DNA from: Candidatus Babeliales bacterium
Lineage (GTDB): Bacteria > Babelota > Babeliae > Babelales > JBFXEV01
Direction: 5' to 3'
Length of the DNA stretch: 64,000 nucleotides
NCBI GenBank assembly: GCA_963716425.1
Contig: OY970310.1
Coordinates: 1,275,639 to 1,339,638 of the forward strand
Part shown: piece by piece, positions 1 through 64,000 of the stretch
How positions within the stretch are numbered: position 1 is the first letter of the stretch
How the letters are laid out: every line of letters starts with the position of its first letter
The notes under the pieces: model-generated
Seen by the model: the letters and a program-made list of their open reading frames with translations, nothing else
What the model was told of the DNA's origin: nothing
Database searches by the model: none
Translations under genes and position numbers: made by a program

Positions 1-816
1 AATGATATCATACCGTATAATTTGTTCGATAGCCCATAATTCTTTGAGCGTATTTACACCGCGAATGCGGTCAAAAGAAGCATCTACAGTTTTGACAATG
101 TATCCTTGTTTGCATGCCAAATGTACCAAATCGGTTAAATACCATTCATGGGTTACTTCATTTTCTGGGATAGTATCAATAATGGCTTGCAAGAAGTCAG
201 TGCGTACTATATAAATGCCGGCATTAAGACAGCAATGCTCTTGCGGGTCTCCGGTAAAATGTTTCTGTTCAACAATTTGTATGTCATTGCCATTCGTGAT
301 CACTCTGCCATATCCGGTAACGCTTGGATCTGGATTGTGGGCGGTAACAAATGAAATAGCAGCACCAGATTCTTGATGAGCGCGTGTTAAATTTTTAATA
401 ATATCAGCAGTGATGAGTGGTCCATCGCCATTAAGAATGAGTATATGCTCGGCAGTCCATGCATCTTTAGAACATTGCACTGCATGGCCAGTACCCTTTT
501 GCTCGGCTTGGAGTACAAAGCTGACTGTGTCGCCATGCGCGTGTTTTACAACTTCTTCAATTTGCTCGCGTTGATAGCCAACCACAAGTGCGGTGGGGAT
601 TTCAAGTGTTTCAAGGAGTTTAGTGCAATAGAGAATCATCTCTTGTCCACAAATTTTTGTGGCTAACTTGCTGGTATCCGTTTTAAATCGTGAAGATCTT
701 CCTGCCGCAAGTACAACAGCTTGTAAAGAATTTTTTAGCATTAGGCTACCCCGAGTAGGTTGTGGCGCACAACTTATCATTAGTGCGCTTGCAATAATCA
801 TTTTTTTACGATTCAT
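1..816 (-). CDS. glmU: GlmU-like sugar-phosphate nucleotidyltransferase, 5' part (runs off window start)
   Basis: Manual minus-strand translation gives AVVLAAGRSSRFKT..SKL..ICG, EQKGTGHAV, LNGDGPLI, GYGRVI, NAGIY, EWYLTDLV, GVNT. ATG at 816 follows AGGGAG; alternative ATG at 741. Not in the ORF track because it is open at the edge. Confidence 0.85.
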   Translation of the reverse strand, partial: MNRKKMIIASALMISCAPQPTRGSLMLKNSLQAVVLAAGRSSRFKTDTSKLATKICGQEMILYCTKLLETLEIPTALVVGYQREQIEEVVKHAHGDTVSFVLQAEQKGTGHAVQCSKDAWTAEHILILNGDGPLITADIIKNLTRAHQESGAAISFVTAHNPDPSVTGYGRVITNGNDIQIVEQKHFTGDPQEHCCLNAGIYIVRTDFLQAIIDTIPENEVTHEWYLTDLVHLACKQGYIVKTVDASFDRIRGVNTLKELWAIEQIIRYDII

Positions 817-998
817 TTCAATCTCCCTTTGGTGCTTCAGGATTTCTTTTCCCTATCAGCTTAGTCTCTGCCGCCTCTTGTTGTCAATTTTATGCCTGAA
901 AAACTTTAAAAAAATCGAGAATACCTGTATCCTAGAAGCTATCGAATGATAATTAGAGACAAAAATACTTATACTTCTCTATTTAGTTTATTATTAAA

Positions 999-1160
999 AC
1001 CGTTCATCCTGACCTTTTGACTTGCAGGACTCGCCCAAGATGCAGTCCTTCTTAAGAAAGGTTTAGATCCTGAGCAAACGCAGTGCGTCGAAGGATCTAA
1101 GGATATGAACGCAAAAAAATAAATCGCTCAAAACCCTTCGACAAGCTCAGGGAGAGCGAG
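999..1160. repeat. Cluster of REP-like palindromic repeats (CCTTCGACAAGCTCAGG family)
   Basis: accgttcatcctga at 999, gatcctgagc...gtcgaaggatc at about 1066-1097, cccttcgacaagctcagggagagcg at 1134-1158; same core at 23998 and 37105. Confidence 0.7.
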
Positions 1161-1197
1161 CATAATTGATGACTTTCATACAACTACAGGATTTTTT

Positions 1198-2445
1198 ATG
1201 CCAATCATGACTCGTCGTCTGCTTGCTTTATGTATATTTATTTTATCAATGCACCATGTAAGTGCCTATATTTATGACAATCGCTATTTTCGCATTTTAG
1301 AAGTTCCTTATTCTCGTGAGCGATATTTCTACGATCCAAATTGTGAGATTGAATCAGGGCATTGGGGTGAATCTCGATACCGCAATGATTTCTTTGTGTT
1401 AGTTTCAGATGGTGCTGTTGGCGGTGATAGCGATAACCATATTGGTATTCCAGAAATATTTGGGGAAATTAATTTACGCAATATTAATGCAGCACTGGCA
1501 CTAGTCAATCCTGCACATATTACACCAGTAGCTGATCTTACTGTTGTGCCGGTAAGAGGTAAGCTAGAGGGTCAGGGTATCTCATTTGCCTATGATCAAC
1601 AAATTACTCCATGGCTTGCTACCGGTATTTCGTTTTCATTATTGCATCTAAACGCTAATTTAAAGTTCTTATTTGCAGACACTATTGAGGGTAGAAGCCT
1701 TGAGAGAATACAGCGTGAATTTAACACTGAACTGGGTATAACATCAAATGCTTGGAAGCATACTGGTTTTACCGATGTAGATGCCTATCTACGTTTTGGC
1801 AATGTTTGGAATTACGTGCTCAAGTGTAGACGTATAGATGCTGGTATTAAGTTCGGCGGATTATTTCCTGCTGGTGTGCAAAAAGAAATAAGAAACCCTG
1901 CCTCAGTGCCATTTGGAGCTGATGGGCAATTTGGTTTTTATGTAGGGTTTGACGGTCAATTTGAAGTTAAAGAAGATTTAAAAGTTGGTCTTATTTCTCG
2001 CGTGAGTAAACGATTTGCAAAAAATAAATTGTATCGCTTACCGGTTGCAAATGAAAATGAATTATTTGGTGCGCTTATTGCACCAGCACGCGTGAATCCT
2101 GGTGTAACTTTTGTGTTTGCACCTTATTTTAGACTTGAGTGCATTCGCGATGGTCTAGGAGTTATGGTAAATTATACATTGATTTGGCATGATAATGATG
2201 AATGGTCAGATCAGCGCACGGGGCCACATATTCCGCCAATTAATAATGGCCAACTATTTAAGTTTTCACATTGGGCAGCTGAGGAAGTTACCCTTAACTT
2301 TTTCTATGACTTCTCTAAAGTTGAAGGCTGTAATAGACACTGGCCACTTGTTTCATTGTCATGGGATATTCCAGTGAGTTATCTTCTTGGTGAGCATGTT
2401 GTGCAAACCAATAATATTGCGCTTGGGGTAGAGTTTACGTTTTAG
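1198..2445 (+). CDS. Secreted, putative outer-membrane beta-barrel protein
   Basis: N-terminal signal peptide, amphipathic beta pattern, C-terminal VEFTF; motifs shared with 58810-60723. Confidence 0.6.
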   Translation: MPIMTRRLLALCIFILSMHHVSAYIYDNRYFRILEVPYSRERYFYDPNCEIESGHWGESRYRNDFFVLVSDGAVGGDSDNHIGIPEIFGEINLRNINAALALVNPAHITPVADLTVVPVRGKLEGQGISFAYDQQITPWLATGISFSLLHLNANLKFLFADTIEGRSLERIQREFNTELGITSNAWKHTGFTDVDAYLRFGNVWNYVLKCRRIDAGIKFGGLFPAGVQKEIRNPASVPFGADGQFGFYVGFDGQFEVKEDLKVGLISRVSKRFAKNKLYRLPVANENELFGALIAPARVNPGVTFVFAPYFRLECIRDGLGVMVNYTLIWHDNDEWSDQRTGPHIPPINNGQLFKFSHWAAEEVTLNFFYDFSKVEGCNRHWPLVSLSWDIPVSYLLGEHVVQTNNIALGVEFTF

Positions 2446-2465
2446 GTAGTTATACAGTCAATTAA

Positions 2466-3533
<1,068 letters not shown>

Positions 3534-3560
3534 ACAGTGTACCTCAGAAAGTACTTATAG

Positions 3561-3595
3561 TGAGCGCTTCTTAATGAGAGGCGCTCAATTTTTTA
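3561..3595 (+). terminator. Intrinsic terminator after mreB
   Basis: tgagcgcttct-taatg-agaggcgctca hairpin followed by a T run. Confidence 0.7.
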
Positions 3596-3756
3596 TCTGT
3601 CCATTTTCAGCATATAGTTAATTTACAGATTTAAAACGTTGGTTACAGGGGTAACGAGCTCACAGGCAAGGGATGGGATTCTAATAGCTTGCTATCAGTC
3701 TGAATGACCATTACAATGAATTATAGCATGTACAAGATATTATAAAGAAAGCCCGC

Positions 3757-4560
3757 ATGAAAAAAACCTCAAACAATATAGTTATTAAGAAACAGTATGG
3801 CCAGCATTTTTTGCGGGATCAAGCAGTAGTGAATGTAATGCTTGATTCAGTAGAATTGAATGCACAAACGTCTGTTTTTGAGATCGGTTGTGGTGATGGT
3901 TTTTTGACACAGGCTATTTTAAGCACTGGCATTGCACGTCTGTGGGTATTCGAAATTGATCCTGAATGGGCAAGCTTTGTGCGCAAAAAGTTTCTAGATC
4001 ATCGGCTTACAGTGTTCTTAGAAAATTTTTTGGATCTTGATATGTCCACCCTTGAGCCACATGCTCCTTGGACGGTACTTGCCAATTTGCCCTATAATGT
4101 TACGTTCCCTATTCTCTATAAGTTCCATGAAAGTAGGCATCTTATCAAAGAAGGTGTGGTGATGATCCAAGAAGAAGTGGCGCAGAAATTAGTTAAAAAA
4201 TCTGGTCGTGGTTATGGATACGTTTCACTCTTTTTTCAACACTTTTTTGAACTCAAGCTACTCACTAAAATTCCACCAACAGCATTTTATCCTTCACCCA
4301 AAGTATTTTCTCGCCTGATTTATTTTAAGCCTAAACTACAGGTGCCTGTGATAATGCAAGAAGATGAGTTTTGGAAATTCATAAAGGTGTGCTTCCGTCA
4401 ACCAAGAAGAACCTTGCGTAATAATTTGGCGCAAACGCATTATGAACTTACTCAATTTGATGAAGCATTGCTTGGCAAACGAGCGCAACAGCTGGGCATG
4501 GAAGATTTCATTAAGATTTGGGAGCATATTTGCCAAAAAATAGTGGAGCAAAAATTGTAG
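3757..4560 (+). CDS. rsmA: 16S rRNA dimethyladenosine methyltransferase RsmA/KsgA
   Basis: KKQYGQHFL, EIGCGDG, ANLPYN, MIQEEVA, FRQPRRTLRN. Confidence 0.95.
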   Translation: MKKTSNNIVIKKQYGQHFLRDQAVVNVMLDSVELNAQTSVFEIGCGDGFLTQAILSTGIARLWVFEIDPEWASFVRKKFLDHRLTVFLENFLDLDMSTLEPHAPWTVLANLPYNVTFPILYKFHESRHLIKEGVVMIQEEVAQKLVKKSGRGYGYVSLFFQHFFELKLLTKIPPTAFYPSPKVFSRLIYFKPKLQVPVIMQEDEFWKFIKVCFRQPRRTLRNNLAQTHYELTQFDEALLGKRAQQLGMEDFIKIWEHICQKIVEQKL

Positions 4561-4587
4561 TCTAACAAAAAAAGGAGCCAGAAAATC

Positions 4588-5376
4588 ATGAAGAGAGACT
4601 ATTTCTATATACTTATTGGCGCAGCTTGTTTGTTTAGTAAAGAAGCAACTTGTAAAACCACTCTTACGAGTGCACAAAAAAAAGAAATTGCTCAGCACCT
4701 TTGGCATAATGAAGCAAGTAAGCGCTATGACCGCTTGGTGTTTTGGAATGTGAATGAAAAATTTCCATCACTTGGCATCTGCCACTTTATCTGGTATCCA
4801 GCCAAAAATACAGATATCTATACACAAACATTTCCAGATTTACTGACGCACTTTAAAAAGAACAAAGTAAAACTACCTCCTTGGTTAGATCAAGCTCAGT
4901 TTGCGCCATGGCAAACGAGAGAAGAATTTGTAAAGCAGGAAACTAGTGCCCAAGTTGAAGAGCTCAGAAAACTTCTCTTTGATACTATGGATTTGCAAGT
5001 TGATTTTATTATTGAACGTTTGGAACGTGCGTGGCCACGCATGTTGAATGTGGCTCTCGCTGAAAAGCGGCAACAAGTAGAATGTAATTTTAATCTGCTG
5101 ATGCAATCACCACAAGGAGTTTATGCACTTCTTGATTATCTCAATTTTAAGGGTGAAGGCACTGATCCTAAAGAGCGCTATAACAATATAGGGTGGGGAT
5201 TACTGCAAGTGCTGGAGAATATGGGACAAGTATCTGGCAATGCTGTTGCACAATTTGCTGCTGCTGCCAAGTCAGTTCTTACCACGCGAACAGAGAATGC
5301 TCCATCACACAAAGCACATGAAAAGAATTGGTTGCCGGGATGGTTTAATAGATTGAATACCTATACTAATTCTTAA
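4588..5376 (+). CDS. Conserved hypothetical secreted protein
   Basis: Signal-like N-terminus; WNVNEKFPSLGICHFIWYP and LDYLNFKGEG..ERY..GWGLLQVL motifs. Confidence 0.6.
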   Translation: MKRDYFYILIGAACLFSKEATCKTTLTSAQKKEIAQHLWHNEASKRYDRLVFWNVNEKFPSLGICHFIWYPAKNTDIYTQTFPDLLTHFKKNKVKLPPWLDQAQFAPWQTREEFVKQETSAQVEELRKLLFDTMDLQVDFIIERLERAWPRMLNVALAEKRQQVECNFNLLMQSPQGVYALLDYLNFKGEGTDPKERYNNIGWGLLQVLENMGQVSGNAVAQFAAAAKSVLTTRTENAPSHKAHEKNWLPGWFNRLNTYTNS

Positions 5377-6647
5377 AGTCGAATTGTTTCTTGAGCTTTT
5401 TTGATTGCTTTTTTAATACGTTGCTCATATATTTTTTGTCCGCCATTATCAGGATAAAAGAGTAATGCATCATCTTGCATCTCATTAAGTACATCAGTTG
5501 TAATCCCAGCCACATCATACGTAGTACCTGTAAGATGACAATAAACCTGTGCGTGCTCAGCATAGGGATGCATTGCAATTGAAATGTGCTGTGAACATTC
5601 ACTAAATTCGTCAGAAAGTTGGCTAAGCCAAGGAACAAATACACCCATTGGCAAGGGATAGAGCGGGAAATGAGGTCGATAACCGCCGCCCCAACCAAAG
5701 GACCATAGTTCTGTGTGCCCCGGATGTGCTGGCCGCACGTGGCGTGGTGGCGCAGGATGCTTGTGGCCACGAGGGCATTTAAGCCTGCAGGGTTTTGATA
5801 GGCGATAAAGCTTAATACCAATTTGGTAGAAATTCTCAGGCAGTGGGTGGTTTTTGTAACCGAGAAATATTTTTTTGCTAAACAATACATTTAATGAAAA
5901 AAAATCTAAGGTCTGTACGCGATCACCATGTGAATAGATATGATAAATTTTTTTGAATAATGGGCTATGGATCAGTTCTTTTGCTTCAGGCACCCCAGGC
6001 ATGCCAATGGCGATTAATTCATCAATAGAGAATGCGCACGTATGCCCTGAGGTTTTTTGAGCGCGAGCCAAATGCATGGCAATAGTGCCGCCGTGGCTAT
6101 ACCCTATAATGCGAATTTTGGGGTCAATGCCTTGTGCTCGGTACATTTCAATTTCTTTGCAGAGTGTATGATAAAATTTCTCAGCTTCATGTGCCCATAT
6201 TTTCTTGGAAAGTAGCGCAGACCATCCATACGTGTAATATACGTTATGCTGCTTTTCGCGCGCTATCTGCTCATTCAGATACTCATAAGAGCGAGCAAAT
6301 GCAGAGGCAGCATTACCTTTCTCGATTGTTTCCATATCAATTTTTTTAAGTCCTAACTCTTGCATGGCATGATAGTTTTGAAAATAAGGGTCTATGCGTG
6401 CATGATTGATAGTATGGGCATAGAGAGAGCCATGAATATCATCTTGCATTAATATGTAGATATTATAGGGGGAGAGAAATGGTTTTACGCTAATGATGCC
6501 ATGTACAAAAATCGTAATCCAAGGTTGGTCAACTTTGGAAGTATAAATAACTTGTGCTGATATGCGTTGGTACGTGCAAAATAGAACGATAAGCCACAGG
6601 TACACGCGGCGTGTACGATTGTGCATGTTAAGGTTCCTCTCTGTCAT
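5373..6647 (-). CDS. Secreted alpha/beta-hydrolase-like protein
   Basis: IFVHG, nucleophile-elbow GYSHGG, YSHGDRVQ, HPGHTELW; N-terminal hydrophobic segment. Confidence 0.6.
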   Translation of the reverse strand: MTERNLNMHNRTRRVYLWLIVLFCTYQRISAQVIYTSKVDQPWITIFVHGIISVKPFLSPYNIYILMQDDIHGSLYAHTINHARIDPYFQNYHAMQELGLKKIDMETIEKGNAASAFARSYEYLNEQIAREKQHNVYYTYGWSALLSKKIWAHEAEKFYHTLCKEIEMYRAQGIDPKIRIIGYSHGGTIAMHLARAQKTSGHTCAFSIDELIAIGMPGVPEAKELIHSPLFKKIYHIYSHGDRVQTLDFFSLNVLFSKKIFLGYKNHPLPENFYQIGIKLYRLSKPCRLKCPRGHKHPAPPRHVRPAHPGHTELWSFGWGGGYRPHFPLYPLPMGVFVPWLSQLSDEFSECSQHISIAMHPYAEHAQVYCHLTGTTYDVAGITTDVLNEMQDDALLFYPDNGGQKIYEQRIKKAIKKAQETIRL

Positions 6648-6853
6648 TCATGCTGTTATAACCGGTCCACTAGCTTAAGTATACCCTTATTTGCTGGATA
6701 AAGTTAAGATTTTACCTAGATCTTGATAAAAATAGTACGACTTATTTACTTCAGAAGTGCATTTATTATACATTTTTAATAAAGTGAATGTAGTTTAATG
6801 AAACAAACATTCAATGAAAATAGTTTAATTTTTAATTAAAAAGGATAATTCTG

Positions 6854-7278
6854 ATGCAAGGTAATAATATTTCACGTGCATGGCACTTGCTCTATTATAC
6901 CTATGGGTTGCTCCCCATTATTGCAGGACTTGATAAATATTTCCATTATATTGTAAATTGGTTATTTATCATTGCGGTGAATTTGCTGAGCATGTGTATG
7001 TTTTTTGAAATCGTAGTACGAGATTTGGAATTGTATGCATCTTGGTGTGGTGTTTGTCAGCAGGTGGTTCTTTTTTTGAAGCAGTTGCATCTGAATATGG
7101 CAATAAATATGGTTTATATAAAGCAAACGTTGATACAACGCTCGAGATTTCAAAAGAACATAATGTAAGCGCTGTGTCAACATTGCTCTTTGCCAAAAAC
7201 GGTAAAGTGATAACCACTAATATCGGATATATTACAAAAGAAGGTATTATTAAAAAACTAATGGAATCATTGGGGTAA
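6854..7278 (+). pseudogene. Fused remnants: internally deleted DoxX-like membrane protein plus frameshifted thioredoxin
   Basis: GLLPIIAGLDKY...VRDL joined to LYASWCGVC; the thioredoxin C-half (FEAVASEY..KANVD..VSAVSTLLFAKNGK) continues in another frame across the T7 run at 7071-7077. Confidence 0.65.
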
Positions 7279-7342
7279 GAAAATGTAACAGGCAAGCACA
7301 ATATCTGCGCTTGCCTGTTATTGTTTTCTAGACGAGTTGAGT

Positions 7343-7549
7343 TTAAGATACCTTTTCTTTACAGAGCATAGCATGTAATTCTTTTACATATGGCACTATG
7401 TCCTGTTGTAATTTTTTTAATAGTTCTTGGAATTCAGCATCATTTTCTGCTTTGGCGTCAGCGACCGCATGTTTTTCAATAAACCATGCCATACAGCTTA
7501 ATTTATGGAATAGTTTAGCTTTGTCATAACAACAATTTTTGAGCTTCAT
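7343..7549 (-). CDS. Small helical hypothetical protein
   Basis: 68-aa ORF with upstream AGGAAG, co-oriented with the Csp-like gene. Confidence 0.55.
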   Translation of the reverse strand: MKLKNCCYDKAKLFHKLSCMAWFIEKHAVADAKAENDAEFQELLKKLQQDIVPYVKELHAMLCKEKVS

Positions 7550-7575
7550 TGAGCTTCCTAAATAATTTTAAATTA

Positions 7576-7992
7576 TTATTCGACTTCGACTTCAAGACAA
7601 TCATTACATGCTTGTGCGCAGCGTTCACAGGCGGTGAGTACCTTAAAGCTTGTATCAAGACAATCTTCATAATCCGCATCACACGCATCAAGCAGTTCCT
7701 GACAGATTTCTATGCATTCTTGTGCTGCATCGATGCAAGCGATACACCGCTCTTCGCATTCCGTTTCATCGCACATGGCCATGTGATCATCACATTCTTC
7801 AATGGTTGCTTCACATGAATCGATAGCGTTTTCACATGCTTCTTGGCAGCTGCCTAGTTGTTCACCACATTCAACAATGTCAGTAGTACTACATTTGTCG
7901 CTCAATACTTGGCATGCATCAATACAGGCTTCATTTGTGGCTATACAATCATTGAGTATCGCTACAAATTCATCATTAAAATGGTTTGCCAT
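7576..7992 (-). CDS. Cys-rich acidic four-helix-bundle protein, copper storage protein (Csp/DUF326)-like
   Basis: 21 Cys in 138 aa, many in CxxxC/CxxC spacing; ends ACERCAQAC; SD AGGAG. Confidence 0.65.
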   Translation of the reverse strand: MANHFNDEFVAILNDCIATNEACIDACQVLSDKCSTTDIVECGEQLGSCQEACENAIDSCEATIEECDDHMAMCDETECEERCIACIDAAQECIEICQELLDACDADYEDCLDTSFKVLTACERCAQACNDCLEVEVE

Positions 7993-8109
7993 AACATATC
8001 TCCTATTTTTAGATAGTCTGTAATCCTATTTTTATCATACTACCAAGATAGGATTAAGAAGAGCAATAACTGAGAGCGTTATTCTCTCCTTTCAAGCCCT
8101 GTAAGGCCA

Positions 8110-8949
8110 CTATATGTCGTGTTGATAGATGAGTGTTGCAAAAAATTTTGTCTTTGGTTGGATCCCAAATCTTCGATCAGCAATAGGAACTTGAATACGT
8201 AGAAGATATTGATCTCTATCAGTATCATATGACACTATTGGACCTAACAAAATAAGATGTCCGCCTGTATTGGCAACTTGCTTACCCTGGAATTTGGCAG
8301 AAGAACTGTATAATCCATCGAGCTCCCAAAAAAATAACCATTCCGCTTCATCAGGCGTACCTAATTGATATCTTCGACCAAACGTTACAGAATACTCAAT
8401 AAAAGTTCCGGGATTTCTATGTTTTCTTGTGGTGCCAATAGTGGCACTTATAATAAAACTAGCAAACCAGTTCTCAGAAGCATGGAATGCATCAAAATTG
8501 AAGATGGGCATAAAGGAGCCTAGGCCGAGCGGAGGATTGGCAGTGGTGTCTCCTGTGGGAAATTGGATGCCCGCTTTGAGCGCAAGAAGATGTTCATCAG
8601 TACGATAGGGATGCCATTGGAAAAGCGCTTGCATATCTGATAACCCCTTTGATATACGTCCATTCGATTTTTGATAGAGAAAGAATGGTATATTTAACTC
8701 GCAACCACTGTGGCGGCTGATGCCGTATGCTAAATTATGATCTAGTGTGATAGTAGTGCCATCAGCTTTTGATAAATACGAATTATCAATGCTATAGATA
8801 CCATATTGATAGCTGGTGATGGTATCTTGCCCAATATTAAATTGTCCATTCATTGGTGAAGGGTCGCGCCCTTGTATATCAAAGGAAGAAAGTAGTATTA
8901 TTAGGTGAATAAATAATAATTGTTTTATCATAACTACAATATTCCTCAT
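8110..8949 (-). CDS. Putative outer-membrane beta-barrel ('transporter'/MetA-pathway-like), paralog 3
   Basis: Signal peptide; FNIG, GLSD, FPTG, LGLGS, NTGG..I.LGP. Confidence 0.65.
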   Translation of the reverse strand: MRNIVVMIKQLLFIHLIILLSSFDIQGRDPSPMNGQFNIGQDTITSYQYGIYSIDNSYLSKADGTTITLDHNLAYGISRHSGCELNIPFFLYQKSNGRISKGLSDMQALFQWHPYRTDEHLLALKAGIQFPTGDTTANPPLGLGSFMPIFNFDAFHASENWFASFIISATIGTTRKHRNPGTFIEYSVTFGRRYQLGTPDEAEWLFFWELDGLYSSSAKFQGKQVANTGGHLILLGPIVSYDTDRDQYLLRIQVPIADRRFGIQPKTKFFATLIYQHDI

Positions 8950-9765
8950 TTAGAACGACCAACCTAACCAAAATGATACAAAAAAGTTTGTGCTTGGTTG
9001 TATACCATATCTACGATCGCAAATTGGCAGTAAAAAGTTAAGCTGGGCTCCTTGCCAATAGCCGTCATAGTTTAATGAAGGTCCTACTAAAATGAGATCT
9101 CCTCCCGTATTCTGAATTTGCCTGCCACGATACTGATTAGGAAAGTAATGATAGCCTTGCAATACAGCAAATATATATATTTGTTCTTTACGATTAGCAC
9201 TTATTGGGAATTTTGGACCAATATCTAGGTGATAATCAAGATAACTTCCTGCTTTAAAATGTTTGCGTGTGGTAGTAAAAATACCGCCAAAAACAAAACT
9301 TGCAAATAGTTTTTCCGATGAGTGAATTGCAGTAAGGTATGCTATTGGATTAAATGAACCAGTTCCTAAAAAAGGCGCACCTTCTTTATTTCCTGTGGGA
9401 AATGTTGTACCACCTTTAAAAAGAAGCATATGGTCTTCTGTGCGATATGCATGCCATTGTAAAATAAATTGAAGATCAGCAAGTCCCCGTAAAATTCTGT
9501 TGTTTTCTGTGTATTTAATATAGAAAGGTATGGTAAACGTACAACCGAGTGTGCGGGAAAGACCATAATTAAGATAATTAAAATAGCCTATATGAGAACC
9601 ATCAGATTCACCAAAACAGAATGTGCCGGTAACAAAGTCACCATATCCTTCTGAAGTGACAATTTCGCGACCAATATTAAATTTACCATTCCATTCAGTA
9701 TCAATGCCTTGTATGTATAGTGGGAAGAAAAAAAGTATAAGTCCATAATGTTTGCATGTAATCAT
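8950..9765 (-). CDS. Putative outer-membrane beta-barrel, paralog 2
   Basis: Probable start MITCKHY at 9765; FNIGR, GLAD, FPTG, LGTGS, NTGG; C-terminal F. Confidence 0.65.
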   Translation of the reverse strand: MITCKHYGLILFFFPLYIQGIDTEWNGKFNIGREIVTSEGYGDFVTGTFCFGESDGSHIGYFNYLNYGLSRTLGCTFTIPFYIKYTENNRILRGLADLQFILQWHAYRTEDHMLLFKGGTTFPTGNKEGAPFLGTGSFNPIAYLTAIHSSEKLFASFVFGGIFTTTRKHFKAGSYLDYHLDIGPKFPISANRKEQIYIFAVLQGYHYFPNQYRGRQIQNTGGDLILVGPSLNYDGYWQGAQLNFLLPICDRRYGIQPSTNFFVSFWLGWSF

Positions 9766-9772
9766 AGTAGCC

Positions 9773-10600
9773 TTAGAAATAATATTGCATTGTAAGCGCA
9801 GCCAGATAATTAACTTTAGGTTGAAGCCCACTAAAACGTTGTAGAATTGGAAATTGAACCCGACCTTGCAAAATCATGCGCCCTGTTCTTACTGATACGA
9901 GAGGGCCAACTATTACTACGGTGCCTCCCGTATTAGGCACAATAACGCCATTAACTTTTGTAGGCTTTCGCCAGAAACCATCCATCTCTAAAAGAATTGC
10001 CATCGGCAGTTTTGCATGTTCAAGAGTGAACTTAGGGCCAAATAAATATTCAAAGTTCAATACTGACCCTGCGTAGACTCCTTTTCTTTTAAAAGAAATT
10101 ACGGGCCGTAACAAAAATGACCAGTACCAATGTGGTGAAGAATGGATCCATTGTGCAGTAAGTAAGAGATTGTAGTTGCCTGTGCCAAGAGCTGGAGTTA
10201 CTGTGCTATCACCCGTAGGGGCAAAAAAACCGATACTGCCAAGAGTTGCATTATAGGGTTTAAAAAAACGAATAAAGATTGTTTCAAAACTGATATCACT
10301 TAATCCGCGTGAGACGTTAGATCCAACGCGTCGTTTGAGAAAAACCGGAATAAAAAGACGGAATCCAATGTGATTAGTAAGGCCATAAAGCCCGGTTGAT
10401 TTCCACAATACTCCCGTACCACCAAATCGCTCGGTAACTTCCAGTTCTTCTTCAGCAATGACCATACCTTTGATAGGAATTACTTGGCGACCAATGTTAA
10501 ATTGGAGATGCACTCCTGGGGCGATACTCATAAGTGGTTTACTCCACATCAGTATGCTGAGTACTCCACAAATGAAAAGCACGTATCTATTCTGTATCAT
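9773..10600 (-). CDS. Putative outer-membrane beta-barrel, paralog 1
   Basis: Signal peptide; FNIGR, GLSD, APTG, LGTG, NTGG; C-terminal F. Confidence 0.65.
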   Translation of the reverse strand: MIQNRYVLFICGVLSILMWSKPLMSIAPGVHLQFNIGRQVIPIKGMVIAEEELEVTERFGGTGVLWKSTGLYGLTNHIGFRLFIPVFLKRRVGSNVSRGLSDISFETIFIRFFKPYNATLGSIGFFAPTGDSTVTPALGTGNYNLLLTAQWIHSSPHWYWSFLLRPVISFKRKGVYAGSVLNFEYLFGPKFTLEHAKLPMAILLEMDGFWRKPTKVNGVIVPNTGGTVVIVGPLVSVRTGRMILQGRVQFPILQRFSGLQPKVNYLAALTMQYYF

Positions 10601-10744
10601 ACTACTTTTTTACTCCTTTTTCATGTCAGATTAATGGTAGCATAATCACATATTGATGCAATCTCCTTCAATATGTTTATTTTAGGTATCATATTGGAGT
10701 AAGGTAATAATAAGGAGTAAGGTTATTAATCCTGTGGGGTCTAC

Positions 10745-11040
10745 ATGAAGAATTTATGGATAGTATTAGATATAGTTTCAGCCTTTAGTTCAGCAATGGT
10801 GGTTATTTGTGACAAAATGGGAACCCGCTATATCGATAGTACCGTAGTGGGGATTATGCAAACAACAGTCTCGCTTCTAGCGTTGCTGGGCATTCAGCTG
10901 TATTTTAATAATTTTTCTGTACTTGCCTCTGTTTCTCGGGCAGCTTCAATTGATCAATTCACTATTACCTTTATTCTCTGCCTATTAGTAGTATTCTTAA
11001 AAGGGACAATAACTTGGAAATCAGCTATCGGTTCTTTTTA
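10745..11040 (+). pseudogene. Internally deleted copy of the adjacent EamA gene
   Basis: IVSAFSSAMVVICDKMG shared with 11359 gene; lacks the middle helices, then drifts after WKSAIGS. Confidence 0.65.
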
Positions 11041-11358
11041 CTTTTGGAATAAGGTGCTTAGTATTATAGATAGTATCAAATTTCATATGGGATTCATGGT
11101 TATCCTTTCGGTACTAAATTTCACCGCGAGTAGCTGGGGGTCTGGCCATGTTTTAGGAAATACAGGACTTAGTGGCAGACGGTCAAAAAAGAGGTTAAGA
11201 AAGGAGTTAATGTTCATAAGAAATAGCCATCTGACAGTGATGATAGAGAGGTAGTAAAGAATATTATTGCACTATTTTTTAAATAGAGTATTGTGAATAA
11301 AAAATAGATTATCTTTTACCTAGGATTTTATGAGAAGTCGACAATCAACAATCGGGGA

Positions 11359-11790
11359 GTGCTTATGAAGGATGTATGGATACCGCTTGGTATAGTTTCA
11401 GCCTTTAGTTCAGCAATGGTCGTTATTTGTGATAAAATGGGAGCTCGTTATATTGATGGCACCGTAGTAGGTATCATTCAAACAGCAGCAACGCTTGCCG
11501 TATTGGTGGGTATGCTGTTCTACTCTAATAAACTATCTACTCTTACCTCAATCGATATGCAAGTAGTTCCCTATATTGTGGCAAGTTCCTTGTTTGCAGC
11601 GATTTACTATGCTTCATACTATCTTATTATGAGCTCTGCTCCTACTGCTTCCAGAGCAGCTTCTCTTGACCAACTTTCAATTATTTTTATTATTTACTTG
11701 GCTATGGTGTTTTTAGGTGAAGCAGTGACATGGAAATCTGTCATTGGTTCAGTGCTCTTACTCATGGGGATGGGGTTCATGGTGTTTTAA
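11359..11790 (+). CDS. EamA/DMT family small transporter
   Basis: About 5 TM helices; ASRAASLDQLS..FLGE..TWK. Confidence 0.8.
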   Translation: MLMKDVWIPLGIVSAFSSAMVVICDKMGARYIDGTVVGIIQTAATLAVLVGMLFYSNKLSTLTSIDMQVVPYIVASSLFAAIYYASYYLIMSSAPTASRAASLDQLSIIFIIYLAMVFLGEAVTWKSVIGSVLLLMGMGFMVF

Positions 11791-11813
11791 AAAAGAGGAC
11801 AAAGGAGCAAGTA

Positions 11814-12515
11814 ATGATTTTTAAAAGAATATGTTTTTTTATCAAAGTTTTTTGGCAAGTGTTAAAAGCTGCTATTCAAATGATGTGGGGTGCTTGGAAA
11901 TTATCTCGCTTGCCACGTCCGATTGTGACTGTTTTTGGGGGACATCAAGTAAAAGCTAATAGCCCATATGCGCGTCAAGCACATAATCTGGCTCATAAAC
12001 TTATTGAAGAAAATATTTCAGTCATTACCGGTGGTGGTCCTGGTATTATGGAAGCGGCAAGCTGTGGCGCCACGTATGAGATGCAAAAACATATACAAGC
12101 ACGCTCTATTGGTATTACTATCGAAGGACTTTCAGCAGAGGCGGCGCAAGCATGCGCACAAGACTATTTTGTCATGAGTAATTTATATGCACGCAAATGG
12201 TTGATGATAGAATATTCAGTTGCGTTTGCTGTGTTTCCTGGTGGGTTTGGTACACTCAACGAAATGGCCGAAGTGCTTACGCTTATTCAAATCAAGCAAT
12301 TACCGGGCGTACCGGTGGTACTTATTGATAAAGCATACTGGAAATTGTTTATGGAGTGGATACATTCGACAGCAAAACAAGAAGGCTTAATTAGCCAAGA
12401 AGAAGTGAATCTTATCCGCGTGACTGATGATTTGGATGAAGCAGTGATGATACTTAAAGAGCGGTGTGAGATATGCAATATTCCGGTTGAAAAATTAAAA
12501 GAAAAAAAAGGGTAG
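11814..12515 (+). CDS. LOG family protein (TIGR00730)
   Basis: TVFGG, ITGGGPGIMEAA, RK, FPGGFGTLNE; SD AAGGAG before ATG 11814. Confidence 0.9.
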   Translation: MIFKRICFFIKVFWQVLKAAIQMMWGAWKLSRLPRPIVTVFGGHQVKANSPYARQAHNLAHKLIEENISVITGGGPGIMEAASCGATYEMQKHIQARSIGITIEGLSAEAAQACAQDYFVMSNLYARKWLMIEYSVAFAVFPGGFGTLNEMAEVLTLIQIKQLPGVPVVLIDKAYWKLFMEWIHSTAKQEGLISQEEVNLIRVTDDLDEAVMILKERCEICNIPVEKLKEKKG

Positions 12516-12518
12516 GCA

Positions 12519-13160
12519 GTGGGCCGCAAGTTAAGAGATGGGGTTGAGTATTTGTGTGAGTGGCCACAATTTGTGTATGGCTTATGGCGATTATCACGAC
12601 TTAAGGAACCTATCATTGCTGTATTTGGAGGCCATCAAGCAGTGAGAGACTCGCCGGTGTATAATAAAGCATTCGATCTTGGCAAACAATTAGTTGAGGC
12701 CGATTATTCCGTTATTACTGGTGGTGGTCTGGGCATCATGGAAGCAGCATTATGTGGGGCATTGAGCGTTGGCAAAAAGCGTGCGGCTCTTGGGGTGAAC
12801 ATAACGGGTATTGATAAACCATTTACGCCACGATGCGAGCGAGAAATGGTTTTTGTGAATAATTTCTCAACTCGTAAATGGCTGATGATAAACTACTCAG
12901 TAGCATATGTGGTGTGTCCGGGAGGGATAGGCACCTTTGATGAATTAGGCGATATTATGAATCTTATTATAATGAAGCAAATCGAAAGAAGGCCAGTGAT
13001 ATTGGTTGGCAGCACTTATTGGGCAAGTTTTATTGAGTGGTCAAACGTGGCTGTTGCCAATAAATTTATTGATCAAGAATTTACTGATCTTTTTATCATT
13101 ACTGATGATATTGATGAGGTAGTACAGATAATTAAGAAACAAGCTCCACTGAGAAAGTGA
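12519..13160 (+). CDS. LOG family protein, tandem paralog
   Basis: ITGGGLGIMEAA, RKW, PGGIGTFDE. Confidence 0.9.
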   Translation: MGRKLRDGVEYLCEWPQFVYGLWRLSRLKEPIIAVFGGHQAVRDSPVYNKAFDLGKQLVEADYSVITGGGLGIMEAALCGALSVGKKRAALGVNITGIDKPFTPRCEREMVFVNNFSTRKWLMINYSVAYVVCPGGIGTFDELGDIMNLIIMKQIERRPVILVGSTYWASFIEWSNVAVANKFIDQEFTDLFIITDDIDEVVQIIKKQAPLRK

Positions 13161-13799
13161 TGGAGGGTACAGAACATATGTTATCTGCCCCTTATGTTTT
13201 AGAAGCTAACAAGTCAGTTTAACGATACCTTATTTAATTTCTTTGATTACATTAACATTAACAAGTGACCTGAATGTTTAAACGGTTTGAGTACCGCATT
13301 TGGTATTACTTGAGAAAATTGTGTGATTAATAAGATTATCAGTGTGGTTATACTCAATACTTTTGTAGATGAGTTAACCATACTTTTTCTCCCGCTTCAT
13401 ATATACCAAAACCAAAGAAGACGCGACAGTATTGTTTGGCTAATTGCTGTTGAATTTTTTGGTTCGGTGATGTTTACAGGAATAATATTAAGTTGGATTA
13501 TATTAGTACCACGTTTGAAAAAAGATTTGTCCTGAAAGAAATACATGAATGTAAGACTTTGCCAAACAGCATATTTGACAATCCATACTAAATTTGGTAC
13601 GAATAAAATATGCTTTTTATTAGGCTGACAGAGATAATGATTAATCTTTATAGCGCATGAAAGATGGGAATAACTCAAAAAGATAACTCGCGCAATTATC
13701 TAAACTTTACAAATATACAAAGCTAATTAATCGTAAAAAGCAAACAATTCTGCATCTAATATACTGAACAATCAAAATCTCATTACAAAAGGAAATGGT

Positions 13800-15443
13800 A
13801 TGAACAGTTTATATCAAAAGTCTTTCGCCTTATTAGTTATTATTTCACTCATTGGTCAGCCTTTGGTGGCCAAATCGCAGCAAGAACAGGATCAAATAGA
13901 GCCCAATGAAGTTTTTGAAAATAATAAGTATGATAAGAACGAATATTTGTCACATAAGATTTTAAAAATAGTTATGGAAGATTTAGAAGTAGATCGAGAT
14001 ATACGTGCCTTAGTCAAGGAGGATTTAGAGGTAGATCGAGATATACGTGCTTTAGTCAAGCAGGATTTACTGGTAGATCGAGATACACGTGCCTTGGTCA
14101 AGCAGGATTTAATGGTAGACCGAGAAACACGAGCCTTAGTCAGAGAAAACTTGACAATTAGTAGAGAAATTCTTGGTACAGTCACGCAAGACTTGGCACT
14201 AGACAGAGAGATTCTTGCCACCGTTTCACAGATTTTATCATTAATTCAACAAGGTAATGCCTGCGGACCAATAGCACTTACTCAACTTGATGTGACTGGT
14301 ACGGTTACGTTGGATCAAGCTGGCGCAATATACTGTTTATCTGAAAATATCACGGGAGACATTGTTATTACCGCTTCACAGGTAACGGTATTAATGAATG
14401 GGCGTCAACTTACTGGGCTCCTATTTATTGGAGCTGATGACATAAACGTACAAGATGGTTTTATCTTGGCTCCAGCGCCCACTAATAATGCCGATGCAGC
14501 AAGAGCTGCGGTGACGATCGGCCTTCAGAATAATGTGCGTTTGCTCAATCTGATTATCCTGGCTGAGGATTCAACGGATGTAATTAATCTTAATGGTGTT
14601 AATGGCCGTCCTGGTATAATCAACGACGGCAATCATACAGTTATTCAAGGCAGTTCGATAACTTCGGGCAGTGGTGCCAATGGTGTCAATTCTGGCAATG
14701 CTTTTATTAATAGTGGCGCGGGCGGTAATGGTGGAGACGGTATTGATACTAACGGAGATTTTGCTCAAATTTCTAATAATACAATTTCGACTGGCGCTGG
14801 TGGCAATGGTGGTAACAATAGTTTAAAGAGAGTTAATACTGGACAAGGTGTGTTATCAGTTGGCGGAGCGGGTGGCAATGGTGGTATTGGTATTTTGGAC
14901 ACTGGCAGAACTGCTCAAATAAATCACAATAGTATAACAACTGGCAATGGTGGCAATGGTGGCAATGCTACTCTAGTTCAGGGTGGTAACAGCGGTAATG
15001 GCGGAAATGGTATTCAAGTTACTTCAACAAATGCAATTGGCACTGAAATCCTTGAAAATTCAATCTTATCTACTGGCCAGGGCGGCAATGGTGGCAATAG
15101 TAATAACGCTCCTAATGGTAACGGTGGTAATGGCGGCGATGGTATCTTTATCGATAGTACCGCTACATTTACTGAAGTTCTTTTAAATAATATTGGCAAC
15201 ACCGGTCAACGAGGGCTTCCCGGAATGGGCGGCACTAATGGAACTGCCGGCTGTAATGGTCGTGCAGTTACTGATTTAAATAGTGCAACATTATCCCTTA
15301 CTGGCGCATCCGTTATTTTCCAAAATTTTGCGTTTGCAATTGCTGATGTAACAATTCGTTACAAACTACACAATATAAACGTGGAGGGAGGTGTTGCGAT
15401 TACCGCGGCACCATCGCTATATGCAAATGTTTATGTTGTATAA
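13800..15443 (+). CDS. Secreted protein with coiled-coil repeats and Gly-rich beta-helix-like domain
   Basis: Signal peptide; 14-aa repeats; repeated GxGGNGG units. Confidence 0.75.
   Translation: MNSLYQKSFALLVIISLIGQPLVAKSQQEQDQIEPNEVFENNKYDKNEYLSHKILKIVMEDLEVDRDIRALVKEDLEVDRDIRALVKQDLLVDRDTRALVKQDLMVDRETRALVRENLTISREILGTVTQDLALDREILATVSQILSLIQQGNACGPIALTQLDVTGTVTLDQAGAIYCLSENITGDIVITASQVTVLMNGRQLTGLLFIGADDINVQDGFILAPAPTNNADAARAAVTIGLQNNVRLLNLIILAEDSTDVINLNGVNGRPGIINDGNHTVIQGSSITSGSGANGVNSGNAFINSGAGGNGGDGIDTNGDFAQISNNTISTGAGGNGGNNSLKRVNTGQGVLSVGGAGGNGGIGILDTGRTAQINHNSITTGNGGNGGNATLVQGGNSGNGGNGIQVTSTNAIGTEILENSILSTGQGGNGGNSNNAPNGNGGNGGDGIFIDSTATFTEVLLNNIGNTGQRGLPGMGGTNGTAGCNGRAVTDLNSATLSLTGASVIFQNFAFAIADVTIRYKLHNINVEGGVAITAAPSLYANVYVV
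13977..14228 (+). repeat. Six degenerating 42-bp tandem coding repeats
   Basis: gaagatttagaagtagatcgagatatacgtgccttagtcaag and variants (EDLEVDRDIRALVK). Confidence 0.85.
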
Positions 15444-15463
15444 AAAACAGTAATCTCAATATG

Positions 15464-15494
15464 ACGGGCCGCATAAAAAAGCGGCCCGTTTTTA
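15464..15494 (+). terminator. Intrinsic terminator
   Basis: acgggccgc-ataaaaaa-gcggcccgt then T run. Confidence 0.8.
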
Positions 15495-15694
15495 TGTCTT
15501 GAAAAAATAAATACATGATCGTAGCTAATGCAATCATTCATTAGATCATGATTAATTTCATAAGAAAAATAAAAGTAGTGCCGATAATTAAGAAACAAGT
15601 TCTACATAAAGTTGGGTTGTGTTTATGCTAATATTCTTCATACCTAGTTAATGTATACCACATTGAGAAAATGGTGTTAATACATGTATCTCAT

Positions 15695-18226
15695 CTAATT
15701 AAATCCATTGTTGAGCTTGTAATAAAAATATTTGAGAATTTCAACGGCTATAAAATAGCCTATCACTAAAGAAAAGATGATCATCAGCTGAGAGAGGGAT
15801 AATTGGGTAAATGAAAGCCAACGTTGCCCTATGCTTGTCAAGGGGATGATAGTTGCTGCAGAGCCCAATGCAATGGCAAGCCCAGATAGGATAAGCGATG
15901 GTCTGGTTGCTTTGTAAAAAACTTTTTTGCTTCGTGCAGAAAAGGTAAAGACCAATGCAGTGAGCATGCTCTCTATGAACCACCCGGTTTGTAAAACTCC
16001 ATGGGCAAATCTTTTGAAAATACCAAAGTATATAAAATCACATACTGTGCTCATAGTACCAAAAACAATGCTAAAGAGTAGAATAGATTGTGTAGAATAT
16101 TTTTGGGGTTTTTTAATTTCATCAAGAGAAACTGCATCTGTTGATATTGCAAGCATTGGCATATCCACAAATGCAGAAAGAAGTATTAAATGCAAAGGAA
16201 GCATAGGGGGATAGTCAATAATAAGTGATACCAATGAGAGGGTATAAAAATTACCAAGACTATTTGCGAGTGTAATTTTAATGTATTTCATGATATTGGC
16301 AATAATCTTTCTGCCTTCAGTCACACCTTGCACAATCACGAGCAAGCTTTTTTTGAGCAATATAATATCGGCAGTCTCTCGTGCTACATCAATAGCTTCT
16401 TGCACAACCATGGATACATCGGCTTTATGGAGTGCTGGTGTATCATTAATGCCATCCCCTAGATAACCTACCAGCCATGTTTGTTGCAGAATTGAAATAA
16501 TTTCATATTTTTGTTCAGGTAGCACACGTGCAAAAACAATACATTTTTTTACCGCTTCAGTTTTTTGCATTTCAGACATTTGTTCAAAGTCAGAACCTAA
16601 GATGACTTGATCACTTTTTTCTATAAGTCCAATTTCTTTTGCTACAGCTCCACATACTTCTTTACTATCGCCACTGAGTATTTTAATAATGAGTCCCAGC
16701 TTTTGGGCTTGTACCACTGCTTGTTTTGCAGTAGGTTTGATAGGGTCATCAAAAGCGATCGCTCCAACAACGGTGATTCCTTGCTCATCTTCTTGTACTG
16801 TTAAGTTTTTTGCTTCTTGTTCAGTTATTTTCTTATAACCTATTGCAAGAACCCGATTACCAAGATTCCCTCGTTCGAGTGCCCAGGTGGATAGTTCATC
16901 ATTCTTATCTGAAGTATGTTTCATTACTTCTTCAAACATGCCGCGGATAATCATAAAATAGCTGCCATCTTTCGTGAGCACCACTACATTTCTTCTGCGA
17001 TTTGGATCAAAAGGAATCTCAGCTACTTTAGTATAGTCAGTGATAGTCTTTTGTTGATCGGGAGTTAAATGTGTCCAAATTGCATTGTCAAAGCCTTTGC
17101 TTGCACGCAGAACATCTTTAAGTGCAGTTTCTCGTGCAAGGAGCGCATAAAACAAGATTAATTGCTTATCTTTGCCCCAGATTTCTGCCACTGCTAAACT
17201 ATTCTCGGTGAGTGTTCCAGTTTTATCAGTACAAATTACTTCCACACTGCCTAAATCTTCAAGCGCTGATAGTCGTTTGACAATGACCTTTCTTTTGGCA
17301 AGGAGCAATGCACCACGTGATAAACTAAAGGTTACAACTACTGGCAATGCTTCAGGAATCACGCCAATGGCGAGTGCTAGAGCAAATAAGAAAAGCTCAG
17401 AGACAGGTTGCCCGGTACCTCTCAAGACGTTGATAAGAAATGTGCCTGTGATGGTAAGCAAAATAAGATAGAGAATAAAGTTGCCAAGGCGTGCAACTTG
17501 TTTGGCAAAGTTGCTTTCTTGAAAAGAGGTAGTTGTCAAGTGCACTATAGATCCAAATGCGGTTGCATCACCAGTAAAGATTACTGTCGCTTGTGCACTT
17601 CCCGAAATAACAGTAGTACCCTTAAACCCAATATTCTTAGCAGAAAACATATCAACTTTTGTGTGCTGATCAAGTACATCAATGATTTTTGATACAGGTT
17701 TTGATTCTCCGGTGAGTGCAGCTTCATCAACTAAAAAATTATCTAGTCTTATAAAACGAACATCAGCAGGCAAAATATTGCCTGGTCTTAATATAATGAT
17801 ATCTCCCGGCAAAAGTTGTGCGCTATCAATTGTTTGTTCTTGACCATCTCGAATGATGGTAACAAGGGAAATTAGATAGCGTTTTAAAAGTTCAACGTTT
17901 TTATTCGCTTTATATTCTTGATAAAATCCCACAGTGGTATTAATGAAAACACATATGAGAATAAAAATTGCGTTTTCATATTGTTGTAAAAATAATGAAG
18001 GCAATGCAAAAAGTATAAAAATATATACAAAGGGTGATCTGAGCTGACGCAACAGAATGTCCCGCCATGTATATTTTTTCATAGATATACGATTAGGTCC
18101 ATACGTTTTTTTTAACTGGGCAACTTGCTCCGTGGTAAGGCCTGTGGTTGCATTACTATTTAGTTTTTTAAGAACAGCATCTACCGTAACTTGAGCATAT
18201 TCTTGAAATGTGCTTTGTAGCATCAT
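15695..18226 (-). CDS. mgtA: P-type ATPase, Mg2+-importing MgtA-like
   Basis: TGES, PEALP, DKTGTLT, GDGINDTPAL; probable start ATG at 18226 overlapping the upstream TGA. Confidence 0.8.
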   Translation of the reverse strand: MMLQSTFQEYAQVTVDAVLKKLNSNATTGLTTEQVAQLKKTYGPNRISMKKYTWRDILLRQLRSPFVYIFILFALPSLFLQQYENAIFILICVFINTTVGFYQEYKANKNVELLKRYLISLVTIIRDGQEQTIDSAQLLPGDIIILRPGNILPADVRFIRLDNFLVDEAALTGESKPVSKIIDVLDQHTKVDMFSAKNIGFKGTTVISGSAQATVIFTGDATAFGSIVHLTTTSFQESNFAKQVARLGNFILYLILLTITGTFLINVLRGTGQPVSELFLFALALAIGVIPEALPVVVTFSLSRGALLLAKRKVIVKRLSALEDLGSVEVICTDKTGTLTENSLAVAEIWGKDKQLILFYALLARETALKDVLRASKGFDNAIWTHLTPDQQKTITDYTKVAEIPFDPNRRRNVVVLTKDGSYFMIIRGMFEEVMKHTSDKNDELSTWALERGNLGNRVLAIGYKKITEQEAKNLTVQEDEQGITVVGAIAFDDPIKPTAKQAVVQAQKLGLIIKILSGDSKEVCGAVAKEIGLIEKSDQVILGSDFEQMSEMQKTEAVKKCIVFARVLPEQKYEIISILQQTWLVGYLGDGINDTPALHKADVSMVVQEAIDVARETADIILLKKSLLVIVQGVTEGRKIIANIMKYIKITLANSLGNFYTLSLVSLIIDYPPMLPLHLILLSAFVDMPMLAISTDAVSLDEIKKPQKYSTQSILLFSIVFGTMSTVCDFIYFGIFKRFAHGVLQTGWFIESMLTALVFTFSARSKKVFYKATRPSLILSGLAIALGSAATIIPLTSIGQRWLSFTQLSLSQLMIIFSLVIGYFIAVEILKYFYYKLNNGFN

Positions 18227-19590
18227 GGATTCCTTGAGAGTTTCTTGGAGTAATGTCTGTGACTTGGTACCAGAAATGGTAGTGCTGCCAAACTGAACGT
18301 CAGTAAGATACGTGGAACTGATGGTGGTAGAAGAAATATACTTGCAACATACGAAGTGCCTCCAATAATGCATGATGCCCATGCGCGATGTGTAGCATCA
18401 GGCCAATCAGTAAAATAGATACAGGCCATTATAGGAATAAAAAGTACACTTAATGCCAGTTCATAACTGTGGAGCGTAAGTAAAAGCGCTTGCGTTTCCC
18501 AATAATATGCTGCAATAAGGCTTACAATTCCTGTGGTAGCAATAATGATACGTGTTGAGGTAAGCGTGTGCGTATATTCTGGTGTGATATCATTGATAAT
18601 ATAGGCACTTATGGCTACCAATATTGAATCTATTGTGGATATTATGGCAGCACAAAGAGCGCACAAGCCAAGTCCAACCATCCATTGGGGTAGTAGGTTG
18701 TCCATTAATGCAATAATAACATGGGTAGATTCATCAAGTCCGGGCAGAGCTTTTTTTGCGATCAAACCACATAAGAATGGGAGGAAGGCAAATCCTATCA
18801 GTAGTATCCCTGAAATTGAGGTGGCAGCTTTGGCAATAGCAATTGTTTTTGCTTTGATGATAAATTGTATTACATCCTGTGATATTAATATATAGAGGGC
18901 GGGCAAAATAAATACTGAGACAATTTCAGCAACGTTGACCTCAGGTGGAATGAATGGATTTTCCGTTACCGATTTAATAATTTCAGAAAATGAATAAGGT
19001 TCTACAATAAGAAGGGTGACAAGAAATAAAGCAAAAAAACCATAGATAATGAATGCTTGTGCAAAATCGGTAGTAATAACGGTAGCAAGGCCGCCAAGCA
19101 TAGTATACAGTATCACACAGAGTAAGGTGCCCATAAACAGACAATAATGTGAAAATGACAGATAGGGGCATATTGCATACTTGAGTGCAATAACTTGTGC
19201 AATCAAGATGCCCATCAGGCTGATAACAGAAATGCAAGCAGCTAGTTTTTGCAAATGAATACTCTTATAGCGCACAAGGAATAACTCGGCAGTGGTTTGT
19301 ATAGAATGACTGCGCCAGCTTTGTGCAATTGAGGTGGTGAGTAATACTAGACCGAGAGTGATTCCAAGGGGATAAAAAAGACCATAAATGCCATGTTCAA
19401 AGCCCTTGCTAGAGGTGTCTAAAATCATATTGCCACCCAGTTGTGTAACAACGAGACTGGCCGTAGTCTCGCCAAGCAATAAAGAACGTGATGTAATAAA
19501 AAATTCATTAACCGTTGTTATACGCTGTGCATGCCATATGCCTACTGCGATATGGAAGGCGATGAATATTAGGAATATTATGAGCAACAT
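18223..19590 (-). CDS. Sodium:solute symporter family protein
   Basis: Multi-TM; YTMLGGL.TVITTDFAQ, AAIISTIDS. Confidence 0.85.
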   Translation of the reverse strand: MLLIIFLIFIAFHIAVGIWHAQRITTVNEFFITSRSLLLGETTASLVVTQLGGNMILDTSSKGFEHGIYGLFYPLGITLGLVLLTTSIAQSWRSHSIQTTAELFLVRYKSIHLQKLAACISVISLMGILIAQVIALKYAICPYLSFSHYCLFMGTLLCVILYTMLGGLATVITTDFAQAFIIYGFFALFLVTLLIVEPYSFSEIIKSVTENPFIPPEVNVAEIVSVFILPALYILISQDVIQFIIKAKTIAIAKAATSISGILLIGFAFLPFLCGLIAKKALPGLDESTHVIIALMDNLLPQWMVGLGLCALCAAIISTIDSILVAISAYIINDITPEYTHTLTSTRIIIATTGIVSLIAAYYWETQALLLTLHSYELALSVLFIPIMACIYFTDWPDATHRAWASCIIGGTSYVASIFLLPPSVPRILLTFSLAALPFLVPSHRHYSKKLSRNP

Positions 19591-19733
19591 TTTAGTCTCC
19601 TTTTTCTATCTCTTTACCCAGTATAACAACATCTTGAATGCAATGTGGATATATGAGTGTATTAATCTTGACTTTATTCAGAGCTGGAGTACTTTTATGC
19701 TTAATTATTAGTTTCATAAAATTGGGTATCTCA

Positions 19734-20267
19734 ATGAAAAAAAATATCTTGTGTTCATTATTAAGCTCTTTCATTCTTCTTTCTACTTTAGAAGCATCAG
19801 CTTCAGTAGAAAAAAAATTTACATTACCAGATAATAGCCTTCCTTCGTTTGACGTTGTTAAGAATATTCGTATTGGTATTATACGAGCAAATTGGAACGC
19901 CGATATAGTAGACTCACTGTTTTTGGATTGCTTAGCAGAATTACTTGCCCATGGCGTACAGGCAGCTAACATTACTGAATTGACAGTTCCTGGCTCACTT
20001 GAATTAAGTTTTGGAGCAGAGAAATTATTTATTGCAGAGGCATGTGATATTTGTATTTGTTTGGGTGCGATTATTGAAGGTTCCAACCACCTCTGGGTTG
20101 AGTCACTTGCGCACGCCGCGGTGAAAAATATTTCAGAAGTTGCAATCTTATTTGCAAAACCTGTCATTTGTGGGGTGTTAATTTGTACTCAACATGAAGC
20201 AGATAAATTGGTACAAAACCATATTGGTGCTGCGTGGGCACGGTCTGCTCTAATGATGGTCCCCTAA
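19734..20267 (+). CDS. ribH: Lumazine synthase (RibH)-like protein with N-terminal signal peptide, degenerate active site
   Basis: IGIIRANWN, VPGSLEL, ICLGAII.G, PVICGVL; start MKKNILCSLL at 19734. Confidence 0.7.
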   Translation: MKKNILCSLLSSFILLSTLEASASVEKKFTLPDNSLPSFDVVKNIRIGIIRANWNADIVDSLFLDCLAELLAHGVQAANITELTVPGSLELSFGAEKLFIAEACDICICLGAIIEGSNHLWVESLAHAAVKNISEVAILFAKPVICGVLICTQHEADKLVQNHIGAAWARSALMMVP

Positions 20268-20349
20268 TTTTAGTTTAAATTTTCCCTTTTTGAAGAACTT
20301 AAGGTATTCTATATCATATGATTATATGCCGTAGAGAAGGGTATTCTAC

Positions 20350-21003
20350 ATGAATCGAAGACTTACATCTATTATTACTATTATTGCTACATTTTCCCTG
20401 CTTGAACTGCTGAGCCTTTTTAAGATTAATATACTTTGGGGTGCAAAGACTGCAGTATTTTCTGGTTTTTCAGTGGGCGGGCCATTAGTGGGCCTCTATA
20501 GGGGTATGGGTTTTGGAGCAGGGCTTTTTGCGCTCAGAAGGCTTATTTATTGCCTTTTTATGGGAACAAGCTTATTTTCCCCATTTTCATTATATCTGCC
20601 AACGCTGGCTGCAGGGTATTACTTTAAGTCATCTTCATGGGCGATTCGCCTTTTTGTGCCTATTTTGTGTATAATTCTTTTTACTGTCCATCCAGTGGGG
20701 GCAGAAAGTTGGTTTTATGCACTTTATTGGTTAGTCCCTGTTGCGTTGTACTTCGTAGGAACACGATCGGCGTTTGCCGAAAGCTTAGGAGCAACTTTTG
20801 TGCAACATGCAGTAGGTTCAGTTCTTTGGATTTACTTGGTGCCTACAACGCCTGCAGTATGGGCAGCACTCATGCCAATTGTTGCGGTTGAACGCTTATT
20901 ATGTGCCGTTGGCATGGTCGTTGTGATGCATGTGGTGGCATATGTGGGCACTTTCCGTTTGCAATACAATTTTGTTTTTAAATATATTCAAGCAAAGATC
21001 TAA
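20350..21003 (+). CDS. Integral membrane protein, ECF S-component-like
   Basis: About 6 TM in 217 aa; HPVG..WFY..YW, LGATFVQHAVGS, ER motifs. Confidence 0.5.
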   Translation: MNRRLTSIITIIATFSLLELLSLFKINILWGAKTAVFSGFSVGGPLVGLYRGMGFGAGLFALRRLIYCLFMGTSLFSPFSLYLPTLAAGYYFKSSSWAIRLFVPILCIILFTVHPVGAESWFYALYWLVPVALYFVGTRSAFAESLGATFVQHAVGSVLWIYLVPTTPAVWAALMPIVAVERLLCAVGMVVVMHVVAYVGTFRLQYNFVFKYIQAKI

Positions 21004-21006
21004 GAT

Positions 21007-21456
21007 ATGGCCAGCAATAAAAGCGATCGTAGCGCCATCCTCAAGAAAAAACATCAGATTGCTATTAAGCAGCTTGATGCTTTGCATGCGGCAATAAATC
21101 GATTTGCTCAAGCATATCAAACATCGCCTACCTATCCTCACGTGCGGCTTGTAACGGTTCGTGCATTTGAATTGGCATTTCATGCACTCTGTGATTATGC
21201 TGCCGAACGGCTAGGCATGGTATATGAATTTGAACAGCCTGAATATGGAGCCACTCAGATTTTTGAAACAGCTTATAAAAAAGGATCAATTTCCCAAGAA
21301 GAGTATGTAGGATGCATGGAACTTATTGCAGTCTTTGGCTTGATGGGTGAGGCTTTTGATGGAGACGTGGCTGAAGAAATGTGCCATGATATTGAAGAGT
21401 TATTCCCGGTGATGTGCACCATTGCTCAATACACTCCTGAAGACCTTAATTCATGA
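21007..21456 (+). CDS. HEPN-like nucleotidyltransferase substrate-binding (HI0074-like) protein, degenerate
   Basis: AFELAFHALCDY and IFETAYKKGSI resemble the family; no Rx4-6H motif. Confidence 0.5.
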   Translation: MASNKSDRSAILKKKHQIAIKQLDALHAAINRFAQAYQTSPTYPHVRLVTVRAFELAFHALCDYAAERLGMVYEFEQPEYGATQIFETAYKKGSISQEEYVGCMELIAVFGLMGEAFDGDVAEEMCHDIEELFPVMCTIAQYTPEDLNS

Positions 21457-22142
21457 TCAAACATCTTGCAATTATAATGGATGGTAATCGACGCTGGGCA
21501 AAAAAACGTTTACTTACTCCTTGGAAGGGTCATCAAGAAGGCGTGGAAGCTGCACAAAAAACTATTGAGTTTTGCTTAAAAAAGAGCATCAAATTCCTTT
21601 CCCTTTATACTTTTTCTCTTGAAAATTTTAATCGTAGTGCAGAAGAAAATAACTATTTATTTGATATCTTGGCTGTACAGGCACATAAACGCTTGCCAGA
21701 GCTCTCAGCACAAGGAGTGCGGGTTTGCTTTGTGGGTGATCGCAGGTTATTCCCCAAAAGTATTGTGGATATAGTTGATGATGTAGAACAGCAAACCAAG
21801 CATCTTAATAAGTTGCGAGTCAATTTACTGGTTTGTTACGGTGGGCAACAAGAGATTGCCTCTGCTTGCAAAGCAATTGCTCAAAAAGTAAAAGCGGGTA
21901 TTCTTGCTGAAGACCTTATTACGCCAGACGTGGTGAATGAGCATTTGTGGACTGATGGTACGCCACCGCCAGAGCTTATTATTCGTCCAGGTGCCCGCAG
22001 ACGGCTGAGTAATTTCTTACTCTTTCAGGCAGCATATAGTGAGCTCTATTTTCTTGATTGTCTATGGCCTGATATTACTGAGCATGATTTGGAAACGGCC
22101 GTGAACTATTTTGAAAACGTTACTCATAATTTCGGAACATAA
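21453..22142 (+). CDS. uppS: Undecaprenyl diphosphate synthase
   Basis: HLAIIMDGNRRWA, FSLENFNR, RLSNFLLFQ. Confidence 0.96.
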   Translation: MIKHLAIIMDGNRRWAKKRLLTPWKGHQEGVEAAQKTIEFCLKKSIKFLSLYTFSLENFNRSAEENNYLFDILAVQAHKRLPELSAQGVRVCFVGDRRLFPKSIVDIVDDVEQQTKHLNKLRVNLLVCYGGQQEIASACKAIAQKVKAGILAEDLITPDVVNEHLWTDGTPPPELIIRPGARRRLSNFLLFQAAYSELYFLDCLWPDITEHDLETAVNYFENVTHNFGT

Positions 22143-22207
22143 TACCCTTGCTCTCCGTTGTCATTTTATGTTATACATAAAATAGAGGGATGAAGTAGTA
22201 AGGGGCA

Positions 22208-23077
22208 ATGATGGCAGACAATTATTGTTATTATGTGCTTTTCTCTTTCTTCTTTTCTTTGCATATTTCTGCAATGGAGCCAGATCTGTTTGCGTTGGTG
22301 AGGGCCGGTGATATAAAGCAGCTTTCACAAGTTCTTGCTCCACAAATAGATGTTATGGGCTATTTGGATACTGAACAGAATAGTTTGCTTCATTGTGCAG
22401 CAACGCCAGAAATTGCAGCCTTTCTTTTAAGTAGAGGGGCTCAAGTTAATGCATGTAATGCACAGCTTAACACACCGCTACATGTAGTGTTGTGGCATGG
22501 GTCTTGTGATGACTTTAATCCAGCTCAATTATTACTTGATGCGGGGGCAGATATTACCGCTCTGAATGTGAATAAGCAGAATCCTGTTCATGGTGTTGTT
22601 TCAAAAGCTCCAGAATTTGTGCGTCGATTATTTGTCCATGTGCCTCGCTGCTCTATAGAAAGAACTATGAGGTCTGAGCGCTTACAAATGGTTTATACGC
22701 TTCTTGCTAGTTTTAAAAAATCACCCACCGCACTTTACTCTACAATTCCAAAGGATGTAATGCGCATGCTCGCAGTTTATTGTTTATTTCCACCCTATCG
22801 ATCTTGTAATGAGCATGAAGTCGTGAATGCACTATTATTTGAGAAATTGGATAAGATACAAAAAGTGTTAATCACTCATGATAACCGAGAACTTACACCG
22901 GGAGATCTTGAGCTGGATTATTGGCCAGAGGATCGGTCTCGATTATTAAATCCACTTATGGTACATCAATTTGTGCCAGATATTATTGTTTCAATGGCAA
23001 GATTAGTTGAGTTGAAATTATTCTATACGTTCGAAGAAGAAATACTCAAATCCAATCAGAAATCTTCAACTGAATAG
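22208..23077 (+). CDS. Secreted ankyrin-repeat protein
   Basis: Signal peptide ending SAME; NSLLHCAA, NTPLH, LLDAGADI. Confidence 0.8.
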   Translation: MMADNYCYYVLFSFFFSLHISAMEPDLFALVRAGDIKQLSQVLAPQIDVMGYLDTEQNSLLHCAATPEIAAFLLSRGAQVNACNAQLNTPLHVVLWHGSCDDFNPAQLLLDAGADITALNVNKQNPVHGVVSKAPEFVRRLFVHVPRCSIERTMRSERLQMVYTLLASFKKSPTALYSTIPKDVMRMLAVYCLFPPYRSCNEHEVVNALLFEKLDKIQKVLITHDNRELTPGDLELDYWPEDRSRLLNPLMVHQFVPDIIVSMARLVELKLFYTFEEEILKSNQKSSTE

Positions 23078-23753
23078 TAACCCCTTTTTCTAGATCAAGA
23101 ATAGAACCTGCAAGTGGTTGTTGCGCAATAACTTTGCATTCTCTGCATATATGCCCCTCGCGCATCAAGTGCGTATGATACAGTTCTGGTTTAATGTTAT
23201 AGGCTGCCAAAAATTGAATTACCTCTTGCACTGAGCGATTATAAAATTCAGGACAGATCACTTGTTTTGTATTACCTACAGAAACATAGAGTATCATATT
23301 GTTTTGTTCTAGCGCTATCCCTGTTTCAGGAATTTGGGCAATAATAGTCCCCGTAGGTTTTTTAGAAGTAAGATGATATGTCTTATTGCGAATACCAGAA
23401 TTTTTGAGTTGTTCTTCCACTTCTTTAAATGATTTACCCACCGTGTCTGGCGCAACTAACATATCAGCTTTTTTGCTCACGGTGATGAATATCTGTTGAT
23501 GTTGTTTAATTTTTTGTCCTGCATAGGGTGTTTGGCTTAAAATGGTGCCAGCAGGAACATCATTATCAACTTGTTCGCGTAAAATGCGTGGATTTAAATC
23601 GTGGTTTGAAAGAATACTGAATGCTTCAGGTAATTGCTTGCCAATAAGTGATGGGGTTGCAACTGTTGGTGCAGTAAAAATATATGAGAGGGCAAGATAC
23701 GTGCCTATGAAACAGATGAAGGGTAACGTCCAGAGCAGGTTAGTAAGTTTCAT
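23046..23753 (-). CDS. PASTA-domain membrane-anchored protein
   Basis: N-terminal TM and three P.L.G...Q.P..G repeats. Confidence 0.85.
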   Translation of the reverse strand: MKLTNLLWTLPFICFIGTYLALSYIFTAPTVATPSLIGKQLPEAFSILSNHDLNPRILREQVDNDVPAGTILSQTPYAGQKIKQHQQIFITVSKKADMLVAPDTVGKSFKEVEEQLKNSGIRNKTYHLTSKKPTGTIIAQIPETGIALEQNNMILYVSVGNTKQVICPEFYNRSVQEVIQFLAAYNIKPELYHTHLMREGHICRECKVIAQQPLAGSILDLEKGVTIQLKISDWI

Positions 23754-23787
23754 GGCATGATATTCTGATGGTTAGTAAAGCGTAGGA

Positions 23788-24201
23788 GGATCAACAACAA
23801 TTAATAAGCCGGATTCTGTTATTGCATTGCAATATGGCAACCATTTATCTATGCAACGTACCCGTACGTTTTAAACCGGAATAAACGACCGAACGTACTG
23901 TTTGTCTTGCTCCTGGTAGGGTTTACCCAAATAAAACATTGCTGCTTTACTTTGTGCGCTCTTACCGCACATTTTCACCCTTTCCCCAACACGTTTTATC
24001 CTTCGACAAGCTCAGGATGAGCGGTTAAGGTGGTTATTTTCTGTGGCACTCTCCGTCAGACATCTTTTACCTATCTGCCCATGCTTGAGACAAGCTCTTG
24101 CATGGTACCGTGTTTATTAGGAGTCCGGACTTTCCTCTTTCTTGTACCTTCGTAATTAAACGAATTCCAGAGAAAGCGATTACCTAAATTGCTGTTGATC
24201 C
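23788..24201 (-). ncRNA. rnpB: RNase P RNA
   Basis: Minus strand has GAGGAAAGUCCGG, AGUGCCACAGAAAA, GGGUGAAA..GUGCGGUAAGAGCGCAC, GGUAAACCC..GAGCAAG, AGAUAAAUG, ACAGAAUCCGGCUUAU; P1 = GGAUCAACAGCAAUU paired with AAUUGUUGUUGAUCC. Confidence 0.95.
23998..24026. repeat. REP-like repeat inside rnpB
   Basis: atccttcgacaagctcaggatgagcggtt. Confidence 0.75.
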
Positions 24202-24632
24202 GTATATTTCAAAATGACATACATCACTAGTATACTACCACAAAATGGTAAAAAAGTACAGATAAACTGGGGAAAAACTCCGGTAGCTAGGGGTTCAAGG
24301 GCTAGTTTTTGTACACTGAAAGCCAGGGTAAAAAGGGCATAGGGGAGTAAGTCTCTGGCTGCAGGCATTAATAGCTGGTTTAGTGCAGGAGTTGCTGCAA
24401 AAAAGGGTACTGCATAAAGGAGTGGGGGACCCATTTGGTCAAAGGCAAGAAAGTAATCAAAGCATATCAGGCTGATGCCATAGATCTTAAGCAGGATTGA
24501 ACTGTTTGTGTGCGACAGTATAAGAATGGTTGCACACAAGAGCAAAGGGATTTGGCATCCGAATATTGCACTAAGCACACTATTTGTTATTAAGAGAAAT
24601 GTGAGAATAGGGTAGTAATGCCAGTTTTGCAT
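24180..24632 (-). CDS. Hypothetical membrane protein
   Basis: About 5 hydrophobic helices; the last codons overlap the rnpB 5' end. Confidence 0.55.
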   Translation of the reverse strand: MQNWHYYPILTFLLITNSVLSAIFGCQIPLLLCATILILSHTNSSILLKIYGISLICFDYFLAFDQMGPPLLYAVPFFAATPALNQLLMPAARDLLPYALFTLAFSVQKLALEPLATGVFPQFICTFLPFCGSILVMYVILKYTDQQQFR

Positions 24633-24714
24633 TTGTTTTCGATTGACAATTTTAAGTTGATAACATATGATTTCTTCTTAGATATAGTTTACTCAAAAAT
24701 ATTGGGAGCGCCAC

Positions 24715-25020
24715 ATGAAAAAAACGTTTGCATTAATTATATGTGCGAATTTAATTACACATGCACCTACTATATCAGCTGTTCATGCGCCCACTCCATT
24801 TGTATTGGATCTGGAGGCTCCTGTTAAAGAATCAATTATTGTGCCACACAACAGCGATGATGTAACAGCTTTTGTTATCGCACATAAAAAAGAGTTGGCA
24901 GTTTTTGCGATAGCAATTACTATTGGATTGTCGTTAAAGTATTGTAGTTATATACAAGGGATAGTAGGAATAGATACTGAAGACGAAATTGACGATTGGC
25001 GTGTTTTCATTCAAGAATAG
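24715..25020 (+). CDS. Hypothetical secreted/membrane protein
   Basis: Signal peptide MKKTFALII, second TM; SD GGAG. Confidence 0.55.
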   Translation: MKKTFALIICANLITHAPTISAVHAPTPFVLDLEAPVKESIIVPHNSDDVTAFVIAHKKELAVFAIAITIGLSLKYCSYIQGIVGIDTEDEIDDWRVFIQE

Positions 25021-26932
25021 CTTACTTATTTTTTTTGCTTTTGTTGTTTGCGCCTCAGCTATTGCATGTGGCGCACTCTTTTTTGTGTCCCAATATCACG
25101 TAATAGATCTTTCTGTGCTGGAGCGTTATGATCCAGGAAAGCCGTCCTTATTACTTGATTGCCATGGTGTTGAATGGGGGCGGTTTCAGCATGATAAACG
25201 TAAACCCATTCCATTCAAGCACATGCCAGAGCATTTAATCCAAGCATTCCTTGCAGCAGAAGATCATGATTTTTTTAGTCATCCCGGCATTTCAATAAAA
25301 GGGATTGTGCGCTCAATGCTGGTTAATCTTTATTATGGTAAAAAAAAGCAGGGCGCAAGTACTATCACCCAACAATTGATCAAACTACTGTATGTTGGTG
25401 CAGATAAAACGTTTACGCGCAAATTCAAAGAACAAATAATGGCCGTGCTGGTGGAGCGTCAATTTAGTAAAGAACACATACTGCAAACATATTTAAACCA
25501 TGTGTATTTTGGGTGCGGTATTTATGGCGTTGAGGCTGCAAGTAAACGGTTTTGGGGCATTCCTGCCCAAGAACTTTCTATTGAACAAGCTGCAACTCTT
25601 GCTGCAATAGTAAAATCACCAGGATTATATTCTCCGCTTTTATGCCCTCTGTCTTGTCTTGAGCGACGCAATGTGGTATTGAGATCTATGCGAGAATTAC
25701 GTGTTATTGATAAAGGGGTATGTGGTACTTTGCAACAAGCGCCACTTGGCATTGTTCATCAGGAATATGAACAGTTGGCTTCTCATTTGCAAGAAGTTAT
25801 TCGCCAAGACGTAGAAGCTCTCGTGGGCAAGAATGCATTGTATTCAGAAGGATACGTTATCCAAACTACGCTTGATGCAAACATGCAACGGGTAGCCCAG
25901 CGTGAATTTATTGCGCACATGAATACCATGCGTCAGGAAATTCGCCCAGATATTGATGGAGCATTAATAACCATTGCGGTAGCTACTGGCGAAGTGCGTG
26001 CATTAATTGGTGGGTATGATTTTACGCGCTCAAAATTTAACCGTGCACTGCAAGCACAACGGCAAATGGGTTCGATCTTAAAGCCACTTATTTATGCAGC
26101 AGCTATTGATGCAGGGTTACGGTTTGACGATACGTTTATGGATGAGCCTATTGCAGTGCCTTCGGGTGGTACCATATGGGAGCCACGCAATAACACCTTA
26201 ACCTTTGACGGCCAAATGACGCTTGCTCATGCATTATCACGCTCAAATAATATTGTAAGCATTAAAGCATTGCTTGCAATAGGCCCTGATCGTGCTGCAG
26301 ACCTAATTGAAAAAGGTCAGTTAGGCACAGTGCCTGCATATCCTTCTCTTGCTTTAGGGTGTATTGATCGCACCCTCAAAGACGTTGCTGCCATGTTTAA
26401 TATATTTGCCAATCATGGCACATATGTGGAGCCGCATTATTTGTTGTGGATAAAAGACAAATGGGGCAAAAAAATATATAAAGCATCACCAGAACGCAAA
26501 CAAGTGGTTAGAGCACCTGTTGCTGATCAAGTAAATAGTGTGCTTCAGGCAAGTATGGAGCGTGGTAAAAAAAGACGCAAAGATTGGATTGATAGTGAGG
26601 CGATTGGTAAAACGGGAACTACTAATGATTGGCGCACTACATGGTTTGCGGGTGCAACTCCGGAACTGACTACCGCAATTTACATTGGGTGTGATGATAA
26701 TGCGCCAATGGGAATTAACTGTTATGCTTCTCGCATGGCGTTTCCCATTTGGTTTGGTATGCATAAAGAAGTTGCCTGCAACAGTAAACGGTTTACCTTT
26801 GATCATTCACTCAAAGAGATGCTGGTGGATCCAATAACCGGCATGCAGGTTGCTGAAAATACTGCCGGAGCAATGCCTATTCTGGTGCCAAAAAATTCAT
26901 ACTTTGAACGCCCACCACTGGTTATTTCATGA
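24989..26932 (+). CDS. mrcA: Class A penicillin-binding protein (PBP1A family)
   Basis: AAEDHDFFSH, GASTITQQL, SILKP, SNN, KTGT. Confidence 0.92.
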   Translation: MTIGVFSFKNSLLIFFAFVVCASAIACGALFFVSQYHVIDLSVLERYDPGKPSLLLDCHGVEWGRFQHDKRKPIPFKHMPEHLIQAFLAAEDHDFFSHPGISIKGIVRSMLVNLYYGKKKQGASTITQQLIKLLYVGADKTFTRKFKEQIMAVLVERQFSKEHILQTYLNHVYFGCGIYGVEAASKRFWGIPAQELSIEQAATLAAIVKSPGLYSPLLCPLSCLERRNVVLRSMRELRVIDKGVCGTLQQAPLGIVHQEYEQLASHLQEVIRQDVEALVGKNALYSEGYVIQTTLDANMQRVAQREFIAHMNTMRQEIRPDIDGALITIAVATGEVRALIGGYDFTRSKFNRALQAQRQMGSILKPLIYAAAIDAGLRFDDTFMDEPIAVPSGGTIWEPRNNTLTFDGQMTLAHALSRSNNIVSIKALLAIGPDRAADLIEKGQLGTVPAYPSLALGCIDRTLKDVAAMFNIFANHGTYVEPHYLLWIKDKWGKKIYKASPERKQVVRAPVADQVNSVLQASMERGKKRRKDWIDSEAIGKTGTTNDWRTTWFAGATPELTTAIYIGCDDNAPMGINCYASRMAFPIWFGMHKEVACNSKRFTFDHSLKEMLVDPITGMQVAENTAGAMPILVPKNSYFERPPLVIS

Positions 26933-26942
26933 ACTTATAAAA

Positions 26943-28463
26943 TTAGTCCATCTCAGTAACATGAAAATCTTTAAATTGGTATCCACTAATTTTTTTAGCT
27001 TCTTGCGCTGAAAGCACAATCTCACCGCTCCAAATTGGCCCCCAGAAAGGCCCTGCAAGCTCCAGAATCTCTTGGTGATCAATATCATCTGCGGTGCAAA
27101 TGCCCACATTGGGATGACACATTGCATAGATAACTGATGCTACCACGCTTGATGCAACTTGGAGTGTGGTCGCATTAATTTCATTGTCTTGCGGATCAAT
27201 GATTGCACGTGTTTCATCAATGCTGAGCAAACTTCCTGTCCACCACAAGCCAAAGTCTCCCATAAGTAAGCAGCCCAATTCATCAGTGCCCGAGATAATG
27301 TCATTATAAAGAATACGTTGTTCTTTTTGGGGCACATATTCATTCATTCTGAATTCATGGATTGCGGCAAGCGCACCATCGCACGGACAATAGACATAAT
27401 GCACGGTAGGGCGATAGATAGCATTGCTTGCTCTATCTATATGGCGTTTTGGATTATGAATATAATTTATTGGTTCTTCATTGGGAAATATAGCAAGTCG
27501 GTCACTAATGCTATATGCTTCACCATGGCGAATAAGCATGCCAATTATAGGTCCACTTTTGATCCAACTTTTGATTAGTGTTGCAAGACCGCGTGATTTT
27601 AAACAAATCTGATTTTTATTACCAGTCTTATGAGTTACTGCATTGTGCGGTAATGTTTTTTCATGCGTGCCCCAACCAAGTTCAGCAGGAGCCACACCTT
27701 CTTCTATAAAACCTTCTACAGACCAGGTGTTTACAAACTCCTTTGGTCTTTTTGGCTTTGTGGTGATTTGAGTATCTCGTTCAGAAATATGAACTACTTT
27801 TAAACCAATTTCTTGTGCGAGCCAGTTAAAATAATTGTTTTTGATGTATTCAAGATATTTTTCTTTTTGGGTTTCAGAAACCTTATCGCTTGGGATAAGT
27901 TTTTGCATTACAATATCGGTGATCCCTTTTTTGACCAAGTGAGAAATAAATCCTGGATTTGCCCCATGGTCAAGAATGGCCGTTGGTTGTACATCTGTTT
28001 TTCCCCAATTCTGTATCATCGAGCGAATATTTTTATGACGGTGGTAGAGTGTTGTCTCTTGAAGAGTTGAGGCTGATGTGTAAGGATCCCATACTTCTAT
28101 GCTGGTATTAATGTAGAGAATGCCATTCTCGTGACAATATTCAAGCAGTGTGCAGGTATCTATATTCCAAGAAAGATCAAGCAGCAGATCACCTTGTTTG
28201 AGATATTTTGATAAGATAGATTCATAATTGTCTGGCGTAATGGTGAGCTTGTGAAAATGTGCGCCTTTATCAAGATAGGTTGTAATATTGTTACTCACAT
28301 CCACAAAATCAATGATATTAAGTTTTTTAGGATCAAAGTCTATTAGTTGGAATAATAATGGTAGTGATGCACGAGCAACTGCTCCGCAACCGAGCATTAA
28401 AATGTTGCCATCATGTTTAACTTGCTTTTGCATTGCTTTGGCATGTGCTACTCGATTATTCAT
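26943..28463 (-). CDS. hss: Homospermidine synthase
   Basis: GCGAV, HGANPG, ERDTQ, NTWSVEGF..EG..PAELGWG, HGEA, YRPTVHYVY, NATTLQV. Confidence 0.9.
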   Translation of the reverse strand: MNNRVAHAKAMQKQVKHDGNILMLGCGAVARASLPLLFQLIDFDPKKLNIIDFVDVSNNITTYLDKGAHFHKLTITPDNYESILSKYLKQGDLLLDLSWNIDTCTLLEYCHENGILYINTSIEVWDPYTSASTLQETTLYHRHKNIRSMIQNWGKTDVQPTAILDHGANPGFISHLVKKGITDIVMQKLIPSDKVSETQKEKYLEYIKNNYFNWLAQEIGLKVVHISERDTQITTKPKRPKEFVNTWSVEGFIEEGVAPAELGWGTHEKTLPHNAVTHKTGNKNQICLKSRGLATLIKSWIKSGPIIGMLIRHGEAYSISDRLAIFPNEEPINYIHNPKRHIDRASNAIYRPTVHYVYCPCDGALAAIHEFRMNEYVPQKEQRILYNDIISGTDELGCLLMGDFGLWWTGSLLSIDETRAIIDPQDNEINATTLQVASSVVASVIYAMCHPNVGICTADDIDHQEILELAGPFWGPIWSGEIVLSAQEAKKISGYQFKDFHVTEMD

Positions 28464-28487
28464 AGTACCTCTCTCTCTTATACAATA

Positions 28488-29501
28488 TTATTCTAACGAT
28501 CGTTGGATTTCTCTGGCGAGTAATTCATTTTTTTCTATATCTTTTTGTCTAATCACTTTCACCAGCTCCGGATACTTACGCTCCATGGCTACTGCGTTTG
28601 TGACTTGATGCTGTGTAGATTTAGTTTCAAGTGGAATGGTTATATACTGTTTTTGCAGTGCTTCAAGCTCAAATAGCGTTCCCGCGCCAGCTCTGCAAAT
28701 GACTATATCCGCCAATTTGTAATAGGGAACACAGGTGGGTTCATATGAGAATACGTATGCGGGAATATGATGCTCTTTGTACCAAGATCTCCAAGAATCA
28801 AGATGATCATCACGATTACCAATTTGGTGAATAATATTGACGGATTTGGCCAAATTTTTGTTCTTTGAGAGTGTGTCCTTGAGCGCTTTATTGAGTACCT
28901 CAGATCCTTGGGATCCACCCAACATGAAAATAGTTTTTTTGGTATCATCAAAATTAAGTTCGTCATATGATTTTGAGGCTGTATTTAATGAAATATAAAG
29001 TGGGTACTCAGTTTTTTTTCTTTTGGCTTGAGGCAGTGCTCCAGCTGTTTCATCAAAGCAATAGTGGACATGAGTTGCTAATTTGCTCAACCAATGTATG
29101 GCACTTCCGGGCTCTGCATTCAGCTCATATAAATCAATGGGAATGCCAAGCCACCAACCCGCAAGGCATACGGGCAATGCAATGAGGCCGCCCGTTGAAA
29201 TAATTGATTCTGGCCGTGTTCTACGCAGTAAAGTAAAACTTATACAAAAACTTGCGAGTAACTGCCAACCAAAAATTGGCAGACGCCATGGCTTACGATA
29301 CGGAATATTGGTCAGCGTGAATGGTACGTGTTCATTAATATTTTTGTTATTATTGAGTAATTTTTGATCGAGTGCAGTATTTGTGGAAATAAAAAGAATA
29401 TTGGATTGAGGGTCAAGATGCTTAGTTTGTTTGGCAAGCGCAAGAGCGGGTAAAATATGGCCGGCTGATTTGGCGGCCACATAACAATACGTTGTTATCA
29501 T
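28488..29501 (-). CDS. murG: MurG glycosyltransferase
   Basis: AGHILPA, STGG, ELN..PG, GGSQGS, RAGAGT, HQ..NA. Confidence 0.9.
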   Translation of the reverse strand: MITTYCYVAAKSAGHILPALALAKQTKHLDPQSNILFISTNTALDQKLLNNNKNINEHVPFTLTNIPYRKPWRLPIFGWQLLASFCISFTLLRRTRPESIISTGGLIALPVCLAGWWLGIPIDLYELNAEPGSAIHWLSKLATHVHYCFDETAGALPQAKRKKTEYPLYISLNTASKSYDELNFDDTKKTIFMLGGSQGSEVLNKALKDTLSKNKNLAKSVNIIHQIGNRDDHLDSWRSWYKEHHIPAYVFSYEPTCVPYYKLADIVICRAGAGTLFELEALQKQYITIPLETKSTQHQVTNAVAMERKYPELVKVIRQKDIEKNELLAREIQRSLE

Positions 29502-30289
29502 AATCTACTAAAGTATATCGTTTTTTCTGATTGATAAAAGCTATTTGATTGTTTCTGTACTTGAGGTATAAATTTCTTTAATGTTTGGGGTGTCATTTCT
29601 TTTACACCACTTTTTTGGAGTTCACGTTCAATATTATCAAGCAATTGTAAAAATACAGCAGCTTGTTCAAAACGTGGATTTAGTTCCAGCGTCTTTTTTG
29701 CATATTCACGAGCTTTCTCAAGATAATGTTGCACCGCAAAGATTTGCGCTTTCAAGAAATGGAACAAAAATTCGGTGTGTTGTTGTACTGAATGCTTCAA
29801 ATAGGTATCAACTACCTCAAGTGCCTTTGTATATTCTTGAAGTCGTGAATATGATTCCGCTGCAAAATAAGCAGCTTCTGCATGTGTTTTATTCTTTTCA
29901 TAAATGTCTACAAACTTGGCATGGGCTTGTGCAAAATTTTTGGTATACAGTAATGCTTGTGCAAAAATGAGTTGCATATCGCGATCATTTGCAAATTGCG
30001 TATCAACGAGTGGCATTACGTTGAGAATTGCAGGGTAATTATGTGATTTATAGAGTGCGGTAACATAGCCATGGAGTGCATAGGGTGATGGATTGTCAGC
30101 TAAAATTTTTGAATACCAATAGGCTGCGGGTTTAATATTTCCTTGGCGGTATTGATAATTACCCCACAATGACCAATGATAATGGTTCACTTCATCCGCT
30201 TCACGTACTATATCGGTCAGTTGGTTAATTGATTCGGTTTTGCATGGCGCTGCAACCAGTAACATGGATATTATTAGTATGTGCTTCAT
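29498..30289 (-). CDS. TPR-repeat secreted protein
   Basis: Signal peptide; TPR-like helices (AKKTLELNP). Confidence 0.75.
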   Translation of the reverse strand: MKHILIISMLLVAAPCKTESINQLTDIVREADEVNHYHWSLWGNYQYRQGNIKPAAYWYSKILADNPSPYALHGYVTALYKSHNYPAILNVMPLVDTQFANDRDMQLIFAQALLYTKNFAQAHAKFVDIYEKNKTHAEAAYFAAESYSRLQEYTKALEVVDTYLKHSVQQHTEFLFHFLKAQIFAVQHYLEKAREYAKKTLELNPRFEQAAVFLQLLDNIERELQKSGVKEMTPQTLKKFIPQVQKQSNSFYQSEKTIYFSRL

Positions 30290-30741
30290 TTTTTCTCCTG
30301 ATAGCAGGTTAACAACAATTCTTTAAGAGCTTCCCGCAATTCTGGATCCTCTACTTGATCAAGCGTTGTTTGCTCAAATCGAGTTAATGTATGCTTTGAT
30401 TGATCTTTGGGTTGCTGTGTTTTCTCCTTTTTGGGTTGGGGGGCAGCATTTTGTTGAGTGTACTCACTTTCCCCTACATTCTTAAAATGTAGCTTAATGA
30501 TATAGGGTTTATCAAGACTCTTGTTAATTGTCTCAATTAAAAGCGGAGATAATAGGTACATCTCCTGCAGCCAACTTGAATCCTTCACGCCAAGGAGTAA
30601 CGCACTATCATATACTTTGAGTAGCTGTACATGCTCCGATAGATGCCCAATAATGTTTTTCCAATTAATATGGAGTTCAGCTTTCCACGATGTTTGTTGT
30701 GGAATAATGGTGATTAAGAGATCTTTAAGTGAGGTAGCCAT
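30286..30741 (-). CDS. dciA: DUF721/DciA family protein
   Basis: W..IIG.L......LLLGV..SSW.QEM......LI..IN pattern plus disordered basic tail. Confidence 0.75.
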   Translation of the reverse strand: MATSLKDLLITIIPQQTSWKAELHINWKNIIGHLSEHVQLLKVYDSALLLGVKDSSWLQEMYLLSPLLIETINKSLDKPYIIKLHFKNVGESEYTQQNAAPQPKKEKTQQPKDQSKHTLTRFEQTTLDQVEDPELREALKELLLTCYQEKK

Positions 30742-30896
30742 GCATATAGAGTATAGTCTCTTGTGGTATCAATCAAGAACAAATTGTAATTACATTCGTT
30801 TGCATTCGTTACATTGCTCAGCTTTTTGATGACAAGCATTGCAAGAAGTTGCCATAAAGCTTGGAAGTGAGACAATAAAAAGAGTGCTTCTAAATA

Positions 30897-32063
30897 TTAA
30901 GGAACAATAGGCCTTTTATTTTTACTAATTTTTTTAAGCACAGATTCATCGATTTTTAAATGTGCTCGCACTAATTCATGAGGTGTATATGCAAGCCAAT
31001 GTGCTAGTGAAATATCGGCAAAATAATCGCTTCTAAATATTTCTAGGAAACGCAACGTGGTATTTCCAATATTTTCAACATAATGGCCCATGTGAATTGG
31101 CACAACACCTACGTCACCAGCTTGATAATTGAATGTACGTGAAATGTTGGCGGCAGTAAAGACTGTCATACGTGCTTGCCCTTGAATGTAATATTGCCAT
31201 TCATCAGCATTCGGGTGCCAGTGTAATTCACGCATACCACCTGGCTCAATTTCTACCAATGCAGCTGAAATTGTTTTGGAAGCGGGAAATACACTTGAAT
31301 CAGTAATGCGAACGGTGCCGCTTTTTGTACTAATAGGTTTTTGAGCCATCATTCGGTGACTGAAGGTTACAGGCACTGGTCCATTACCTTTCACACGGTC
31401 TTTGCTCAGTGGACCTGGTGCTGTTGATTGAAATATGTACAGTTCTTTGGTGGGAATGTTTGCAAATGCACTTTCAGCTACTTGGAAATTTTTTGCAACT
31501 ACTTCTTTGGGCATACGAGCCAAAAAGTTGGTTAATAAAAAAGTCTCTTCTTCTGAGAAGTTGCCGTCATCAAAAACAAGCAAAAATTCACAACCATCAT
31601 TTTCAAGGCCTTGAATTGAGTGGGGAATCCCTGCCGGAAAATACCAGAGGTCGCCCTCGAATACATCGTCTTGGAATGTACAACCATTTTGGTCAACAGC
31701 GGTGATGCGTGCCCCGCCTTTGAGCATAAAAGCCCATTCGGCTGCATGATGCCAATGTAACTCACGTACTGCACCAGCCTTAAGGCGCATGTTGACGCCT
31801 GCAATAGTTGTGGAGATTGGTAATTCTCTAACAGTCACCTCACGTGCCCAGCCACCATCTTCAATGCGCATGTGACTATCGGCAAATGACCATTTTAGAT
31901 TTGGCATTAATCCTTGATCAGTTCTTGGGGGAACTAAAAGGTCCGGATTTTGAGCTTCAAGTTCAATGTTTCTTGGTCCAATTATTGATGCTCCCAATTT
32001 GCCGCTGATCGGTTCAAGTGTGTTTGATGTATCTTTTGGGATACGTTTTCGATTTGTTTTCAT
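30897..32063 (-). CDS. oxdC: Oxalate decarboxylase (bicupin)
   Basis: Two RELHWH...EW cupin motifs; GWAREVT; FDDGNFSEE.TF. Confidence 0.93.
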   Translation of the reverse strand: MKTNRKRIPKDTSNTLEPISGKLGASIIGPRNIELEAQNPDLLVPPRTDQGLMPNLKWSFADSHMRIEDGGWAREVTVRELPISTTIAGVNMRLKAGAVRELHWHHAAEWAFMLKGGARITAVDQNGCTFQDDVFEGDLWYFPAGIPHSIQGLENDGCEFLLVFDDGNFSEEETFLLTNFLARMPKEVVAKNFQVAESAFANIPTKELYIFQSTAPGPLSKDRVKGNGPVPVTFSHRMMAQKPISTKSGTVRITDSSVFPASKTISAALVEIEPGGMRELHWHPNADEWQYYIQGQARMTVFTAANISRTFNYQAGDVGVVPIHMGHYVENIGNTTLRFLEIFRSDYFADISLAHWLAYTPHELVRAHLKIDESVLKKISKNKRPIVP

Positions 32064-32121
32064 ACTAAATTCCTCGGCAGATTTTTCACTATTCTATTAT
32101 GTGCAAAAAATATAATGTATC

Positions 32122-32363
32122 GATAGAGGGTTTATCAAGACTTTTATTAATTGTTTTGATTAAAAGCGGAGATAATAGGTATATCTCTTGCAATAACCGG
32201 GAATTTTAATGCCTAAGAGTAATATAAGATAATATACTTTGAGTAATTGTACATGTTCAGAGAGATGTCCAACAATGTGTTTCCAATTGAGATGGTGTTC
32301 CGCTTTCCGCGAAGTTTGTTGTGGAATAATGGTGTGTAAGAGATCTTTAAGTGAGGTAGACAT
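32122..32363 (-). pseudogene. Truncated, frameshifted duplicate of dciA
   Basis: MSTSLKDLLHTIIPQQTS...; nucleotide similarity to 30499-30762 including upstream sequence. Confidence 0.8.
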
Positions 32364-32416
32364 GCTTATTGAGTATAGTCTCTTATCAGTTCTTTCAAGA
32401 AGATATTTTATCGCGT

Positions 32417-32887
32417 TCAGCATACACTTTTTGCACTTGCAGCTCCTTGCCCGTAATACCATGCACATTCAGATCCGTCGGTTATGGTGTTCATTGAAAA
32501 AATGGGAAGATCTTGCGTGATATCCATCAAAAATAAAATGTAAGGGGATATGTCTGTTTTATTCCCTAATGATGAAAGGCGAAGCACAAGCCCTCCTTTG
32601 CCATTATCGAATAGAGAAAGTTTAGGATAGTTATTATTATATTGTATAAAGATGGCAAGATTGTCCGGTTGGATGTTTGATGGTTTTGCCAAATATTCAG
32701 TTGCAGTTTCAAGGTTGATTTTATTTTTGGGCATTAATTTTTCTTGAGACAGATGGTAGAAAGAGCAACCATGAGCTCGTTTTAAAACGGTATGAATATT
32801 TTTCTTATTGAATTCAGAATCTAAGTGGATTTCAATTATTGGAATTGTTGTCATCTGTTGTTCCAAATTTTTCAGGTGTTTATTCAT
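32417..32887 (-). CDS. Putative immunity protein 2
   Basis: Paralog of 32880-33296 (DISPYILFLMDITQDLPI vs DFARYVRFILNISKNLPI); overlapping start. Confidence 0.6.
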   Translation of the reverse strand: MNKHLKNLEQQMTTIPIIEIHLDSEFNKKNIHTVLKRAHGCSFYHLSQEKLMPKNKINLETATEYLAKPSNIQPDNLAIFIQYNNNYPKLSLFDNGKGGLVLRLSSLGNKTDISPYILFLMDITQDLPIFSMNTITDGSECAWYYGQGAASAKSVC

Positions 32888-33296
32888 AACTTATTTTTAT
32901 ACTTTTTATTGGCAAATTTTTGCTTATGTTAAGTATGAATCTAACATATCTTGCAAAATCGCATTTTATTTCATCATCACCAAAATCCTTTTCCCAGTAG
33001 TTACTACCCAACATTAACCCGAGTGATGCTGTGCCGTGAAAGTTTTGGTAAAAAGAGATTATCAAAGATGTTGAATCTAAATCAGCGCAAAACCCTCCAC
33101 CGACTCGAGGAGTATTATAACCCTCAAAAGCCATGGATGCCATTTCTTCGAGAGGAAAAGATAATTGGTTATGCGTTTTGGGATCTGTTTTATACAAATA
33201 GCAACCTAAATTTAGAGCTTTTTGTAAAATAGATTTAATATCATCGTTAGTAAATTTTATGCTGAAATCTATATCAATATTGCGATCGACACTCAT
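32880..33296 (-). CDS. Putative immunity protein 1
   Basis: Small ORF coupled (ATGA overlap) to the nuclease-domain stop. Confidence 0.6.
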   Translation of the reverse strand: MSVDRNIDIDFSIKFTNDDIKSILQKALNLGCYLYKTDPKTHNQLSFPLEEMASMAFEGYNTPRVGGGFCADLDSTSLIISFYQNFHGTASLGLMLGSNYWEKDFGDDEIKCDFARYVRFILNISKNLPIKSIKISYE

Positions 33297-35945
33297 TTAA
33301 CTCTCAAGTATGTAATGCCATTTTTAATTGAGAATTCTTTTAGTTCTTCTGTAGGAGCATGCTGAGTATAAATAATATATTGTTGAATGACTTGTTTTGC
33401 TACTTCAGTAGATTGTTCCGTAAATTTATTAGTATATTTAATCAGTTTAGGAACAGCATCCCAAAAAACAGATTTACATTCTATAGCATATTTCTCAGTA
33501 AGGATGTCTATTTCACTATTAGGGATGCTTCTGCCAAATTCTATAATTTTTTCACCAGACTGCAGCAATCCTCTCGCTGTTCTCAACTCATAGAGAGCCC
33601 CTTTAATAAGGCACTCCGTTCCTTGACGAATATTGTTGCAGTTTAAAAGAACTCTTTTAAAGGCACTATCAATCGCTAAGAATCCTGGCGTGTTTTTAAA
33701 CATTTCCTAAAATTCCATAACTTCTTCATAGGAAGTGCCAACTTGGTTGAGAGCTGTATTGAGTGCTACAATACCACATGATTACATATATTTGAGGGTA
33801 TCTTCTGGTGACCAATTACCTTTAGGAGGTTTGAATGGTACCATACTTGTACCAGTTTCCCCATCGGGTGGTGGCATACCATTCCTATTTAGATTAGTTC
33901 CTTCAATATCATTTGTAATAATTATTCCAGATTTAGAAGGTGTAGATATTTCTGGTTCGGTAGTATCAGCCTTTTTGTCATCATCATCTTCTTCTTCAGC
34001 TTTCTCTTTTTCTGGCTCTGCAGCCTCATCATCCATTTGTGGTTTTTGCACAGGAGGCTTTTGAGTATCAGATTCAGTCTTGTTTATATAAGTTGTTAGA
34101 ACTCCAATTGTTTTTTGAAATGATGCATAGGTTGCGCCTGAATAAGTCGAATTGTAAAGTGTTTGAAGTCGATCAAGTTCAAGCCGTGCCATTAAACCTT
34201 CTTGAGTTCCATCAAGAACATGTTGGAGATAAAACAGCTCATTGATTTCTTTGAGTAGTTTTGGCTGATTAAAAATCTCTGAAGAGAATTGGTATGTGCT
34301 GCTACTCGGAAAGTGACTAAAATCTTTTAAGATACCATTTGGCAAATAGAGTGCTTGCTCTAAAGCATGCCGTTCTTCTAGGCTGTGCTGAATGATAATC
34401 TCAGTTGTTTTTGCAATAAACTGAGTACCAGTTCCCAAATATTCAATGAGGTTATAAAGAGCATCATGCACATAATCTGGCACATCATTAGGAATTTGCC
34501 ACATGGCTTGCATGTTTGTTTTTTGAGTATTGCGTATATTAAGTGCATTATTTAATTGCGTGAGTGCGTTTATATCTTTTGCATATGCGTGTTTTGTTTC
34601 ACAAGTGGTTGCAGCCCACAAAGGGTCTTGTGCATATGCTTTAAGCACGCCATGCTCATCACAGTTTTTTTCTTTATAGGCTTGATAACTTTCGTTATAG
34701 AGCATGTGCCAAGTCGGACGGGACCTTTTTTCTATAATTTTATAGGCAGCAACAAAGTTATTATTACTGCAATAGGTTAAAATCATTTCAACGTTTTGGT
34801 TGTAACCGTTTTCACGAATAGGTTGTTTAATATTGTGGGGGTACCAAGGTATAGTAGGCAGCCAACCGCCGGTTACTATGTGGTATAATCCATTCCATAA
34901 ATAAGTGCCCGTGCTATCCTCATGAGCCAAAACTTCATGGAAGTTAAATTGTTCGACAAGTTGCAAATAATATCTTTTTTTATAACAATTTTTAAGGAGC
35001 TTTGCGATGATAGAATTTCTTGCTACCGGATCGCTTGAGTTTATGTGAATTAGGTAGCCATCTGTATTAAAATAGAGTGGAATCAGTTCATCAATGACCA
35101 TCTGGAGTTTATAATTATATGGTTCTTCAATTTCAAGATAGGGGAAGGTAAGACATGCAGCAGTACGTTTGCCAATATCATTGCTTACAAGATCATAAAA
35201 GACAGAGATGATCGTATTAAAGCGTCTTATAAAATCTTGTGCATAATATGGATCCTGATCCATGAGTTTTCCGTGGAGAGCTTTTTCTAGCTCATAATTA
35301 TGGCAATCTGCAACAATGCGTCTTCGAGCTGCTGATAATCGTTCGCCGTGGTTAATACCTATTGTGGCATATGTGTTTATGTGCGGTAAATCAATACGAA
35401 TTTTGTTGGAGTGATAAGTGACTTGTATAGGCGATGCAGGAAGGCGAGCACTATGGGTGTGTGTATTATAGACATTTGATGGTATTGAACCTATGTATTT
35501 GGTGCGTTCAATGCTGGGTGTAATAATGTTGGTGTTAACCAATGCAAGAATTTCTCGTTCTTGCGCTGATGACAGATTGTGTTCCTTATAGGCAGCTTTT
35601 AAAGAAGCATGTCCAATAGATTGTTCAAATACTTGTACGACTTCTTGTTCGGGATAAAGATGAAGAGCAGTTGATGGTGCAGTAGGAAATTGTTCTCGCA
35701 ATTCTCGAGCAATGGTTGGCAGAGCAAAGCTGTGAATTTTTAACGCATCATCAGAAAGTTGGCTAATAAGATAGGCACTATAGAGTGAGCCAAGGGCAGT
35801 AGCTCCTAAAAGAATGGCATCATAGGCAAGTGGGGCCAATGCACACAGCTGGCGCTATAGTTTGTATGCGATGAACAAACAATTCATCGCATACAAACAG
35901 CAGGAGCAACCCTAAACAAATTTTTTTTAAACGGTTTCGTTTCAT
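33293..35945 (-). pseudogene. Disrupted secreted polymorphic toxin with C-terminal PD-(D/E)XK nuclease-like domain
   Basis: SD AGGAG + ATG 35945 signal-like MKRNRLKKICLGLLLL; frameshift near 35840-35900; 685-aa ORF; in-frame TAA (33782-33784) and TAG (33707-33709); then GALYE...EIDILT...AIECK. Confidence 0.7.
35860..35898. repeat. Perfect 16-bp inverted repeat with 7-nt spacer
   Basis: gtttgtatgcgatgaa-caaacaa-ttcatcgcatacaaac. Confidence 0.9.
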
Positions 35946-36119
35946 GACTTTCTCCTGTCATAATGTATGCGTCTGTCTATTTGTACTACAGATTTTGTAA
36001 TTAGGCAATACAAGAATTTATGCATAAGGTGATCGACACAGTGGATAGATTTGGTATACTCAACAAGAGTTTTATGCAAGCACTGTGATAAAATTTTTCA
36101 ATTCTTACAAGGATGTTCT

Positions 36120-36539
36120 ATGCTCAAACGTTCGTTGGTTTTAACTTTAATTTTTTTGGTAACGGCTCATACAGTGGGTGCTATGGATGAAGCCGCACTT
36201 GTTGTAGTGACACCTGTACCACAAAAAGCAGCTCAGCAAGGTCTTTTTGCTTACTTGATATCTTTTGGCCCGTCATCTGCAAAAGACAATCAGGATGCAT
36301 CAACAGCAAAAGGTTCTCCAGCGTTGCCGGGCGCTCCCCAAACAATGCATTACATGTCACCAGAAGAGGAAGCTAGGAAAAAAGCTCTTGAAGAAACTAG
36401 AAAACAAGCTCTTGAAGCTTCTTCCAAGTTGTACTTTCTTTATCCAGGTGGCCCAGAGGCACCTAAATCACCAGAGCCAAAAGAAAGTAATAGATGTTCG
36501 CTTAAAATTTCATTTGGAAGCGGTGGCTGTTGCCCGTAA
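36120..36539 (+). CDS. Hypothetical secreted low-complexity protein
   Basis: Signal peptide MLKRSLVLTLIFLVTAHTVGA-MD; ends GGCCP. Confidence 0.6.
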   Translation: MLKRSLVLTLIFLVTAHTVGAMDEAALVVVTPVPQKAAQQGLFAYLISFGPSSAKDNQDASTAKGSPALPGAPQTMHYMSPEEEARKKALEETRKQALEASSKLYFLYPGGPEAPKSPEPKESNRCSLKISFGSGGCCP

Positions 36540-36558
36540 AAGATACGAGAGATAAACA

Positions 36559-36996
36559 ATGAGAGATTTTGAAGCTTTGCCCCATACGGCCGATCTTAAG
36601 ATCAGAGTCTATGGGGCATCTTTGCAACAACTCTTTTGTAATGCTCTTTTGGGTATGTTTCAGGTGATTGAACCCGTTGCGCCTGATTGTGTGTGGCAAA
36701 ATGAAAGGCTCGTCTGTAAAGAGTTGCCACGGCACTATGAAGTTGAAATTTCTTCACCAGATGTTATTATGCTGCTTGTTGATTTTTTATCTGAAGCATT
36801 ATACTTAAGTGATGTACATAATGAAGCATATTTGAAAGTTGATGTACACGAGTTTGATGAACACCATATACAAGCGACATTACGTGGCGTGTCGGTGAAA
36901 CGATTTGGCATTGAAATTAAGGCCGTTACGTATCACGATCTTGAAATTAAAAAGACTCATAATGGGTATCAGGTGGATATCGTGTTTGATATATAA
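36559..36996 (+). CDS. Archease
   Basis: HTADL, LLVDFLSE, EIKAVTYH, C-terminal VFDI. Confidence 0.95.
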   Translation: MRDFEALPHTADLKIRVYGASLQQLFCNALLGMFQVIEPVAPDCVWQNERLVCKELPRHYEVEISSPDVIMLLVDFLSEALYLSDVHNEAYLKVDVHEFDEHHIQATLRGVSVKRFGIEIKAVTYHDLEIKKTHNGYQVDIVFDI

Positions 36997-37027
36997 TAAA
37001 ATAAGTTAGCGTCGTTACCGCTCTAAT

Positions 37028-37137
37028 ATTTCGATACATTCTACTACGCTAAAGCTTCGTAGAACACTCAATATGAACGGTCTGAAAAAAAAGTCCTTAT
37101 GACTCGCTCGCCCTGAGCTTGTTGAAGGTTACGAGCG
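37028..37137. repeat. REP-like palindromes between archease and rtcB
   Basis: tttcgatacattctactacgctaaagcttcgtagaacactcaatatgaacgg and cgctcgccctgagcttgttgaagg (37105-37128). Confidence 0.65.
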
Positions 37138-37147
37138 AAAGAAAAAA

Positions 37148-38605
37148 ATGGAACAAGAAGTAACCAAAAAAGATCTTATCAAACTTGATGAAACTGTGTA
37201 CGAAATCCCTCGCGAATATCGGTCTGATATGTTGGTACCCGCACGATTATTTGCTAATGAAACGATTCTTGATGATATTTTAGAAGATCGTTCTCTCTGG
37301 CAACTTGCAAATGTTGCGACCCTCCCTGGTATTGCAAAATGTGCACTTGCCATGCCTGATATTCATCAGGGATATGGCTTTCCGATTGGTGGCGTTGCAG
37401 CAACTATTATTGATCAAGGTGGTGTCATTTCTCCTGGTGGCATTGGCTATGATATTAATTGCGGCGTTCGTTTGCTTGCAGTAAACATGGATGCCGAAGA
37501 ACTTAAGCCGTATTTGCCCAAATTGGCAGATGAACTGTTTAATCGCGTGCCTTCTGGCGTTGGTCAAGGCGGCAAAATCAAATTATCGCTTGGTGAACTT
37601 GATAAGGTAATTAAGGGTGGCGCAAAACATATGCTTGAGCTTGGTTATGGCACGCCAGGTGATTTAGAACGATGTGAAGAACATGGGTGCATGCCTGATG
37701 CTGATCCGCGCTCAATTTCTGAACATGCAAAAAAACGAGGCTCAGATCAATTGGGTACATTAGGTTCTGGTAATCACTTTCTTGAAGTACAACGAGTTGA
37801 TGAAATTTTTGATGCAAAAGTCGCACAAGCTTTTGGTCTTAAAGTTGGCCAAGTTACCGTGATGATCCATTGCGGTTCACGCGGGCTGGGTCATCAAGTA
37901 TGCACTGATTATGTACGCCTCATGATGCCTAAAATTAAAGAATGGGGTATAACGTTACCTGATCGTGAACTTGTATGTGCACCATTTAAATCTCGTGAAG
38001 CACAAGAATATTTTAGCGCCATGAAAGGCGCTGCAAACTTTGCCTGGGCAAATAGACACGTAATTGGTCATTGGGTGCGGGAAGCATTTGAAATTGCAGT
38101 GGGACCAGAAGCGAAACTTTCTATGGTGTATGATCTTTCTCATAACATGGGCAAGCTAGAAACTCATACCATTAATGATAAACCCACCAAAGTATTAGTG
38201 CATCGCAAGGGAGCAACACGTGCATTCCCAGCAGGTCATCCTGAAGTGCCATTACCGTATCGCGCTGTTGGTCACCCAGTACTTATTCCAGGAACTATGG
38301 GGACTGCATCGTATGTACTTGTAGGAACTGAAGAAGGTATGGATATTGCTTTTGGTTCATCTTGTCATGGTGCAGGGCGCAGATGGTCACGCACCAAAGC
38401 AAAACATGTTATACGAGGTTCTGATCTTAAAAAAGAGCTTGAAGCGCAGGGAATACTTATTCGGTGTGATTCTGATCCAGGACTTTCTGAAGAGGCACCT
38501 ATTGCCTATAAAGATGTTGAAGATGTGGTGGATGTAGTACAAAAATCTAAACTGGCAAGAAAGGTAGTGCGCTTAACGCCATTGGCTGTGATTAAAGGTG
38601 GATAA
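37148..38605 (+). CDS. rtcB: RNA-splicing/repair ligase RtcB
   Basis: MPDIHQGYGFPIGG, DINCG, GNHFLE, HCGSRG, HN, HRKGAT, HGAGR. Confidence 0.97.
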   Translation: MEQEVTKKDLIKLDETVYEIPREYRSDMLVPARLFANETILDDILEDRSLWQLANVATLPGIAKCALAMPDIHQGYGFPIGGVAATIIDQGGVISPGGIGYDINCGVRLLAVNMDAEELKPYLPKLADELFNRVPSGVGQGGKIKLSLGELDKVIKGGAKHMLELGYGTPGDLERCEEHGCMPDADPRSISEHAKKRGSDQLGTLGSGNHFLEVQRVDEIFDAKVAQAFGLKVGQVTVMIHCGSRGLGHQVCTDYVRLMMPKIKEWGITLPDRELVCAPFKSREAQEYFSAMKGAANFAWANRHVIGHWVREAFEIAVGPEAKLSMVYDLSHNMGKLETHTINDKPTKVLVHRKGATRAFPAGHPEVPLPYRAVGHPVLIPGTMGTASYVLVGTEEGMDIAFGSSCHGAGRRWSRTKAKHVIRGSDLKKELEAQGILIRCDSDPGLSEEAPIAYKDVEDVVDVVQKSKLARKVVRLTPLAVIKGG

Positions 38606-38622
38606 AACATATAGGAATTGAT

Positions 38623-39180
38623 ATGCGTTTGTTTGTAGCAATTGATCTTACCGAACCTATTATCGATGCACTGAGTGCTTTGCAAGAAGCGGTTGGCAAT
38701 CTTGATGGGATCGAAATGCGTTGTGTGGAGCCTTCTCAATTGCATCTTACTCTTCAATTTTTAGGCAATGTTACTGAAGAACAATTGCCTGTGCTTATGC
38801 GTGCTTTAGAGGGAGTGCAATGCAAACCATTTAAACTGTGTTTGAATACCATGAGCGTGTTACCAAATGAGAAGCATATTCGTATTATCTATGTGGATCT
38901 TGTGGGTAAAGAAATAGCATCACTTGCAAAACAGATGAAAGATGCAGTGGCACCATTTCTGAATGAGGAACAGCATGACTTCTTAAGCCACGTAACTATT
39001 GCGCGAGTCAAAAGTGTGGAAAATCCTGAGACATTTATAAAAGCTCTTTCAAAAATTAAAATCCCTGAAGTATGTTTTATGACAAGACGATTTGCGCTTA
39101 AGAGATCGGAGCTTTCTTCTGATGGTGCCGAGCACACTATTGTAAAAGAGTATAAGTTGGGGTCGTGCCAGCTTTCATAG
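38623..39180 (+). CDS. thpR: RNA 2',3'-cyclic phosphodiesterase (2H family)
   Basis: MRLFVAI, HLTLQFLG, HVTIAR. Confidence 0.93.
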   Translation: MRLFVAIDLTEPIIDALSALQEAVGNLDGIEMRCVEPSQLHLTLQFLGNVTEEQLPVLMRALEGVQCKPFKLCLNTMSVLPNEKHIRIIYVDLVGKEIASLAKQMKDAVAPFLNEEQHDFLSHVTIARVKSVENPETFIKALSKIKIPEVCFMTRRFALKRSELSSDGAEHTIVKEYKLGSCQLS

Positions 39181-39185
39181 AAACA

Positions 39186-40772
39186 TCATTTTTTCTTATC
39201 AGGATACGCAAGACAGACTCTTGTCAAAGTATCTTTCTCAATAACTTTGATAGTTACGAACTTATCTTTCTTGAGTGCTAGATTTCGTAATTTATGCACT
39301 ATTCTTTCAAGGTATTCTGTTTGTATATTCTTGGGCAATGTTCTAAATCCATCAGTCGCAATAAGAGTATTGGCAGTACACAAGAGCTTAACTAGATTAG
39401 TTTGTTTGTTTCTATGAAAAATGCCTTTCGAAAGCCAGCAGATGGTAAGAAATTGTGCGATAGGCATTGTGCCATATTCATGAGGAAATCGTGCGATCAT
39501 AGATCCATTATGTGCTTGTGCAATAAGTGTTCCGTTATGGTCAAACCATATTCTTTGCGCAAAACAATTCTTAATACGGAATATTTTATCAGTGGTGCAA
39601 TTTAAGACGCAAAGATCTGTATGTGATTGATATGCCAGGTAGTTTCTGCAGTGGCTGTGTGCAGCTTGCCTATACGCTATACGGGGCACATGGCTAATGA
39701 TGTTCTGTCTTTCATCGGTAATTGGATCCCAGTATATAGTAAGAACATCTTCTTGAATCATGAGTAGTGTGCCACAAGGGAGCCACTGTATATAATTTTG
39801 TGGCGAATTTGAACGAAATGAAGCAATGTGCTTAGGCTTTCCCTGTTCAAGTGTAAATACGTCTATAGTTCCCTGATGAGAGCGTGCTGCAAATAAATAA
39901 TGAGTTGGGCTCATTACTATTTCTTTATAACATTTTTTGATAGTACTAGAAATGGGGAGTACTGATGAGTTATTCACGGGTAAAGTACTCAAATCTGTGA
40001 TATCAATCTTATGAAGAGAATGGGTCAATAGATATCTATCATCATAACTGAAATGTGCAGAACATACGTGCACGTTATCTTTCATAGATACTTGATAATG
40101 CGGTTGCTGCAGAGAGCAGAGTTCAGTTTGCATGATTGGGATAACGGCGTGATTAAAACGCTTGTGTGGCCCATTGTATGCAATCAAAACATAAGATCCA
40201 CGAGAGCTAAACGTTACGCTATGCACGTTATTATAATTACCTATGTCTATGCTGCCTATCACTTTGGATTGAGATGTCTCTTGCATGAGTGCATTAAGAA
40301 AGAGAACAAGACGGTTTTCATGGTAAGCTTCGCAGGTGACATATAGTTTTTGAATTGGAGAATAATCGCAAAAAATAGGAGGATTACGTCGGGCCGTTTG
40401 CATAGGCATTGGAATCGGTGATTCCACAATTTGCCATGGACAGCCATCAAGACAATCGAGATGTTTTTTTGCTAACCTTACTTTAAGAGCACATTTGAGT
40501 CCTTCATGCAAATGAGCTTCAACGTAAGCGGCAGTTGTTTGTTGGGTCTGGTATAGATGCTGATAACAACTGGGGGGATCCATTGGCATAAAGGTGCCGA
40601 CTATTTTGCTGATTCGCTTTAGGCATAATGATTGCAGAGTTGGTACCTTGCTTTCATTAGGATCATGATGTCCTTCGACAAGTTCAGGATAAACGGACTT
40701 TGGCGTAAATGGATCCATCGATTTGAGTGTGATGCTCATGAATAAGAGAACAAGAAAGGTGATATTGCGCAT
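39186..40772 (-). CDS. Secreted hypothetical protein with BC-box-like motif and beta-propeller-like region
   Basis: GGAGG before MMRNITFL signal peptide; VPTLQSLCLKRI; WD40-like FSSRG/FSYDD/WLPCG/WFDHNG strands. Confidence 0.6.
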   Translation of the reverse strand: MRNITFLVLLFMSITLKSMDPFTPKSVYPELVEGHHDPNESKVPTLQSLCLKRISKIVGTFMPMDPPSCYQHLYQTQQTTAAYVEAHLHEGLKCALKVRLAKKHLDCLDGCPWQIVESPIPMPMQTARRNPPIFCDYSPIQKLYVTCEAYHENRLVLFLNALMQETSQSKVIGSIDIGNYNNVHSVTFSSRGSYVLIAYNGPHKRFNHAVIPIMQTELCSLQQPHYQVSMKDNVHVCSAHFSYDDRYLLTHSLHKIDITDLSTLPVNNSSVLPISSTIKKCYKEIVMSPTHYLFAARSHQGTIDVFTLEQGKPKHIASFRSNSPQNYIQWLPCGTLLMIQEDVLTIYWDPITDERQNIISHVPRIAYRQAAHSHCRNYLAYQSHTDLCVLNCTTDKIFRIKNCFAQRIWFDHNGTLIAQAHNGSMIARFPHEYGTMPIAQFLTICWLSKGIFHRNKQTNLVKLLCTANTLIATDGFRTLPKNIQTEYLERIVHKLRNLALKKDKFVTIKVIEKDTLTRVCLAYPDKKK

Positions 40773-40903
40773 CATGATCCTCCGGCTGCTGATTGTAGTA
40801 TGCCAAGAGAGGGTGGTGTGATTCAAGAGTTGGTAATGATTTTGAGTTGGGTTATGAGATCTTAGATAAAAGATTAATGTGTATGTCTTTGGCTTCATTC
40901 TTT

Positions 40904-41082
40904 GACGGTCGTTTCTTTTGATGTGTTAGCACCTTGCGCCTTTCCGGTGAGGATAAAGGATTTTGCTCGCCCAAAACCCTTTAATTAAAAGGGCTCCAGC
41001 ATGGTGCTGGACCCACCGATAACGCCTAGCTTTACGGCTCCGCCGCCACGCCTTCGGCGGACTGCGATCCTGTAAATTAGGC
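40904..41082 (-). ncRNA. Unrecognised structured element, copy A
   Basis: Series of hairpins homologous to copy B with compensatory changes; G-U pairs favour the minus strand. Confidence 0.5.
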
Positions 41083-41279
41083 TATCTAAAGACTTCTTTA
41101 ATTAATAAGATATATTTACTGACTTTTTTACAATCATTTTTCGCCTCTATCGCCGGCTGGGCGAGTTTCATAAACTACTCTTAAAAATGGTGTCAATTAT
41201 TAATACAATGTACAAATCTGGAAAAATCTTTAATTTTACAGAATTACGTTTTAAACCCATTAATGTACATCTTTGATTA

Positions 41280-41463
41280 GCTGATGGGACCCTTAGAACT
41301 TTTTGAAGCAAAAGTTCGCTAGGGGGAGTTTTTCAGCGCGGAGATAAATAAGAACACGTTCTTATTTGCCCTTTTAATTCAAAAATCTTTTGGGCAAGCA
41401 AAAGATTTTGCCCTGCCTGGGAAAGGTCGGAGCGATAGCAAATTCTCATTAACAAACGGCCTC
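41280..41463 (+). ncRNA. Unrecognised structured element, copy B
   Basis: GCCCUUUUAAUU, 11-bp hairpin with GGCAAG loop, CCU..GGAAAGG, short hairpin, AAACG. Confidence 0.5.
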
Positions 41464-41544
41464 GAAGCAACGAAGAAAAGAACTTGCTAAGTTAAATGAG
41501 TTAAAAATAATTTACAAATTTATACAAAATCAAAGTAAAAGTTC

Positions 41545-42273
41545 TTATATAGTCTGCCATTGCAAATAAATATTTTTCCAAAACAAAGCACTGCCTCCGG
41601 GCATAGGGAGATTAAGCAAACCCTGATTGAGAATCTTAATCACCTGTTGTATTTGTTTATGCCGGGTAGATCGCAGATCACGCGTAGTGCGCTTAAATTC
41701 AGTAAGCCAAAAATGGAGCAATTGATTGATGAGAGCAGCACTTTCTTGCTCATTGGGTTTATGCTCTTCAAGGATCTTTAATAACTGGCCAGGATCTCGT
41801 TCAGTGCCAGTTGAGAAAAAAGTGAATAATGGATGAGCTGACGTATCTGCACTGAATGAGAATTGCTTGATAACACAGCGTGATTGGATTGTGGGCAAGA
41901 TGGGATCTTTGCCTGAGGCAAGAAGGATAAAATGATAACCTGCTGGCGGTTCCTCTATAGTTTTGAGCAAACTATTTTGGCACGGTACGGATAATAATTC
42001 TGCTCTCTCTAGTACAAAAAAGAAACGCTCATTATGCTCAAGAGCATAAGCACAGATGGTACGAATGGGCTCTAGTGTTTCAAGCGTATACTGCTTTTCT
42101 GGTTCAATCCACAATAATGCATGATGTTGTTTTTCATAAATCTGTATGCAAGACATGCACATGCTGCATCCCGATTGCGGGCAGAATTGTTGCTGCAAAT
42201 AACTGAGTGCTTCTAGTTCAAGTTGGCCGTGTGTACCCAGCCACAATTGTCCAGGAGGTATATGCTTACTCAT
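41545..42273 (-). CDS. holB: DNA polymerase III delta' subunit-like
   Basis: C..C..C zinc motif, NSLLKTIEEPP, ILPTIQSRC; follows tmk. Confidence 0.88.
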   Translation of the reverse strand: MSKHIPPGQLWLGTHGQLELEALSYLQQQFCPQSGCSMCMSCIQIYEKQHHALLWIEPEKQYTLETLEPIRTICAYALEHNERFFFVLERAELLSVPCQNSLLKTIEEPPAGYHFILLASGKDPILPTIQSRCVIKQFSFSADTSAHPLFTFFSTGTERDPGQLLKILEEHKPNEQESAALINQLLHFWLTEFKRTTRDLRSTRHKQIQQVIKILNQGLLNLPMPGGSALFWKNIYLQWQTI

Positions 42274-42893
42274 AATAATTTCAGTAGAGCATCAAGAGCT
42301 TGCTCGACCATCACCTCGCGAGATTGTGTGCCATCAATCACAAGAACGTCAGATCTATTCTTATAAAGCGTGTCATAGCCATTAATTAATTTTTTAAAAA
42401 AGTCTTGGGCTTCCTTTTCAAATGCCGTCAGCTCTTTACCTCGTTCAAGAATACGATCGGTTGCTGTTTGGCAATCAATGTAGACGTAGATGGTAAGATC
42501 GGGTTTAATGCCATCCATAGCCCACGCATTAACTGTTTTGATCATCTCAATATCAAGACCACGCCCGTATCCTTGATAGACAATTGATGAATCGGCAAGT
42601 CGATCTGAAAGGACAACCTTGCTTTCAGTAAGTGCAGGCTTAATAATTTCTTTCATGTGCTGCGCACGATCTGCTGCAAATAATAAATATTCTGCACGTG
42701 GATCAATAGGCACTGGTTGCTCTTGGAGTAAGGCGCGCAACGTTTTGCCCAGTTGAGACCCCCCTGGTTCTTTAGTGAGCACAACAGAGTGGTTTGCTTG
42801 TATGAGTAAATGTGCAAGCATTTGCACGAGTGAACTTTTGCCTGAGCCGTCAATACCTTCAACGGCAATAAGGAGGCCGCGTGATCGTTTCAT
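42270..42893 (-). CDS. tmk: Thymidylate kinase
   Basis: EGIDGSGKSS, LFAADRAQH, DR, YQG. Confidence 0.97.
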   Translation of the reverse strand: MKRSRGLLIAVEGIDGSGKSSLVQMLAHLLIQANHSVVLTKEPGGSQLGKTLRALLQEQPVPIDPRAEYLLFAADRAQHMKEIIKPALTESKVVLSDRLADSSIVYQGYGRGLDIEMIKTVNAWAMDGIKPDLTIYVYIDCQTATDRILERGKELTAFEKEAQDFFKKLINGYDTLYKNRSDVLVIDGTQSREVMVEQALDALLKLL

Positions 42894-42983
42894 GAGTTAT
42901 GAGTACCTACATTTTATGGTATGATTGATATATTTAGTATATCTTTATTTTGAGCTAAACGAAATAGAAAAAAGGAAAGAGTT

Positions 42984-44531
42984 ATGATGTCACCTCAAGA
43001 ACAAGAACGATTTGATGCGTATTGGCAATCATTGCATCAAGATGGCACGCTCATGTTTGCAGGAAAATTGCTTGAACGGGCTGCCAAACTGTGGCCCAAG
43101 CGGATTGCCTACATATGCGGTGATACGACTATTACCTATCGTGAACTATTCAGACGTGCATGCCAAGTAAGTACCGCATTACGTGCTCAAGGTGTTGGCG
43201 TTGAAGACAATGTGCTGTTGTGGTATGAAAATTCGATTGAATTTTTTATTGCCTATTATGGTATTTGGCAAACGGGAGCAGTTGTTGCTGCATTGAACGT
43301 GTTTTTGCACCCCAAGGAGTTTGAGCATATTCTCAAAGACGCGCAACCAAAAGTGGTTATTATTTCTGATACGTTACTCAAAAAATTAGATGAATCATTC
43401 ATGAGCATATTACCAGGGCGTATTGAACAAGCTTTCTTAGAAAATTGTGCAGAGCTTCCTGGCCCTAGTCGTTGTGACATAGAGAAAAAAGATCCTGATG
43501 CTTTGGCAGTACTCCTGTATACTTCAGGAACTACCGGCATGCCCAAAGGAGTGATGCTCAGTTCACGAAATCTGTTAATGAACATGATCCAAGGCATTTC
43601 TTGTTTGCAAGTTTCTGAGCATGATCGTGGTTATGTTCCTGTGCCACTGTTTCATAGCCTTGCACAAAACACTGCTGTTTGGGGTACCGTCTTTATGGGG
43701 GCATCATGTATTGTTATTCCCAAAATTGATCGCCGGTGCTTGCTTGAAGGACTTGCGCACAAGCCTACAGTGATAATAGCGGTTCCTGCACTCTTTGGTA
43801 TTTTTTGTTTGATGAAAACAGCACCACTTCATTCTGTGAGATTTTTTATTTCTGGTGGTGATGCATTGCCCGATAAAATCCGCGCGGGTTTTGCACAAAT
43901 CTATCGCCGTAATATTTGCAATGGATATGGCATGACAGAAACTTCACCTCTCATTGCGATACATGTTACCGACGAATGGGTAAGCGCAGATACGGTAGGC
44001 ATGCCGATCATTGGCATGAAATGTGAAATACGCAAGGACGAGCAGGACGTGCCTCAAGGTGACGTGGGCACGCTTTGGGTGCAAGGTGATAATGTAATGT
44101 TAGGATATTATAAAGCACCAGAAGCAACGAAAGCAATACTCAAAGATGGTTGGCTTAACACGGGAGATCTTGCTTGCATTGATACAGAAGGGCGATTACA
44201 TATTGTAGGCCGTGAAAAAGATTTGATCAGTAACAAGGGATTAAAAATATATCCTCAAGAAATTGAGAACGTATTACTGTCATATCCTCAAATAAGCATG
44301 GCAGCGGTTATTGGTGTAAAAGATGGAGGCGATGAAGAAATACCGGTGGCTTTTGTGGTGCTCAAGGGCAAATTGAGAGATCCTCAAAAAGAGTTATACC
44401 AAATATGCGCACAACAACTTGCAATCTACAAAATACCTCGAATGTTTATTATAAAAAATACGTTACCAATAACTGCAATGGGTAAAATAGATAAAAAGAT
44501 ATTAAGGGCTGAGTATGGTAAAAAAGATTAA
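42984..44531 (+). CDS. fadD: AMP-dependent long-chain acyl-CoA synthetase
   Basis: YTSGTTGMPKG, GYGMTE, TGD, GKIDK. Confidence 0.85.
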   Translation: MMSPQEQERFDAYWQSLHQDGTLMFAGKLLERAAKLWPKRIAYICGDTTITYRELFRRACQVSTALRAQGVGVEDNVLLWYENSIEFFIAYYGIWQTGAVVAALNVFLHPKEFEHILKDAQPKVVIISDTLLKKLDESFMSILPGRIEQAFLENCAELPGPSRCDIEKKDPDALAVLLYTSGTTGMPKGVMLSSRNLLMNMIQGISCLQVSEHDRGYVPVPLFHSLAQNTAVWGTVFMGASCIVIPKIDRRCLLEGLAHKPTVIIAVPALFGIFCLMKTAPLHSVRFFISGGDALPDKIRAGFAQIYRRNICNGYGMTETSPLIAIHVTDEWVSADTVGMPIIGMKCEIRKDEQDVPQGDVGTLWVQGDNVMLGYYKAPEATKAILKDGWLNTGDLACIDTEGRLHIVGREKDLISNKGLKIYPQEIENVLLSYPQISMAAVIGVKDGGDEEIPVAFVVLKGKLRDPQKELYQICAQQLAIYKIPRMFIIKNTLPITAMGKIDKKILRAEYGKKD

Positions 44532-45627
44532 ATTAGTGCATATCATTTCCATTTTACAATTGGGTGGCGCAGAAGCTGTGCTTGCAAGTTTGATTGATCA
44601 ATTAGGTTCTGATGATTATGAACACCATGTCATTTATTTCCATGCAGGACCGAGCGTTGCACGCATTAGAGAACGAGGTATTCCGGCGTATCAGATTAAA
44701 GGAGCAGTTGCACTCTGTGATCCGGTTTTCTGGGTGAGGCTCTACAAACTTATCAAATCTATTAGGCCTGATCTTATACATACTCATTTGTGGGCTGCCA
44801 ATCTTTCAGGAAGAGTGATTGGACGATTGCTTGGTATTCCGGTAGTCAATACTATTCATAATAAGTTAGTGTACCAAGGTGTATTTAGAAACGTGATTGA
44901 TTCAGTTTCAATGCCTCTTGCCGATGCAGTGGTTGGTATAGGGCCAGTTATTGTTTCTTCAGGAAAACGCTTTCCGTATGATGAAAAAAAGATTAAGTGT
45001 ATCTCAAATGGTATTGATGCGCAGGCAATACAACAACGAGCATTGCGCGAGCAGATATTTAGAGAGCAACTCGGGTGGTCATCTGAGCATGTGGTTATTG
45101 GGACAGTGGGCAGGTTTGAAGATCAAAAAAATTATCATACACTTATTACTGCTTTTTCTCACGTGCACAAAAAAGTGCCACAAACACGCTTATTATTGGT
45201 TGGTGGCGGTTCACTTGAGCAGTCATTGCGTGCACATGCGCAAGTGCTCGGTGTTGATGATGTAGTACAATTTGTCGTGGGAAAATCAGCATACGGTTAT
45301 TATCCGCTTATGGACGTATTTGTGCTTGCTTCTCATTATGAAGGGCTTTCAATTGCATTGCTTGAAGCAATATCATGTGGGGTTCCTTGTGTAACTACTG
45401 GCACCAATGGAGCTCACGAACTGATCAAAACACATGAAACGGGAATTCTGGTGCTTGAGCCGACAGTGCTTGGAGTAGAAAGGGCACTCTTTGCAATGTT
45501 AGAGTCACCTGATGCGCGTAAAAAGATGAGTGAGCGTGCACGTGCGATCATACAAATAGAGTATGGGCTTGCAAAAATGGCTACGTCATATATACAATTA
45601 TATGGAAGTTTGTTAAAAAGAATGTAG
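44515..45627 (+). CDS. Glycosyltransferase family 4
   Basis: GGAE, HTH, EGLSIALLEA. Confidence 0.9.
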   Translation: MVKKIKLVHIISILQLGGAEAVLASLIDQLGSDDYEHHVIYFHAGPSVARIRERGIPAYQIKGAVALCDPVFWVRLYKLIKSIRPDLIHTHLWAANLSGRVIGRLLGIPVVNTIHNKLVYQGVFRNVIDSVSMPLADAVVGIGPVIVSSGKRFPYDEKKIKCISNGIDAQAIQQRALREQIFREQLGWSSEHVVIGTVGRFEDQKNYHTLITAFSHVHKKVPQTRLLLVGGGSLEQSLRAHAQVLGVDDVVQFVVGKSAYGYYPLMDVFVLASHYEGLSIALLEAISCGVPCVTTGTNGAHELIKTHETGILVLEPTVLGVERALFAMLESPDARKKMSERARAIIQIEYGLAKMATSYIQLYGSLLKRM

Positions 45628-45674
45628 AAAAAGTATATAAGCAATATTGATATCAAGAAGGAGTTTTTATTATT

Positions 45675-47918
45675 ATGAAACGCACGGCACAAGAACAAAC
45701 AACAAAAAGTCTTAATCGTGAACAATCACCATCATTGTGGATGCTCGTTGGCATACCAGCATGTTTGGTAGCAACAACGATCGCCAGTTATTATGCATCG
45801 CTTGCCTATAACTTTCAATTTGATGATATTGCAAATATCAAAAAGATGTTTGATATTCGTCACAATACGTTGGCAAAACTATTCTTCGCTCGACCCCGTT
45901 GGATAAGCCAATGGCTGAATACTGTGTATTATGGCTATGTGAAATTTGATCCCTATCTGTATAGGGTCGGTAACCTTATTATTCACAGCATTGGTGGTAT
46001 TCTTGTTTTTTACTTGATATATACATTGTTTTCTGGGTTACGCGCACAGAATTTTTTTAAACGTAACAGTTTGGCCATTGCAGCAACCACCGCTGGATTA
46101 TTTTTATTGCATCCCGTGCAAACACAAACAGTATCCTATGTTATTCAAGGACAGCTTGAAGGGATGGCTGGGGTATTTACCATTGCTATTGTGCTCTTTT
46201 TTGTAAAATGGGTGCAAGCTACCACGCCTAGGGGTCGTTGGGGTTTTGGCACACTTTTGATAGTTACCTCTTTATTATCAATTGGTACTAAAGAAATTAC
46301 CATTGTGGCACCTCTCATGGTATTGCTTACCGATTGGTTCTTTGTCGCACAAGGCAATTGGAGTGAGATCAAGGGGCGGTGGCAGAAACATGCTGCAGTA
46401 TGGGCGGCAATTATTCTTACTTATGTATATTTTAAAGCGGGATTTATGCTTAAGGCGGCAACGTTTCAACTTGAATCACGCAATAATATTGGTAACCAAC
46501 TTACGCAAGATCCTGCTCAAAAAATTTATCCGCTTCATTTTGCCATATCTCAGTTTAAAGTTATAGTCCATTATCTCGTTATGTTTGTGTGGCCATTCAA
46601 TATTAGTGTTGAGTATGACTGGATGCTTTCAACTAGCTTTTTTGCAGCTGATTGTTTTTTGCCTTTTTTAAGTTTGGTAGCTCTCTGGAGTTATTTGGGG
46701 TATTTGTTTTCTAAAAACAAAACTAATATTTTAGTATTTGCTTTTGCCTGGTTCTTTATTGCGGTACTTCCAAGAAGTAGTATTATTCCCTCTTCAGAAT
46801 TACTTGTCGATTACAAAACATATTTGGCATCAGTGGGTGTGTTACTCCTTATTGCCAGTGCGTTAGTGTGGGTGATTACTGCAATGGGTGAACAAGCGCG
46901 TAAGCGAATGGCACTTGCTGCAATTACTCCAATCACCTCTGGAGCTCTTGCATGTATGCTTGCACTTGTGGGCTATGGAGCGCATGAACGTAATAAAGTA
47001 TGGCGTTCTGGGTTAGAGTTTTGGGGTAACATTATAGCTAATGCGCCGGGCAAAGCGCGGGCGTATAATAACTATGCAGTTGCTTTATCCGATCTTAAAA
47101 GATATGCCGAGGCGGTGCCATTCTATAAAAAGGCGGTACAAATGGACGGAAAGTATCCTGATCCTTTGAATAACTTGGCAGTTGTGTATTCAATTCTAGG
47201 TGATACAGATGCGGCAATTGTCGCTATGAGAAAAACAATTGAAATTCAACCGTATTATCCCGAAGCCTATAATAATTTAGCATCATTTTATATCCAGAAA
47301 AAGGAATATGATAAAGCTGAAAAGATGCTCAAAATAGCTTTAAAGTTACGCAAGCATTATGGAAAAGCCTATTTTAATTATGGTAAGTTGTATTTGCAAC
47401 AAGAGAAATTTGATGAAGCGTTGCCTTACTTTAAAAAAGCTTGCATGGAAGCCGATATGGATATAGAGCCAGGGTTCAAGGTATATGCTCAAGTTGCTTT
47501 TAAAGCACAAAAATGGGATGAGGCTGTCATTGCAGTATCCAAGTTATGTGAATTGAATCCATCAAGTGTAGAATATAATGGACAATTAGGCCAAGCACTA
47601 TTAATGGATAAGCAGTATGCAAAATCTCTTTCAGTCTTTGAGCGGCTTGTACAAGTAAAACCAGAAGAGCCTAAATATTGGTTTAATGCAGGAGAAGCCG
47701 CATACCAATTGGAAGAATATCAAAAAGGGCGTGATTACTTTAGTAAAGCCCAGTCATTAGGATATAAAACCCCAAATGTATACGTTCGTTTGGCAAGCTG
47801 CTATAGTGAACTTGATCAGAGAAAAGAGGCGCGTGAGGCACTCTTGATTGCGCAAGGGTTGCCAGATGTTTCTACTGATTTGAAGGCGCAGATCAAAGCA
47901 CAAATGACTAAACTATAA
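45675..47918 (+). CDS. TMTC-like membrane glycosyltransferase with C-terminal TPRs
   Basis: FQFDD, RP, N...H, LHPVQT..V, KE, multi-TM, RN..W, many TPRs. Confidence 0.8.
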   Translation: MKRTAQEQTTKSLNREQSPSLWMLVGIPACLVATTIASYYASLAYNFQFDDIANIKKMFDIRHNTLAKLFFARPRWISQWLNTVYYGYVKFDPYLYRVGNLIIHSIGGILVFYLIYTLFSGLRAQNFFKRNSLAIAATTAGLFLLHPVQTQTVSYVIQGQLEGMAGVFTIAIVLFFVKWVQATTPRGRWGFGTLLIVTSLLSIGTKEITIVAPLMVLLTDWFFVAQGNWSEIKGRWQKHAAVWAAIILTYVYFKAGFMLKAATFQLESRNNIGNQLTQDPAQKIYPLHFAISQFKVIVHYLVMFVWPFNISVEYDWMLSTSFFAADCFLPFLSLVALWSYLGYLFSKNKTNILVFAFAWFFIAVLPRSSIIPSSELLVDYKTYLASVGVLLLIASALVWVITAMGEQARKRMALAAITPITSGALACMLALVGYGAHERNKVWRSGLEFWGNIIANAPGKARAYNNYAVALSDLKRYAEAVPFYKKAVQMDGKYPDPLNNLAVVYSILGDTDAAIVAMRKTIEIQPYYPEAYNNLASFYIQKKEYDKAEKMLKIALKLRKHYGKAYFNYGKLYLQQEKFDEALPYFKKACMEADMDIEPGFKVYAQVAFKAQKWDEAVIAVSKLCELNPSSVEYNGQLGQALLMDKQYAKSLSVFERLVQVKPEEPKYWFNAGEAAYQLEEYQKGRDYFSKAQSLGYKTPNVYVRLASCYSELDQRKEAREALLIAQGLPDVSTDLKAQIKAQMTKL

Positions 47919-48088
47919 AATATGATTATTTGGCATTGAAATGATCTATGCTGATATGAAAAATTTACTATTAGGCTATTGAAAAATAAAGTTAGAATTT
48001 TAGTTGATTTTTTGTGTGGCCTCCTGTAAACTTCATTATGAACTTAGAAGTTAAAGTTCAAAAACATAACACACGATAACCTCCATTT

Positions 48089-48130
48089 CCCCTGTCCTTG
48101 ACTTTCTGTCTGGATAGGGGTTACTTTTTT
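48089..48130 (+). terminator. Intrinsic terminator-like hairpin upstream of MBL gene
   Basis: cccctgtcc...ggatagggg then ttactttttt. Confidence 0.6.
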
Positions 48131-48151
48131 AAACACTCAGCATGATCCACG

Positions 48152-49111
48152 ATGAAACAACCAAAATCAGCTCCTCACGCTCACAAAGGCCGGTTCTATA
48201 ATAAGCCTGGCGAATATATGCATCATGTGCTTATGCCCTCCGCACTTATGTATATGGGTTCGTGGGTGCGCCGTTGGTTTGGTCCGCGTGTGACTCTTTC
48301 TGATTGGTTCATTAACCAAAAACCAATTGAACGTAGCATTGAACCAGTAGTCACTTGGATAGGGCATGCAACTTTTTTGATTCAGATTGGTGGACTTAAT
48401 ATTCTTACCGACCCTTTATTTTCAAGTCCCTCATTACTCTTTAGAAGAATTTTACCGCCGGGCATTGCCCTTGATCAATTGCCGCCCATTGATGTATTGC
48501 TTATTTCTCACAATCATCCCGATCATATGAGCGCTCCCTGTTTGCGTACTATCAAAAAAACACAGCCTACTATACTTGTTCCTTCTAAATTGGGAGAGTG
48601 GTTTAGTTCACGTGGACATAAAACAGTGCATGAGCAATCGTGGTGGCAATCGATGATTCTCCCTTCAAAAGAAGCAGGGTCAGACATTTCTTTTACGTTT
48701 TTGCCTGCATGGCATTGGTCACAACGGACGTTGTTTGATCGCAATAAAACATTGTGGGGCAGCTGGCTGATCAGTTATAAAGGACATTCTATCTATTTTG
48801 CGGGTGATACGTCATATGCCGGTCATTTTAAAGAAATTGGAGAGCATTATCCGGATATTCATACCGCCTTGCTTCCTATTGGCCCGTGCCAGCCCAAGCG
48901 CTGGATGGAGCATGTGCACATGAGTGCACAGAACACCGTGAAAGCATTTATTGATCTTAAAGCCAAAAAAATGATCCCTATGCATTGGGGCACTTTCCAT
49001 TTTGGGCTTGATCAATTTACAACACCTCTTGATGAGTTACATGAGGCATGGCAAGAGGCAGGACTTGCCGTGGAGAGGTTAATTATTGCCAAAGTGGGTC
49101 AACGCGTGTAG
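48152..49111 (+). CDS. MBL-fold hydrolase, NAPE-PLD/RomA-like
   Basis: WIGHAT, SHNHPDH, HWSQR, AGDT, PMHWGT. Confidence 0.88.
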   Translation: MKQPKSAPHAHKGRFYNKPGEYMHHVLMPSALMYMGSWVRRWFGPRVTLSDWFINQKPIERSIEPVVTWIGHATFLIQIGGLNILTDPLFSSPSLLFRRILPPGIALDQLPPIDVLLISHNHPDHMSAPCLRTIKKTQPTILVPSKLGEWFSSRGHKTVHEQSWWQSMILPSKEAGSDISFTFLPAWHWSQRTLFDRNKTLWGSWLISYKGHSIYFAGDTSYAGHFKEIGEHYPDIHTALLPIGPCQPKRWMEHVHMSAQNTVKAFIDLKAKKMIPMHWGTFHFGLDQFTTPLDELHEAWQEAGLAVERLIIAKVGQRV

Positions 49112-50246
49112 GTTTTCGTTTCTTTGTTTTGGGTTTCTTTGTTGGAGGCAGAAGATTTGGTCTATTAAAACCAGTGATGGATATCACTTCCACCAAAGAC
49201 TCTTGCTCTTCAATTTCCATAGGTACTTCTTCATCATCTTCTTCTTGTTCCTCACGCTTTTTAGATGTATGGGCTCTTTGGGGTCTTGTTTTCATGATAA
49301 GCTTTGGATTATTTGCTACTTCAATAGTACTGATTTGCTTTTGTTCTTGTGCATATTTTTCAGCTTCAGCAGTTGCAGGTCTATGGTGCAAGGGAGCATC
49401 GGTGCGTTTAAATGTAGGAAACGTTATCAATTGCTTTTTAAGTTGAGGATCAAATCTTCTTTTTGCATATTCGGTAGCGGTGCGCGCATCTTTATCAGTT
49501 ATGCTCGTATCAACACCATATTCCTGTAGAACTCTAATAACTCTATAGGCAAAACTTTCTATTGCAACCATAAGCACCGTTCGTCCCTGTTTATCTTTGG
49601 CGTTTGGATTAAGACCATATTCCAAGCAACGTCGTGCAAGTAGTTCATTATCGATTCGAGCTGCACTAAAAAGTGGATTATTCCCAGAGAGTTGTTCAAT
49701 TATGATTGCCTCTTGGCTATGAGGCAACGTTGTTTGATAGAATGCAATTATTCTGTTTAATCGTTCGGTCTGATCTTCTAAAGAATGCGGAATGTTAAAC
49801 AATGCATGTAATGGACTTCCAAAGAAAGTATTGTCTGGCATCCTTGAAGCACCACGCTCAAGGAGCCATTCCACCAAAGCAGGATCTAGCCATTGTGCCG
49901 CAGAGATCAAGGGGACAAAGAACTGATGATCTGTAATCGCTGCACCATCAATAGGTGTTCCGTCAATTTCAATAGATTTTTGTATTTGTTTACTTAACTC
50001 AGTGGCAGAACACGTGGGCTTTGTACGTGCAGCACAAATAGATACCAATAATGGATCAACAGCATGGCAAGTGGCGTTTGAATAGATCTGCCATGGTTCT
50101 TCTGGAGCGTCCGCTTCGCCTAAGCTCAAGCGTGGCCAGATGGCGCCCCTGGTATCCGGAAATACATCCATCGCATTTATTGAACTCATTAGGTTCAGAA
50201 TAACCAATAACCCAATGGCTTTAAACGAAGAAAGAGTGGTTGCCAT
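49083..50246 (-). CDS. Secreted ankyrin-repeat protein
   Basis: Signal peptide; NPLFSAA, KDKQGRTVLM, YGVDTSITDK; acidic then basic tail. Confidence 0.8.
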   Translation of the reverse strand: MATTLSSFKAIGLLVILNLMSSINAMDVFPDTRGAIWPRLSLGEADAPEEPWQIYSNATCHAVDPLLVSICAARTKPTCSATELSKQIQKSIEIDGTPIDGAAITDHQFFVPLISAAQWLDPALVEWLLERGASRMPDNTFFGSPLHALFNIPHSLEDQTERLNRIIAFYQTTLPHSQEAIIIEQLSGNNPLFSAARIDNELLARRCLEYGLNPNAKDKQGRTVLMVAIESFAYRVIRVLQEYGVDTSITDKDARTATEYAKRRFDPQLKKQLITFPTFKRTDAPLHHRPATAEAEKYAQEQKQISTIEVANNPKLIMKTRPQRAHTSKKREEQEEDDEEVPMEIEEQESLVEVISITGFNRPNLLPPTKKPKTKKRKPTRVDPLWQ

Positions 50247-50247
50247 G

Positions 50248-51222
50248 TTAATCGTAAAAACCTTTGCTCAAGTATGCAGTGCCGCTATCACCAAATATCA
50301 TGACTACAATATCAGTGGGTGTAAGGTTTTTTGCGTATTCAAATGCACCATAAGCTACTGCACCGGAACTTGGTCCTGCCAAGATGCCATATGTGCGTGC
50401 AAGCGTTTTGGTCATCGCAAGACCATCTTCATCAGTTACGGGAATAATAAGATCGATAGTTTTTTTATCAAGTACTGGTGAATCAGCATCAATGCCAAGA
50501 CCTTCAATTTTGTAGGGTTTTGAATTGCCTTTTGTAGAATACCATGAATTTGCGGCATCAAGACCAATAACTTTTACTTCAGGATTGCGTTCTTTTAGAT
50601 ATCTTCCTACACCACTTACGTGGCCGCCAGAGCCAGCTGCTGCAAAATAATGTGTTACTTGACCATCGGTACCATCCCAAATTTCGGGCCCAAGTGACAT
50701 GTAATGTCCTTCAGCATTAACCGGATTGTAATATTGATTAAGCATATAGGAATTGGGGGTATTTTTGTGAAGTTCCCATGCTTTACTTTGATAGCTTTCT
50801 GGATGCTCGAGTGTTGGTGCAGGAGGAAACATAAGCACTTGAGCGCCATATGCTTTAATAGTTGCCAATTTTTCTGCACTGATTTTTTGCGATACGGTAA
50901 TAATAACTTTATATCCTTTGAGTGCGCCAATCATTGCAGCTGCAATACCTTGGTTGCCTGATGATGCTTCAATAATAGTGCCACCGGATTTGAGCAAACC
51001 ATTTTTTTCAGCTTGTTCAATCATATAAAGAGCACAGCGAGGTTTCAAACTTGCGCCAGGGTTTAAAAATTCCAGTTTTGCAAGAATAGTGCAAGGTATA
51101 TTAACATCCAACTTCACCAATGGTGTATTGCCAATTGATTCAAGAAGATTTTTATAGCGTTTAGGCGTTTTATAGGTATTTTTTATTTTAGTAATTGATT
51201 CATTACTATTAATATTGTACAT
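50248..51222 (-). CDS. cysK: PLP-dependent cysteine synthase/CBS family protein
   Basis: IGNTPLV, KLEFLNPG.S.K, EASSGN, NQY.NP.N, IEGLG, GPSSGA; start uncertain. Confidence 0.85.
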   Translation of the reverse strand: MYNINSNESITKIKNTYKTPKRYKNLLESIGNTPLVKLDVNIPCTILAKLEFLNPGASLKPRCALYMIEQAEKNGLLKSGGTIIEASSGNQGIAAAMIGALKGYKVIITVSQKISAEKLATIKAYGAQVLMFPPAPTLEHPESYQSKAWELHKNTPNSYMLNQYYNPVNAEGHYMSLGPEIWDGTDGQVTHYFAAAGSGGHVSGVGRYLKERNPEVKVIGLDAANSWYSTKGNSKPYKIEGLGIDADSPVLDKKTIDLIIPVTDEDGLAMTKTLARTYGILAGPSSGAVAYGAFEYAKNLTPTDIVVMIFGDSGTAYLSKGFYD

Positions 51223-51339
51223 GGATGCCCCTGAGTAGCTGTATTCAAATAAGATATCACTCATTAATAGTAACAAAAATATCGCATGCTTGTCACTTAT
51301 TTTGTTGTTGATTTTCAAATTTGGTTAGTACAATTACTT

Positions 51340-52494
51340 CTAAGCTGCTGATCGCTTCATTTTGTGATAGAGTTGCAAGTGGCGGTCAACCATATCTTGA
51401 ATGTAAAATTCTTCAAGGTTATCAGCATGACTTTGGAGCTTTTTATGTAAACTAGCATTGGTACTTAATGCAAGCATGCCATGTGCCAGTTGCTGCCACT
51501 GTTTTTGAGGATAGAGGAATCCATTTTTTCCGTTGAGCACCACATCGGGAATGCCGCCAGTATTATAAGAAAGTATGGGCAACTTAAGAAGACGCGCTTC
51601 AACGATTGCCATACAGATTCCCTCCCACAATGAACTTAATACAAATGCATGCCACGTGCTCATAATGGGTGCCACGTTGTCTTGCCATCCATGTAGGGTA
51701 ATTACAGATTCTAATTGATATGCTTGTATCCAATCTTCTATTGCAGGGCGCAACGCACCGTCACCTACTAATTCCAAACGAGTGTTTGGATTGTGAGTAT
51801 GCACTAATCTGAATGCAGCAAGAAGATCAAAAATATTTTTTTGTGGTTTAAAGCAGGCAACGCAACCAAAAATAAAGGGAGCAGTTTTGCCGGGAAATGT
51901 GGGTGCTTGATGTGCTGGAATAAATTGTTCTACCGAAACTGCAGGCCGAATGATAGAATGGCGTGAGCTAAAGTGAGGCAATAATTTGATACCCACTGCC
52001 ACATCATGAGACGTGGTGCATACATAATGGGTTGTAATAAAGCTGGTGATCAATTCAAGAAAATAGGTAATTGCCCAGATAATTTTATTTTGATGTTCAT
52101 GGAACGCATAATAACCATGCACCGTATGAACACGGGTTTTTATGTTTGCAAAGAATGCTGCCCATCGGCCCATAAGCCCTGCTTTTGTGCTATGCGTATG
52201 CACGATGAGTGAGCCATGCATTTTTTTAAGTTCACGCAATTTCTTAATAAGTGCCCAGAACGCTACAAATTCATTAAATATGCCAAAAACAGAAACTTCA
52301 CGTGTTAATTGTGGCAGTAAATATACGTTTGGTTTATCTTGGACAAGCTTGGTTAATGCGCCAGTAGTTCCTGAAATAATAGTTGCTTCATGGCCAGAAG
52401 CATTTAGTTGATCAAAGAGGGAAAGACAAATTTTTTGGGCGCCGCCCAGTTCAAGTTTGGTGATAATGTAGACTATGTGTGTTTGCTTTTTCAT
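51340..52494 (-). CDS. Glycosyltransferase family 4
   Basis: LGGAQ, HTHSTKAG, HTVHG, WEG..M.IVEA. Confidence 0.9.
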   Translation of the reverse strand: MKKQTHIVYIITKLELGGAQKICLSLFDQLNASGHEATIISGTTGALTKLVQDKPNVYLLPQLTREVSVFGIFNEFVAFWALIKKLRELKKMHGSLIVHTHSTKAGLMGRWAAFFANIKTRVHTVHGYYAFHEHQNKIIWAITYFLELITSFITTHYVCTTSHDVAVGIKLLPHFSSRHSIIRPAVSVEQFIPAHQAPTFPGKTAPFIFGCVACFKPQKNIFDLLAAFRLVHTHNPNTRLELVGDGALRPAIEDWIQAYQLESVITLHGWQDNVAPIMSTWHAFVLSSLWEGICMAIVEARLLKLPILSYNTGGIPDVVLNGKNGFLYPQKQWQQLAHGMLALSTNASLHKKLQSHADNLEEFYIQDMVDRHLQLYHKMKRSAA

Positions 52495-52527
52495 TGCTTG
52501 CTCTCATCAGTTTTTTTTGTGAATTTA

Positions 52528-53481
52528 TCACTTTAAGAATATCATTAAGAGCGCAATTAGCAAGGCGTAGATAGCAATAGCATCAATAAGTGCTTGTGCC
52601 ACTAAGCTTGCTTTAGAGATAAGTGACGTATTGTGTGGATCTCTACCAATGTAAACACAAGCTTCAGTAGCAGTGCGTGATGAAGCAAGACCAGCAGCAA
52701 TAGCACCTAATCCCATACAGAGTGCTGCCATTATAGGTATCACTAAGCCCAATAGATTCTCTTCAAAAGTTGATTGACTCAAGAGCAATGCAATAATAAG
52801 AGAAAAAATAAGTGGAGTTTCAATAATGGCACTACTAATGAGTGTAAAGGGAACAACTTTGCCATAAGATGCACGATTATAGCCCGTTGTAAAACAACTT
52901 TCATACGTAAATCTGCCAAGACCTATAGTGGATCCAATGCTGCCAAGACCAAGGCATATGCCACTTGCAAGAAGTTGCATGCCTTCAGTAAGATTACTTG
53001 CAGTGCCAATATTTTTGGTGATGAGTAATGAAATGACTAAGCCGAAAATAACAGGTGTTTGGAGTAATGATTGGGAGATAATCATAAGATTAATAATGCG
53101 TTGTGCAAAAAAAGGTTGTCGCGTGATTGCTTTGAATGCAGCTTGTGCAGGCAGCGACGAATAAATACCTGTCACCATGCCAGAAATGCCAAGCGCACAG
53201 GCAATACCAAGTGTTCCAAAACTGCCATAGATGGTGGGTGGTTGTTTGAAACTAAAAAGAAGAATAAATGCCATTACAATACTAAAAATGCCTGCGGTTT
53301 CTACAAGGGCCAAACTAATAAATGAAGCCTTATAGAGATCTGAACTTGCCCCTGGTTGCCGGTACATGTTGGTAACAACGGCTTGGCCGGTTAATCCACC
53401 ACCAATACCAACGCCCAGTGAGGTGAGAGCAACCACTAGGGCAATACCAACCCAATAAAGAATGTCTGCTAAGTGTTCCAT
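52528..53481 (-). CDS. atpE: ATP synthase subunit c, four tandem hairpins fused
   Basis: Four c-like units with loops RQP/RQP/YNR/RDP; follows atpB. Confidence 0.85.
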   Translation of the reverse strand: MEHLADILYWVGIALVVALTSLGVGIGGGLTGQAVVTNMYRQPGASSDLYKASFISLALVETAGIFSIVMAFILLFSFKQPPTIYGSFGTLGIACALGISGMVTGIYSSLPAQAAFKAITRQPFFAQRIINLMIISQSLLQTPVIFGLVISLLITKNIGTASNLTEGMQLLASGICLGLGSIGSTIGLGRFTYESCFTTGYNRASYGKVVPFTLISSAIIETPLIFSLIIALLLSQSTFEENLLGLVIPIMAALCMGLGAIAAGLASSRTATEACVYIGRDPHNTSLISKASLVAQALIDAIAIYALLIALLMIFLK

Positions 53482-53500
53482 GGTGCATTCCAATAGTTAG

Positions 53501-54247
53501 TTAAGTAATTGGATCTTCTTCTTCAGTTTGAATAGCTATTGAAAGGTAGGTCAGCGAAAGCATAGAAAAAACGAATGCTTGTATTATTCCTTCAAAAACG
53601 CCAAAAAACAAAAGAACTATTAAATTCATACCGCTTATAAGACCAATGATTTGTGTCAAGAATGAGAGGGAGATAACTCCCTTATAAATGGTGGTAATAA
53701 TGGCGCCTCCAAATATATTTCCAAAGAGCCGGAACGATAATGAAATAACTTTAGAGAGATGGCCAATAACATTAAGGGGAAGCATTATCACAAATGGATG
53801 CGTAAATTCTTTAAGATATCCTAAAATGCCATGTGTTTTAATAGCGTATACTTCTTTATAGAGAAATGCGATAACGCCAAGTGCGAGCGCGGTATTCAAA
53901 TCGCGTGTTGGTTCATCTGTCCATGGAAGGATTGCAATGCAATTACACAATAAAATGAATATGAATATGCTGGCAACAAATACGGTATGCTTATAATAAA
54001 AGGCACCAAGGGTTTCCGTAGTCAAGTCACTAAATGCCGTTACAATGCTTAAGGCGATCGAGCGGATCATACTCTCTTTTTTAGTCAGATAATAGCGCAT
54101 TACAAGCACGAGTACCAACAAGATAATGAGTACGAGCCACGTATTTACAATAATAAGCTTATTTATATAGAATAAGGGATTGTCTATACCAAATGGTGCA
54201 AGTAGATTTATTGTTTCAGGACTTAGGAGGTGGTCGAGCGATTCCAA
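53501..54247 (-). CDS. atpB: ATP synthase subunit a
   Basis: PTRDLN, SLSFRLFGNI, IQAFVF. Confidence 0.95.
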   Translation of the reverse strand: MESLDHLLSPETINLLAPFGIDNPLFYINKLIIVNTWLVLIILLVLVLVMRYYLTKKESMIRSIALSIVTAFSDLTTETLGAFYYKHTVFVASIFIFILLCNCIAILPWTDEPTRDLNTALALGVIAFLYKEVYAIKTHGILGYLKEFTHPFVIMLPLNVIGHLSKVISLSFRLFGNIFGGAIITTIYKGVISLSFLTQIIGLISGMNLIVLLFFGVFEGIIQAFVFSMLSLTYLSIAIQTEEEDPIT

Positions 54248-54540
54248 AGGTTAAGATCCTTAACTAGTATTATAGACCAAAATACACTTATAAATGTTAT
54301 TAAGATTAGTATAGGGTTTAAGTAAGGCGAATGCAATATAACATAGAAAAGGAGTGAGGCACATAAGATTCTTGCCATAGACATGCCCATAAGAGAGAAT
54401 GGTATGGAAGTTTGAGGTGCTTGTCCACTCAGCAAAAAACGGTCTTTCTTTTGTGCGTTCACAAAAGAAAGACCGTAATATACTATACCTGTTAGTGCAC
54501 CAATAATAATTGAATGTATAACGGAGGTATCAAATAGCAT
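54223..54540 (-). CDS. atpI: ATP synthase protein I-like
   Basis: Small hydrophobic ORF directly upstream of atpB. Confidence 0.6.
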   Translation of the reverse strand: MLFDTSVIHSIIIGALTGIVYYGLSFVNAQKKDRFLLSGQAPQTSIPFSLMGMSMARILCASLLFYVILHSPYLNPILILITFISVFWSIILVKDLNLWNRSTTS

Positions 54541-54546
54541 GAACTG

Positions 54547-55977
54547 TTAGAGTTTCTTGATGCCTTTATGGATCCAATACTGAGTGACAATTGACTTAGA
54601 TCCAGTAATTACAACCAGGCCATGTCGCTCATCAACAGATTTTTTTGCCATTTCAAAGGCTTCATCAAATGACTTTGCAGATCGTGCTTTGATTTTAAGG
54701 TTTTTAACCTCATTGGTTATTTGTTCAACATCCCATCCAGTTTCTTGAACTCCTGGCACTATATCAGTGTTTATTGGGCAGAAGATAACATTGGTTGTGT
54801 TCTTCTTTGCAAAATAACGTAATGCGCGTAAAAATTCTTCAGTATGCATGTTATCTTTATCACAGCCTAAAATAAAGGTGATTCCTTTAAGCGAGCGTTG
54901 ATAATGGAGTAAACGAATACCCAAGAACAGATTCTTAAGGGCATCTATATTACATGCGTTATCAAGAAGGATAGTTGGTTTTTCTTTAGAAAGAATTTGG
55001 AAACGACCAGGTAACGTACTTACTACGTCACGCCAATATTGATCAATAGTTTTCTTTGGATTCAGTTCTGCTTGGCGTTTTGCTTCCAGCGTTGGGCGAC
55101 CACGGCGGCCTTTTTCTTTTGCAAGGAGGCTATCAGAGACAATAATTGAATCAGTGTTGATAAAGTTATCAATGTATAATTGGCAAATACGCTCAGCAAG
55201 TGCTGCACAGCGACCATGAAGTTGTTCGAACGGATAGCTTAAAGGAGCTAGCTTACGAATAGGCATACCCCATTGACCGCCACGTTCCAATACTTTTGCA
55301 AGTACAATTTGTAAATTGAGTTTGCTTTGATCAGCTGATGCTACCCACGAGCCTGGTTGTACCATTTCAGTCAACCGGTCAATCCATGCATTAACGTTTA
55401 AATCTGGTTGATCAGCTTGATCATCAGTAATACGCGTGATTGCAAACACTTTTGGTGCGCAAATATTCACGGGATCACAGCTGCTGTTAGTTGCCACTTC
55501 TAAGAAGGCAACATCAACTTTTTGTTCTTTAAAATAAAGTAATGCCATTGCAACAAGAATATCTTGTGTATCTGCTGTAATATTATTTACTTGCGCAGCA
55601 GTAATCACTTCATTTGCAATATCAGTGAATTGTTTGTTTGCAATCGTTTGACCATCTACCATAAAACGTTCGTTATAGGTAAGAATATGTGGCGCATATA
55701 ATGCACCAACAGAAAGGCCCTCTTCTTTAAGTAATTGAGTGGCAAAGTTAATAGTTAAACTTTTACCATTCGTTCCTGCAACCAGTATAGCATTTGTAGC
55801 TTTTGATGGATTGCCAAGGGCTTTATCGAGTTGCTTGATAGTCAGTAATTTTTTATCCGTACGTTCAGTTGACCAATTGGCATTCAAAAATTCCACAACA
55901 TCATTATAATTACGTTGTGAGCCAAGGTCCGCAGTACGAGATGATTCTTTACGCTTGTTTGTTTCAATCATGTCCAT
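54547..55977 (-). CDS. folC: FolC (folylpolyglutamate synthase)-like Mur ligase
   Basis: VAGTNGKS, PH...NER, LPGRFQ, LD.A.N, VITGS. Confidence 0.75.
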   Translation of the reverse strand: MDMIETNKRKESSRTADLGSQRNYNDVVEFLNANWSTERTDKKLLTIKQLDKALGNPSKATNAILVAGTNGKSLTINFATQLLKEEGLSVGALYAPHILTYNERFMVDGQTIANKQFTDIANEVITAAQVNNITADTQDILVAMALLYFKEQKVDVAFLEVATNSSCDPVNICAPKVFAITRITDDQADQPDLNVNAWIDRLTEMVQPGSWVASADQSKLNLQIVLAKVLERGGQWGMPIRKLAPLSYPFEQLHGRCAALAERICQLYIDNFINTDSIIVSDSLLAKEKGRRGRPTLEAKRQAELNPKKTIDQYWRDVVSTLPGRFQILSKEKPTILLDNACNIDALKNLFLGIRLLHYQRSLKGITFILGCDKDNMHTEEFLRALRYFAKKNTTNVIFCPINTDIVPGVQETGWDVEQITNEVKNLKIKARSAKSFDEAFEMAKKSVDERHGLVVITGSKSIVTQYWIHKGIKKL

Positions 55978-56104
55978 CTCCAGTTTGACGCTTTTCTTTT
56001 AACTCAGGGTCGCCTTTTTCCCTTTTATACTGGGTTATAAGCTTTTTTGGCTTATTTTGACCTATATTCTAGGGTCGGTCAGGTGACCTGATGACTTACT
56101 ATTA

Positions 56105-56132
56105 AATATACGATATATTTTAAAAATGTCAA
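56105..56132 (-). promoter_or_regulatory. Sigma70-like promoter for folC-atp operon
   Basis: TTGACA-16 nt-TATATT on the minus strand. Confidence 0.5.
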
Positions 56133-56184
56133 TCATTGAATAATAGCGTAAAATCTATACAACTTTATTTACAAAGAATTAAAA

Positions 56185-56835
56185 ATGTTAATTAAATATA
56201 TATCCTGGGCTTCTTCTGTAGATAGAGCCCTTTTGGCACGGTCCCTCCGGGGAGGGGGTATCTCAATCGGCTCATCTGATACGGTTATTGGCTTTTTGGC
56301 ACCTCTTACCCTGGAGGGGTATAAAAACCTGGATGCCATTAAAAAAAGGGCGGATAAACCCTATTTGGTAGTTATTGGGGATCAAAGCAAGCTTACCTCC
56401 TTTACCGATCAACCCATAACCCCTGGGATTCTGAGCTTAATGGCCTCTTGCTGGCCGGGGCCAGTCACCCTTATTTTTAAGGCCAAGGCAGAATTGCCTG
56501 ACTATGTTAAAAGTAATGAAGGCACAGTAGCAGTGCGTGTACCAGATCATCCTGGCCTTTTGGTATTGCTCAAGGAATTTCCGGGATTATTTTCAACGAG
56601 CGCTAATTTGCATGGTAAGCCAATTCCTGAATCGATTAGTCAGATTGATCCGAAGATATTAGAATCTGTAGCTTATGTGGTGACTGATAATGTTACTGGA
56701 GCACATGGCTCCAGTAAGCCATCGACTATTCTTGATTGCACGGGTGATCAAATACGCGTTGTGCGTAAAGGAGCATATCCTATAGAGCCGCTGGAAGCTG
56801 CATATGGTGCAAAATTCATTAAACCATTGACCTAA
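56185..56835 (+). CDS. tsaC: L-threonylcarbamoyladenylate synthase (Sua5/TsaC)
   Basis: KKRADKP, WPGPVT, AVRVP, STSAN, PSTI.D, R.G. Confidence 0.92.
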   Translation: MLIKYISWASSVDRALLARSLRGGGISIGSSDTVIGFLAPLTLEGYKNLDAIKKRADKPYLVVIGDQSKLTSFTDQPITPGILSLMASCWPGPVTLIFKAKAELPDYVKSNEGTVAVRVPDHPGLLVLLKEFPGLFSTSANLHGKPIPESISQIDPKILESVAYVVTDNVTGAHGSSKPSTILDCTGDQIRVVRKGAYPIEPLEAAYGAKFIKPLT

Positions 56836-56895
56836 TTCATGCTCATGTGATGTACTACTAGTAAGGGAGCAAATGGGGTTAGGGGGAGATGGGTT

Positions 56896-57384
56896 ATGAA
56901 GCGAATACGTTCTTCTATGGGGTTCACATTAATTGAACTCATGATAGTGGTTGCCATTGTTGCATTTCTTTCAATGGTTTCAATTCCAAGTTTTTTCAAA
57001 TTTTTGGCTAAGGCAAAACGTGCAGAGGCCTACATGAATTTGGGTTCTTTGTATGTGGCGCAGAAATCGCATTGGGCAGAAACAGGCGCATATTCGTCAG
57101 TTTTGCGCGGGCCTGGTGGTATTGGCTGGTCACCTGAGGGATATACTGGCGGTGGTGCTGATGAGCGTTTTTACTATACGTACGGTTTTGCGCAAGGCCA
57201 AGAAGGGTCGCATCATTTTACTGGAAAATTAGAAACGTCTGCCTCAAGCTTGCAAGGAACAGCCGCAAGCAGCACTGGATTTACCGCAGCAGCGGCCGGG
57301 GATATTGATGGTGATGGCGATGCTGATGTTATTACCGTGAATGATCAACATGATATTAAGATCTTGAAAGATGATTTGAGTTAA
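56896..57384 (+). CDS. pilA: Type IV pilin
   Basis: G|FTLIELMIVVAIV prepilin motif. Confidence 0.9.
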   Translation: MKRIRSSMGFTLIELMIVVAIVAFLSMVSIPSFFKFLAKAKRAEAYMNLGSLYVAQKSHWAETGAYSSVLRGPGGIGWSPEGYTGGGADERFYYTYGFAQGQEGSHHFTGKLETSASSLQGTAASSTGFTAAAAGDIDGDGDADVITVNDQHDIKILKDDLS

Positions 57385-58136
57385 TAAGTTGGGAAAAGTG
57401 TTGCAAATAACTGCTCGCCCAAGATTGTGTATATCATAGCACCAAGTGCTAAGAATGGACCAAATGGGATTTTGGCTTGTTTGCCTTGGCCTGTCATGAA
57501 TATATAGATAAGACCAACAATAGATCCGATGCATGATGCAATCAGCAAGCTAACCCACCAGCCACCAAATCCAAGAAATGCGCCAATAAAACAAAGCAGA
57601 TCAATATCACCCTGTCCCATGCCTTGCTTTTTCATAATAACTGAAAAAATGTACGAAATTCCTGCAAGGATCAGATAGCCAGAAAGAGCGCCAATCATAA
57701 CTTGGTTGGCAGTTAATGGCAACATGCCGAGCATGCTTAGGATTACGGGAAAAGGGAGCAAATAAACGGTTACAAAGCGGGAAATGAGCATATACTGTGC
57801 ATCGGTGTAGATAGTAATAAGTAATGCCGAAAAAAAGAAACTATATGCTGCAAGATATTGGGTTGGTACGTACTGGTTGAGGCTGAGAAAGGCTACAACG
57901 CTCAAGATTGGAACCAAAAGGTAGATAATACTGAATCTGCTCTTGCAGTGTGGGCATGTACCACCTGATAAAAGCCATGAAAGCAATGGAATAGAATTAA
58001 TGAGTGAGCTCGGTTTTTTACAATGTTCACATACCGAAAATTGAGATAGGGGTATGCCAGTAATAAGAGTATGACCAATGGCAGTGAGCCATGAACCCCA
58101 GAGCGCCCAAATTATAGAGGAGATAATTATGGTTAT
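57381..58136 (-). CDS. pilD: Prepilin peptidase, probably non-canonical start
   Basis: CEHC and CPHC, TD, GMGQGDIDL, IPFGPFLA; frame open to 58136 with no ATG/GTG/TTG before 57986. Confidence 0.85.
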   Translation of the reverse strand: MTIIISSIIWALWGSWLTAIGHTLITGIPLSQFSVCEHCKKPSSLINSIPLLSWLLSGGTCPHCKSRFSIIYLLVPILSVVAFLSLNQYVPTQYLAAYSFFFSALLITIYTDAQYMLISRFVTVYLLPFPVILSMLGMLPLTANQVMIGALSGYLILAGISYIFSVIMKKQGMGQGDIDLLCFIGAFLGFGGWWVSLLIASCIGSIVGLIYIFMTGQGKQAKIPFGPFLALGAMIYTILGEQLFATLFPTY

Positions 58137-58510
58137 AATTCTCCTTCCTCCTTTAATTTTTCAAAGAGATTGTTGATTTCTAACTCTTTTTCATACTGAG
58201 TATCAAAAGCGAAGCTAAGTTCAGGCGTGTATCTGAATTTTAAAGTATCTGCAAGTGATTTGCGTAGAGAAGGTTTATACAGCTTAAGATACTGTAACTT
58301 TTCCTTGAATGCAGCAAGGCCCCCTTCCACATACATATATACATAGCACAAGCCTTTGTCCGGAGTAAGCTCAACGCCAGTGATCATAAAGCCGGTAAGC
58401 TGTGGATCATCTTGCGCTGCCTGCATAAAAAGAGTAGAAATCTCTCTCAAGATACTCTTCTCTTTTTGGGCTCTTTTAATACCGCTTACTGTTGTAGACA
58501 TGTAGGCCAT
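58133..58510 (-). CDS. rbfA: Ribosome-binding factor A
   Basis: IT.VELTPD, LKFRYTPELSFAFD. Confidence 0.9.
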   Translation of the reverse strand: MAYMSTTVSGIKRAQKEKSILREISTLFMQAAQDDPQLTGFMITGVELTPDKGLCYVYMYVEGGLAAFKEKLQYLKLYKPSLRKSLADTLKFRYTPELSFAFDTQYEKELEINNLFEKLKEEGEL

Positions 58511-58725
58511 TAAATAAGATGTTGGTTTGCCATGCGAATGTAATTTAATTTGATAGCACGCATAAGACGCTTACGCTTCTTTTGAGTAACTGGTTCAAAG
58601 TAAACGCCACGCTTAATATCACGAGTAACGCCTTCGCGTTCAAGCATTTTTTTGAATTTTCTGATGGTGCGTTCAATGTTGTCTGATGTTACTTGAACCT
58701 GAACGTTCGGTTTACGTTTACTCAT
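58510..58725 (-). CDS. rpsU: 30S ribosomal protein S21
   Basis: IERTIRKFKK..EREG...YFEP. Confidence 0.9.
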   Translation of the reverse strand: MSKRKPNVQVQVTSDNIERTIRKFKKMLEREGVTRDIKRGVYFEPVTQKKRKRLMRAIKLNYIRMANQHLI

Positions 58726-58809
58726 TAAATGAAGCCTTTTCTTAAGTAAGATGTCTTATTTTATCAATTACAAATGTTCTCTGATTATACTGTATTTTCA
58801 CGTCTCTGT

Positions 58810-60723
58810 CTAGAAAGTCATTCGTAATGACCCCATATAGGTGGTTGATCGGTAAGCATTACGCTGGGTGACCGGCCACTGCATAAGGAATCCTATCGTG
58901 AAGTTTTCCCCAATTTCATAGTTCAAACCTGTGTTAAAGACTTTAGCCTCAAATTTGGATCTGCATTCTGCCAAATCTGGCTTGAATACGCGCACATTAT
59001 TAGGGTTCATAAAGCCAGGAGTACCAGGTGCTACTATCACGGGGTTATTCACGTCAGGGTTAGGAATATGTAATTGGTCTTCTGCATGAGACATAAATAC
59101 AAACTGGGCAAACCCGGAAAGATTACATAAGAAGCGGTAAGCTGCGAGCACTATGCTCAGATGGTAGTTAGTTCCCGGTTTACGCATAACAGTAGTACCA
59201 TAAGGGAATATACCGCTTTGCAAATATTGGCTCGGGAGCCTAAAGCCGGTAAACCATCTGTGGGCCGCCTGAACGACATCGTCTGGGAATATATCATCCG
59301 TATCTGCACGTGTTTCTCTACAATTCCAACGCATAAAGCCAGCTTCAAAGCCAAATTCTACTGTTTCATAGAAATCAAAATCAAAACCAGCGTCCATCCC
59401 TATACCAGTATGGCCATCGTTACCAAATGCCAATCCAAATAGTTTGTGCCGATCTAGTTTTTTGGCAGTTGGTAAGCTGGTATTAAATGAGATAAACGGT
59501 ATAAACAAGAACGCTGAATAATCATAGCAATATGAGGTATCTACACATAAGTCACCGCAGCCAGTATCAACATGATAATGAAGCGGGTCAGTAGGGCGAC
59601 CATATTCGTCATAACCGGGTTGATTTTCAGTAAGCGCACATCCTGCACAATTGGTCAATTGGCCATTGCCATTACGATCGACGGGATCATTACCCCAGGT
59701 GTTTATTTTAAACGCATGTCTAAACCATACACTTATATAGGTATCTTCAATAGAAGTATCACGGAAATTACAAGGATCAAGGCCAATTTGTCCAAAGACT
59801 CGTTTGGCTTCAAAGGGGTCCATCAACTCAGTTTCCACTGCTTGCCAGCGCGCTTGGCAAGCCAATGTCCCCGCACAATTGGTTGGCCCCGGTACAAGTT
59901 CAGGTACTTGAGGGATAACTCGTAAAAAATCATCAGGAATTCTTGTTGGATCAACATTTGGTGGACAACAATTAACCATTATGGGTGTAGCAGGTGTCGG
60001 GCATTCTGGTTCTGTGCAACAATCTGCAGTGACTGGTATTCGATCATGCAACCGAGTATATGTTTGTTTAATTTCAGCCCATCCGGTTCGCACGGTAAGT
60101 CCAAAATCACAAATAGGGGAAAGTTGCAACTCAAAACGGATACCGTCTTTTCTATAACGTATGGGTACAGAAAAATAGCCTACTCGCTTGCATTCGTCAT
60201 CGAGCAGAAATTGGGGGAAACTATTGGGATTAATATTTATGACAGTATTGGGTGATGCTGGGGTTCCGTTAATAGTGCCCCAGGGTGTGTTTGGTAAATC
60301 GCTAAATATTGCAACTTTTGCATTGCCAAGTTGCTGTGTGCTGGGGACTTGTGGATTCATAAGAGTACCAGGCCTCCCAAGTAGAGCTTGCACTTCAATG
60401 GGTATGCCACCATAAAGAAGTCCTACCATGTTCCAGCGGCCTTCAAGGTCACTCAGTGGTACGCGGTGATTTTCAAAGTTGCGACCGCGGCTTGCCTTTT
60501 GATAAAAAGGGCTTATTGATAGCGAAAATGTTTCCGGGAAGTTTGCAGTAGCTACTCCCTTGTAATATGCTTTTCTACCGGAAAGCAAAAAATCAAGGGG
60601 AAAATATGTGGACCAAAGGGGGACAGGATCATTTTTTTGGAGTGTGGTGATTATTTCTGCAAGTAGTCCGCTGCTACTAGAGATAAGTAGTCCCAACAAT
60701 ATACGTGTTGCAAATCGTTTCAT
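58810..60723 (-). CDS. Secreted putative outer-membrane beta-barrel with Cys/Pro-rich inserts
   Basis: Signal peptide; FGNDGH, C-terminal MTF; paralogous to 1198-2445. Confidence 0.6.
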   Translation of the reverse strand: MKRFATRILLGLLISSSSGLLAEIITTLQKNDPVPLWSTYFPLDFLLSGRKAYYKGVATANFPETFSLSISPFYQKASRGRNFENHRVPLSDLEGRWNMVGLLYGGIPIEVQALLGRPGTLMNPQVPSTQQLGNAKVAIFSDLPNTPWGTINGTPASPNTVININPNSFPQFLLDDECKRVGYFSVPIRYRKDGIRFELQLSPICDFGLTVRTGWAEIKQTYTRLHDRIPVTADCCTEPECPTPATPIMVNCCPPNVDPTRIPDDFLRVIPQVPELVPGPTNCAGTLACQARWQAVETELMDPFEAKRVFGQIGLDPCNFRDTSIEDTYISVWFRHAFKINTWGNDPVDRNGNGQLTNCAGCALTENQPGYDEYGRPTDPLHYHVDTGCGDLCVDTSYCYDYSAFLFIPFISFNTSLPTAKKLDRHKLFGLAFGNDGHTGIGMDAGFDFDFYETVEFGFEAGFMRWNCRETRADTDDIFPDDVVQAAHRWFTGFRLPSQYLQSGIFPYGTTVMRKPGTNYHLSIVLAAYRFLCNLSGFAQFVFMSHAEDQLHIPNPDVNNPVIVAPGTPGFMNPNNVRVFKPDLAECRSKFEAKVFNTGLNYEIGENFTIGFLMQWPVTQRNAYRSTTYMGSLRMTF

Positions 60724-60809
60724 AAAATTCCTTTTTTGCTGTCATCACAAAATTATGCTTGATTAAGATATACCATTATTCTATCATTTGCACAATCCGT
60801 TGTTCACTT

Positions 60810-62012
60810 TTAAGTAAGGGCTTCAACAACTCCTTCTATCGCGAAAGCCATGATAACAAAGGCTGTTACGATTCCTATCATGGTAATAATTGTTTCTTTA
60901 TTCCAAAGTGATTTTGTATGTTTGTAGAGCAAAGTAATCATTGAGCTTACAAAAGCAAATACAATAAACAAGGCTGTTAAACTAAAAAATAAATTTGGTT
61001 TGCTCAGTGTTAAAAAGCTGAGAGCAATACATGATCCCATAAAGAACACCGCTTCTCTTGGTCCAAATCGCTTGCTCGTGATCATGGCATGTATGGTTGG
61101 ATTTTTAAATTGTCCTAAATAAGCAAGTAACAGCGCACTTGATGACCAAATCATGGAGTGTAACGTACCAAGTGTTGCAGAAAGTATTGCAGCATGTATG
61201 CCATAGAGGAGCCACGTGTTGCCCGGAAATACTTGCGCTAAAATGCGGGGAAGCGGTTCATTGGCATCTGCAAATAAATGCAGCGGTACTGAGAGAATTA
61301 GTGAGGCTACAAATAATAAATATAAAGCCCCTACAATCACAATGGCATACGTGAGAGCTTTAGGCACATTGCGTTGTGGATCTTTTACGATAGCAAAGAG
61401 AGATGAAGCACATTCAAAACCAAAAAAACCAAAAATCACTGCGCGCGTTGCGGAGAACAAATTTTTGATGCCATAGGGCATAAAAGGAGTAAGGTTTTCA
61501 AAATGTGCATTGTATAAGCAGAGTGCAGTGGTTGCAATAATAGGAAACACCGTGCAACAAATTAAAATAATTTGACCAACTTCAGAAAGTACTACGCCAA
61601 GGCTATTAAGAGCAACAAGTGTAAGCAATGCAATTGCGCCCCACGCCGTGCTTGATAGTAGGGGCAAAGCATGATGCAAATAGGAGCCTACCACTTGCGT
61701 AAGTAATCCCATAGCAATAGTCAGCCCAAATAAATATGCTCCTGCTGCAATAATGCCCATAGTGTGGCCACCCCATTGCTTTGCATAGACGTAAAATGAT
61801 CCTTCTTGGGGATAGAGCTGGGCAAGACGAGCCAAAGAATGGGCAATGCACCACACGGCCGCAATCACAAAGGCATAGGTAAGAATGCCTGCAGGGCCAA
61901 CAGCAGTGGCAAGAGCTGCAGGAACTGCAAAAATGCCTGCACCAATCATGGCATTCATGCCCACAATAATGGCAACTGCCAAGCCTATTTTCTCTGTTCC
62001 TTGTCCACTCAT
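60810..62012 (-). CDS. APC family amino acid permease
   Basis: IGAGIF.VP, FGFFGFE, KDPQRNVPKA. Confidence 0.9.
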   Translation of the reverse strand: MSGQGTEKIGLAVAIIVGMNAMIGAGIFAVPAALATAVGPAGILTYAFVIAAVWCIAHSLARLAQLYPQEGSFYVYAKQWGGHTMGIIAAGAYLFGLTIAMGLLTQVVGSYLHHALPLLSSTAWGAIALLTLVALNSLGVVLSEVGQIILICCTVFPIIATTALCLYNAHFENLTPFMPYGIKNLFSATRAVIFGFFGFECASSLFAIVKDPQRNVPKALTYAIVIVGALYLLFVASLILSVPLHLFADANEPLPRILAQVFPGNTWLLYGIHAAILSATLGTLHSMIWSSSALLLAYLGQFKNPTIHAMITSKRFGPREAVFFMGSCIALSFLTLSKPNLFFSLTALFIVFAFVSSMITLLYKHTKSLWNKETIITMIGIVTAFVIMAFAIEGVVEALT

Positions 62013-62097
62013 TGTTCTCTTTCTGTACCCAACGGGTATACTATTATATTATTGAGATATTTCTTATATTCTTAACATACTTTTGAGGTTTTAGTTT

Positions 62098-62352
62098 ATG
62101 CTCTATTGTTCATATTATCAAGTGACAATTGACCGTCCGCAGGGTTGGTTTATTGGTGCGACAATTCATAGTTTTGAACATTTGGCATTTGAACGCACTA
62201 TAGACGCAGAAGCTGGCATTAATGAATATTTTGTTCCTCAAGAGCTTGAAGAGCAGTTTCTGGACTGCATAGATGGCCTTGTACGTATGGGCGTGATCAA
62301 AGAAGTTAAAAAGCTTCCTAACCGCTTGTCCGAACAAGGTTCACAAGTTTAA
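62098..62352 (+). CDS. Small hypothetical protein (DUF4911-like)
   Basis: SFEHLAFERTID...EYFVP pattern. Confidence 0.5.
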   Translation: MLYCSYYQVTIDRPQGWFIGATIHSFEHLAFERTIDAEAGINEYFVPQELEEQFLDCIDGLVRMGVIKEVKKLPNRLSEQGSQV

Positions 62353-63773
62353 GCCAATCGTTTTCTAGCTTCCTGGGTGCCAATCAAATGAATAATATCA
62401 TGGAGTTGCGGACCTCTAGTAGTTCCTGTTAGTTTTAAGCGAAGGTACGTGAACAAAGGCTTAGTGCCTATCTTAAGTTCAGCAGCTTGGGCTTTAACAA
62501 TCTGTACAAATTGTTCTGGCTTATCAAGTACATCAAGATGTTGGTTAACGAGCTGAACAATTGACGTGCACAATGGGCCTACTGCTCCATGCAGCTCTGC
62601 ATCAACCACCACCGGCGCTTCAAAAAAGAATCGCGCAGCTATTTCTATATCAGCAAGCGTTTTCATTTCTGTTTTTACTATTTGGAGTAAATGAGAAACT
62701 TCTGCTTCCGGCATACTTTTAGCTTGTGGATATGCTCGTTCTAAGAACGGTTTTGCATATTCGTACAGTTTTTTCGGATCAAGCCGTTCAAGCCATTTAT
62801 GATTTACCCATGTGAGTTTCTCAACGTCATATTTTATAGATCCTGTTGAATGGATATTATCAAATGGCATCAGGTTAATCAGTTGTTCCATGCTCATGAT
62901 TTCATCACTAAACGAACCACCGCCAATGAGCGCTAAATAGTTGGTTATTGCTTCAGGAATGTAACCTGCTTTTTGAAGGTCTTCAAGTGAGAACCCAAAA
63001 TCACGTTTGGACAGTTTTTTCCCATCAGTATTACACAAAATAGGCAAATGCCAGAAAACAGGTAATTCATAATCGAGTCCTTGATAAAGGACTGCTTGGC
63101 TTGCGGTATTTGATAAATGATCTTCTCCCCGTAAAATGTGGGTCATGTTCATGACCATATCATCAACGGCATTGGCAAAGATAAAGGTAAAAGTTCCATC
63201 TTGGCGCGTGAGAGGAAAATCAGAAAAATGCTGCAGTTCAAAGGTCATGGAGCCTTTTGCAAGATCCTGTATGGTAACTGATCCTTGCGCATTAATGGCA
63301 AAGCGCCATACAAAAGGAACACTATTTTTTTCTTTGAGAGCAAGTTCTTCGGGGCTTAATTTTAAGCACTTCTTATCATAGCGTGGGGGTTGCTTAAGGG
63401 CTATTTGCCGTTCTCTGCGTTTTGCAAGTTCTTCAGTGGTGCAAAAGCATTTATACACGAGCTTTTTATTTTTTAATATATCCAATTGGTCTTGATATAT
63501 GGCATCCCGCTCTGATTGATAATAAGGAGCAAAGGGTCCACCAATACCAGGGCCTTCTTCAAATTTGAGACCAAGCCAGAGTAGATCGGCAATAATAAGC
63601 TTTGCTTCAGGATCAAACATGCGTTCACGGTCAGTGTCTTCTATGCGTAAGACAAAGGTACCATTTTTTTGGTGTGCAAAGAGAAAATTAAGTAAAGCAG
63701 TTCTGACGCCCCCAAGATGCATTCGGCCGGTTGGCGATGGCGCAAAACGAACACGTACAAGGCCTATGGCCAT
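62349..63773 (-). CDS. gltX: Glutamate--tRNA ligase
   Basis: RFAPSPTG.MHLG, RIEDTD, RGEDH, KLSKR. Confidence 0.97.
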   Translation of the reverse strand: MAIGLVRVRFAPSPTGRMHLGGVRTALLNFLFAHQKNGTFVLRIEDTDRERMFDPEAKLIIADLLWLGLKFEEGPGIGGPFAPYYQSERDAIYQDQLDILKNKKLVYKCFCTTEELAKRRERQIALKQPPRYDKKCLKLSPEELALKEKNSVPFVWRFAINAQGSVTIQDLAKGSMTFELQHFSDFPLTRQDGTFTFIFANAVDDMVMNMTHILRGEDHLSNTASQAVLYQGLDYELPVFWHLPILCNTDGKKLSKRDFGFSLEDLQKAGYIPEAITNYLALIGGGSFSDEIMSMEQLINLMPFDNIHSTGSIKYDVEKLTWVNHKWLERLDPKKLYEYAKPFLERAYPQAKSMPEAEVSHLLQIVKTEMKTLADIEIAARFFFEAPVVVDAELHGAVGPLCTSIVQLVNQHLDVLDKPEQFVQIVKAQAAELKIGTKPLFTYLRLKLTGTTRGPQLHDIIHLIGTQEARKRLA

Positions 63774-64000
63774 AGAAATCCTTTAAGTAGGGTTATTTTT
63801 AATTATTATATATAAAAGATACTATAGATTTGATTTTTTACCAATATTGCATCAAGTTTTTGACATTGCACCCCCATATCTGGTAACTTCGTGCATAGTA
63901 GTATTAGTTGTCCAAAAAAAGGGAGCAGGCAATGAGCCAATGTCTACGCATCGTCTTAACGATGAACTTACCAGAGGATTTTTTGCATAATTTCGTAAAA

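What the first reader, a model, noticed from the sequence alone, without database searches (positions are those of the whole stretch)
40904..41463. Two divergent copies of an unrecognised structured RNA-like element with compensatory base changes
Seen in sequence: the about 640-bp gap between the BC-box gene and holB holds two back-to-back homologous modules, A (minus, 41082 to 40904) and B (plus, 41280 to 41463). Read in their own sense they share this order: a long 5' hairpin; a second hairpin (A uccagc-accau-gcugga, B aaauaagaac-ac-guucuuauuu); GCCCUUUUAAUU; an 11-bp stem with loop GGCRAG (A aaaggguuuug/caaaauccuuu, B aaaaucuuuug/caaaagauuuu); CCU..GGAAAGG; a short stem (A gcgc-aag-gugc, B gucg-gag-cgau); and AAACGRCC. 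Stem sequences differ while pairing is kept, and linkers are conserved. G-U pairs favour opposite strands for A and B. GCCC could pair with the GGGC at the loop as a pseudoknot. Copy B has no downstream gene (it faces the holB 3' end), so it is not a simple riboswitch. Inference: a new ncRNA family such as a ribozyme, trans-acting RNA or RNA-based mobile element, transcribed divergently from the AT-rich spacer at 41090-41270. I could not match it to riboswitches or ribozymes I know.
Basis: partly seen in the sequence, partly recalled or inferred. Interest (0 to 1): 0.85.

Follow-up and report, generated by a model that had tools for sequence, protein, structure and literature searches.

The report
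Two-armed pseudoknot RNA repeat family
The two look-alike modules are the two arms of one copy of a many-copy intergenic repeat, found in several bacterial phyla, whose arms fold into a conserved pseudoknot with a triple helix and match no catalogued RNA family; what it does is still unknown.

Summary
A (minus) and B (plus) are homologous, back-to-back structured modules. They are not a lone pair. They form one unit of a composite repeat with about 21 arms in this genome, nearly always in divergent (-,+) pairs 160-570 nt apart. The repeat occurs in 16 of 151 sampled genomes of the same order. An exact-pattern scan also finds it in Sulfuricella, Methylotenera, Methylophaga, Cytophagales and other genomes.

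Each arm has a variable 5' hairpin (P1) and a hairpin P2. These are followed by an H-type pseudoknot (PK) whose U-rich linker L1 covaries with the top base pairs of the 11-bp stem P3, which points to a major-groove triple helix. A further hairpin, P4, follows. P3, PK and P4 are supported by compensatory changes. The fold is strand-specific: the sense strand is more stable in 97 of 103 arms.

Rfam 15 has no match. It is not a riboswitch: neighbouring genes are unrelated, have their own promoters, or are convergent.

Best reading (about 0.55): a non-coding repeat unit that multiplies, whose outward-reading arms act as structured RNA. The function, transcription and means of spread are not shown.

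The parts
40882..40924 (-). Arm A, 3' tail (..AAACGACCGUCAAAGAAUGAAGCC..). It aligns with the conserved tail GGCCNCGAAGGAACGAAGAAA of other arms.
   Evidence: Alignments; model matches (40882/40888-40995).
40925..40932 (-). Arm A, P5 mini-hairpin (GU-GCUA-AC).
   Evidence: Columns 135-136 with 143-144 of A5. Only weakly supported: 72 of 500 shuffles are as high.
40937..40949 (-). Arm A, P4 hairpin (CACC-GGAAA-GGCG, with one A.C mismatch in A).
   Evidence: Family covariation: 71.5% paired against 60.0% in shuffles, 0 of 500.
40955..40982 (-). Arm A, P3, an 11-bp stem (AAAGGGUUUUG / CAAAAUCCUUU) with loop GGCGAG. Loop bases 40968-40971 are the 3' strand of the pseudoknot.
   Evidence: (97% paired; 9 of 11 pairs with compensatory changes).
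40983..40991 (-). Arm A, linker L1 (C UUUU AAUU), the proposed third strand of a U.A-U major-groove triplex on the top of P3.
   Evidence: L1 positions 1-2 and P3 pairs 1-2 are invariant in 104 of 105 arms. L1 position 3 covaries with P3 pair 3.
40992..40995 (-). Arm A, pseudoknot 5' strand (A-GCC), pairing with GGC in the P3 loop.
   Evidence: pair types seen include GC, CG, UA and AU.
40995..41011 (-). Arm A, P2 hairpin (UCCAGC-ACCAU-GCUGGA), abutting the pseudoknot.
   Evidence: In one search, 43 of 47 arms have a helix of at least 4 bp ending within 4 nt of the pseudoknot strand, with unrelated sequences.
41020..41082 (-). Arm A, P1 long 5' hairpin ('type 1' 5' domain, shared with the arms at genome 447 kb and 898 kb).
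   Evidence: Fold; shared sequence.
41083..41279 (.). Centre of the unit. It holds a GC hairpin box at 41142-41165, a stretch shared with other units (..AAGAGTAGTTTATGAA.. read on the minus strand), and the box AATTTTACA..TAATGT upstream of arm B.
   Evidence: Conserved between units. Promoter-like sites on both strands, but at chance level: 3 found, 2.3 expected.
41280..41337 (+). Arm B, P1 ('type 2' 5' domain). The closing stem GCUGA/UCAGC encloses the hairpin CCCUUAGAACUUUU..AAAAGUUCGCUAGGG.
   Evidence: Fold. Type-2 arms aligned show compensatory changes by eye (CGUUGAG/CUCAACG, GCUUGA/UCAAGC).
41346..41367 (+). Arm B, P2 hairpin (AAAUAAGAAC-AC-GUUCUUAUUU).
41367..41380 (+). Arm B, pseudoknot 5' strand (UGCC, 41367-41370), then L1 (C UUUU AAUUC).
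41382..41409 (+). Arm B, P3 (AAAAUCUUUUG / CAAAAGAUUUU) with loop GGCAAG. Bases 41393-41396 are the pseudoknot 3' strand.
41415..41427 (+). Arm B, P4 hairpin (GCCU-GGGAA-AGGU).
41432..41486 (+). Arm B, P5 (GC-GAUA-GC) and 3' tail (..AAACGGCCUCGAAGCAACGAAGAAAAGAAC..). It faces the 3' end of the DNA polymerase III delta' gene (41545-42273, minus).

Best explanation
A and B are the two arms of one copy of a composite, non-coding intergenic repeat of about 600-700 bp: arm on the minus strand, a partly conserved centre, arm on the plus strand.

The unit has multiplied within genomes and occurs patchily in several phyla. It therefore behaves like a non-autonomous mobile or duplicative element.

Each arm is a strand-specific fold read outward from the centre, most likely as RNA. 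Its order is: variable hairpin P1; hairpin P2; an H-type pseudoknot whose U-rich linker lies in the major groove of the top of P3 as U.A-U (or G.U-A) triples; hairpin P4; a short conserved tail.

Shown: the copies, the pairing of arms, the fold, the strand bias, and the lack of any tie to particular neighbouring genes.

Inferred: that the arms are transcribed as stand-alone non-coding RNAs or as 5' modules of outward transcripts. Also inferred: that the pseudoknot-triplex core is the part some host or unknown machinery recognises for the unit's upkeep, spread or cellular use.

It is not a sensor for the adjacent genes.
For: Copies:
- 15 nhmmer hits, 14 model R1 hits and 21 model R2 hits in the 1.87-Mb genome.
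- R2 matches 16 of 151 genomes sampled from the order, with up to 23 matches per genome. By my reading of the table, at least 10 matches lie within 700 nt of a contig start.
- R2 matches 19 of 151 genomes in a second, phylum-wide draw.

Other phyla:
- An exact 25-position pattern is expected about 0.05 times by chance (my estimate). It gives 82 loci in named records of Sulfuricella, Methylotenera, Methylophilus, Methylophaga, Thiotrichales, Cytophagales and Anaerolineales.
- R2 confirms 63 arms in 80 of those loci.

Pairing of arms:
- Of 34 neighbour pairs no more than 1 kb apart among 105 arms, 32 are (-,+), 1 is (-,-), 1 is (+,+) and 0 are (+,-).
- In the other phyla there are 8 (-,+), 3 same-strand and 0 (+,-) (my reading of the table).

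Fold:
- P3, PK and P4 show covariation.
- P2 is present in 43 of 47 arms.
- Triple: L1 position 3 is U with a U-A pair in 65 arms, G with an A-U pair in 30, and G with G-C or G.U in 3. G never occurs with a U-A pair (105 arms).

Strand: the sense strand folds better than the antisense strand in 97 of 103 and in 54 of 60 arms, by about 8 kcal/mol on average.

Unit behaviour:
- In G148 the units are near-identical, inserted in both orientations, and lie between ordinary housekeeping genes.
- Of 7 arms in the sister species G001, 2-3 are at syntenic places. One unit there sits where G000 has only a 227-bp gap.

Not cis-regulatory:
- Downstream genes start 64-294 nt after the tail. For the three I checked (c926m, c926p, c1776p) I read a ribosome-binding site, and for c926m and c926p also a promoter-like box, by eye.
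- 4 of 13 arms have no co-directional gene.
- In G148, 8 of 10 arms face the 3' end of a convergent gene.
Against: - Transcription is not shown. No RNA run was listed.
- Promoter-like sites in the centre are no more frequent than in shuffles: 3 found against 2.3 expected.
- In a Sulfuricella unit the centre between the two P1 hairpins is only about 55 nt, which leaves little room for two promoters.
- No target-site duplication or clean empty site could be read. The only filled/empty comparison is too diverged.
- No mobilising enzyme was found. G000 has no TnpB-type domain, no reverse transcriptase, no IS110 transposase and no dispersed multi-copy ORF.
- A Y1 transposase is present in only 9 of 16 element-bearing genomes, and is missing from the genome with 23 arms.
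- In G000 the arm cores are old (35-79% identical) yet almost all intact. Some Methylotenera loci also share the same neighbouring gene. This looks more like host-level selection on each copy than like a selfish element.
- Sequences are related, so the shuffle controls overstate significance. The G/A-U triple change may stem from only two or three events.
Confidence: 0.55

Rival explanations
1. A family of paralogous, host-beneficial small RNA genes (paired, divergently transcribed trans-acting RNAs or RNP components). These would be kept by selection on every copy and spread mainly by duplication and recombination, not a mobile element.
For: - Arm cores in G000 are only 35-79% identical, yet P3 is 97% paired.
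- Arms within a unit belong to different subfamilies, and two arm types (L1 UUUU and L1 UUGU) are paired across three families of genomes.
- Some copies are syntenic between species.
- P4 loops look like GNRNA-type loops (by eye).
- No transposase goes with the element.
Against: - Copy number ranges from 1 to 23 per genome, and the distribution is patchy within one order (16 of 151).
- Near-identical copies break assemblies.
- The core sequence is nearly the same in distant phyla. That is easier to explain by horizontal movement.
- There is no conserved single-stranded 'seed' beyond the core.
- No expression data.
Confidence: 0.2
2. A REPIN-like DNA element. The folds form in single-stranded DNA and are recognised by a single-copy HUH/Y1 (RAYT-like) transposase, and the RNA is irrelevant.
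For: - The architecture is two inverted modules plus a spacer.
- G000 and G001 each have exactly one Y1_Tnp gene.
- T.A-T and G.T-A triples are known from DNA triplex chemistry (recalled, not from a call).
- Other insertion sequences target the arms, as they target REPs: an IS4/Tn5-like element with an 11-bp duplication in at least 4 units, and an IS110-family gene in one.
Against: - Y1_Tnp was found in only 9 of 16 element-bearing genomes, against 45 of 135 without the element. It is absent from G148 (23 arms), G104 and G094.
- The G000 Y1 gene is not next to any arm.
- The two arms need opposite DNA strands to fold, whereas IS200/IS605-type enzymes work on one strand (established knowledge, recalled).
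- Arms are about 10 times longer than REPs.
- G.U-dependent stability was computed with RNA parameters only.
Confidence: 0.12
3. Each arm is a cis-acting leader (riboswitch or attenuator) with a SAM-II-like triplex aptamer that controls the gene downstream.
For: - It has an H-type pseudoknot with major-groove triples, as in SAM-II, SAM-V and preQ1-II. SAM-V even has a G.U-A triple (review PMC7583470, passages seen).
- 9 of 13 G000 arms have a co-directional ORF within 330 nt, among them groES-groEL.
Against: - The genes are unrelated.
- 4 of 13 G000 arms and 8 of 10 G148 arms face no gene or a convergent one.
- No terminator or ribosome-binding-site sequestering stem follows the arm.
- Downstream genes start 64-294 nt further on.
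- The SAM-II and SAM-V models hit none of the 21 arms.
Confidence: 0.04
4. The arms are a new class of self-cleaving ribozyme carried by a repeat, as hammerhead, twister and HDV-like ribozymes are.
For: - A compact pseudoknotted fold with invariant unpaired nucleotides.
- It is multi-copy and repeat-associated.
- An RtcB RNA ligase gene lies 2.3 kb away in the window.
Against: - No resemblance to any ribozyme family in Rfam.
- RtcB occurs in only 9 of 16 element-bearing genomes, and not in G148 or G033.
- No candidate cleavage site can be named.
Confidence: 0.07

Closest known systems
REP / REPIN elements with RAYT transposases
   Same: An interspersed, intergenic, non-coding repeat made of two inverted modules and a spacer. 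Long persistence in genomes. A preferred landing site for insertion sequences. A single-copy Y1 gene in G000 and G001. REPIN features are taken from the abstracts listed (PMC3116915, PMC3337134).
   Different: Arms are 200-250 nt with a pseudoknot and triples, not a 20-35-nt palindrome. The arms of one unit are not each other's best match (46-63% identity). A Y1 gene is missing in 7 of 16 carriers. The core sequence is shared across phyla.
MITEs such as the Neisseria Correia element, ERIC, or Rickettsia palindromic elements (recalled, not read here)
   Same: Many copies, no ORF, inverted-repeat build, any kind of intergenic site, both orientations, and assembly breaks.
   Different: No parent insertion sequence and no target duplication was found. 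The internal structure is conserved by compensatory change far beyond what terminal repeats need.
SAM-II / SAM-V / preQ1-II riboswitch aptamers
   Same: An H-type pseudoknot whose 5' linker lies in the major groove of the second stem as U.A-U triples. A G.U-A triple occurs in SAM-V (PMC7583470, passages).
   Different: No match to their models. The second stem is 11 bp. There are extra domains P1, P2 and P4. There is no expression platform and no common gene context.
Telomerase RNA core pseudoknot
   Same: A U-rich strand plus a U-A helix forming a conserved triple helix inside a pseudoknot. The structure is conserved rather than the sequence (PMC7583470, passages).
   Different: Bacterial, multi-copy, and with no reverse transcriptase in the genome. 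No template region is evident.
HEARO / omega RNAs of IscB and TnpB
   Same: Large structured, pseudoknotted, multi-copy RNAs that belong to mobile elements and were first known as orphan motifs (recalled).
   Different: No HEARO match in Rfam. No TnpB-type domain in G000. The arms are not next to any nuclease gene.

Membership tests
Any Rfam 15 family | Match to a family covariance model at or near its gathering score. | tested here: not met
   - Window at gathering threshold: only RNase P, elsewhere in the window.
- 40700-41700 at E up to 10: two chance-level snoRNA hits, E 2 and 6.
- Relatives' loci: only a tRNA.
- G148 and G033 units at E up to 10: nothing better than E 0.018, and none near any gathering score.
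- 8 loci from other phyla: 0 matches.
SAM-II / SAM-V riboswitch | Match to RF00521 or RF01826. | tested here: not met
   Whole-genome scans at E up to 10 gave 8 and 2 weak hits. None lies on any of the 21 arms.
SAM-II / SAM-V riboswitch | H-type pseudoknot with L1 in the major groove (base triples). | tested here: met
   Pseudoknot covariation. L1 position 3 covaries with P3 pair 3, and L1 positions 1-2 are invariant with U-A pairs. This is inferred from sequence, not from a structure.
SAM-II / SAM-V riboswitch | Sits in the leader of methionine/SAM genes and occludes the ribosome-binding site. | tested here: not met
   Neighbours are unrelated genes or convergent genes.
REPIN / RAYT system | Two inverted repeats with a spacer, many copies. 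| tested here: met
   32 of 34 neighbour pairs are (-,+); 21 arms in G000.
REPIN / RAYT system | A single-copy RAYT (Y1) gene in every carrier, flanked by the repeats. | tested here: not met
   Y1_Tnp is found in 9 of 16 carriers and is absent from G148, G104, G094, G134 and G101. The G000 gene at 1128857-1129189 has no arm nearby.
MITE | Terminal inverted repeats with a target-site duplication, and a related autonomous insertion sequence. | tested here: inconclusive
   - Outer ends in G148 are inverted copies (..CTCTAC / GTAGAG.., TTTAAATTTCATTTT).
- No duplication can be read.
- No parent element was found.
- The IS4-like element seen inside some units has its own ends and its own 11-bp duplication, so it is a guest and not the parent.
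TnpB / IscB omega RNA | Lies at the end of a tnpB or iscB gene. | tested here: not met
   PF07282 gives 0 matches in G000, with the control genomes positive. No such neighbour was seen.
Self-cleaving ribozyme | Site-specific self-scission. | not testable with these tools
   Needs in-vitro transcription. There is no Rfam ribozyme match.

The most novel reading that the evidence does not exclude
A protein-free mobile unit that crosses phyla, whose two outward-reading arms are a new class of functional RNA with a pseudoknot and triple helix. This could be a ribozyme, or an RNA that recruits universal host machinery such as RNA polymerase, a recombinase or a nuclease. The element would then be copied or maintained through its RNA fold rather than through an encoded transposase.
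Probability: 0.2. Interest if true: 0.92.

Novelty: new variant of a known kind. Interest (0 to 1): 0.8.

Why it matters
- It would add a large, well-supported structured element to the short list of natural major-groove RNA triple helices. The element has a pseudoknot and covarying base triples, more than 160 examples, and occurs in at least four phyla. The review seen names only catalysis, ligand binding and stability as known functions of such triplexes.
- It shows that a repeat with no gene of its own can keep an elaborate fold over deep divergence and appear in unrelated bacteria. That raises the question of what copies it and what the host gains.
- Cultured carriers exist (Methylophaga, Sulfuricella), so transcription, fold and function are directly testable.
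- For genome annotation, it explains recurrent 0.6-0.7-kb 'empty' intergenic regions and contig breaks in these lineages.

Tried and rejected
**Rfam.** Scans at gathering and at E up to 10 on the window, on relatives and on other-phylum loci gave nothing.

**Riboswitch reading.** Rejected on gene context and on the SAM-II and SAM-V models.

Rejected. My own P5 is not significant.

**Small ORFs.** A 29-codon frame across the centre of the A/B unit is cut to 8 codons in G001. The tail's ACG/ATG frames are not conserved (read by eye).

**Partner enzymes.**
- TnpB-type domain, reverse transcriptase and IS110 transposase are absent from G000.
- Y1_Tnp and RtcB do not track the element. Each is present in 9 of 16 carriers, against 45 and 43 of the 135 non-carriers.
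- No dispersed multi-copy ORF exists in G000.
- No recurrent transposase-like neighbour was found in 80 other-phylum loci.
- The 462-aa Tn5-like gene between arms in G063 is a separate insertion sequence. It has its own inverted ends and an 11-bp duplication.

**Inter-arm duplex idea.** Arms of one unit are no more alike than arms of different units.

**RNA evidence.** No RNA holder was listed. DNA contigs laid on the locus were short and low-depth and showed no joint; their loose ends are other copies of the repeat. Neither result counts for or against.

**Other searches.**
- Viral contigs: 0 pattern matches.
- Plasmids: no blastn match to a Sulfuricella arm.
- Filled/empty site comparison between G001 and G000: too diverged to read junctions.
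I did not read the 2024 '50 genomes' ncRNA paper (PMC11109978, listing only). Supplements are closed, so a prior description there cannot be excluded.
Full report
**1. What is at the locus**

The 640-bp gap lies between a 570-codon ORF on the minus strand and the DNA polymerase III delta' gene (41545-42273, minus; PF13177). The ORF gives only weak beta-propeller hits. The gap holds two modules in inverted orientation.

A folds better than its shuffles (z -3.1). B alone does not (z -1.2). Single-sequence folding would therefore not have carried the claim.

**2. Not two copies but a family**

BLAST and nhmmer on the whole genome (1.865 Mb, one contig) found about 15 related stretches. I built two covariance models and searched with them.
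- Model R1, built from ten core sequences, found 14 matches.
- Model R2, built from 47 sequences, found 21 matches at E up to 0.5.

The arms come in divergent pairs. In G000 the pairs lie at about 187, 447, 479, 695, 898, 926, 1316 (= A/B), 1422 and 1776 kb. Some partners were seen only by nhmmer or by eye.

Across 105 arms from 13 genomes of the same order, 34 neighbour pairs lie no more than 1 kb apart. Of these, 32 are (-,+), one is (-,-), one is (+,+) and none is (+,-). Gaps between cores in the (-,+) pairs run from 158 to 573 nt.

Parts of the centre are conserved between units: a small GC hairpin box and two sequence boxes. The repeated thing is therefore a unit of about 600-700 bp: arm, centre, arm.

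**3. Anatomy of an arm**

From 5' to 3':
- **P1**, a long hairpin that comes in several unrelated types. A and B carry different types.
- **P2**, a hairpin that ends at the pseudoknot strand. It is present in 43 of 47 arms with quite different sequences.
- **PK 5' strand**, 3-5 nt long.
- **L1**, consensus C-UUUU-GGUU.
- **P3**, about 11 bp, whose top is always U-A pairs.
- **P3 loop**, six nucleotides (GGGCAAG-like), whose first 3-4 bases pair with the PK 5' strand.
- **A short linker.**
- **P4**, 4 bp with a GGAAA- or GGGAAA-type loop.
- **P5**, a doubtful 2-bp hairpin.
- **An A-rich stretch and one of two conserved tails.**

Counts on the 47-arm alignment:

| Helix | Paired | Shuffled mean | Shuffles as high | Note |
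|---|---|---|---|---|
| P3 | 97% | not computed separately | not computed separately | 9 of 11 pairs with compensatory change; alignment was fitted to P3 |
| PK | 75.6% | 63.4% | 0 of 500 | not in the model, so the alignment was not fitted to it |
| P4 | 71.5% | 60.0% | 0 of 500 | |
| P5 | 71.6% | 68.1% | 72 of 500 | not significant |

Sliding the partners by 1-3 columns drops overall pairing from 86% to 36-50%. The arms are related to one another, so these shuffle figures are not probabilities.

**4. A base triple**

L1 positions 1 and 2 (U, U) and the first two P3 pairs under the closing pair (U-A, U-A) are the same in 104 of 105 arms. The third position varies together with the third pair:

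| L1 position 3 | P3 pair 3 | Arms |
|---|---|---|
| U | U-A | 65 |
| G | A-U | 30 |
| A | A-U | 2 |
| G | G-C or G.U | 3 |
| U | G-C | 2 (appears shifted by one place in my numbering) |
| U | G.A or gap | 3 (two arms with an insert in the P3 loop; one with a short P3) |
| G | U-A | 0 |

L1 runs parallel to the A-strand of P3 and starts at the junction with the pseudoknot. This is the geometry of a major-groove U.A-U triplex in an H-type pseudoknot. A G.U-A triple is on record for the SAM-V riboswitch (review PMC7583470, passages seen).

The G/A-U state marks an old arm type that is paired with a UUUU-type arm in units of three genome families. The number of independent changes is therefore small, perhaps two or three.

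**5. Which strand**

- In the helices there are 43 G.U cells against 25 A.C cells.
- Folding 225 nt of each arm in both senses, the assigned sense is more stable in 97 of 103 arms of this phylum, by a mean of 8.2 kcal/mol.
- The same holds in 54 of 60 arms from other phyla, by a mean of 8.8 kcal/mol.

So the fold belongs to the outward-reading strand of each arm. That means the two arms use opposite DNA strands. This fits RNA made in both directions better than a single-strand DNA transposition intermediate. The energies were computed with RNA parameters only.

**6. Distribution**

- R2 matched 16 of 151 genomes drawn from the order (families f1, f5, f11, f13, f16 and f19), with 1 to 23 matches each. 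Several matches lie at contig starts, as expected of repeats that break assemblies.
- A second draw gave 19 of 151.
- An exact pattern of the core found nothing in viral contigs.
- The same pattern found 82 loci in named genome records of Sulfuricella, Methylotenera, Methylophilus, Methylophaga, Thiotrichales, Cytophagales and Anaerolineales, often several per genome.
- Those copies have the same PK, L1, P3 and loop, with at least seven different complementary P3 sequences and a long GC-rich P1.
- R2 confirmed 63 arms in the 80 loci. By my reading of the table there are 8 (-,+) pairs, 3 same-strand pairs and no (+,-) pair.
- Rfam has nothing for them either.

**7. Context**

In G000, downstream genes are unrelated to one another: groES-groEL, a VKOR-like membrane protein, an acetyltransferase-like protein, and hypothetical secreted proteins.
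- They begin 64-294 nt beyond the tail. For c926m, c926p and c1776p I read a ribosome-binding site by eye, and for c926m and c926p also a promoter-like box.
- 4 of 13 arms, B among them, have no co-directional gene.

In G148, five units lie among housekeeping genes: FtsW, RuvB, YebC, YicC, DnaE, PPDK, CTP synthase, a nucleoside transporter and RF-1.
- 8 of the 10 arms there point into the 3' end of a convergent gene.
- The units are near-identical, have defined inverted outer ends, and lie in both orientations.

In Proteobacteria the neighbours are again ordinary genes.

Between G000 and its congener G001, 2-3 of 7 arms are syntenic. One G001 unit has no counterpart in a 227-bp G000 gap.

Arm cores within G000 are 35-79% identical. 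The two arms of one unit (46-63%) are no closer than arms of different units.

**8. What moves or uses it**

I found no answer.
- G000 lacks TnpB-type, reverse-transcriptase and IS110 domains and has no dispersed multi-copy ORF.
- G000 has one Y1 transposase gene. Across the order, Y1 is present in only 9 of 16 carriers, and RtcB likewise in 9 of 16.
- No transposase recurs next to the arms in other phyla.
- In G063 an IS4/Tn5-like element has landed 37-39 nt upstream of the pseudoknot, inside P1, in at least four units. It is 1463 bp long, has its own inverted ends and makes an 11-bp duplication. One unit also holds an IS110-family gene. The arms are therefore a target for other elements, as REP sequences are.

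**9. Reading**

The fold, the pairing of arms and the multi-copy, cross-phylum spread are shown. Transcription, function and mode of spread are inferred.

I favour (0.55) a non-coding, non-autonomous repeat unit whose outward arms act as structured RNA.

Weighing against a purely selfish element are the old, intact and partly syntenic copies. Weighing against divergent promoters are the chance-level promoter scan and the 55-nt centre in Sulfuricella.

The rivals, with their confidences, are:
- host small-RNA gene pairs (0.2);
- a REPIN-like single-strand DNA element (0.12);
- a ribozyme (0.07);
- a riboswitch (0.04).

**10. Novelty**

There is no Rfam 15 match. No description turned up in five literature searches or in two genome papers checked by term. 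Supplements and subscription journals were not visible.

It is closest in behaviour to REPINs and MITEs. It is closest in core fold to the SAM-II/V, preQ1-II and telomerase pseudoknots. It meets the defining tests of none of them.

Noticed in passing
window 40773-40898 (minus): The 570-codon ORF called from ATG 40898 probably starts about 120 nt further in. There, at about 40776, GGAGGA is followed by ATGATG, and the protein then begins with a signal-peptide-like MMRNITFLVLLF. The first ATG lies inside arm A's tail, aligned to ACG in the other arms.
   Followed up: partly
window 23790-24195 (minus): Bacterial RNase P RNA class A (193 bits). It is the only Rfam match in the window.
   Followed up: no
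window 37148-39180 (plus): An rtcB RNA ligase gene followed by a LigT-type 2'-5' RNA ligase/phosphoesterase gene, 2 kb from the unit. RtcB does not track the element across genomes (9 of 16 carriers).
   Followed up: yes
L087:775-2238, L088, L086:437-1900, L089 (genome G063): A 1463-bp IS4/Tn5-like insertion sequence (462-aa transposase) has inserted at the same place in P1 of the arms in at least four units. It has its own inverted ends and an 11-bp duplication. L089 also carries an IS110-family transposase gene between the arms.
   Followed up: yes
G000:C1:927025-927193 and 1776888-1777057; also 187.7 kb and L032/L049 (G033): A hairpin module of about 55 nt (..GCCGUAGUCAGCCAAGCCUGAAGGCCUGGAUUGACGUAGGAGG..) sits inside the P3 loop of two arms. 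Elsewhere it turns up in the 5' domain of other arms. It looks like a sub-module that moves between positions.
   Followed up: no
G000:C1:446677-446957, 479737-479908, 1443600-1443830, 1210092-1210196: A third arm subtype has a 4-nt P3 loop (GCAC) that is fully complementary to the upstream GUGC, and a different 3' half. One such arm lies upstream of groES-groEL.
   Followed up: partly
G000:C1:1128857-1129189 (outside the window): A single Y1 (IS200-like) transposase gene with a weak score (63 bits). G001 has one too. This is RAYT-like in being single-copy, but it is not next to any arm.
   Followed up: partly
L169 (Methylophaga muralis) 5300-6080; L045/L056 (G033): Units are flanked by other short repeat families: GTTGGG..CCCAAC-type palindromes in Methylophaga, and a repeat of about 35 nt ending ..CAGAATGACA in G033.
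   Followed up: no
L105, L146, L154, L171, L179 (Methylotenera records): Five loci from different Methylotenera genomes have the arm about 0.5 kb from the same MiaB/RimO-like radical-SAM gene. At least one copy therefore looks stably inherited within that genus.
   Followed up: partly
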